A DNA stretch of 24,000 nucleotides from an uncultured archaeon (lineage in GTDB: Archaea > Asgardarchaeota > Thorarchaeia > Thorarchaeales > Thorarchaeaceae). This document shows, in pieces, positions 1 to 24,000 of the stretch. The notes beneath the pieces are model-generated. The model was not told the origin of the DNA and made no database searches. It saw only the letters and a program-made list of their open reading frames with translations. The translations under genes were made by a program, and so were the position numbers. The stretch's first letter is position 1. Each line of letters starts with the position of its first letter. The stretch spans positions 41,193 through 65,192 of the forward strand of contig CAZLEV010000002.1 of assembly GCA_964558645.1 (NCBI GenBank), given 5' to 3'.

Positions 1-927
1 GATGAAGGGATAAAGAAGGCACTGCGTGACAGAGGAGCCAAGAAAGCAGCATACGTTGCCTACGAGGAACCCGACAGACGAAAGGAGGACAGACCAAACA
101 CGGCACTCTGGCCTCAGACAATTGCCAGACATGGCCTATTACGTCCACCCAATGCAGAGATCCTTGCGCCATTCACGCACAACGCGTTATACATTGCGCG
201 ATCTGTGGCGGTCTATGACTCAATGCTCCAGAGATATCGTGATGAGTCGCGTCCGTTCAAATCAACCGAGATTAGTACAAGTCCAAAATTGTGTAGGAGC
301 CTCATCACGCTTGCTGGGGCTAGAAGAGGAGACACAGTCCTTGACCCATTCTGCGGAACAGGAACTCTTCTTATGGAAGCAGCACTCTTGGGGATGCGAT
401 GTGTGGGCATCGACATTGATGCTAATGCGGTTCAGGGAACAGCTGCGAATCTCAAGTGGCTAGGCAAAGAGCTTGAAGAATACCTTGATTTCCGAGTCCT
501 CCATGGCGATGCGCGAGATAGCGAACATCTGGTTGCGGAGAAGGTAGATGCGATTGCATTTGAGCCCTACCTTGGTCCACTTTACGAGAATCAACCAGCA
601 GAACCAGAGGCCAGAGCCTTGACCAAAGACCTGACAGAGTTATATCGAGACTCGCTGAAGTCGCTAGCGGCCATCCTGAGACACGATGGAAAGGTTGCGA
701 TGACTATCCCCGTGATCAATTGCAGGACCGGAAAAGTAAGAATCGATCTTGATCGCATGTTGTCAGAAACGCCCTTCCGGATACACAAGATGCTACCGGG
801 CGGAGTATTCAAGAGTGATCCCAACAGAAACACACCTTACATGATAAGACCAAACAGAGACCTGCTTCCCGAACGAAAGTGGGGACAAGTAGTTCAGCGG
901 CAGGTGATTACACTAAGTATCTCTTAG
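1..927 (+). CDS. SAM-dependent RNA methyltransferase, UPF0020/Trm11-like (N2-guanine tRNA MTase family), 5'-truncated by the window edge
   Basis: Frame +1 is open from nt 1, so the track ORF at 205 starts on an internal GTG. Motif I is 'VLDPFCGTGTLLMEAALLG', followed by 'CVGIDID'. The upstream 'SPKLCRSLITLAG' resembles the Trm11/Trm-G10 pre-motif-I arm. Motif IV is the atypical 'FEPY' (559-570) rather than D/NPPY. Confidence 0.7.
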   Translation, partial: DEGIKKALRDRGAKKAAYVAYEEPDRRKEDRPNTALWPQTIARHGLLRPPNAEILAPFTHNALYIARSVAVYDSMLQRYRDESRPFKSTEISTSPKLCRSLITLAGARRGDTVLDPFCGTGTLLMEAALLGMRCVGIDIDANAVQGTAANLKWLGKELEEYLDFRVLHGDARDSEHLVAEKVDAIAFEPYLGPLYENQPAEPEARALTKDLTELYRDSLKSLAAILRHDGKVAMTIPVINCRTGKVRIDLDRMLSETPFRIHKMLPGGVFKSDPNRNTPYMIRPNRDLLPERKWGQVVQRQVITLSIS

Positions 928-1811
928 AAAAGGTATCGTACCACATCGTCGAGGATCGCATATGTCTGCAGTCTCTGGATATCACGCTTGACGTACGGCA
1001 TCAGATGCTCAAATACCATTTGCCGATAGTTGTTCACACCGGCCTGTTCCTGTACCTCTTCGGCAGTTATCCGTAGGAGCTCCTCCAGAGCAGTCCGCAA
1101 GCTTCGGTAAGGGATGTCACCTCTGGAGACGTCTATCTCTAGTACCTCGATTCCACAGTCATCGATAGGTACGGATTCAAGAAACATATATCTCTCAGTG
1201 AGAGGTTCGATTCTGTTGCGGATGCTGCTGGCGATTTCCCGCTTGAGCTTTTTCTTCATGTCTATCTTCATCATCTGACGAAAGAGATGATTATAGACTT
1301 CAAGGCAGTCCATCGATTTGCCTGCGAGCAGACACTCGTCAGTCTCTTCATACTGAGCGACAAGTTCGTCCAAAAAGAATCCGAATTCCTTGAATGCAGT
1401 TGGATCACCATGCCACTCCTTCAATACATTACTGATTCCTCGCTCTTGAGGGATGAAGTTGTTCACGAACTCATTCAACGCGTAGTCAAGCATGAATCGC
1501 ATATGACCGATTCGTGCGGCCTTTGAGATGACCATGACGAAGAGAAGATGCTCATTCGCCTCCCAGACATATCTGCTGTTCTCGGTGTCTATTGTCTTGA
1601 GAGTCTCATTAGAAGCCTTGTCGATGAAGGTGTGAGTCGCAGACAAGAAGGGAGCAATAAGATCCATATCAATGTCAATGCCATCATACGCTCGGGCCAC
1701 GAGATTTCGGCCAGTTCCTCTCTCAATCAGCCACATTCCTAGAATTGAGCGACGTTCGGCCATCTTGAATCGCACTCCTCGTCCGTGCTTCCCCCGTAGC
1801 AAAATAAGCAT
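924..1811 (-). CDS. Hypothetical protein with an N-terminal longin/roadblock-like alpha-beta domain and a helical C-terminal half
   Basis: 295-aa ORF. A more likely start is the ATG at 1763 (MAERRSILGMWLIE), preceded by GAGGAGTG. The N-terminal roughly 100 aa show the hydrophobic pattern 'ILGMWLIERGTGRNLVARAY...HLLFVMVISK...LDYALNEFVNNF', typical of longin/sigma-adaptin/roadblock folds. The rest is predicted helical. The functional assignment is by eye only. Confidence 0.6.
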   Translation of the reverse strand: MLILLRGKHGRGVRFKMAERRSILGMWLIERGTGRNLVARAYDGIDIDMDLIAPFLSATHTFIDKASNETLKTIDTENSRYVWEANEHLLFVMVISKAARIGHMRFMLDYALNEFVNNFIPQERGISNVLKEWHGDPTAFKEFGFFLDELVAQYEETDECLLAGKSMDCLEVYNHLFRQMMKIDMKKKLKREIASSIRNRIEPLTERYMFLESVPIDDCGIEVLEIDVSRGDIPYRSLRTALEELLRITAEEVQEQAGVNNYRQMVFEHLMPYVKRDIQRLQTYAILDDVVRYLF

Positions 1812-1862
1812 ATTCGCGATGCAGCTGGCCCAAGAGACTCGACTCCAATCTGTTTCTTGAGC

Positions 1863-1897
1863 AAAAAAGAGTCAGAGGGACAGGGAATTCCCTGCCC
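1863..1897 (-). terminator. Hairpin plus T-tract terminator downstream of tfb
   Basis: A perfect 14-nt palindrome CAGGGAATTCCCTG (1881-1894) is extended by GGG/CCC flanks. On the minus strand it is followed 8 nt later by TTTTTT (plus-strand A6 at 1863-1868). The hairpin (1877-1897) begins about 50 nt 3' of the TFB stop. Confidence 0.4.
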
Positions 1898-1948
1898 ATC
1901 ATCAGCACGCCAACTCTCGGAGAGGAGTTGAAACAGCGGCGAAACCGG

Positions 1949-2986
1949 TCATGTTGTGGTAATATTCAGTTTCTGAACGATTTCCTTGTACCTGTTACGA
2001 ACAGTAACCTCAGTGACTCGAGCAGTCTTGGCAATCTGCAGCTGGGTTCGCCGGGAGCCAGTGAGGATACTTGCCACATAGATTGCAGCAGCCGCCATAC
2101 CCTTCGGATCCTTGCCAATAGTAAGACGTTCCCTCTTCGCATCATGAAGGATGTCTATCGCCTTCTTCTTCGCACAACCTGGCAGATTCAGTTCGGTGCC
2201 GAAGCGGTGAACGAAATCAACCGGACTGCTATGAGGGATCTTGAGATTCAGATATCTGAGTATAAGACGTACGCATAGAGACAACTCTTTGCGTGTGATA
2301 TGAATCTGATCGCATATCTCCTCCAGTGGGCGTGGTACAGTATGTACCCGGCAGGCAAGATAGAGAGATGCAGCAATCATCCCGAGAATGGTCCTCCCGC
2401 GAGTGAGCCGCTTTCTCAGAGCCTTTCGGTAGATGACTGCCGAGGTCTCACGAATCGAGTAAGGAATACTAAGCTGTGAGCTGATTCGGTGGAGTTCTGT
2501 CATTGCAACTGCAAGATTTCGTTTGTCGGAGGAGTGTACCTTAGTGCGTATCTGCCATTTCCGTAGCCTGTGAATCTGTGCTCGTCTGGTTGAGCTCAGT
2601 CTTCGTCCCGATGCATCAACATTCTGACGACCAATGATAGTAGTAAGACCTTGGTCAAACTTGGTCCAGTCAACAGGCCCACCCACACGTTGGCGGGAAT
2701 TCTGCTCTTCCGCAGTGAATGCTCGCCATTCTGGGCCCATATCTATCGAGTGGTCTGAAAGAACGAGTCCGCAATTAGAACAGATAATCTCTCCCCGAGT
2801 ACTATCGATGAACACTTCGGTCGAGCTACAGGCTGAACAGATGTAATTGGCCGCGTTTAGGCTATGCTCCTTGGTTTTCCGGGTCTTCAATTGTTTGCTG
2901 GCCAGTCCAATCATCTCCATACAGATCCTGATGTCAGAACCTGCCGTGAGAGCTGTCAAGGGAAACCTATGCTGCGTGTCCTTCAA
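1949..2986 (-). CDS. tfb: Transcription initiation factor TFB (TFIIB homologue)
   Basis: N-terminal zinc ribbon 'CSACSSTEVFIDSTRGEIICSNCGLVL', followed by 'GPEWRAF' and two cyclin-like repeats ('RGRTILGMIAASLYLACR', 'GKDPKGMAAAAIYVAS'). The codon at 2986 is TTG. The first ATG is at 2920 (MEMIGLASK), so the true start may be 2920. Confidence 0.95.
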   Translation of the reverse strand: MKDTQHRFPLTALTAGSDIRICMEMIGLASKQLKTRKTKEHSLNAANYICSACSSTEVFIDSTRGEIICSNCGLVLSDHSIDMGPEWRAFTAEEQNSRQRVGGPVDWTKFDQGLTTIIGRQNVDASGRRLSSTRRAQIHRLRKWQIRTKVHSSDKRNLAVAMTELHRISSQLSIPYSIRETSAVIYRKALRKRLTRGRTILGMIAASLYLACRVHTVPRPLEEICDQIHITRKELSLCVRLILRYLNLKIPHSSPVDFVHRFGTELNLPGCAKKKAIDILHDAKRERLTIGKDPKGMAAAAIYVASILTGSRRTQLQIAKTARVTEVTVRNRYKEIVQKLNITTT

Positions 2987-3306
2987 GGCGCATGAAGATC
3001 ACAACGATGACGCGGGGCTTATAGAGAACGGTCCTCGATGAGAACCAACATCATTGCGGTCACAACAAACGCAAATAACTCTTTGCACATTTCTTTCAAA
3101 ATCAATGCTATTTATTTCATATTCTTTACAATTATGCAAGTACGCTTTTCCATGCGTTTCAATAACGTTATACGACAATCAGCGTCCGTTTGCTTTTGTT
3201 TTCGAACAAAAAGCTCCACGCATATGATAGATGAGAGCCCCTGTACTCTCAGAGCGCTTGATTTATCATGTGAATATGTCTGGTTGAGAGCGAGGCACCC
3301 AGCGGA

Positions 3307-5217
3307 ATGAATGACAATAACTCGACTCGAAATCCGTGGAAGAGGATACAAGACAGGATAAGTGAGGTCCTGGCAGACGTGAGTTCCGTTGGTCGAGAGA
3401 GAATTGTTGAGTACATTGAAACGCCACCGGATGCGACACTCGGCGATTTGGCATGCACTGTTGCTTTTGAACTCGCAAAGACGAAACGGCAGAATCCAGC
3501 TGTAATCGCAGCAGAGATTGCAGAGTCTCTGAAGAAGATTGGCACACAGGAGAAACTCATCGACAGAGTAGAGGCCAAGGGACCATACATCAACATATTC
3601 CTCGATCGGGCAGAGATTGCAGCGTATGTGCTCCCCATGGTAGCGGACTTGGGAGCAGAATATGGCCGGACGGATACCTATGCCGGAGAGAGGGCCCTCA
3701 TAGAATCCCCTGCAGTCAACCCGTCGAAACCATGGCACATTGGACATTCACGTAACGCAATCATTGGACATACTCTGAGAAACATCTTGGCTTCGGTGGG
3801 ATATGATGCAGTTCTGATTGACTACATCAACGACTTGGGTCTCCAGATTGCCCAGTTGACATGGAAACTCATGCAGATGGATGATGACGATACCGATGAG
3901 AAGTATGACCACTACCTAGGAAGGCTCTATGTAGATGTGCAGAAGGAGTTTGAGAATGACCAGACGGTTGAGGCCGAGATCCGAGAAGTGACCAGGCGTC
4001 TTGAGCAACTGGAGTCGGCGGAGTCAGAGACCAGCAGCAAGATGGTGACCAAATGCCTGAAGGCACAGAACCAGACTGCCTACAGGTTAGGCATCTATCA
4101 CGACTATCAGGTGTGGGAGAGCTCCATTGCCCACAGCGGCTTGCTCACCAGAGCACGCGACATGATGCTCGACTGTGAGAATGTAGAAAAGGTGGCAGAG
4201 GGTGAGAAGAAAGGATGTATCGTTGCAAGACTTGACACCATTGAAGAATTCAAGGATATGAAGGACCCATCAAAGGTGTTGTTCAGGTCTGATGGAACTA
4301 GGACATACACAGGAGCTGATGTTGCCTTTCAAATGTGGAAATTCGGCATTGTAGATGATCCGTTTCGATACCGACCCTTTGAGGAACAGCCCGACGGGAC
4401 CACCGTCTATCGAACAGCCCTTGACGGGGAGAAGCGAGACCTGGGCAAATTCGATGTGGTCTTCAATGTCATCGGTTCGGGACAGGCGCACCCACAGAGA
4501 CTCATCTATGCATTGCTGGACATAATGGGATATCACGAACAGAGCAGAAACTCCCACCACATAGCCTACGAGTTCGTGGGGCTGGAGGAGGGAGACTTCT
4601 CTGGAAGGAAGGGCACATGGTTGGGATACACAACTGATGATGTTCTCGATCAGGCGCAAGAACTTGCAAGAGAGGAAGTGGCAAAGCGGAATCCTGATGC
4701 CGAGGAGGACTTCCTGAGTCAGGTAGCCTCCCAGGTAGCCACTGGAGCCCTTCGATATTTCATGCTCAGCGCCTCACCAGACAGGAAGATAACCTTCCGC
4801 TGGGAAGAGGCCTTGGACTTCAATGGCGATGCAGCTCCGTACCTGCAATACTCGCATGCAAGAGCAAAGAGGATTCTAGAGAAGACTGAGGACGCAGACC
4901 TCGATGCGGACCTATCGTTATTGGACTCAGAGCACGAGTTTGCTCTTATCAAAGCCATCGCACGTTTTCCTGAGGAGATACTGGAGGTCGTGAGAGGCCT
5001 TGCAAAGAATGCGTGGGGAACGAGCTTCAACTCGAATCGTCTTACCGCATACTGCTACGAACTTGCGACTTTGTTCAGCAAGTTCTATGATAATTGTCCG
5101 GTGTTGAAAGCGGATAATAATCTGAGACATGCGAGGATTGCTTTGGTGCAGGCATTCAGAATCACTATATCAAACTGCTTGGGACTTCTAGGCATCCCTG
5201 TTGTCGATAGAATGTGA
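3307..5217 (+). CDS. argS: Arginine--tRNA ligase (class I)
   Basis: 636-aa ORF. It has the HIGH-type motif 'PSKPWHIGHSRNAIIGHTL', the C-terminal anticodon-binding DALR-type region 'AAPYLQYSHARAKRILEK', and ends in '...VVDRM' as ArgRS proteins typically do. Confidence 0.95.
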   Translation: MNDNNSTRNPWKRIQDRISEVLADVSSVGRERIVEYIETPPDATLGDLACTVAFELAKTKRQNPAVIAAEIAESLKKIGTQEKLIDRVEAKGPYINIFLDRAEIAAYVLPMVADLGAEYGRTDTYAGERALIESPAVNPSKPWHIGHSRNAIIGHTLRNILASVGYDAVLIDYINDLGLQIAQLTWKLMQMDDDDTDEKYDHYLGRLYVDVQKEFENDQTVEAEIREVTRRLEQLESAESETSSKMVTKCLKAQNQTAYRLGIYHDYQVWESSIAHSGLLTRARDMMLDCENVEKVAEGEKKGCIVARLDTIEEFKDMKDPSKVLFRSDGTRTYTGADVAFQMWKFGIVDDPFRYRPFEEQPDGTTVYRTALDGEKRDLGKFDVVFNVIGSGQAHPQRLIYALLDIMGYHEQSRNSHHIAYEFVGLEEGDFSGRKGTWLGYTTDDVLDQAQELAREEVAKRNPDAEEDFLSQVASQVATGALRYFMLSASPDRKITFRWEEALDFNGDAAPYLQYSHARAKRILEKTEDADLDADLSLLDSEHEFALIKAIARFPEEILEVVRGLAKNAWGTSFNSNRLTAYCYELATLFSKFYDNCPVLKADNNLRHARIALVQAFRITISNCLGLLGIPVVDRM

Positions 5218-5218
5218 A

Positions 5219-6616
5219 CTAACCAGAGGTGACTTTTCCCGACTCTACGAGAATAGAGGGAGTTATTGCACCGACAGTCACTCTTGTGTCTTCTCCGACA
5301 ACGCTGACTCTCTTGAGAAGGTCGAGCATGTTGATTCCAAACAGAGTGTTCTTGAGTGCATGTTTAACCTCGCCGTTCTCTATGTAGAAACCCTCCATGA
5401 CCATCGCACTGAGATCTCCGGTTGCCATATTTGGTCGGTCCCCTGTCCGCCGGCATAGGATTCCTCGATCAATCTCTGCAATGAGTTCCTCTTGGGTTCC
5501 GCGCCCCGCCTCGATAATGAGATTTGATGTCGAGATTGACGGCAAGCCTGAATATGACGAACGACTGGCATTTCCGGTGTTCTCAACATTGTCCTTGTGG
5601 GCAGTGTAGGAATTGTGAAGCAGGCTCTTGAGAACCCCTGATTCAAGAACAGAAGTGTGAGTTGATGGAAATCCTTCTGCATCGAATGGTCGGGACCCTA
5701 TGCCACCGGATAGGAGAGAGTTGTCTGCAACGGACAAAGAACCAGAGGCTATCTGCTCTCCCAAGGCATCGCTGATATAAGAGCGCCCGTACTGTACCTC
5801 TTCAGCGTTGACAGCACCGGAGAAGCCGCCACCGATGATGGTGCTCACTGCCAAGGGATCGAGTACGATTTGCATGTCTCCACCGTCGATTGTATGAGCT
5901 CCCAGATTCCTTATTGCGCTTTGTGCAGATGCGATTCCCACATCTTGGGGGTTCAGGTCTCCGACCGCTCTTGATATTTGATACTCGTAGCTTGATGTCT
6001 GCTCGCCTGAATGCTTGATTGTCGGTGAGATATAGAGATAGGCGAAAGAGGTCTTCGCTGAACCAGACACTCCAAGTGAGTTCACGATAGCCCGCTCACT
6101 GACAGACAGATTCAGCTGTGCCTCCACAGCGACTTTCTTTCCAGAGAGAACATCGCGAGCCGAATCAACTGATGTAAGAATAATCTTTGCTGATTCCTCC
6201 GATGTTATCGATTCCGTTTCTGAATCGAAGAGGCCTCTGACATTGGGATATTCTTGGCCAGCAGATGGCAGACTGACAAAATCCGGATCAGGTACGGATG
6301 CACGAGCCAATGCAACGGACCGTTCAACGGCCTCCTCTATGTCCTTCTCTCTAAGCGTTGTGACATATGCAAACCCAATCGCATTATCAATGACAGATCT
6401 GACCCCACAGCCCCCGTCAGATTCTCTTGATGCGGCCTTGACAGCGTTGTTCTCCACGTGGATGTTAAATGATTTCGATAAGGCTGCATACGCCTCGACT
6501 TGGTCTGCGCCAATCTTCTCTGCACGCTTCACCGCATAATTGCCGATAGCGAGGAGCTTCTCTCTCAAATCACAACCCTCCGACAGGCATTCCCCGTATG
6601 CGTGCGTGAGGACCAC
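5219..6616 (-). CDS. pmbA: PmbA/TldE-family metalloprotease subunit
   Basis: 465-aa ORF of the TldD/PmbA fold ('VEAYAALSKSFNIHVENNAV', C-terminal 'GDLSAMVMEGFYIENGEV') lacking the HExxxH motif, located directly downstream of tldD. The ATG at 6616 overlaps tldD by 47 nt. A TTG at 6568, 1 nt after the tldD stop codon, is an alternative coupled start. Confidence 0.85.
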   Translation of the reverse strand: MVLTHAYGECLSEGCDLREKLLAIGNYAVKRAEKIGADQVEAYAALSKSFNIHVENNAVKAASRESDGGCGVRSVIDNAIGFAYVTTLREKDIEEAVERSVALARASVPDPDFVSLPSAGQEYPNVRGLFDSETESITSEESAKIILTSVDSARDVLSGKKVAVEAQLNLSVSERAIVNSLGVSGSAKTSFAYLYISPTIKHSGEQTSSYEYQISRAVGDLNPQDVGIASAQSAIRNLGAHTIDGGDMQIVLDPLAVSTIIGGGFSGAVNAEEVQYGRSYISDALGEQIASGSLSVADNSLLSGGIGSRPFDAEGFPSTHTSVLESGVLKSLLHNSYTAHKDNVENTGNASRSSYSGLPSISTSNLIIEAGRGTQEELIAEIDRGILCRRTGDRPNMATGDLSAMVMEGFYIENGEVKHALKNTLFGINMLDLLKRVSVVGEDTRVTVGAITPSILVESGKVTSG

Positions 6617-7955
6617 CGCTCATATCAGGTACTAATTGACCCGATTTGCCACAGGTTCCAGCATCCATCTTGAAGTCATTCCCTACAGCATCAACCTTCG
6701 AAAGGACATCTAGGATTTGACCCGCCAAGGATATGTCACGCACCATCTGTCCGATCTCCCCATCTTCTATAAGATAACCATGACTGGCCTGAAACATGAA
6801 CTGGCCTTTTGAGGGGTCTGTATACCCGTAGTTGAAACTGCAGAGAAGAATGCCTTCTCCTGTGTCAGCGATCAGTTCGTCAACGTCCCAGTCACCTGGT
6901 TCCATGAATGTGTTACTCATGCGTGGGAGGGGCTCATGCATGAATGACTGAGACCTCGCAGCTCCGTTTGGTTCCATCTCCAAGCGAGAGGCGGTTTCAA
7001 GGCTGTGCAGAAGCTCATTCAGAACTCCATCCTTGACCAGCAAACGTCTTCTGCTCCTCGTTCCTTCCCAATCATATTCAAATGAGCCCCGCTCTCCACT
7101 CATGGTGGGGTCATCAGTCAGATTCAGGTGTTCTGGCCCAACGGTCTTGTCCACCTTGTCCTCGAGGACTGTGGTATGTGCGGGCCAATTGTCAGCCTCG
7201 GTTGCATGCCCAAAGGCTTCGTGCACCATAACACCATTCAAGACAGGATCCATAACGACATCGTAGGTACCGCCCTTTGCTGCAACAGATGAAAGAAGGT
7301 CAATCACCTGCCTTGAGGCGCGTATTCCAACGGTTTGAGCAGCATCGCTTTCCATTGCCTCATACCCACCACGAACTCCGACTGATTTGTGAGCCCGCTG
7401 CCGGTTGCTTCCCTCCTTTGCTGTAGGTGCAGATATTATCCGAGGAAGAGAGTTCTCGAAATGTACACTGGTTCCCAAGGAGTTGGCCACAAAGATGCTC
7501 GAAGACAAATCACCATAGATTGTTCGCGAGTTCACAATCCGATCGTCAAAGTCCAGGGCTTGTTTGTCAATCCTCTTCACAAAATCCATCTTATCCTCTA
7601 TTCGAATGTCTTCAAACGGCTTACGGACGTTAAGTGTGGCTCTGTCCGTAAAGGTCGGTCCATCAATGGTGAAGCAGTCTGCAACATGGTCCTTGGTTGC
7701 CATTGCCAGTCGCGCCACCGACTCACCTGTTTCTTTCATGCCCCTCGTAGTCAGAGTCGTGGTCTGAGCAAACGCCCATGCACCGTCGGCAAAGGCTCTT
7801 ATTCCTGCCCCCTTCAGTCGTGATGCGATGGCCTTTCTTGTTATGCCATCAGAGATCTCAATGACTGTGGTCACAGTATTCTCAATACGGACATCGGCAA
7901 ACGACGCCCCGTTGCTGAGGGCACCCTCAATAGCAGCTTGCGCAAGGTCTTCCAT
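6570..7955 (-). CDS. tldD: TldD-family zinc metalloprotease
   Basis: 461-aa ORF with the catalytic 'HEAFGHATEAD' (HExxxH) motif and the C-terminal 'GTCGKSGQ...VP' signature typical of TldD. Confidence 0.9.
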   Translation of the reverse strand: MEDLAQAAIEGALSNGASFADVRIENTVTTVIEISDGITRKAIASRLKGAGIRAFADGAWAFAQTTTLTTRGMKETGESVARLAMATKDHVADCFTIDGPTFTDRATLNVRKPFEDIRIEDKMDFVKRIDKQALDFDDRIVNSRTIYGDLSSSIFVANSLGTSVHFENSLPRIISAPTAKEGSNRQRAHKSVGVRGGYEAMESDAAQTVGIRASRQVIDLLSSVAAKGGTYDVVMDPVLNGVMVHEAFGHATEADNWPAHTTVLEDKVDKTVGPEHLNLTDDPTMSGERGSFEYDWEGTRSRRRLLVKDGVLNELLHSLETASRLEMEPNGAARSQSFMHEPLPRMSNTFMEPGDWDVDELIADTGEGILLCSFNYGYTDPSKGQFMFQASHGYLIEDGEIGQMVRDISLAGQILDVLSKVDAVGNDFKMDAGTCGKSGQLVPDMSGGPHARIRGMPVGGL

Positions 7956-8056
7956 GGATGCATCCGTCAGAGCTCAGCCAACTGTTATTGATATAACTCC
8001 TTTGAAGGCGCAACGAAGCGCGGATGAGCAATAACTGCGCGGATTCAGCATCCACA

Positions 8057-8080
8057 TGAGTATTGTCATGATAATACTCA
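8057..8080. promoter_or_regulatory. Perfect inverted repeat in the divergent tldD / Zn-ribbon-gene promoter region
   Basis: TGAGTATT-(8 nt)-AATACTCA lies 53 nt upstream of the TTG start at 8133, followed by the AT-rich 'GGTTATTGTGAGCTATAG'. It is a candidate operator. No experimental support. Confidence 0.3.
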
Positions 8081-8132
8081 GGTTATTGTGAGCTATAGTG
8101 GACACTAGTACAAGACCAGCGGAGGCAGTCAG

Positions 8133-9695
8133 TTGAAGGTAGGCAGCTCCCACAGAAGATGCAGAGTTTGTGAGAGGAACACAGCGACTCACATGTGCGA
8201 AGACTGCGGCGAGAACTTCTGTCTGGATTGTCTTGAGAGTAAGACCACAGAGTACTATGTCTGCTCGGAGTGCCATCACACTCTAGGAACTCCAGAAGCC
8301 GGGGAGCCCTTCGAGAAGTGTCCCGAATGCGAGTGTGAAGAACTGAGCACTGGAAAAAGGATAGAGGAAATCTGTCCCCGATGTCACTCCTCTAGGATAG
8401 TCTCTATAGATGACAAGAGAAGGAACCTTGGAAAGAAGCTACGAGAGTCCATCATGACACTCCAGTACGGTCATCTCAAGCTGAGGGAGTTCAACAGCAA
8501 GCTCACTGCTTCGAAGAGACTACTGGTTTCCTTGAGGATGGCCAATTTCCTGCATTATCACTGGATTGAAGACAACATCGAGGGAATCCAAGATGAAGCA
8601 TTGGCCGTGAAGAAGAGAGTTGTCAACCAAGCAGATATGGTCGGGCGTCAGATGGCTGCCGAGACCAAGGGAATAATCGACCCCAGCACCTGGACTCCCG
8701 ATCAGTTTCCATTTATCGAGGGTGTTGCAAACCGAATTGGAGAACTGGGAGAGCATTTCAAGTCTGGTGTTGATGATGCGTTGGATGACTGCGTTGTTCG
8801 ACTAAACGAAACGACAACCCAGCTTGAGGGACTTGACTACTATCGGAAGGAATTTGCGGGGTTCTACGAACATGCCGAACTGTCTGTCAATGAGCTTCCT
8901 GTCTGCGCATTGCCCGAGATTCGAGTTACAGGTAGCGATTTCCTAAAGCATGACAAGGCAACGGGAACACTCTATATAACAAACAAGAGAATTGTGTTCA
9001 TAGCCGAGGTGGGAACATTTCGAAAGAAGATGGAAGTCCTCTTCGATTTTCCCCTTGTCTATCTCAACTCCATGGAGGAGGACGGGAGAATCAGAAAGCG
9101 TCTGGTTCTCAAGATGAAACAGGGAGACCTAAAGATATCCTGTGACGAACAGACCGAAGAGGTCCTTCCAGACTATCTCGAGATAGCAAAGAAGTTCGAC
9201 AGATACATGCAGACAGATATGCAGCGGGTAAGGCGCATTGAACAGTCGAGTTTCAACATCAGTGATGTGCGTCTCAAGATAGAGGAACTTGTGTATTCAC
9301 TCTTGTCTTCAAGCACTCGGAAACGTGCAGAAGATCTCACTATGAACGAGAGATGCCAAGACAGGTATCACTATCAGAAGCGTCCTGCAGCAGGCTATGG
9401 AACCATGAATGGGTATGGGTCTCAGCATTTCACCGACCACCTTGAAGACGTTCTCTCTCGTGCATCTCTTGGACATGGAGAGCGACGCGGAGATATTGAT
9501 CCGCAGGTACAACGGCTCAAAAGAGATGCCAGAGACTTGCAGCAAGCAGTTTCACGAACCGTAGACCTATTCAGGAATCGAAGGCTTGTCTCTGAAGATT
9601 TTGTGAGAAGATACAGGAGCCTAATGCTCGACTCCTACAGAACGCGGAAAGAAATAGATGAGGTCATGAAACAGAGATCTGATTCTCTCTGGTGA
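8133..9695 (+). CDS. ESCRT-locus protein: N-terminal multi-zinc-ribbon (B-box-like) + helical region + GRAM/GLUE-like PH-type domain
   Basis: 520-aa ORF with a TTG start 7 nt after GGAGG (8121-8125). Residues 10-84 carry six CxxC pairs (C10/13, C22/25, C30/33, C44/47, C63/66, C81/84). Residues about 255-340 read 'TGTLYITNKRIVFIAEVGTFRKKMEVLFDFPLVYLNSMEEDGRIRKRLVLKMKQGDLKISC', which matches the G-T-L-x-h-T-x-x-R-h-h-F signature of GRAM/GLUE/bPH domains. The stop is 1 nt from the stop of the convergent ESCRT-III gene. Confidence 0.8.
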   Translation: MKVGSSHRRCRVCERNTATHMCEDCGENFCLDCLESKTTEYYVCSECHHTLGTPEAGEPFEKCPECECEELSTGKRIEEICPRCHSSRIVSIDDKRRNLGKKLRESIMTLQYGHLKLREFNSKLTASKRLLVSLRMANFLHYHWIEDNIEGIQDEALAVKKRVVNQADMVGRQMAAETKGIIDPSTWTPDQFPFIEGVANRIGELGEHFKSGVDDALDDCVVRLNETTTQLEGLDYYRKEFAGFYEHAELSVNELPVCALPEIRVTGSDFLKHDKATGTLYITNKRIVFIAEVGTFRKKMEVLFDFPLVYLNSMEEDGRIRKRLVLKMKQGDLKISCDEQTEEVLPDYLEIAKKFDRYMQTDMQRVRRIEQSSFNISDVRLKIEELVYSLLSSSTRKRAEDLTMNERCQDRYHYQKRPAAGYGTMNGYGSQHFTDHLEDVLSRASLGHGERRGDIDPQVQRLKRDARDLQQAVSRTVDLFRNRRLVSEDFVRRYRSLMLDSYRTRKEIDEVMKQRSDSLW

Positions 9696-9696
9696 G

Positions 9697-10311
9697 CTAG
9701 ACACCTAGCTCTTGCTCCAGTGATTTGATCTCAGCCTCTAATTCTTCGGATTCTGTCATAGGGGCTTTCTTCGCCTGAGATGTAGCTGCGCCAGCTTCTG
9801 CATCTATCTCAGCCATGGCCGCCGCGAGCTCTTCTGAAGTGACTTCACCAATCTCAGTCGTGTCGAGGGCTTCTGTCGATATACTGGACTCTATCTCAAA
9901 CTGCTCCAACCGACGACCAATCTCATCCACATTTTCCACGACCTTCAGTGTGTCCGTGGTATCACCTAGAAGCCCCAGAATGTCAGCGACTTTCTCTAGT
10001 GCAACATTAGCCTTGGCCGTGGTCTGCGCTCGAGTGATATAGGCCAATATCTTTAGGATTTGAAGACGGGACTTGTCTACAGAGAGAGCAAACCGTCGGA
10101 ACCGGACCATCTCAGTAGCGTAGGTCTTGTACGCATCTGCCCTGCCCTCCTTCCTGGCACGCACAGCTCGAGCCCTGGTATCACGAGCTTCTTTCTCGAG
10201 TTTGTTGCGTTCTCGCGCCAGCTGTTTTGACAAAACTCGAAGCTGGCTTGAAACTTCACCGACATCTGGGCGTTTTTTGCCCCATCTGAAAGCCTTTCGA
10301 ATTGGACCCAA
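9697..10311 (-). CDS. ESCRT-III (Snf7/CHMP family) protein, probably of the Vps2/24/46-like group
   Basis: 204-aa ORF with a basic N-terminal helical hairpin ('LSKQLARERNKLEKEARDTRARAVRARKEGRADAYKTYATEMVRFRR'), an acidic C-terminal half and a terminal amphipathic helix 'EELEAEIKSLEQEL'. The TTG start at 10311 is preceded by GAGGGAG with a 6-nt spacer. There is no in-frame ATG until codon 67. Confidence 0.85.
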   Translation of the reverse strand: MGPIRKAFRWGKKRPDVGEVSSQLRVLSKQLARERNKLEKEARDTRARAVRARKEGRADAYKTYATEMVRFRRFALSVDKSRLQILKILAYITRAQTTAKANVALEKVADILGLLGDTTDTLKVVENVDEIGRRLEQFEIESSISTEALDTTEIGEVTSEELAAAMAEIDAEAGAATSQAKKAPMTESEELEAEIKSLEQELGV

Positions 10312-10471
10312 GAGTTACTCCCTCGTCAATCTTATTGCCGTACATAGATGCAAGGAATGAAGACCGTTTAAACCTTCGTAGAACGAGTGACCAGTTCGAT
10401 ATATGAGGCAGACGGTAACTGGGAAATACTGAAGTTCTTAACGGAAGACATCTAATCGCGAGTGAGGTTCA

Positions 10472-11680
10472 ATGGTGGATAGAATAGATCAGGGTCTCAA
10501 GGCACTACTTGACAAGGCAATAGACCTGGACAAGAGAGGTATGGGAAAAGAGGCTTGCCAGTATTATCTGAAGGCTAGCAAAGTGCTGATCAAACTGTCA
10601 AACTCGGCGGCATTGCCCTCTATCAGGAAACACTATCTCAAAAGAGCGCAAGAGTGTGTTGACAGGGTCCGGTATCTCTCCGGCATCAAGAAGAAGTCAG
10701 GACCTGTCCATGGACTCGAAGTACCACCCGAACCCCTTGAGAGAGAAGAGCCAGTTCCTGCTCAAGCCTCTACCGAAGAGAAGGAGATTGACGAGGATAC
10801 CGTCAGGCTGCGAGATATGATAGAAGATACAATAGTTTCGGAGCGCCCAGATGTTAGAATGTCAGAGGTCGCAGATCTCGAGGATGCAAAACAGGCAATT
10901 GATGACGCGATTCTTGCGCCCATGAAACATCCCGAGCTGTTCCGTGGAAAGGCGAGACAGCCTTGGAGAGGTATCTTGCTTTATGGTCCTGCGGGATGTG
11001 GTAAAACACTCATAGCAAAGGCCGTGGCCTCAGAGATTGACGCGACATTCTTCAATGTGTCAGCCGCCAATATAGTAAGCAAATGGCTTGGCGAATCAGA
11101 ACGATTGGTAATGACTCTCTTCGAACTGGCACGTAAGAATCCACCCGCAATAATATTCATCGACGAGCTCGATTCTATAGGAGTTTCCAGATCAGGCGAG
11201 GATGTTGGAGGTGAAAGGCGTCTGAAGACGCAGCTGCTGACCGAGTTGCAGGGGCTCGGTAGTCGCGAGGATGAGAGAATCACGGTAATCGGAGCCACAA
11301 ACCTTCCTTGGGAGCTCGACTTTGCTCTGCGGTCCAGATTTGAGAAAAGAATCCATGTGCCGTTGCCGGGTCGCGATGCTAGAAAGAAGATCTTTGCCAC
11401 TCATATGGAGGAGATAGAGATGGCCCCCAGCGTAGACTTCGCGGAGTTGGCCGATCTGACAGAGGGATACAGCGGACGGGACATCAGTGTTGTGTGTCGA
11501 GAGGCGGCAATGGAACCGATTCGAGAACTCCAAACAAGTGGACGGTTGGATGAGGATGCGGAAATATTCGACCTGAGACCTGTTGAACGTTATGACTTCT
11601 TATCAGCTATAGAAAACATCAGACCTGCAACATCGCCCGAAGATGTCAAGCGGTATATAGACTGGGCGGAGGGCTCATAG
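10472..11680 (+). CDS. vps4: Vps4-like AAA+ ATPase (MIT domain + AAA cassette; CdvC homologue)
   Basis: N-terminal MIT-like three-helix region ('ALLDKAIDLDKRG..EACQYYLKASKVLIKL..HYLKRAQECVDRVRYL'), Walker A 'GPAGCGKT', Walker B 'IIFIDELDS', second region of homology 'ALRSRFEKRIHVPLP', and the Vps4-type C-terminus 'SPEDVKRYIDWAEG'. A GTGAGGT sequence lies upstream of the ATG. Confidence 0.93.
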   Translation: MVDRIDQGLKALLDKAIDLDKRGMGKEACQYYLKASKVLIKLSNSAALPSIRKHYLKRAQECVDRVRYLSGIKKKSGPVHGLEVPPEPLEREEPVPAQASTEEKEIDEDTVRLRDMIEDTIVSERPDVRMSEVADLEDAKQAIDDAILAPMKHPELFRGKARQPWRGILLYGPAGCGKTLIAKAVASEIDATFFNVSAANIVSKWLGESERLVMTLFELARKNPPAIIFIDELDSIGVSRSGEDVGGERRLKTQLLTELQGLGSREDERITVIGATNLPWELDFALRSRFEKRIHVPLPGRDARKKIFATHMEEIEMAPSVDFAELADLTEGYSGRDISVVCREAAMEPIRELQTSGRLDEDAEIFDLRPVERYDFLSAIENIRPATSPEDVKRYIDWAEGS

Positions 11681-11683
11681 CTG

Positions 11684-12388
11684 ATGAATGTTCGTGAGAG
11701 GTCAAAAGAGAAGAAGAAGACCGTCGAGAAGAAGCGTGAGTCGGAAGAAGAGTCAGAAGAGCAAATTGTGATCAAGACTCCCACGGATCAACAAATACCC
11801 GAAGTCAGTGTCAGAGAGGCTGTGACCGTCACAGAGTCCGAAGAACAGGCTGCTGTACCGCAGGAGCCTGCAAGTGAAGTCGAGGATATCTTGCCGCAGT
11901 GGGGGCATGCTGAAGACTCGGAGTGGATGTACCAAGTTCCAGATTACGAGGAGGGTAGACAACTCTGGGCAAGAGATTGGACAGACTTCATACTCACATG
12001 GATGGAGAACCAGAAACTTCATGTCATATCGATCACGACTTTCATAACCGAGAGTCCATTTAGCGAGATTGTTGGCAAGGCGGATGCGTTTGAGATTCTT
12101 GGAGATACCCTTGTAGAAAAGAACATAGCACAATGGATTGGAGATGAGAAGCGTCAGCTTCGAGTCTACTGGCGGCCTTTGGAGGACTGGGCGGATCATG
12201 TCTACCGATGGGCACTCGAAACAGGCTTGATGCGTCTCGATGTGAAGTCGATCGTCATCCAACAGGGTAGAGAAGGTTTCGGACGCCTCCCGGAGGGCGA
12301 CCTTCGCCGTATCATGGAACTGCTTGTAGAACGCGGCTATGCAAGATGGGTGGACAAGGAGCGCGGCGCTGTTGTGCTGGTTGTATGA
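11684..12388 (+). CDS. Vps25-like ESCRT-II subunit (tandem winged helix) with an acidic/lysine-rich N-terminal extension
   Basis: The ATG is 3 nt after the vps4 stop, consistent with an operon. Residues about 85-234 follow the Vps25 pattern ('RQLWARDWTDFILTWMENQKLHV', 'LRVYWRPLEDWADHVYRWALETG', 'LRRIMELLVERGYARWVDKE'). The first 75 or so residues are low-complexity K/E/S-rich. Confidence 0.75.
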   Translation: MNVRERSKEKKKTVEKKRESEEESEEQIVIKTPTDQQIPEVSVREAVTVTESEEQAAVPQEPASEVEDILPQWGHAEDSEWMYQVPDYEEGRQLWARDWTDFILTWMENQKLHVISITTFITESPFSEIVGKADAFEILGDTLVEKNIAQWIGDEKRQLRVYWRPLEDWADHVYRWALETGLMRLDVKSIVIQQGREGFGRLPEGDLRRIMELLVERGYARWVDKERGAVVLVV

Positions 12389-12392
12389 CACG

Positions 12393-13151
12393 CTAGCGAT
12401 TATGCTTGCCGTTCGAGTCGACATCTGTCCTTGATCTTAGGCCCGGGAAGTAGTATCTTCCCCCCGTGCTAAATCGGATGTCGGCCACAGCCATGCCAGC
12501 CTCCACAAGACTGGAGAGGACAGTTCGAGCGTGATCTTCAGACCATTTCAACTTCATGATTACCTCCTCAATAGAGACAAATCCTTTGGACGCTGCGAGA
12601 TTAATCACATCAGCCTGGTCTTGCCGTAGTTCCAAAGGCCTCAATTCGACAACTTTGACGCCTCCGCTCAGTGTTCGAATCCCTGGGATGAGACCGTGCT
12701 CTGCAACTCGATTCACAGCCTCGATCACATCGTTATAGCTGACGGATTTGAGTTCGGGGGTTCGTCGTACAACGTCGACAATCAGCTCTGCCAGCCCCAT
12801 AAGACCCTTTGATGCGTTCTCAGTTGCAACGTCAAGCACCGCCAGACCAATGTAGTCATAGTATTCATCCGATGTCATCCCCTGCATGGAAGCAGCAGAC
12901 TGTTGTGGTAGAATTCGAAGCAGTCCTGCGGCTTCGGGGAAGCGGGAAACAATGCCCTCACTCTCAAAGAATCCGGTTACATCTCTACCCATCCGACGCA
13001 TTCTATCAAGATTCTCTCGGATGTCCATGACAAGAGCCTCTGATTCGCGCTCGTAGGAACGAACATCCACTGCACCCATGTCGAACATCTTCTTGAACTG
13101 ATCCAGCGTGGCTATCGACGCGTAGAGCTCAGATTCAACACGATCATCCAT
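12393..13151 (-). CDS. Vps22/Snf8-like EAP30-domain ESCRT-II subunit
   Basis: It is collinear by eye with Vps22/SNF8: 'DEYYDYIGLAVLDV' (compare DFYYELGVQIIEV), 'VSYNDVIEAVNRV', 'VVELRPLELRQDQADVINLAA..GFVSIEEVIMKLKWSEDHARTVLSSLVEAGMAVAD....YYFPGL'. The track ORF extends to 13277, but that extra N-terminus is Cys/Leu-rich and looks like noise. I chose the ATG at 13151 (MDDRVESELY). Confidence 0.8.
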   Translation of the reverse strand: MDDRVESELYASIATLDQFKKMFDMGAVDVRSYERESEALVMDIRENLDRMRRMGRDVTGFFESEGIVSRFPEAAGLLRILPQQSAASMQGMTSDEYYDYIGLAVLDVATENASKGLMGLAELIVDVVRRTPELKSVSYNDVIEAVNRVAEHGLIPGIRTLSGGVKVVELRPLELRQDQADVINLAASKGFVSIEEVIMKLKWSEDHARTVLSSLVEAGMAVADIRFSTGGRYYFPGLRSRTDVDSNGKHNR

Positions 13152-13168
13152 CTCTATTGCTACCTCGC

Positions 13169-13176
13169 GTTTATAC
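13169..13176 (-). promoter_or_regulatory. TATA-like box (GTATAAAC on the minus strand) upstream of the Vps22-like gene
   Basis: This AT-rich octamer is centred about 22 nt upstream of the ATG at 13151. That spacing fits an archaeal TATA box driving a leaderless or near-leaderless mRNA. Sequence-only inference. Confidence 0.25.
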
Positions 13177-13326
13177 GGTCGACTCTGTACTGGAGTGAGT
13201 TGGAAGCAGCCTCCTTTAAGAGGGAGTATTATTGAGCACCGACTCAAGCACACGCTTCGCGATAGCACAAAGAACATATGTGCAAAACATATCGGAAGGA
13301 CACGAAATCCTGGAGAGGTTGAAGAA

Positions 13327-13491
13327 ATGTCACTACATTGCCATGATATGAAAAAAGGACAAGTCTATGCATGCGAGACCTGTGGCCTTGAAATCAAGAT
13401 CCTCAGCGAGTGTACGGAGTGCTGCAACGACGAGGACCAGTGCGGCTGCAGTTTCACCTGTTGCGGTGATGACTTGACGCTGAAGGAATAG
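13327..13491 (+). CDS. Desulforedoxin-like cysteine-rich metal-binding mini-protein
   Basis: 54 aa with 10 Cys. 'GQVYACETCGLEIKIL...TCCGDDLTLK' parallels the desulforedoxin motif 'VYKCELCGQVVKVL....LVCCGEDM', with an extra loop 'SECTECCNDEDQCGC'. GGAGAGG lies 9 nt upstream of the ATG at 13327. The track ORF start at 13195 is an upstream GTG. Confidence 0.65.
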   Translation: MSLHCHDMKKGQVYACETCGLEIKILSECTECCNDEDQCGCSFTCCGDDLTLKE

Positions 13492-13515
13492 AACCGATAT
13501 CCTTCATCTGAAATA

Positions 13516-13549
13516 GGCCGTGGGCCAAAGCCTCGGCCATAACTTTTTT
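13516..13549 (+). terminator. Hairpin + T6 terminator after the Cys-rich mini-gene
   Basis: GGCCGTGGGC-CAAA-GCCTCGGCC forms a GC-rich stem with one bulge (13516-13538). TTTTTT follows 5 nt later at 13544-13549. Confidence 0.5.
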
Positions 13550-13616
13550 CGCTCCGACTATTGGTGTGTTCATCCCAAGTCCCAAGTTGGAGATTGTGTA
13601 CAGCAAGTGCAGCATT

Positions 13617-14312
13617 ATGGCGAAAGGTACCTCGAGTCCGCATATTGGAACGCTAAAAGAGCGCTCACTCCATGCTGGATTGAAGGAATGGTACAAAGAA
13701 CCGGGCGATTGTTTTGAGGCTGAGGTAGATGGATACGTAATTGATATCGCCCGAGAGAATCTGTTGGTAGAGATACAGACCACAGGTTTCTCAGTAATCA
13801 AAGCGAAACTCCGGGATCTTCTCACCAGACACAATGTGCGTCTCGTCTATCCAGTGATATCAGAGAAGTATATAGTGAAAGAAACGCCTGATGGATCAGA
13901 AGTGATCGAGAAACGTCTCTCACCCAAGAAGGAGAGTTTCCACGACGTCTTCTATGAGATGGTTTACCTTCCGAGACTCATCGAACATCCTCGTTTCAGT
14001 ATCGATGTCTTGCAGGTCAGGGCAGAGGAGACTCGCCGACGGGACGGACATGGTAGTTGGAGACGCAGAGGCTGGAGTATCGTTGATACTGAACTAGTGG
14101 AAGTAGTAGATAGGCAGTTGTTTGAGAGCCCATCAGATCTACTGAGGCTTATCCCACAAGACCTGACGAATCCGTTCACCAATGCTGAACTGGCAGAGCG
14201 AATCAAGCGGCCATCTGCTTTGGCAAGGAAGATGACGTATACTCTCAGGAAGATAGGAATCGTGAAGTTAGTGGGTAGACGCGGAAGAGCCCATCTCCAT
14301 TCCATCACCTAG
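13617..14312 (+). CDS. PD-(D/E)xK-fold nuclease-like protein (CoiA-like 'EIQ' motif) with a C-terminal winged-helix domain
   Basis: 'EAEVDGYVIDIARENLLVEIQTTGFSVIKAK' gives a D...E-x-Q/K arrangement like CoiA-type restriction-endonuclease folds. The C-terminal 'FTNAELAERIKRPSALARKMTYTLRKIGIVKLVG' is wHTH-like. I prefer the ATG at 13617 over the upstream GTG at 13566. Confidence 0.55.
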   Translation: MAKGTSSPHIGTLKERSLHAGLKEWYKEPGDCFEAEVDGYVIDIARENLLVEIQTTGFSVIKAKLRDLLTRHNVRLVYPVISEKYIVKETPDGSEVIEKRLSPKKESFHDVFYEMVYLPRLIEHPRFSIDVLQVRAEETRRRDGHGSWRRRGWSIVDTELVEVVDRQLFESPSDLLRLIPQDLTNPFTNAELAERIKRPSALARKMTYTLRKIGIVKLVGRRGRAHLHSIT

Positions 14313-14408
14313 TTTCGGCAGAGGGGCCAAGACGGAAACTGAGCCGCCTTGACGATGGGTCTGATGCCGTGAGAAAGCCAATGGAGCCGCTCTTCGTTCG
14401 GCTGACCT

Positions 14409-15779
14409 CTATGGCATGAGCCGGTCCCGATCTCTCGGAAGAAGTGTTGCCTCTCGGATATTCTCAATACCCAGCAGCTGCATTGTTAGTCTCTCGAGGC
14501 CAAGGCCAAATCCTCCATGTGGAGGGGCACCGAATTTGAAGGGCTCGAGATAGAAGGTGAAATGGTCCGGATTGAACCCCTTGGCCTTGAAGCGTTCCAC
14601 AAGTAAGTCATAGAGATGTATCCGTTGACCCCCTGTTGTGATCTCCATTCCCTTGTAGGTCAAATCGAAGCTCTCAGTCATGCCCTCATCCGTCATGCTG
14701 GGCATTGTATAGGCGGGGCGTAGTTCCAGAGGATACTGTGTGATGAAGACCATGTTGGTACCGAATCTCTCCGGAAAGACTTCACCAAGAATCCTCTCAC
14801 TCTCAGGATCTAGATCGTCTTCAATGGATATCTCTTTCCCCTCATCCCGAAGGATATCGATTGCCTCCGAGTACTTGATTCGTTTGAAGGGAAGAGAGGG
14901 TACTTCCAGCTCTACCCCAAGAAGCTCCAGTTCAGTGGATGCGGTTTCAGCGGTCTTCTGGAAGGCATAGTGGAGCATCTTCTCTTCCACTTCCATGATG
15001 TCTTCTACACTGCTGATCCAGGCCATTTCCAAGTCGAATGATGTGTATTCGTTGACATGACGGCGTGTATTGTGCTTCTCTGCTCGGAAGACTGGCCCAA
15101 TCTCAAAGACCTTGCCAAAGCCAGCAAGGAGCATGAGCTGTTTGTAGAACTGTGGGCTCTGCGCCAGATAGGCAGGTCTGTCGAAGTACTTGATTTCGAA
15201 GAGGTTCGCACCACCCTCTGTAGACTCAGCCACTATCTTTGGTGTATGGATCTCCACAAATCCATCCCTCTCAAGGTATTCTCGGGAGAATCTTGCAAGA
15301 CTGTGCTGCACTCTGAACACTGCATTGACGCGAGGTTTCCGTAGGTCAAGAATCCTATAGTTCAGCCTCGTGTCAAGGTCGATGTCCACTTTGTCCTCGA
15401 CAACATCAATTGGTAGCCGCTCCGATGTATTGATCACCTTGAGCGAACTAGGAATGATCTCTATGCCAGACTCTGTGTGCTTCGTTGCAACTACTTCCCC
15501 AATAACCTCGACAGCATACTCAGAGCCAAGACTGTCAGAGACCTCGAATACCTCAGAGGTGACTTTCTTCTTAGGTATGGTGACCTGGATCAGACCGCGT
15601 TCGTCTCTGAGGATGAGAAACTTGATTCCACCCTTATCACGGAGAATATGAACCCAGCCGAAGAGAACCACCGTTTCGCCCACATTGTCGGGACTCAGTT
15701 CGATGGTGTAGTGAGTCCTTTCGGCACTAATAGGTTGCACACCTGCATCTTCATAGAACTTCATTACTGCACCTCGCAT
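14409..15779 (-). CDS. aspS: Aspartate--tRNA ligase, archaeal/eukaryotic type (class IIb)
   Basis: N-terminal OB fold ('GWVHILRDKGGIKFLILRDERGLIQV'), class II motif 2 'FRAEKHNTRRHVNEYTSFDLEM', motif 3 'GGFGLGLERL', and the C-terminal 'LPRDRDRLMP' typical of archaeal AspRS. A second ATG at 15764 has a better SD (GAGGTG, 5-nt spacer). Confidence 0.93.
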   Translation of the reverse strand: MRGAVMKFYEDAGVQPISAERTHYTIELSPDNVGETVVLFGWVHILRDKGGIKFLILRDERGLIQVTIPKKKVTSEVFEVSDSLGSEYAVEVIGEVVATKHTESGIEIIPSSLKVINTSERLPIDVVEDKVDIDLDTRLNYRILDLRKPRVNAVFRVQHSLARFSREYLERDGFVEIHTPKIVAESTEGGANLFEIKYFDRPAYLAQSPQFYKQLMLLAGFGKVFEIGPVFRAEKHNTRRHVNEYTSFDLEMAWISSVEDIMEVEEKMLHYAFQKTAETASTELELLGVELEVPSLPFKRIKYSEAIDILRDEGKEISIEDDLDPESERILGEVFPERFGTNMVFITQYPLELRPAYTMPSMTDEGMTESFDLTYKGMEITTGGQRIHLYDLLVERFKAKGFNPDHFTFYLEPFKFGAPPHGGFGLGLERLTMQLLGIENIREATLLPRDRDRLMP

Positions 15780-15856
15780 TGGGACTAGTCAAGTCGGGAG
15801 TTAACAGATTATGAGGCTTTTGGCTCGTCGCTCGTACCTCAGACTTGGGTTGTGGG

Positions 15857-16090
15857 CTAGAAAGGCGTTTCCGTGAGCTCATATACTGTCATCCTTCCGT
15901 CTTCAGCATGCCCCTCTTCCTTGACCAGACCCAGATCCTTCAGTCGGCTCAGGCCATAGTTGACCGTTCGAGGGGGCAAGTAGGTTGTGGTGATCAAGTC
16001 CTGCCGCGACATGCGTCGCTCGCGCTTAAGCAGCACGTACAGGAATTTGGCGGAAGGAGGTAGTGACAAGAAAGAGCGACGGGCAAACAC
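15857..16090 (-). CDS. Small winged-helix (MarR/ArsR-like) transcriptional regulator
   Basis: 77 aa. 'AKFLYVLLKRERRMSRQDLITTTYLPPRTVNYGLSRLKDLGLVKEE' is an HTH plus wing. The GTG start is preceded by GGAGG with a 4-nt spacer. Confidence 0.65.
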   Translation of the reverse strand: MFARRSFLSLPPSAKFLYVLLKRERRMSRQDLITTTYLPPRTVNYGLSRLKDLGLVKEEGHAEDGRMTVYELTETPF

Positions 16091-16188
16091 GATTCCTCCA
16101 TTGAACTGTTGCCATGTCTATAGTAGACCTCCTTAGTTATGTTGCAGATTACCTTACGTTTTTCCATTTAAGGATTGCTTCCTAGGAA

Positions 16189-17535
16189 CTAAGACGGCTT
16201 TCTGAACACCAACACCCACTCGCCGTTCATTCTCTCTGGACGGGGAATCCTGATGAAATGTCTGATGAGGCCAGAGAAGAAGCGCTTCTCCAGCTCGAAC
16301 CCCGCACGTCTAACCGCTATTTCGGAGAGGATATCTTGAGAGGGAATCTCATGACCACGGATGACATTGTTGCCGATTACGACGCAATAGTGCGCATCAG
16401 GCCTCAAGACTCGACGCATCTCAAAGAATTGCTTCTCCATATCTTTGAAGAACTTGTATACGATATAGGATCGTCGGGGGTCAACTTCAAAGATAGCCTC
16501 GAGCAGTCGGTCAAGCGAATCCAGACCAGAAACACGGAGATTCTTGTAGTCCTCTTTGTAGACCGTTTCGGTCCCTATGTACTTCCGTTTCATCTGGGAG
16601 AGAGGACCGTCTGGAACCATGTCTAACCAGTACATCTCCAGCTGGTGGGTTCGCGGATAGTCTACCGCATTGATATAGGGTGGCGAGGTGACTGCAAGGT
16701 CGATAGACCGGCTTTCCAAGCCCGTTTCCGTTGCTGTGCTTCGTGGCAGAGTCGGTGATGGGAGGGCAGCCTCACTGCAGAGTGTCCAGAATTCGCTCAT
16801 TGTATCTATCTGTGCCTCAAGGGCTTCAGAGAACTCTTGCAGCGCTTCTCCAGGACTCATGTTGCGTATTTTCTTCTTGCGAATAACGGTTCGCGTACAA
16901 TGAGGATCGGCATTTGACACGCCACGAACGATTGAGGAGAATACTACTCGAAAGAAGTCGAACAGCCTGCCCTGCTCGTGTGTTTCAATCCCTCCAGCCC
17001 ATAGGTCACGATCTCTGATACACTCTAAGATAAGGCCCAGTTCCCGTAACACGTGAGACTGAAACCATGAATCACGATAGTGGAAATCCGGTATCGGTGG
17101 CCGATGTCCCGAAGCAAATCGCGCGTTCAATTCCTGGCTCAGGCGATCGGTTGCCAAGAAGAGCGTATCCGGGTTCAGAGCTGTTGTCTTGACGCGCGTG
17201 ACGAGACGGGCAATCGGATCAATATCTATACCAATCCCTCTCCTCTGGCCAAGCATAGCCTCCAATACAACCGTTCCGCTGCCACACATGGGATCTAGTA
17301 CTGAATCCATCCGATGGGAATACTTCCTAATCAAATATCGAGGTAACTCGGGGAAGAACTTGGCAGGAAACTTATGGATGCCATGAGTCAGATACGACTG
17401 GTCATTACTGATCACCAGAATGCGTGAACCATCAGGAATCTCGGTCTTCGGATCGATATCACCTTCAATCTCCAATAGACCATCATGTTCACTCGATGAG
17501 TCCTCTCCACAGCACGAGTCCGACGATATATCCAA
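16189..17535 (-). CDS. SAM-dependent DNA methyltransferase (N4-cytosine/N6-adenine type, SPPY catalytic motif)
   Basis: The motif X/I region is 'HKFPAKFFPELPRYLIRKYS...VLDPMCGSGTVVLEA...GIDIDP' near residue 80. Catalytic motif IV 'TSPPYINAVDY' is near residue 283, followed by 'MRRVLRPDAHYCVVIGNN'. The ORF is bounded upstream by a stop codon. The first usable start is the TTG at 17535, and there is no early ATG. Confidence 0.75.
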   Translation of the reverse strand: MDISSDSCCGEDSSSEHDGLLEIEGDIDPKTEIPDGSRILVISNDQSYLTHGIHKFPAKFFPELPRYLIRKYSHRMDSVLDPMCGSGTVVLEAMLGQRRGIGIDIDPIARLVTRVKTTALNPDTLFLATDRLSQELNARFASGHRPPIPDFHYRDSWFQSHVLRELGLILECIRDRDLWAGGIETHEQGRLFDFFRVVFSSIVRGVSNADPHCTRTVIRKKKIRNMSPGEALQEFSEALEAQIDTMSEFWTLCSEAALPSPTLPRSTATETGLESRSIDLAVTSPPYINAVDYPRTHQLEMYWLDMVPDGPLSQMKRKYIGTETVYKEDYKNLRVSGLDSLDRLLEAIFEVDPRRSYIVYKFFKDMEKQFFEMRRVLRPDAHYCVVIGNNVIRGHEIPSQDILSEIAVRRAGFELEKRFFSGLIRHFIRIPRPERMNGEWVLVFRKPS

Positions 17536-17664
17536 TGAATGTCAAGCTCCGTGGTCGACAGAGGGCAAAGAACTGCACGCAGTTATTAATCTAGCCGCAC
17601 TGTGGATGCGACCAAGGACTACGTCTTGAAGGACAATTCCTGCAAATACGGCAAACGTCGGAGT

Positions 17665-17684
17665 ATGCATTCAAAAGAATGCAT
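17665..17684. promoter_or_regulatory. Perfect hairpin/palindrome abutting a TATA-like element in the methylase / membrane-protein divergent region
   Basis: ATGCATTC-AAAA-GAATGCAT is immediately followed by 'TATAGTTATATT' (17684-17696), about 50 nt upstream of the ATG at 17743. Confidence 0.3.
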
Positions 17685-17742
17685 TATAGTTATATTCTCT
17701 TACTCCCTCAACAGACTTGCTCTCAAGAACGGAGTGAATGTA

Positions 17743-18078
17743 ATGGCAAAGAGTCAAGCTACGAAGATTGGTGAGCTGTTATGCCTCATAGGCGGACTCC
17801 TCGGTCTGCTATATGGGATTCTGCAGATATTGGGAATGGGTTTTGCTTTCCTTCCGGGTCTAGGTATAGGGGGTATTCTTGGTGGTCTGATCACCGGTAT
17901 AATCCTCATCATAATCTCTCTTGTTGTCTTGACAACAAGTGGAGTGATCAACATACCTGCTCTGAAATTGGAGAAGAACTGGATAATCATGTTGATTCTG
18001 GGAATCCTCCTCTACGTCTTCGGAGGCGGTCTGCCAGGAGTCTTGGTGATTGTCGGCGCCATCCTGATGCTGCTATAG
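17743..18078 (+). CDS. Small 4-TM membrane protein (paralogue family, member 1)
   Basis: 111 aa, Gly/Leu/Ile-rich, with four hydrophobic segments. The ATG at 17743 is preceded by GGAGTG. The upstream part of the track ORF (from 17602) is non-hydrophobic and lacks an RBS. It is clearly similar to the product of 19677-20063. Confidence 0.7.
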   Translation: MAKSQATKIGELLCLIGGLLGLLYGILQILGMGFAFLPGLGIGGILGGLITGIILIIISLVVLTTSGVINIPALKLEKNWIIMLILGILLYVFGGGLPGVLVIVGAILMLL

Positions 18079-18089
18079 AGAAGCACTGG

Positions 18090-18140
18090 TCCATACCACT
18101 GAGATAGGCTCACGGTATGGATCCTCTTTCTTTTTCTCTG
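18090..18140 (+). terminator. Hairpin followed by a T-rich tract after membrane-protein gene 1
   Basis: TCCATACC (18090-18097) pairs with GGTATGGA (18114-18121), with an inner TGAG/CTCA extension. The tract 'TCCTCTTTCTTTTTCTCTG' follows. A second perfect hairpin TCTATCCG-GAGT-CGGATAGA lies at 18141-18160 in the same convergent gap. Confidence 0.45.
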
Positions 18141-18192
18141 TCTATCCGGAGTCGGATAGAAGTTGTAACTAACCGTCAAAGGCTTTCTTCTT

Positions 18193-19548
18193 TCAGAGGT
18201 CAGTTGTTGACAGAGCCTTGTCAAGGCGTTCGGCCATATCATCAATCTGCTCTTTCGTAATCACGTAGCTGGGAGTGAACCGTATGCAGTTCTGCCCAGA
18301 ACCGAGGATCCATAGCTTCTGCTTCTGAACCAGATTCTTCACCAGCTTGTTTCGATAATCAACAGCCTTCTCCTTCGTCTTCGGATCCTTAACCAACTCG
18401 ATTCCAACCATCAGGCCCAACCCTCGAACATCGCCAATGACGTCATGCTTCTCTTTCAGTTCGTTTAGCCGTTGCATCAGGTAGTTGCCCATCTCAACAT
18501 TTCTATCGAGATATCCTCCATCTTCTATGTGTTTAAGATGCCAGAGTGCGATGAGAGACATCTTGGGTTCGGCAGAGAAGGTCTCAGAGTGACGAGCAGG
18601 TCCTGTGAACATAGGAGCAGGGCCAATAGAGGCACCCAAGGGATAGCCACCCCCCAACGCCTTCGCTAGTGCCACGTAGTCAGGCGCTATGTCGAAGTTC
18701 TCAATAGCACACCATTTCCCTGTTCGGCCCATTCCGGCCTGTACCTCATCCGATATCAAGTATGCACCAATGTCTTTTGTGACCTCATGGATGCCCTTCA
18801 CGGCCTTCTTCGGGGGCACAATCAACCCACCCTCACCGCATAGTGGTTCCATTACTGTCGCCGCAATGTCATTACCCTCAACTTGGAGCGCGTAACGTAG
18901 AGCCTCTACACACTCTATGTTGCAGTCCTCAACATTCTGTCCATAGGGGCAGCGATAGCAGTAAGGGTAGAACACACGAATCACGTCAACACCCTGAGGG
19001 TAGCCCACTTTGTGCTTGGAATTGGAGGCTGTGACGGCGAGCGCATATCCAGTTCGTCCATGAAACGCGGGACGAAAACCGATGAATCGGCCCTTCTTGC
19101 TCAAGTCCATGGACGACTTCATACAGCCCTCTACGGCACGCCCACCCGATGTTGTGAAAGTCACCCGTTTCGTACTATTGCCGGGCATCAATGAGATAAG
19201 CCTCTCGGCCAGTAGAGTCTGAGGTATGGCATCAAAGTCCATCCCCGGTAGCTCCTTGATGACATCGTTGACCCGTATCTCGAAGTCCATGAAGGGCTTG
19301 TATCGGAGGCCAAGTGCGCGAACCGCCACCCCGCCGGTCATGTCAAGGTACTTTGTGCCCTCTATATCATAGAGATCCAGCCCGTCACCCCTTGTATGAT
19401 CCAGACAGCCGTATATGTCACGTGCTTGAGTAGTGATTGCCAGAGCGTTCGCACCGCGTTCCTTCCAATAATCATTCGTCATCTTGTCTGGGCCAACATC
19501 CATGAAGCCCAATTCTTTCAAAATGTCAAAGTCCTTATCGTCCATCAT
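18193..19548 (-). CDS. Class-III PLP-dependent aminotransferase (GabT/ornithine/acetylornithine aminotransferase family)
   Basis: 'YLISDEVQAGMGRTGKWCAIENFDIAPDYVALAKALGGGYPLG' carries the DEVQ-G-GRTG motif and the PLP lysine in 'LAKALGG'. 'FHGRT' and 'TTSGGRAVEGCMK' are also present. Substrate specificity cannot be called from sequence alone. Confidence 0.9.
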   Translation of the reverse strand: MMDDKDFDILKELGFMDVGPDKMTNDYWKERGANALAITTQARDIYGCLDHTRGDGLDLYDIEGTKYLDMTGGVAVRALGLRYKPFMDFEIRVNDVIKELPGMDFDAIPQTLLAERLISLMPGNSTKRVTFTTSGGRAVEGCMKSSMDLSKKGRFIGFRPAFHGRTGYALAVTASNSKHKVGYPQGVDVIRVFYPYCYRCPYGQNVEDCNIECVEALRYALQVEGNDIAATVMEPLCGEGGLIVPPKKAVKGIHEVTKDIGAYLISDEVQAGMGRTGKWCAIENFDIAPDYVALAKALGGGYPLGASIGPAPMFTGPARHSETFSAEPKMSLIALWHLKHIEDGGYLDRNVEMGNYLMQRLNELKEKHDVIGDVRGLGLMVGIELVKDPKTKEKAVDYRNKLVKNLVQKQKLWILGSGQNCIRFTPSYVITKEQIDDMAERLDKALSTTDL

Positions 19549-19676
19549 CTACACAATCCACGAAATCGACACGAGCTGCAAGATGGCACCCCTATTATCT
19601 AATTTGCTATGCCGGCCACCTCAGACAACACTGGAGCCAAGGAACGAGAATCCATTTGACTCAGACAATGCACAGC

Positions 19677-20063
19677 CTAATCGGGCGGATGATAGATACG
19701 ACTCTGCAGAACGGCTCCAAGGACTATGAGTATCGCTCCGATGTGCCCACCAAAGAGCATCATTATGAAACCAATCACAAGAAGAGACTGCCAAGCTCTG
19801 GTTGGTCGGATGAAATCCAAGTGGATACTGCCTCGTGTCCGGAGGACAATCACAGAGAGAATCACCAGTACTAAGCCCTGCAGGATGGATCCCAGGCCGA
19901 GAAAGATCACGCTCAAATCGATATATGGAATACCGAAGCTGACGAACACTCCGAAGTTGAGGAGGAAGAGTGCGCCAATCACTAGATCAATACCTCCTCC
20001 CGTCAGGACCATGACTTCACCGATGCGAAGAGCATCATTCTCTGAACTGTTAACCGGAATCAC
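19677..20063 (-). CDS. Small 4-TM membrane protein (paralogue family, member 2)
   Basis: 'RIGEVMVLTGG', 'ILSVIVLRTRG' and 'FGGHIGAILIVLGAVL' align with 'KIGELLCLIGG', 'IISLVVLTTSG' and 'FGGGLPGVLVIVGAIL' of member 1. I prefer the GTG at 20063, which forms a GTGA start/stop overlap with the upstream gene. The track ATG at 20147 would overlap that gene by 88 nt. Confidence 0.65.
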   Translation of the reverse strand: MIPVNSSENDALRIGEVMVLTGGGIDLVIGALFLLNFGVFVSFGIPYIDLSVIFLGLGSILQGLVLVILSVIVLRTRGSIHLDFIRPTRAWQSLLVIGFIMMLFGGHIGAILIVLGAVLQSRIYHPPD

Positions 20064-20443
20064 CCACGCGGACTGCTTCTCGTCATTATAAGAAGACCTG
20101 CGATGAGGAACATAAGGCCAGCAAGCATGCCAATATTCTGAAGCCAAGACAGTATGTCAAAGTTAAGCCCTCGGCCAACTATGACAATGGAAAGAAATCC
20201 AAAGAGAGCAAGTAAAGCCCCGCTCCGTCTGATCTTCCAGTAGATGAATCCACATGCGTCTATTCCCAGCAATGCCATAAGCAGCAAGAGAATACCGAGA
20301 ACAGTGTTGATGACTCCATCGAAGCTACCACCCAGAGCCGCGTTGAGTCCCGGAATAAGTAGCTGGAATAGAGCGAACACAATAAGCACTATTGCTCCTA
20401 GCAATGTATATCCTTGTGCAGCACCTTCAGCTTTCGCACCCAT
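20060..20443 (-). CDS. Small 4-TM membrane protein (more divergent, same architecture)
   Basis: 127 aa with four hydrophobic segments. The ATG at 20443 is preceded by AGGAGAG with a 7-nt spacer. It appears translationally coupled to the next membrane gene. Confidence 0.65.
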   Translation of the reverse strand: MGAKAEGAAQGYTLLGAIVLIVFALFQLLIPGLNAALGGSFDGVINTVLGILLLLMALLGIDACGFIYWKIRRSGALLALFGFLSIVIVGRGLNFDILSWLQNIGMLAGLMFLIAGLLIMTRSSPRG

Positions 20444-20605
20444 CGTTTATCTCTCCTGATTTACCCGATATCGAATGAAAGGAAGTCACAGAAGATATAG
20501 TTTCCGAAAGTCTGGCTGTCCAGACCCGTTCATGTGTGAATTACTAGCGTAATACTCGGAGTTGTATTTCCAAAATGCCTGAGTTCATCTGCATTTTACT
20601 CTGAG

Positions 20606-21484
20606 GTGGCCATAACGAAATACGATTCCTACCGCGAAGAGCGAGACAGTGAGCGACCAGTTAGACTCGACAGAACAGAAGGATTCGTGGTAATCGAGGG
20701 AAAGGCCTACCCTGCGAGAGAGCTCGTTGAGGCTCTAGCCCAGAGTGGATATGCCGAACTCAGAGCAAACGGCGACTCGCTTGTCCTTGGTAGAAAGAGG
20801 ATAACGCCCATTTTTAAGTCAAGCCAAGAGAGGGCCATGGCATCGCTGTGTCATGGAAGCCCGGCATATTGTTGTCCCCTTTCAAAACGTTGTGCAGAGC
20901 GGGACCGCGCTCTTGAGGTGCTGAGTCTGACCAAGGAGGATTACGAGCAGCTCAAGAATGGTTCCCACTCCATGTTCATGGACGCATCAAAAGGATTCAG
21001 CCCAACAGGCAGCCAGTGGAATTATGACGTTAACGGGCGTTCCGTGAATAGACCGGCCATCGACACTGGATTTGGCTCTGATGACTACAGGCGCGATTTC
21101 GATACTCTGGACCGCGCACTTCAAGACCGCGACCGCAGAGAACCCTCAAGTGAGAGTCGATATCGAGATGGGCTGAATAGGCAAGAATCACCACGAGCAG
21201 CATCCAGGTACCTTGATCGAGACAGAGAACCAATCAAGGAGGTTCCTTTGGATAGACGCCGATTCGAGGATTATGGAAGAAGTGGGAGCGGTTCATTCGG
21301 TGGCTGCAACCTGAATACAGATGAGTCAGTTGAGGGGTTAGGAGCCCTCTTCACTCAAGGGGAGTTGAGCCCATTCAACGAGGAGATGGAGGGTGAACAA
21401 TCACGACCTTCTTTCTGTTTCTCCTGTGGGCGAACCATAGAGAGGGGGACAGGTAGATGCCCATATTGTGGAGCTTCTCAATAG
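20606..21484 (+). CDS. Hypothetical protein with an R/D-rich disordered centre, an internal Cys cluster and a C-terminal zinc ribbon
   Basis: 292-aa ORF with a GTG start. It contains 'CHGSPAYCCPLSKRC', a low-complexity stretch 'DYRRDFDTLDRALQDRDRREPSSESRYRDGLNRQESPRAASRYLDRDRE', and the terminal 'CFSCGRTIERGTGRCPYCG'. The start codon is uncertain. Confidence 0.5.
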   Translation: MAITKYDSYREERDSERPVRLDRTEGFVVIEGKAYPARELVEALAQSGYAELRANGDSLVLGRKRITPIFKSSQERAMASLCHGSPAYCCPLSKRCAERDRALEVLSLTKEDYEQLKNGSHSMFMDASKGFSPTGSQWNYDVNGRSVNRPAIDTGFGSDDYRRDFDTLDRALQDRDRREPSSESRYRDGLNRQESPRAASRYLDRDREPIKEVPLDRRRFEDYGRSGSGSFGGCNLNTDESVEGLGALFTQGELSPFNEEMEGEQSRPSFCFSCGRTIERGTGRCPYCGASQ

Positions 21485-22530
21485 TTGCCTATTGCGGCTT
21501 CGCGACGTGTTGAGTAGTCCGCCGGATAGTGGAAGCTTGTTATGAGTCGGCTGATACCTGCATCTTGCGCAATTGCCTTCATCTCCTGCACCTGGCCCAT
21601 CTCACTGACTCCCCATCTGAATAGTGACACATGTCCTCCGCGTCGCTCGAACTCCTTGACAAAATACAGTGACTCAACGAGCTCCGAGTACTCCTTGCTC
21701 CCTTTGCCGGGAAGAAGCGGGGACCAGGGATAGAGGTTGATCAGCAGGTTTCCCGTGATATCGTTGATTCGAGAATAGTCATAGCCATACTCGTTCTTCC
21801 CTCCTTCTGCAAGGCCTGTTTCAGGATCCATCAGAATCTCAACGGTAATCCTCAGGGGGTTCTCTCGTCCAACCATTTCATCGGCATCTCTTGCGGCGTC
21901 CTGTAAGTATGTGATGCCCTGCATTACTTTGTCTGTTCTCCAGCTGTGCCACTTGCTGTGATAGTCAGGATTCTCAATGATATACTGATAGCTCAATCGT
22001 TCAGGTTCCTGATTCACCATGGGCGCAAATTCATTCCTGCAGCGGTCACAGAAGCAGAACTGATCTCTTATGAAACCGGTGCCGAACAAGAGAATCTCGT
22101 TGACTGGATATGACCCCATCTCCTTCACAATTTCTGCGCCATACTGCCAGAACTCTTCTCGGTTAGGGCAGATCTGATGGCTCATTGCGTTCCCCCGTGC
22201 ATTGACGGTCTGATATTTCGGGTCACGACCGAACCAAGCATCTGTGTAGAAGTCCATACTCAAAGCGGAATTCAGTTCGAGAGCGTCCGCAAGAGTGACC
22301 CAGTCGTCGAAGAACTTGGAATGTTCCTCATCGACGGGTGCAGTTCTGCTTGGATATATCGTATGTCCATCTGGGCGCTTGCCCACAAGCCCCGCCCCCT
22401 GCATATAAGAGGCGAACGTGGACATGAACTCCTTGGCTTCCATCTCTACATCTTCAGGTCGAAACACGACGAGTAGATCACTCATCAAGAATTCTCTATA
22501 GTTCAGCTTCATCTTTGAATCCCCGGGCAC
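21478..22530 (-). CDS. Putative TIM-barrel glycoside-hydrolase-like protein (GH42/GHL-type Cys cluster)
   Basis: 350-aa ORF. 'ICPNREEFWQYGAEIVKEM' and 'GFIRDQFCFCDRCRNEF' resemble the CP-N...and CxC..C..F signatures of GH42-like/GHL families. The start is GTG at 22530 or ATG at 22512. The function is tentative. Confidence 0.45.
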   Translation of the reverse strand: MPGDSKMKLNYREFLMSDLLVVFRPEDVEMEAKEFMSTFASYMQGAGLVGKRPDGHTIYPSRTAPVDEEHSKFFDDWVTLADALELNSALSMDFYTDAWFGRDPKYQTVNARGNAMSHQICPNREEFWQYGAEIVKEMGSYPVNEILLFGTGFIRDQFCFCDRCRNEFAPMVNQEPERLSYQYIIENPDYHSKWHSWRTDKVMQGITYLQDAARDADEMVGRENPLRITVEILMDPETGLAEGGKNEYGYDYSRINDITGNLLINLYPWSPLLPGKGSKEYSELVESLYFVKEFERRGGHVSLFRWGVSEMGQVQEMKAIAQDAGISRLITSFHYPADYSTRREAAIGNY

Positions 22531-22632
22531 CGGAATATCACATTCGGTTATGGCTCAGATTGTCACAAGGTCTGGAGTGGGCTATAAGAATTTCTTAGTC
22601 GGACTGTTTCCAGAATGAAAGGCTCAAGGAGG

Positions 22633-24000
22633 CTAAAAGAACTGGTCAAGTGTGGTGAATCCCATGAGTTCTTCGAAGTCTATACCAACAGAATCCAGCA
22701 CCTGACCGAATACCGATCTCAACGTATCAATGTACTTGTCCTTGTCAATGAAATAGGTTCCCTCCTCGGCCAATTCAACGGGAAGGACGCCCTCGGGACC
22801 CTTAGTCTTGATGTATTCAACAATAGTTCCCGACGGCACCTCATAGCCTGCATCACGAAGCTGGATTGCAGCGCGGACATGCTGTGGTGTCGTCTTACCA
22901 TATTGTGCTATCTCCTTGGTCATCTGAACCCGGAAGGCCAGGTCTTCTGGGCTATACGGTTCAGTCTTCCCTTCAAGCCTATCAAGAACAACATTGACAA
23001 TCTCACGAATCTCGTCTTTTGCTGCTTTGAATCCCTCTCTGTTGTCAACACGGCTCAAAACATCGAGCATCTCTCTGAAGGCGTCTTGCACAAAGTCGGG
23101 AGTGTTACGTTTCTTTCCACTGAGACCCTTGACCTCAACATAACCCGAGTCGTAGACCCCGATGTAGTTCTTCTTTCGATCGGAGAGTGCAACATACTTG
23201 TAGGTCTTCTCTACCTCGAGATCTATACCCAGTTCATCTTGAGACCATTTGACAAGCTCAGCTTGTTGTTCAGAGGTCGGATTGTCCAGAAACACGGAGT
23301 CGGTGTCGCCATAGAGGACCCGAACGCCCATGGACTCTGCTTTCTCTTTCGTCCTGATAATTGCGTGTCGTCCATAAGCTGTGACGCTCTCGGCAGCGGG
23401 CATACAGAACAGCTCGAAATGCTGAGCTCCTGTGACCCCGTAGCTGTTGTGCACTACAATTCCATTGGTTGACACAAAGAGTCCATTTCCTGTTTCAAGG
23501 TCGTAAGTCTGCTCAGGGTCAGCTCTCCTCTCTATCGAGCGGATTCTCACGGTACGAGTGCCGTTGAAGTCAATCAATCCTCGCCCCGTTCGCTGGTACT
23601 TCAGCCCCTTCGTTTCGACAACACGATAGATAGATTCATCGCGATGCACGGATGCATGTCTTCCCAATGCTCCGAGGAGATACAGAATATCATGAGCCAG
23701 TTGCTTGCTAGAAGTGGTATATCGCCTATTACCACGGACATTGATGTTCCCATCACCCTTGAAGAACGATTCAAGGACAACTCGCGCTCTTCTTTCATCA
23801 AGCAGTCGAAGGGGAATGGATTTGCTCTTTGAGTAACTGCCACAAAGGTGCTCCATGATTGCTGCGAGTGTCTTCGAGTGAATGACATGGTCTTTCTTCG
23901 AATAGACGGCAAAGGGTAGGTCCATCCGTTGCAAGAGTGACCCAATCTCATTGAAGTAGACTGGATTGACTTCCTGATACTGTGAAATGGATACCCGATT
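22633..24000 (-). CDS. polB: Family-B DNA polymerase, C-terminal part, interrupted by an intein (the gene continues beyond the window)
   Basis: The frame is open through nt 24000, and the track start at 23934 is an internal TTG. Extein sequence: 'SYGVTGAQHFELFCMPAAESVTAYGR' (the tail of the region III/motif B KxxxNSxYG...SVT.GR signature) and 'YGDTDSVFL' (motif C), followed by the thumb domain. Intein sequence lies upstream. Confidence 0.92.
   Translation of the reverse strand, partial: NRVSISQYQEVNPVYFNEIGSLLQRMDLPFAVYSKKDHVIHSKTLAAIMEHLCGSYSKSKSIPLRLLDERRARVVLESFFKGDGNINVRGNRRYTTSSKQLAHDILYLLGALGRHASVHRDESIYRVVETKGLKYQRTGRGLIDFNGTRTVRIRSIERRADPEQTYDLETGNGLFVSTNGIVVHNSYGVTGAQHFELFCMPAAESVTAYGRHAIIRTKEKAESMGVRVLYGDTDSVFLDNPTSEQQAELVKWSQDELGIDLEVEKTYKYVALSDRKKNYIGVYDSGYVEVKGLSGKKRNTPDFVQDAFREMLDVLSRVDNREGFKAAKDEIREIVNVVLDRLEGKTEPYSPEDLAFRVQMTKEIAQYGKTTPQHVRAAIQLRDAGYEVPSGTIVEYIKTKGPEGVLPVELAEEGTYFIDKDKYIDTLRSVFGQVLDSVGIDFEELMGFTTLDQFF
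23446..24000 (-). mobile_element. Intein (C-terminal part) with a LAGLIDADG homing-endonuclease domain, inserted in motif B of PolB
   Basis: It ends 'TYDLETGNGLFVSTNGIVVHN|S': blocks F and G, the terminal His-Asn, and a +1 Ser (23443-23445). The LAGLIDADG-type motifs 'VLESFFKGDGNI' and 'ILYLLGALG' are present. The N-terminal splicing domain lies beyond nt 24000. Confidence 0.85.

Follow-up and report, generated by a model that had tools for sequence, protein, structure and literature searches.

Does the compact ESCRT locus considered here depart from the arrangement usual in Asgard archaea, or is it the ordinary form for its lineage? The preliminary description of the window (the whole 24,000 nt stretch that was analysed) took it for a departure, pointing to a lone ESCRT-III gene, the lack of any ESCRT-I or steadiness-box gene, the lack of ubiquitin, E1 and E2 genes nearby, and an unassigned gene within the block. 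Our analysis indicates that the block is very probably a lineage-typical Thorarchaeota ESCRT locus: correctly identified, published before and ordinary within its clade.

Genes of the ESCRT block

The block comprises five real ORFs, oriented right-left-right-right-left in the ORF list: the gene for a 520 aa protein (8133..9695, + strand, TTG start), the gene for a 204 aa Snf7-family ESCRT-III protein (9697..10311, − strand, TTG start), vps4 (10472..11680, + strand, 402 aa), vps25 (11684..12388, + strand, 234 aa) and vps22 (12393..13151, − strand, 252 aa). Between the divergent ESCRT-III and vps4 genes lies an intergenic region of 160 bp (10312..10471), presumed by position only to hold their promoters. 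The stop codon of vps4 is separated from the start codon of vps25 by 3 nt, and the two genes are probably co-transcribed. Our overall reading, in all likelihood correct, divides the locus into four transcription units: the gene for the 520 aa protein, hereafter Znr_CC_PH_SB; ESCRT-IIIA; vps4-vps25; and vps22. The ORF calls agree with the coordinates, orientations and 3 nt spacing first described, including the Vps22 start at 13151. A longer ORF start at 13277 was rejected because the homologues, 245-260 aa in length, share a conserved first motif and begin at that motif, which is the one at the 13151 start.

The window can indeed be placed in Asgard: the nearest genome match is a Thorarchaeota metagenome-assembled genome with a Vps4 identity of 94%, and almost every named homologue of the block proteins bears the label Thorarchaeota. 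The accompanying statement that ESCRT-II occurs only in eukaryotes and Asgard archaea is slightly dated, given the structurally ESCRT-II-like proteins reported outside Asgard in 2024 (PMC10936438).

Pfam recovered Snf7, AAA/Vps4_C, ESCRT-II and EAP30, confirming the four gene identities originally proposed. The ESCRT-III protein scored 34.6 bits against a Snf7 gathering score of 27.3, and the profile of its orthologues matched CHMP1B (1e-8), CHMP1A, CHMP2A, CdvB and CHMP3, with Snf7/CHMP4 absent among the matches; by these profiles it is of the IIIA (Vps2/24/46) type. Thorarchaeota commonly have the IIIB paralogue as well, encoded on its own amid housekeeping genes. Vps4 exceeded the Pfam cutoffs for AAA (133.9 bits), AAA_lid_3 (51.3 bits) and Vps4_C (27.0 bits), and its MIT domain scored 26.3 bits (E 8e-6), slightly below the cutoff of 30; the translation carries the Walker A motif GPAGCGKT and the Walker B motif IIFIDELD, and the best NCBIfam match was CdvC, over residues 15-400. 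Vps25 consists of an acidic N-terminal extension of about 90 aa followed by a winged-helix core, with PF05871 (ESCRT-II) matching residues 95-183 at 47.4 bits (cutoff 27). For Vps22, EAP30 (PF04157) scored 52.1 bits against 26.8, and the best Foldseek matches of the AF2 model (pLDDT 78) were human and yeast Vps22 (E 2e-9). A domain scan of the remaining window ORFs of at least 100 aa found no further ESCRT, ubiquitin, E1 or E2 domains, in keeping with the single ESCRT-III gene and the local absence of ubiquitin, E1 and E2 genes noted at the outset.

The 520 aa protein and the N-terminus of Vps22

The gene that had been left unassigned encodes the Thor ‘steadiness-box’ (SB) protein: it shares 54% identity across 505 aa with ThorAB25_08990, which is labelled ‘SB’; the earlier claim that no steadiness-box or ESCRT-I gene is present therefore does not stand. 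Judged by sequence, the protein falls in Znr_CC_PH_SB (cog.011556), an Asgard family described earlier, which has been put forward as an ESCRT-I component whose PH domain would bind membranes (Makarova et al. 2024, mBio, PMC10936438). It has the family's order of parts: three Zn ribbons, then a helical or coiled-coil stretch, then the PH domain and, at the C-terminus, a helical hairpin. More than 120 homologue clusters were found at E<1e-160, the named ones nearly all from Thorarchaeota. Pfam gave weak matches alone (B-box 0.036, bPH_3 0.07, GRAM 0.08), and the mean pLDDT of the AF2 model was 79.

Residues 1-91 (8133..8405, + strand) hold three Zn-ribbon modules with six CxxC/CxxCH pairs, predicted by AF2 to form short beta-hairpins. 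Across 31 homologues, C22, C25, C30, C33, C44, C47, C63, C66, C81 and C84 are invariant and C10 and C13 are kept in at least 90%; Zn binding is predicted from these conserved residues. The window protein is read from a TTG start lying 20 codons further upstream than in the published ThorAB25 construct sequence, and so includes a conserved CxxC pair that the latter does not contain. Three long helices follow in the AF2 model (aa 92-240; 8406..8852, + strand), at residues 92-136, 143-177 and 189-240 with pLDDT mostly 76-96, as a predicted coiled-coil or helical stalk. The PH-like (GRAM/GLUE-like) domain at aa 256-358 (8898..9206, + strand) is modelled as seven strands and a C-terminal helix; its Foldseek matches were Lam6, MTMR2 PH-GRAM, Sec3 and the Vps36 N-terminal PH domain 2cay (E 6e-3, TMt 0.55-0.57), and the weak Pfam GRAM and bPH_3 matches cover residues 274-318.

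Beyond a disordered linker (residues 395-454), the AF2 model ends in a steadiness-box-like helical hairpin (aa 457-519; 9501..9689, + strand) made of helices 457-481 and 487-519 (pLDDT 84-92), in which F490, R492 and L497 are invariant in the homologue alignment; the hairpin has a conserved FxRRYxxL face. Its assignment as a steadiness-box module is statistically weak: the profile matches fall consistently on Vps23 steadiness-box regions, at E 0.02-0.03 for Odin and Heimdall Vps23 (hhalign probability about 2%) and E 0.4-0.9 for the yeast Vps23 core in the PDB profile search, and Pfam Vps23_core gave no match on the 520 aa protein. For Vps22, hhalign, BLAST and PDB profiles delimit a Vps28-N-like helical hairpin domain at aa 1-80 (12912..13151, − strand). 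It aligned with Odin Vps28 over 77 columns (hhalign probability 96.4%, E 1.2e-9); BLAST of Vps22 against a small database returned Odin Vps28 and the Heimdall Vps23-Vps28 fusion at E 1e-7; and the top PDB profile matches were the yeast Vps28 core (E 0.04-0.09). Residues 1-70 of the Thor orthologue KXH75178 match PF03997 with an HHpred probability of 99% (PMC10936438). By these profile comparisons, the N-terminal 80 or so residues of Vps22 are homologous to the N-terminal domain of Vps28. With the SB protein and this part of Vps22, the block would thus contain ESCRT-I-type modules.

Conservation in Thorarchaeota and comparison with other ESCRT systems

The five-gene block and its flanks, ArgRS and two PmbA/TldD genes followed by AspRS, also occur in three other Thorarchaeota genomes. 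The block has been published as ThorAB25_08990–09030 (SB, ESCRT-IIIA, Vps4, Vps25 and Vps22; Hatano et al. 2022, Nat Commun, PMC9192718, Supplementary Data 1). Thorarchaeota AB_25 is a different Thorarchaeota genome from that of the window and matches the block gene for gene, order included, with identities of 54% (SB), 68% (ThorAB25_09000, ESCRT3A), 77% (Vps4, ThorAB25_09010), 45% (Vps25, ThorAB25_09020) and 73% (Vps22, ThorAB25_09030); there, as well, the second ESCRT-III (ThorAB25_07240) is encoded away from the block. Locus tags of Znr/Vps22 homologues are spaced as five adjacent genes in GF411_11685/11705, BAJATHORv1_10428/10432, HXY34_03170/03150 and ACP6KW_01410/01390, and as six genes in JW779_12735/12760; for 15 further homologue pairs, the longest contig is equally long in both members. 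Being the usual arrangement of its lineage, the block is ordinary for its clade rather than a departure. The preliminary description had allowed that the same block with all canonical partners might prove standard here; standard it is, in a form without those partners.

Nor is the lack of ubiquitin an oddity, as it had been reported for Thorarchaeota before (PMC9192718); UEV-Vps23 is missing from both Thor and Loki (bioRxiv 2023.07.25.550441). The lone ESCRT-III is likewise no peculiarity: in Lokiarchaeum GC14_75, the cluster Lokiarch_37450-37480 brings together Vps22, Vps25, Vps4 and one ESCRT-III of the IIIA-like group (Lokiarch_37480, adjoining vps4), and the second, Lokiarch_16760, is unlinked. 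Loki differs in having ubiquitin and in encoding Vps28 and Vps23 as proteins of their own; its Znr_CC_PH_SB gene is outside the cluster, and its Vps22 has no Vps28-N match, the BLAST alignment with the window Vps22 covering residues 110-238 only. The Thor Znr_CC_PH_SB profile retrieved a 649 aa Asgard (Promethearchaeota) protein (E 8e-34) in a Lokiarchaeum-like context: its gene adjoins one for L35Ae and lies 4 kb from a Snf7 gene, an arrangement that mirrors GC14_75 (PMC10936438 Table S2). The Thor protein is shorter (about 520 aa versus about 650 aa) and its gene directly abuts the ESCRT-IIIA/vps4/vps25/vps22 block, whereas the distant homologues examined do not.

The Vps28-N-type and Vps23-type hairpins of the eukaryotic ESCRT-I headpiece (the Vps23-Vps28-Vps37 core; 2F66, 2CAZ, 2P22) have apparent counterparts in the block, and the same structures are the PDB matches of the two window hairpins. 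Compared with eukaryotic ESCRT-I, the block lacks the UEV domain, Vps37, Mvb12 and the Vps28 C-terminal domain, and it carries its Vps28-N module as part of Vps22. The Thor PH and Zn-binding modules resemble the yeast Vps36 GLUE domain (2CAY) with its NZF fingers, but are carried by the SB protein rather than by a Vps36 paralogue, in a lineage without ubiquitin.

A putative ubiquitin-independent pathway and its alternatives

The reading that we favour, with high confidence, is of a lineage-typical, ubiquitin-independent Thor locus in which two SB-type hairpins would couple a PH/Zn-ribbon adaptor to ESCRT-II, ESCRT-III and Vps4; within it, we infer the pairing of the hairpins, the binding of lipid, the sequence in which the parts assemble and the process that they serve in the cell. 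The 520 aa protein, a proposed ESCRT-I-like adaptor, would act upstream and bind membrane, cargo or both through the GRAM/GLUE-like PH domain together with the three Zn ribbons. Its helical stalk would project from this part and lead, past the flexible linker, to the Vps23-type hairpin, which may pack on the Vps28-N-type hairpin at the N-terminus of Vps22 much as Vps23 and Vps28 do in the eukaryotic headpiece. ESCRT-I would thereby be shrunk to two hairpins, one covalently joined to ESCRT-II. Thor Vps22 pairs with itself in published Y2H data, in which SB-protein interactions were seen as well (PMC9192718). Vps25 would bind Vps22, and together they may nucleate polymers of the local IIIA and the unlinked IIIB subunits, which Vps4 would remodel and disassemble via its MIT domain and the ESCRT-III C-terminal helix. 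A ubiquitin or UEV step would be absent from the pathway, because Thorarchaeota have neither.

In eukaryotes, Vps25 recruits the Vps20-type (IIIB) subunit. In the block, vps25 is instead linked to the IIIA gene and IIIB is encoded elsewhere, which is unlike that order and counts against the proposed mechanism.

It is very improbable that the locus is an atypical, reduced one that lost ESCRT-I and one ESCRT-III and received an unrelated Zn-ribbon/PH gene. Although Vps23_core, VPS28, Mod_r and UEV stayed below the Pfam threshold on all five proteins and the window holds one Snf7 gene alone among its ORFs of at least 100 aa, the arrangement is conserved in Thorarchaeota, which keep IIIB elsewhere; the supposed insertion is an orthologue of the Thor SB protein already published, from a family spread across Asgard, and a Vps28-N domain is present on Vps22. 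We also consider it unlikely that the genes form a Cdv-like division machine, with ESCRT-III and Vps4 driving cytokinesis as in Thermoproteota and the 520 aa protein as a CdvA-like membrane recruiter, instead of serving sorting or vesicle budding. The CdvC and CdvB matches of Vps4 and ESCRT-III, the proposed homology of SB and CdvA hairpins (PMC10936438; bioRxiv 2023.07.25.550441) and the lack of a ubiquitin-type cargo signal in the lineage would fit such a machine, but Vps22 and Vps25 (ESCRT-II) are foreign to Cdv systems, PRC-barrel CdvA is absent, the Asgard ESCRT literature considered contains no Cdv-type division role for these proteins, and the window content has no bearing on division.

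A rewired pathway is possible, if doubtful: the SB hairpin could bind another SB or Vps28-type protein (BAR-SB, free Vps28) or ESCRT-III rather than the N-terminus of Vps22, whose Vps28-N domain would then serve dimerisation. Thor Vps22 self-interacts in the published Y2H data (PMC9192718), and other Thor SB-containing proteins exist, such as the BAR-SB protein KXH73277 (Makarova et al., PMC10936438). The profiles of the two hairpins have no clear mutual similarity (hhalign 23%), and the Lokiarchaeum family member lies near a IIIB/Vps20-type gene, not vps22. Against this, and for the pairing with Vps22 that we favour, speak the direct partnership of the Vps23 and Vps28 hairpins in eukaryotic ESCRT-I (2F66, 2CAZ, 2P22), the reported interaction of the Loki SB protein with Vps22 (PMC9192718), and the tight and stable linkage of the Thorarchaeota Znr_CC_PH_SB gene to the vps22-containing block.

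Composition of the ESCRT block

Five adjacent genes make up the ESCRT block, and ORF calling together with Pfam searches confirmed the coordinates proposed in the preliminary description. A gene for a 520-aa protein (8133-9695, plus strand, TTG start) is followed by a Snf7-family ESCRT-III gene (9697-10311, minus strand, 204 aa, TTG start), vps4 (10472-11680, plus strand, 402 aa), vps25 (11684-12388, plus strand, 234 aa), which begins 3 nt past the vps4 stop codon, and vps22 (12393-13151, minus strand, 252 aa). The vps22 ORF is extendable to 13277; because the homologues are 245-260 aa long and start at the same conserved motif, the start at 13151 that had been chosen is correct.

The HMM check suggested for these proteins recovered Snf7, AAA, ESCRT-II/Vps25 and EAP30 above cutoff, and MIT just below it. 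ESCRT-III matched PF03357 (Snf7) at 34.6 bits across residues 22-187 (gathering score 27.3), Vps25 matched PF05871 at 47.4 bits across residues 95-183 (cutoff 27) and Vps22 matched EAP30 at 52.1 bits (cutoff 26.8). Vps4 carries AAA (133.9 bits), AAA_lid_3 (51.3 bits) and Vps4_C (27.0 bits) matches, all above cutoff, as well as the MIT match (26.3 bits, E 8e-6, cutoff 30). Its sequence contains a Walker A motif (GPAGCGKT) and a Walker B motif (IIFIDELD), and its best NCBIfam match is CdvC, over residues 15-400. Run as isolated segments, the Vps25 N-terminus and the stalk of the 520-aa protein gave nothing useful with Pfam.

The other window ORFs with a length of 100 aa or more were scanned for domains. 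Two encode methyltransferase-like proteins; the rest comprise TFIIB, the synthetases ArgRS and AspRS, a pair of PmbA/TldD peptidases, a class-III aminotransferase and a fragment of a family-B DNA polymerase, while several had no match. No further ESCRT or ubiquitin-system component was found among them.

Conservation of the block in Thorarchaeota

The locus is a known, lineage-typical Thorarchaeota ESCRT block, and the preliminary description was mistaken in regarding its arrangement as unusual. When species-representative genomes were scanned with Vps4, one orthologous locus emerged (L001, in Candidatus Thorarchaeota MAG TEKIR_12S, 94% identity), in which the ORFs, their order and their lengths are those of the window block, both TTG starts included. 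The remaining loci of that scan were set aside, as only the AAA+ region aligned, at 36-44% identity; so was a Bathyarchaeia locus (L009), where Vps4 residues 15-400 aligned at 37% identity only. In two more distant Thorarchaeota genomes (L082/L083, from BAJATHOR, and L084), gene calls run from ArgRS through two PmbA/TldD genes to the approximately 520-aa protein and then to Snf7, encoded on the other strand; AAA/Vps4 and ESCRT-II (Vps25) come next, followed by EAP30 (Vps22), again on the other strand, and AspRS. In another 15 cases, the longest contig given for a homologue of the 520-aa protein equals in length that given for a Vps22 homologue; four pairs of locus tags have the spacing of five neighbouring genes, and a fifth (JW779) that of six.

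The same block has been published. The Thor AB_25 proteins that Hatano et al. 2022 assayed by yeast two-hybrid appear in their Supplementary Data 1 (PMC9192718) as ThorAB25_08990|SB, 09000|ESCRT3A, 09010|Vps4, 09020|Vps25, 09030|Vps22 and 07240|ESCRT3B. Identity between the window proteins and ThorAB25_08990-09030 is 54% (SB, across 505 aa), 68% (ESCRT3A), 77% (Vps4), 45% (Vps25) and 73% (Vps22), and these values, together with the Pfam matches, bear out the original naming of ESCRT-III, Vps4, Vps25 and Vps22. For Thor SMTZ1-45, the accessions KXH75181 (ESCRT-III), KXH75180 (Vps4) and KXH75178 (Vps22) (Makarova et al. 2024, PMC10936438) are numbered in a manner consistent with the same five-gene block.

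Assignment of the contig to Asgard archaea was also right, and can be narrowed to Thorarchaeota by the Vps4 match in L001 and by the named homologues: almost every homologue of the 520-aa protein, Vps22 or the second ESCRT-III whose source is named comes from Thorarchaeota. On these matches we rejected a non-Asgard archaeon with ESCRT-II-like proteins, of the kind described by Makarova et al. in 2024.

The flanks of the block show both constancy and variation. The two PmbA/TldD-type metallopeptidase genes (5219-7955, minus strand) lie in tandem with a 47-nt overlap, and in each of the four Thor loci compared the pair sits directly upstream of the block. Between vps22 and AspRS (13195-14312, plus strand) are a Cys-rich 98-aa ORF and a 248-aa ORF, neither with a family match; this interval is variable among Thor genomes: L082/L083 have a single unannotated 376-aa gene there and L001 has 264 aa, whereas in L084 it is empty.

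The ESCRT-III type and its unlinked paralogue

The ESCRT-III gene of the block is, on the evidence of profile comparisons, of the Vps2/24/46 (ESCRT-IIIA) type, since a profile of its orthologues matches CHMP1B (1e-8), CHMP1A, CHMP2A, CdvB and CHMP3, with no match to Snf7 or CHMP4 and Heimdall IIIB at 0.027 only. The orthologue profile of ThorAB25_07240 behaves in the opposite way, matching Heimdall ESCRT-IIIB (2e-9) and yeast Snf7. In all-against-all BLAST, too, the window protein falls with the IIIA proteins of Thor and Heimdall. The conserved C-terminus (EELExEIKSLExELG), in which L191, I195, L198 and L202 are invariant in five orthologues, has a MIM1-like hydrophobic spacing, but acidic residues occupy the positions that are Arg and Lys in the consensus of MIM1, an MIT-interacting motif.

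It had been remarked that only one ESCRT-III gene is present. That is true of the block but not unusual, because the IIIB gene is unlinked in Thorarchaeota. The Thor IIIB paralogue (ThorAB25_07240 type) is strongly conserved in Thorarchaeota, with 186 matches, those listed being 71-97% identical; its gene stands alone amid housekeeping genes, and none of the contig sizes listed for it equals those listed for the ESCRT block. In the EU546 Thor MAG, which served as a proxy for the source genome (its Zn-ribbon protein is 84% identical to that of the window), IIIB is EU546_04505 and the Zn-ribbon gene is EU546_07425. Lokiarchaeum similarly has a single ESCRT-III, Lokiarch_37480, by vps4.

The BLAST comparison also bears on published names. 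Lokiarch_37480, labelled ESCRT3B in PMC9192718 Supplementary Data 1, groups with Thor and Heimdall ESCRT3A and the window protein, and Lokiarch_16760, labelled ESCRT3A there, groups with IIIB proteins; judged by these groupings, the two labels look swapped relative to those of Thor and Heimdall.

ESCRT-I-type modules and a possible ubiquitin-independent pathway

The preliminary description had left the 520-aa gene unassigned and had reported that no steadiness-box or other ESCRT-I gene was present. Neither claim survives: the identity of the 520-aa protein to ThorAB25_08990|SB marks it as the Thor steadiness-box protein, Znr_CC_PH_SB, and Vps22 carries a Vps28-N-like domain. Makarova et al. 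(PMC10936438) define Znr_CC_PH_SB (asCOG cog.011556) as an Asgard-specific family that combines three Zn ribbons and a coiled coil with a PH domain and a steadiness box, and they suggest that it is part of ESCRT-I, its PH domain being associated with the membrane.

Pfam gave only weak B-box, bPH_3 and GRAM matches for the 520-aa protein, and its architecture was read from alignments and an AF2 model (mean pLDDT 79). Six CxxC(H) pairs at residues 10-85, common to 31 homologues, are predicted to form three Zn ribbons, and the first 91 residues of the model contain small beta-hairpins. Residues 92-240 make up three long helices, and residues 256-358 a sandwich of seven strands that ends in a helix. 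The stretch 395-454 is a disordered linker, and 457-519 is a confidently modelled helical hairpin in which F490, R492 and L497 are invariant. PH-like domains are the top Foldseek matches in the PDB, among them Lam6, MTMR2 PH-GRAM, Sec3 and the Vps36 N-terminal PH domain (2cay; E 6e-3, TMt 0.55-0.57). DH-PH proteins lead the Foldseek list, but at an rmsd of approximately 20 Å, so that homology to RhoGEFs was rejected and the match read as helices plus a PH domain.

The steadiness-box assignment of the C-terminal hairpin is the weakest element of this architecture, and comes mainly via literature labels. As an isolated segment the hairpin has no Pfam match; its profile aligned weakly with the yeast Vps23 core (E 0.4-0.9) and, at low probability, with Odin and Heimdall Vps23 (E 0.02-0.03), all of these weak alignments falling on Vps23 steadiness-box regions.

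The family is a broad one: an exhaustive profile search with E up to 1e-3 gave 121 cluster representatives, and many of these are 480-900 aa long. A 649-aa Asgard protein matched the Thor profile at E 8e-34; its gene adjoins L35Ae, with a Snf7 gene 4 kb off, a context that resembles the Lokiarchaeum GC14_75 context of cog.011556 (Makarova Table S2). In another Asgard genome, a distant 555-aa member (L085, region 7757-13673) has no ESCRT genes next to it; its neighbours are a Roadblock-Arf/Ras GTPase fusion on one side and a ribophorin-I-like protein on the other.

The start of the 520-aa gene deserves separate mention. Initiation at the TTG at 8133 adds a segment of 20 codons (8133-8195) with the C10/C13 CxxC pair, conserved in at least 90% of the 31 homologues. 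A 100%-identical database copy is 500 aa long, begins at an internal Met and omits this pair, and the published ThorAB25_08990 yeast two-hybrid sequence likewise lacks the first conserved CxxC pair. TTG at 8133 is therefore the probable correct start, the first Zn site may be incomplete in Met-start annotations and in the published Thor SB construct, and interactions of that construct may be under-reported.

The EAP30 protein of the window is best taken as Vps22 rather than Vps36, judging by its predicted fold. In its AF2 model (pLDDT 78), residues 2-24 and 30-53 form an N-terminal hairpin, after which come a flexible linker, a helix (94-111) and a two-winged-helix core, and human and yeast Vps22 are the best Foldseek matches (E 2e-9), above Vps36 chains (8e-7). 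Profile comparison indicates that the N-terminal 80 residues are a Vps28 N-terminal core domain. A profile built on residues 1-84 of Thor Vps22 aligned with residues 36-112 of Odinarchaeota Vps28 (hhalign 96.4%, E 1.2e-9), BLAST in a small database matched Odin Vps28 and a Heimdall Vps23-Vps28 fusion (both E 1e-7), and the top PDB profile matches were yeast Vps28 core chains (E 0.04-0.09). HHpred has matched residues 1-70 of Thor KXH75178 to PF03997 at 99% (Makarova Table S3, PMC10936438). The Vps28 C-terminal four-helix domain is absent from Vps22: the VPS28 Pfam match spans profile positions 2-58 of 188 only, and in the AF2 model the chain runs from the Vps28-N-like part straight into its own core. 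Close paralogy between this hairpin and that of the 520-aa protein is unsupported (23% probability in profile-profile comparison).

No window ORF scanned matched UEV or UQ_con, and Thorarchaeota have been described as lacking UEV-Vps23 (bioRxiv 2023.07.25.550441). No ubiquitin, E1 or E2 turned up when the window ORFs with 100 aa or more, and also the 98-aa ORF (13195-13491), were searched. The earlier statement that these genes are not nearby is thus true of the ORFs scanned, but describes no departure, as Thorarchaeota lack ubiquitin in the literature (PMC9192718).

Our data establish the domain content of the block and its stable linkage. In the mechanism that we infer as the most likely, the PH/Zn-ribbon protein would bind membrane or cargo, and its Vps23-type hairpin would pair with the Vps28-N hairpin of Vps22, by analogy with the eukaryotic ESCRT-I headpiece. 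Vps22 and Vps25 would then nucleate ESCRT-III, which Vps4 would recycle. This scheme has no ubiquitin step because Thorarchaeota lack both ubiquitin and UEV-Vps23. The process so served may be budding, scission, repair or division. It is plausible that the 520-aa protein is wired otherwise, through other steadiness-box proteins or by direct contacts with ESCRT-III. A more far-reaching reading, which we consider possible but on balance unlikely, is that the block encodes a self-contained, ubiquitin-independent ESCRT pathway in which ESCRT-I exists only as two hairpins, the steadiness box on a PH/Zn-ribbon adaptor and Vps28-N on Vps22, paired into one ESCRT-I/II supercomplex that feeds ESCRT-IIIA and Vps4. 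If so, it would be a living example of a proposed building-block stage in ESCRT evolution.

Asgard ESCRT loci bear on the origin of eukaryotic membrane trafficking, but the system seen in the window is of a kind already described. Publications of 2022-2024 cover the block and its gene order, the SB/Znr_CC_PH_SB protein, the Vps28-like N-terminal part of Thor Vps22 and the absence of ubiquitin from Thorarchaeota. The practical value of our analysis lies in a corrected reading, with ESCRT-I-type modules embedded in the block rather than missing, in the probable start-codon correction and in a testable hypothesis of two-hairpin pairing.

Two further window genes merit comment. Approximately 6 kb from the ESCRT block, a 295-aa protein (924-1811, minus strand) has a sub-threshold match to the FUZ/MON1/HPS1 first longin domain (E 6e-4, 20.4 bits, cutoff 26.1), and L082/L083 and L084 have an unannotated gene in the corresponding syntenic position; the protein is possibly an Asgard signature protein related to trafficking. 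Lastly, a LAGLIDADG_3 match within the family-B DNA polymerase segment (22633-23934, minus strand) suggests that polB carries an inserted intein or homing endonuclease.

Follow-up and report, generated by a model that had tools for sequence, protein, structure and literature searches.

A zinc-finger, PH and steadiness-box protein encoded beside ESCRT-III in a Thorarchaeota locus, a putative ESCRT-I-like adaptor

The ESCRT locus and its 520-aa gene

The question raised by this locus is which protein could act upstream of the ESCRT machinery encoded in it. The window, i.e., the whole stretch of 24,000 nucleotides analysed here, encodes Vps4 (10472-11680, + strand; MIT, AAA, and Vps4_C domains in Pfam), a Vps25-like ESCRT-II subunit (11684-12388, +; PF05871, E 3e-12), and a Vps22-like (EAP30) ESCRT-II subunit (12393-13151, -; PF04157, E 9.5e-14). 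A Pfam scan of the whole window detected no EAP30 protein with a GLUE domain, in agreement with an earlier, sequence-only reading that had described the locus as having Vps22 and Vps25 without Vps36. The open reading frame (ORF) of the Vps22-like gene was listed as 12393-13277 (-), and its real start is M43, placed there because for most orthologues the alignment begins only at about residue 43 of the listed frame. A 248-aa ORF (13566-14312) was also considered as an ESCRT subunit and discarded, since it resembles neither Vps22 nor Vps25 and only 2 of 74 Thorarchaeota (Thor) loci contain it.

The sequence-only reading had proposed the gene at 8133-9695 (+) as the missing upstream module. This ORF consists of 520 codons plus a stop, starts with TTG, and is preceded by a Shine-Dalgarno-like GGAGG (8119-8123, +) read directly from the sequence. 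Homologue searches yielded 168 close homologues and 123 cluster representatives, and the homologues of 520-525 aa span 100% of the protein, all of which bears out the gene as it had been delimited. The TTG start is supported by residues C10 and C13, which are invariant across the family. The gene is convergent with a Snf7-family ESCRT-III gene (9697-10311, -; Pfam Snf7) of the Vps2/24/46 (CHMP2A/1B-like, "IIIA") type, whose product has CHMP2A and CHMP1B as top PDB matches. The two stop codons lie 1 base apart, in line with the stop-to-stop arrangement described before, and, since the genes are convergent, the pair is not an operon. A whole-protein Pfam scan of the 520-aa product at E 0.01 matched no family.

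Domain organization of the 520-aa protein

The N-terminus holds, as judged from its sequence, three predicted zinc-binding sites, arranged as a B-box/RING-like eight-Cys module and, after it, a zinc ribbon. The eight-Cys, two-zinc module of the B-box/RING/FYVE type (residues 10-48; 8160-8276, +) has its Cys at positions 10/13, 22/25, 30/33, and 44/47, followed by H48 and H49 (C-x2-C-x8-C-x2-C-x4-C-x2-C-x10-C-x2-C-H-H), and the ribbon, i.e., the third zinc site (residues 63-85; 8319-8387, +), has them at 63/66 and 81/84, followed by H85 (C-x2-C-x14-C-x2-C). These are the six CxxC pairs that had been noticed at residues 10-84, with exactly the spacing claimed. In an alignment of 48 sequences, which share 17-29% identity with the 520-aa query outside the query's own clade, 12 out of 12 Cys are invariant and their spacing is almost fixed, far beyond chance. 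The first six Cys are spaced in accordance with the B-box consensus C-x2-C-x7-10-C-x2-C-x4-5-C-x2-C (PF00643).

The Pfam zf-B_box model matches 23 of 25 family members (best 1.2e-6) and gives the window protein 17.1 bits versus a cut-off of 24.1. RING and FYVE models also match the eight-Cys module of the family, both in the per-member Pfam comparison and in the PDB profile comparison, where the zinc-module profile matched the RING of RNF4 (2.1e-7) and the B-box of TRIM2 (2.7e-5). The ribbon is matched by Zn_ribbon_8 in 18/25 members and by DZR in 22/25, and a beta hairpin lies within it (residues 71-80) in the AlphaFold2 (AF2) model. The family models support a B-box/RING-like module and a subsequent ribbon, in keeping with what had been anticipated from the Cys pattern.

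The AF2 model of the whole protein (pLDDT 80) places three long helices in residues 92-247 (8406-8873, +), at 92-136, 143-177, and 189-240, with pLDDT values over this block of mostly 83-96 and one dip to 73. They comprise about 156 helical residues, where a helical stretch of about 170 had been claimed. Pfam gave no match for the fragment of residues 92-247. The loop motifs LSLRMANFLHYxW and QFPFIEG are conserved, and R135 is invariant across the whole family. On the basis of the model, the three helices are read as an intramolecular stalk.

The stalk is followed by a PH-like domain of the GLUE/GRAM/bPH branch (residues 255-353; 8895-9191, +), delimited by AF2, Foldseek, and Pfam. A PH-type fold had been suspected at about residues 255-340 from the strings TGTLYITNKRIVFIAE, LFDFPLVYLNSMEEDG and LVLKMKQGDLKISC, which are located at residues 277-337. 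The AF2 model of this region is a seven-strand sandwich with a capping helix (256-353), and a domain-only model reached a pLDDT of 86.8. With both the full-length and the domain-only models, Foldseek retrieved PH, GLUE, and GRAM structures at probability 1.00. The best solved match of the domain-only model was the GLUE domain of human EAP45 (2hth_B; E 3.2e-4, TM 0.53/0.60), other top solved matches being the PH-GRAM of MTMR2 and the GLUE of yeast Vps36 (2cay_B), so that the suspected fold was confirmed at the level of the model. GLUE leads the other PH domains by a small margin only (E 3e-4 versus about 1e-3, TM about 0.5).

Pfam gave sub-threshold matches of the window protein's domain to GRAM, bPH_3, and Vps36_ESCRT-II, the latter with E 0.054-0.11, below the cut-off. 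Among the PH domains of 40 family members, bPH_3 matches 31 (best 1.7e-7), Vps36_ESCRT-II 14 (best E 5.9e-6), and GRAM also 14, and the PH profile has yeast Vps36 as its top PDB match (E 0.02). The fold is confidently modelled, and the solved structures closest to it are GLUE and GRAM domains. DH-PH exchange factors led the Foldseek list of the full model, over 320-360 columns, and were discarded because an rmsd of about 20 Å and a TM of about 0.2 correspond to helices plus a PH domain, with no DH.

Downstream of the PH domain, the AF2 model has a set of helices, then a disordered linker, and finally a hairpin of helices. The helices (residues 355-391; 9195-9305, +) are conserved (FDRYxQTDxQRVR..., RLKIE), and the linker (residues 395-455; 9315-9497, +) is a low-confidence, length-variable segment with pLDDT below 50 and alignment gaps. 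The C-terminal hairpin (residues 457-519; 9501-9689, +), with pLDDT 92-96, is assigned as a Vps23-type steadiness box by the model and the family profile. This conserved element was absent from the sequence-only reading. No EAP30/winged-helix core was found in the 520-aa protein by Pfam or in the AF2 model.

The family hairpin profile matched yeast Vps23 in PDB (2f66_A, 6.9e-7; also 2p22_A and 2caz_A) as well as TSG101 (1.7e-4), and Pfam Vps23_core matches 28 of 42 family hairpins. At the family level, the profile comparisons show that the hairpin and the Vps23/TSG101 steadiness box, the hallmark of ESCRT-I, are homologous. A Thor-only hairpin profile gave E 0.11-0.66 against Vps23, below significance, and in the non-Thor members it aligns with this C-terminal hairpin; thus, the assignment in the window protein rests on transitive homology. 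Other identities were considered for the hairpin. The CdvA model matches 4/42 family hairpins (best E 3.4e-4) and was retained as a distant relative only, and SHOCT, examined for the "G-x-I-S-x-x-[ED]-Y" hairpin, matches 2/42 members versus 28/42 for Vps23_core. A steadiness box in the N-terminal extension of Vps25 was also discarded, because that segment is K/E-rich, of low complexity, and contains no hairpin.

The Vps22-like protein of the window carries a helical hairpin at its N-terminus (SELYASIATLDQLKK..G.VD.RSY...; 12987-13151, -), delimited by profile comparison. Its profile has the N-terminus of yeast Vps28 as top PDB family (2f6m_B, 2f66_B, 2p22_B, and 2caz_B), with weak E-values of 0.14-0.26. 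Compared by hhalign with the family steadiness-box profile, it gave a probability of 71.6% (E 3.5e-5), and with the Thor-only steadiness-box profile a probability of 7%, i.e., no support. A Thor Vps22-like protein is listed with a 99% HHpred probability to PF03997 (Makarova et al., 2024, Table S3, PMC10936438). With its weak resemblance to the Vps28 N-terminal hairpin, this hairpin is a plausible candidate docking partner of the steadiness box, a proposal that goes beyond the published description of the family.

Family membership and gene context across Asgard archaea

An ESCRT-I role was previously predicted, from sequence analysis alone, for an Asgard family named Znr_CC_PH_SB (cog.011556; Makarova et al., 2024, mBio, PMC10936438). 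The four features of this family, i.e., three zinc modules, a helical/coiled-coil region, a PH domain, and a C-terminal steadiness box, are all found in the 520-aa protein, in the same domain order, and both the family and the window protein are found in an ESCRT neighbourhood. By homology and domain order, the 520-aa gene encodes a Thorarchaeota member of this Asgard-specific family. The family and its predicted role have thus been published since 2024, and the present result is a confirmation with testable additions rather than a discovery. The NCBI annotation of the relatives is only "B-box zinc finger protein" or "hypothetical protein".

The link to the published family was established through a 650-aa ORF of a Loki's-Castle contig (L133), which is similar to the window protein (BLASTP 3e-34; Thor profile 7.3e-38). 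The ORFs of this contig (388, about 97, 650, 340, and 218 aa) reproduce the lengths and spacings of the exemplar locus in Table S2 with a constant offset of 1261 nt, and from this locus geometry the 650-aa ORF was taken as the apparent exemplar of cog.011556 (Lokiarchaeum GC14_75, As_004-p_01543, 650 aa). A second homologue search with a wide profile returned Thor proteins only; the non-Thor members were reached with a non-Thor profile, and the related-locus search was seeded with Loki-type sequences only. The Thor proteins are shorter than the other members (520 versus 640-750 aa), with a linker that is much longer in the Loki-type proteins, and their steadiness box is more divergent.

In Thor, an ESCRT-III gene adjoins the gene in 71 of 74 loci and is followed by Vps4, Vps25, and Vps22. 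The whole 20-kb region is syntenic, housekeeping genes included, and therefore this synteny says little by itself. In one Thor genome (L014), the gene lies beside ESCRT-III with no match to Vps4 or Vps25 within 10 kb and with Vps22 about 10.6 kb away. The Loki-type genomes have an ESCRT-IIIB gene downstream and convergent in 41 of the 43 loci with enough flank, and Vps22 or Vps25 were never found within 10 kb of the gene in them. ESCRT-III also adjoins the gene on a Jordarchaeia contig (L160), on an "Asgardarchaeia"-sourced contig (L161), and on L077, and a distant member (L162) showed no ESCRT gene within 7 kb.

The adjacency to ESCRT-III thus survives at about 20% identity to the window protein, where the other neighbours are entirely different. 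The neighbouring paralogue is IIIA in Thor, where the gene sits inside the main ESCRT cluster, and IIIB everywhere else seen, and the adjacent ESCRT-III proteins are 200-225 aa long with a Snf7 domain only. The convergent ESCRT-III pairing in Thor, Loki-type, Jordarchaeia, and other Asgard contigs, together with the IIIA/IIIB switch in Thor, is reported here for the first time. The check on whether homologues stay linked to ESCRT genes thus came out positively well beyond Thorarchaeota, although the ESCRT neighbourhood envisaged earlier holds outside Thor for ESCRT-III and not for ESCRT-II, which is not adjacent there. A strict complementarity between the family and UEV-Vps23 was also considered and is not established, since Jordarchaeia and further Asgard lineages have members of the family as well.

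Proposed role and alternative explanations

The domain order and the structural models suggest that the Znr_CC_PH_SB protein is probably a single-chain, ESCRT-I-like upstream adaptor. Its basic PH domain, possibly with the zinc module, would bind the membrane or a membrane-associated cargo, and its steadiness box would dock onto another ESCRT-I-type hairpin, the best candidate in the locus being the weakly Vps28-N-like hairpin with which the Vps22-like protein, encoded about 3.5 kb downstream, begins. Docking would recruit Vps22/Vps25, followed by ESCRT-III and Vps4. In this way, the protein would replace UEV-Vps23 in the recognition of cargo and membrane, and it would supply the membrane-binding role held by the GLUE domain of the eukaryotic Vps36. 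Since the neighbour outside Thor is ESCRT-III and not ESCRT-II, a direct link to ESCRT-III fits at least as well.

The protein shares with Vps23/TSG101 of ESCRT-I the C-terminal steadiness box, an elongated helical region upstream, and a presumed upstream recognition role. In place of the UEV domain of Vps23, it has the zinc modules and the PH domain, and Pfam found no UEV or E2 domain in it. Moreover, its helical region is modelled as an intramolecular three-helix bundle, with the PH domain and the disordered linker lying between it and the hairpin. A 435-aa Asgard protein, compared here by its description only, also combines a triple zinc module with a PH domain, but its annotation includes neither a coiled coil nor a steadiness box. 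The bPH_3 and GRAM domains are members of the same PH-clan branch and occur alone or in other combinations, with no ESCRT link.

The idea from which the analysis departed was that the protein is a detached GLUE module of ESCRT-II, i.e., the missing half of Vps36, which would complement the Vps22/Vps25 core in trans, provide the contacts with lipid, cargo, and upstream factors, and not be an ESCRT-I subunit. The part of this idea that stood is a GLUE/GRAM-like PH domain in a gene linked to ESCRT: the GLUE domains of EAP45 and Vps36, with which it shares a PH-like fold with the strand pair G-x-L-x-x-T-x-x-R-[LI]-x-[FW], are its best structural matches, Vps36_ESCRT-II is found in 14/40 members (best E 5.9e-6) with yeast Vps36 as top PDB profile match, zinc fingers accompany the PH domain as they do in yeast Vps36, and the locus has Vps22-like and Vps25 genes with no Vps36. 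However, the tandem EAP30 winged-helix core through which Vps36 pairs with Vps22 is missing, and the only recognisable docking element is the Vps23-type steadiness box in which the protein ends, a feature of ESCRT-I. The parallel with the zinc fingers inserted in yeast Vps36 did not hold either, because those are NZF fingers inside the PH domain, whereas the zinc ligands of the 520-aa protein are all at residues 10-84, upstream of the stalk, in modules of the B-box/ribbon type. In addition, bPH_3 matches more members (31/40) than the GLUE model, and the Loki-type gene never lies less than 10 kb from Vps22/Vps25. Taken together, we consider a detached GLUE module unlikely.

Gene context could also be explained if the protein were a direct recruiter comparable to CdvA, which with its PH domain and zinc modules on the membrane would nucleate or position ESCRT-III, bypassing ESCRT-II, as a parallel to the crenarchaeal CdvA encoded beside cdvB. 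CdvA likewise combines a membrane-binding domain (membrane binding of the 520-aa protein being predicted) with a hairpin whose homology to the steadiness box has been reported (Makarova et al., 2024, PMC10936438; Lu et al.), and the Pfam CdvA model matches 4/42 hairpins of the family (best E 3.4e-4). The conserved neighbour in the Loki-type, Jordarchaeia, "Asgardarchaeia", and L077 loci is ESCRT-III (IIIB), with Vps4, Vps22, and Vps25 not nearby, and even the Thor gene of L014 stays by ESCRT-III without a nearby Vps4 or Vps25. Nevertheless, Vps23_core matches far better than CdvA (28 versus 4 members), and the PRC barrel, which CdvA has where the 520-aa protein has the zinc modules and the PH domain, is absent according to Pfam and AF2. 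The CdvB domain bound by CdvA is a winged helix, of which none was observed in the Asgard ESCRT-III proteins encoded next to the gene (200-225 aa, with only the Snf7 domain), nor does the 520-aa protein have an evident C-terminal tail like the peptide through which CdvA contacts this ESCRT-III winged helix. The neighbouring paralogue also varies, being IIIA in Thor and IIIB elsewhere. These differences leave a CdvA-like recruiter with a low probability.

Far less credible still is that the protein is a generic regulator or nucleic-acid binder of the B-box/zinc-ribbon kind, unrelated to ESCRT and encoded beside ESCRT genes by chance. The NCBI labels, limited to "B-box zinc finger protein" and "hypothetical protein", the lack of a whole-protein Pfam family above the threshold, and the synteny of the Thor housekeeping genes would be compatible with this explanation, but it would have to accommodate an ESCRT-III adjacency kept at about 20% identity amid entirely different neighbours, a significant match of the hairpin to the Vps23 steadiness box, and a PH domain of the GLUE/GRAM branch.

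A more far-reaching scenario, which we regard as speculative, is that the family might be an archaeal forerunner of both the Vps23 steadiness box and the GLUE domain plus zinc fingers of Vps36, i.e., a ubiquitin-independent single-chain "ESCRT-0/I" adaptor. Its primary ancient partner might have been ESCRT-IIIB (Vps20/32/60-like), in a direct adaptor-to-ESCRT-III route predating the relay from ESCRT-I to ESCRT-II, and its placement in the Vps22/Vps25/Vps4 cluster might be a secondary rewiring in Thorarchaeota.

The reading of the Znr_CC_PH_SB protein as an ESCRT-I-like adaptor touches the issue of how ESCRT finds membranes or cargo where UEV-Vps23 has been reported to be absent, as in Loki- and Thorarchaeia (Lu et al.), and where no ubiquitin has been reported, as in Thorarchaeota (Hatano et al.). 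With a PH domain of the lipid-binding type and zinc fingers joined to an ESCRT-I docking hairpin, as predicted and modelled here, it is an obvious candidate for this function. The convergent ESCRT-III pairing, the IIIA/IIIB switch in Thor, and the candidate docking partner are three testable additions to the published family, and the presence in Asgard archaea of a GLUE-like PH domain outside Vps36, as modelled, bears on how ESCRT-I and ESCRT-II may have been assembled during eukaryogenesis.

Gene, start codon and family membership

The ORF at 8133-9695(+) comprises 520 codons plus the stop, confirming the 520-aa gene that had been called from the sequence alone, and it has full-length homologues. 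An internal ATG (M21; window 8133-8195) serves as the annotated start of the identical public protein, P0001 (500 aa), and of many homologues of 498-505 aa; this start removes the first CxxC (C10, C13), which is invariant in the family. Since a GGAGG is found at 8119-8123, upstream of the TTG at 8133, the alignment with homologues of 520-525 aa spans 100% of the protein, and C10/C13 are conserved, TTG is the better start.

A first search retrieved 168 homologues; among the 120 matches listed, nearly all were full length with about 50-57% identity, and those with a named organism came mostly from Thorarchaeota, annotated as 'hypothetical protein' or occasionally as 'B-box zinc finger protein'. 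When 1.84 billion cluster representatives were searched with a profile, 123 relatives of 480-1171 aa came up. Named non-thorarchaeal members of the family belong to Lokiarchaeota/Promethearchaeota, Jordarchaeia, and other Asgard bins. Outside its own clade, the window protein shares 17-29% identity with the members of a 48-sequence alignment, in which 12/12 Cys, R135, and G278 are invariant. Judging from this conservation, the protein belongs to a real, conserved family.

That family corresponds to the Asgard-specific Znr_CC_PH_SB (cog.011556), in which zinc ribbons, coiled coil, PH domain, and steadiness box are combined (Makarova et al., 2024, mBio, PMC10936438). According to these authors, the family has no eukaryotic members, is 'likely to be ancestral in Asgardarchaeota', and is 'a likely ESCRT-I component' with a PH domain 'expected to be membrane associated'. 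An exemplar entry in their Table S2, a protein of 650 aa from Lokiarchaeum GC14_75, is encoded between L35Ae and MetE, with a Vps20-family ESCRT-III gene coming next. L133, a Loki's-Castle-type metagenome contig, has the ORF lengths and spacings of that entry's locus at a constant 1261-nt offset. Its 650-aa ORF matched the window protein by BLASTP (3e-34, 26% identity over 395 aa) and the thorarchaeal profile at 7.3e-38, the C-terminal hairpin aligning as a second, co-linear segment. By homology, we assign the window protein to Znr_CC_PH_SB. The family is not novel, since it was published in 2024 from sequence analysis; the Asgard ESCRT interaction study of Hatano et al. (2022) left it out, and we found no experimental work on it in the literature.

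Domain architecture

An AlphaFold2 model of the full-length protein (35-sequence alignment, pLDDT 80.2, pTM 0.56) predicts a zinc-rich, beta-strand region (residues 10-91), three long helices (92-136, 143-177, and 189-240; block pLDDT mostly 83-96, with one dip to 73), a seven-strand sandwich with a capping helix (256-336 and 339-353), two further helices (363-391), a low-confidence linker (395-455), and a confident helical hairpin (457-481 and 487-519; pLDDT 92-96). The linker of the thorarchaeal members carries a short semi-conserved helix (residues 431-445; 9423-9467; F[RT]..LE..L.R) and is otherwise disordered; an MIT-interacting motif was considered for this helix and fits poorly.

The cysteines lie at 10/13, 22/25, 30/33, 44/47 (followed by HH), 63/66, and 81/84 (followed by H), which reproduces exactly the six CxxC pairs and the spacing of the sequence-only reading. 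Over the first 95 residues, per-member Pfam searches matched zf-B_box in 23/25 members (best 1.2e-6), DZR in 22/25, ANCHR-like B-box and Zn_ribbon_8 in 18/25 each, FYVE in 12/25, and RING in 11/25. The zinc-module profile retrieved from the PDB the RNF4 RING (2.1e-7) as well as the TRIM2 and KAP1 B-boxes, although scores between Cys-rich profiles call for caution. The most fitting reading is a B-box/RING-type module with two zincs for the first eight Cys and a zinc ribbon for the last four, in agreement with the B-box-like module and ribbon proposed earlier. Makarova et al. (2024) name all three zinc modules 'Zn ribbons', and the B-box-like reading is an addition to their description.

Searched with Foldseek against the PDB, the full model retrieved only PH-containing proteins, including Lam6, the MTMR2 PH-GRAM, the EAP45 GLUE, and the yeast Vps36 GLUE. 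A model of the domain alone (residues 246-396, 40-sequence alignment, pLDDT 86.8) matched human EAP45 GLUE first (2hth_B, E 3.2e-4, TM 0.53/0.60), followed by MTMR2 GRAM (4.6e-4), yeast Vps36 GLUE (5.5e-4), BBS5, and GRK2 PH, the lead of GLUE/GRAM over other PH domains being small. In Pfam, the window protein itself gave sub-threshold matches to GRAM (0.008), bPH_3 (0.009), and Vps36_ESCRT-II (0.054-0.11); among 40 family members, bPH_3 matched 31 (best 1.7e-7), and Vps36_ESCRT-II and GRAM 14 each (best 5.9e-6 and 7.8e-5). The family PH profile placed yeast Vps36 on top in the PDB (E 0.02), pairing the family motif kGiLllTnkrliFlke with RGRIFLTSQRIIYIDD. The region is thus predicted to adopt a PH fold of GLUE/GRAM type, and the earlier GRAM/GLUE interpretation of TGTLYITNKRIVFIAE was correct as far as the GLUE/GRAM/bPH branch within the PH clan. 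Conserved basic positions are K275, K285/R286, R297-K299, and R319-R323.

The steadiness box is a helical hairpin that assembles the ESCRT-I headpiece. A profile of 42 member hairpins matched the yeast Vps23 (Stp22) ESCRT-I core in the PDB with E 6.9e-7 (2f66_A; further entries 2p22_A and 2caz_A), human TSG101 (1.7e-4), and, weakly, Vps37B. In Pfam, 28/42 member hairpins matched Vps23_core (best 3.2e-7), 4/42 CdvA, and 2/42 SHOCT. At the family level, these matches identify the hairpin, which the sequence-only reading had overlooked, as a Vps23-type steadiness box. In the window protein the assignment is by transitive homology, because its own hairpin gave no Vps23_core match in Pfam and the Thor-only profile reached Vps23 only at E 0.11-0.66.

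Conserved pairing with ESCRT-III

Pfam identifies as neighbours a Snf7-family ESCRT-III gene (9697-10311(-)), whose stop codon is one base from that of the window protein gene, in the stop-to-stop arrangement noticed earlier, Vps4 (10472-11680(+)), Vps25 (11684-12388(+)), and a Vps22-like EAP30 (Vps22/36-family) protein (listed ORF 12393-13277(-)). TldD/PmbA, ArgRS, and AspRS genes flank the cluster. The absence of Vps36 also held, as no EAP30 protein bearing GLUE is encoded in the window.

Elsewhere in the window, two N6_N4_Mtase/UPF0020 methyltransferase-domain proteins flank the region (205-927(+) and 16189-17535(-), the latter syntenic in 24 thorarchaeal loci). The gene at 924-1811(-), upstream of TFB and syntenic in 38 thorarchaeal loci, encodes 295 aa with a weak match to a longin domain (Fuz_longin_1, E 6e-4); the protein may be of the Asgard longin/roadblock type. 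A family-B DNA polymerase fragment with a LAGLIDADG intein lies at 22633-23934(-) (DNA_pol_B 1.2e-27, LAGLIDADG_3 1e-6, Intein_splicing).

Of the 74 Thorarchaeota-type genome loci, most of them with Thorarchaeota in the title, 71 have the convergent ESCRT-III gene, 63 Vps4, 61 Vps25, and 60 Vps22; the absences are mostly contig ends. By itself this is weak evidence, since the whole 20 kb is syntenic, including ArgRS, TldD, TFB, and AspRS. At locus L014, the family gene is still beside ESCRT-III, with Vps22 about 10.6 kb away and no Vps4 or Vps25 match within 10 kb. The non-thorarchaeal lineages carry more weight. A downstream ESCRT-III gene, convergent in every case, is found in 41 of the 43 Loki-type metagenome loci that extend at least 2 kb downstream; it is directly adjacent in 18, and in 21 the spacing fits one gene between (MetE where checked). 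Vps4, Vps22, Vps25, or the other ESCRT-III paralogue within 10 kb was found in none of the 43. ESCRT-III also adjoins the family gene in the Jordarchaeia contig L160, in L077, and, as a divergent 225-aa protein, in L161, sourced as 'Asgardarchaeia'; at locus L162, no ESCRT gene lies within 7 kb.

The paralogue differs between lineages. The window ESCRT-III is CHMP2A/CHMP1B-like (Vps2/24/46, type IIIA), whereas the non-thorarchaeal neighbours, in Loki-type (e.g., L078, 11207-11857), Jordarchaeia, and 'Asgardarchaeia' contigs, are Vps20/32/60-like (type IIIB; 9fn1_U, 7.5e-84). In L077 (9524-10747) and L160 (8555-12977), IIIB adjoins the family gene and IIIA lies farther out, while no IIIB was found within 10 kb in the 74 thorarchaeal loci. 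The ancestral order was likely adaptor, IIIB, IIIA, and Thorarchaeota would have lost IIIB at this site. New here are the paralogue switch in Thorarchaeota and how deeply the convergent pairing is conserved. Between the two ESCRT-III genes of L160, a 956-aa DUF87 protein is encoded (9490-12360(-)).

Vps22-like hairpin and a putative adaptor role

The listed Vps22-like ORF begins at a far-upstream GTG, but most orthologues align only from about residue 43; the true start is M43 (coordinate 13151). The strongly conserved N-terminus, SELYASIATLDQLKK..G.VD.RSY..ES.AL, is a helical hairpin of the same kind as the steadiness-box hairpin. In yeast, the Vps23 hairpin packs on the Vps28 N-terminal hairpin in the ESCRT-I core (PDB 2F66, 2P22). 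The Vps22-like hairpin profile had the yeast Vps28 N-terminal hairpin as its top, weak family in the PDB (E 0.14-0.26) and matched the family steadiness-box profile in hhalign (71.6% probability, E 3.5e-5); the Thor-only hairpin profile gave no match to it. Table S3 of Makarova et al. (2024) gives residues 1-70 of a thorarchaeal Vps22-like protein 99% HHpred probability to PF03997 (Vps28). By analogy with the Vps23-Vps28 packing, it is reasonable to propose that the steadiness box of the window protein pairs with the Vps22-like hairpin, a concrete docking hypothesis that this analysis adds.

Two other features were observed among the ESCRT-II neighbours. In Vps25 orthologues, about 90 aa precede the ESCRT-II domain (11684-11960(+)): this N-terminal extension is K/R/E-rich at its start (KERxKEK...), then acidic and of low complexity, and closes with a conserved WG..EWMY.IP. 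For the 248-aa ORF between Vps22 and AspRS (13566-14312(+)), Pfam and the PDB gave no match, and its product does not resemble Vps22 or Vps25; the C-terminus is weakly winged-helix-like. Present in only 2/74 thorarchaeal loci (L001 and L056), the ORF is a lineage-specific insertion.

The sequence-only reading had correctly spotted a real finding, and its structural guesses largely stood; its view of the protein as a GLUE module detached from Vps36 is compatible with the evidence from the PH domain, but the EAP30 core is missing, the hairpin is of ESCRT-I type, and outside Thorarchaeota there is no linkage to ESCRT-II, all of which contradict this view. We replace it by an ESCRT-I-like Zn/PH/steadiness-box adaptor. 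The exclusive adjacency to ESCRT-III outside Thorarchaeota would also suit a CdvA-like protein recruiting ESCRT-III directly, a rival against which the hairpin resembles Vps23 more strongly than CdvA. A protein with no relation to ESCRT is unlikely.

In the most likely mechanism for such an adaptor, the protein would bind membrane through its PH domain, with its conserved basic positions, and the zinc modules, spaced apart from it by the three-helix stalk, would mediate recognition of protein or cargo. Through the hairpin, the adaptor would dock either onto ESCRT-II, at the N-terminal hairpin of Vps22, or into a headpiece of ESCRT-I type, and recruitment of ESCRT-III and Vps4 would come next. 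For both the Vps23-type hairpin and the GLUE/GRAM-type PH domain, the analysis contributes statistical support. Ubiquitin has been reported absent from Thorarchaeota (Hatano et al., 2022), and Thor- and Lokiarchaeia are reported to lack UEV-Vps23 (Lu et al.). Strict complementarity with UEV-Vps23 is not established, since the family is also found in other lineages; the reported absences fit a replacement role for the Znr_CC_PH_SB adaptor.
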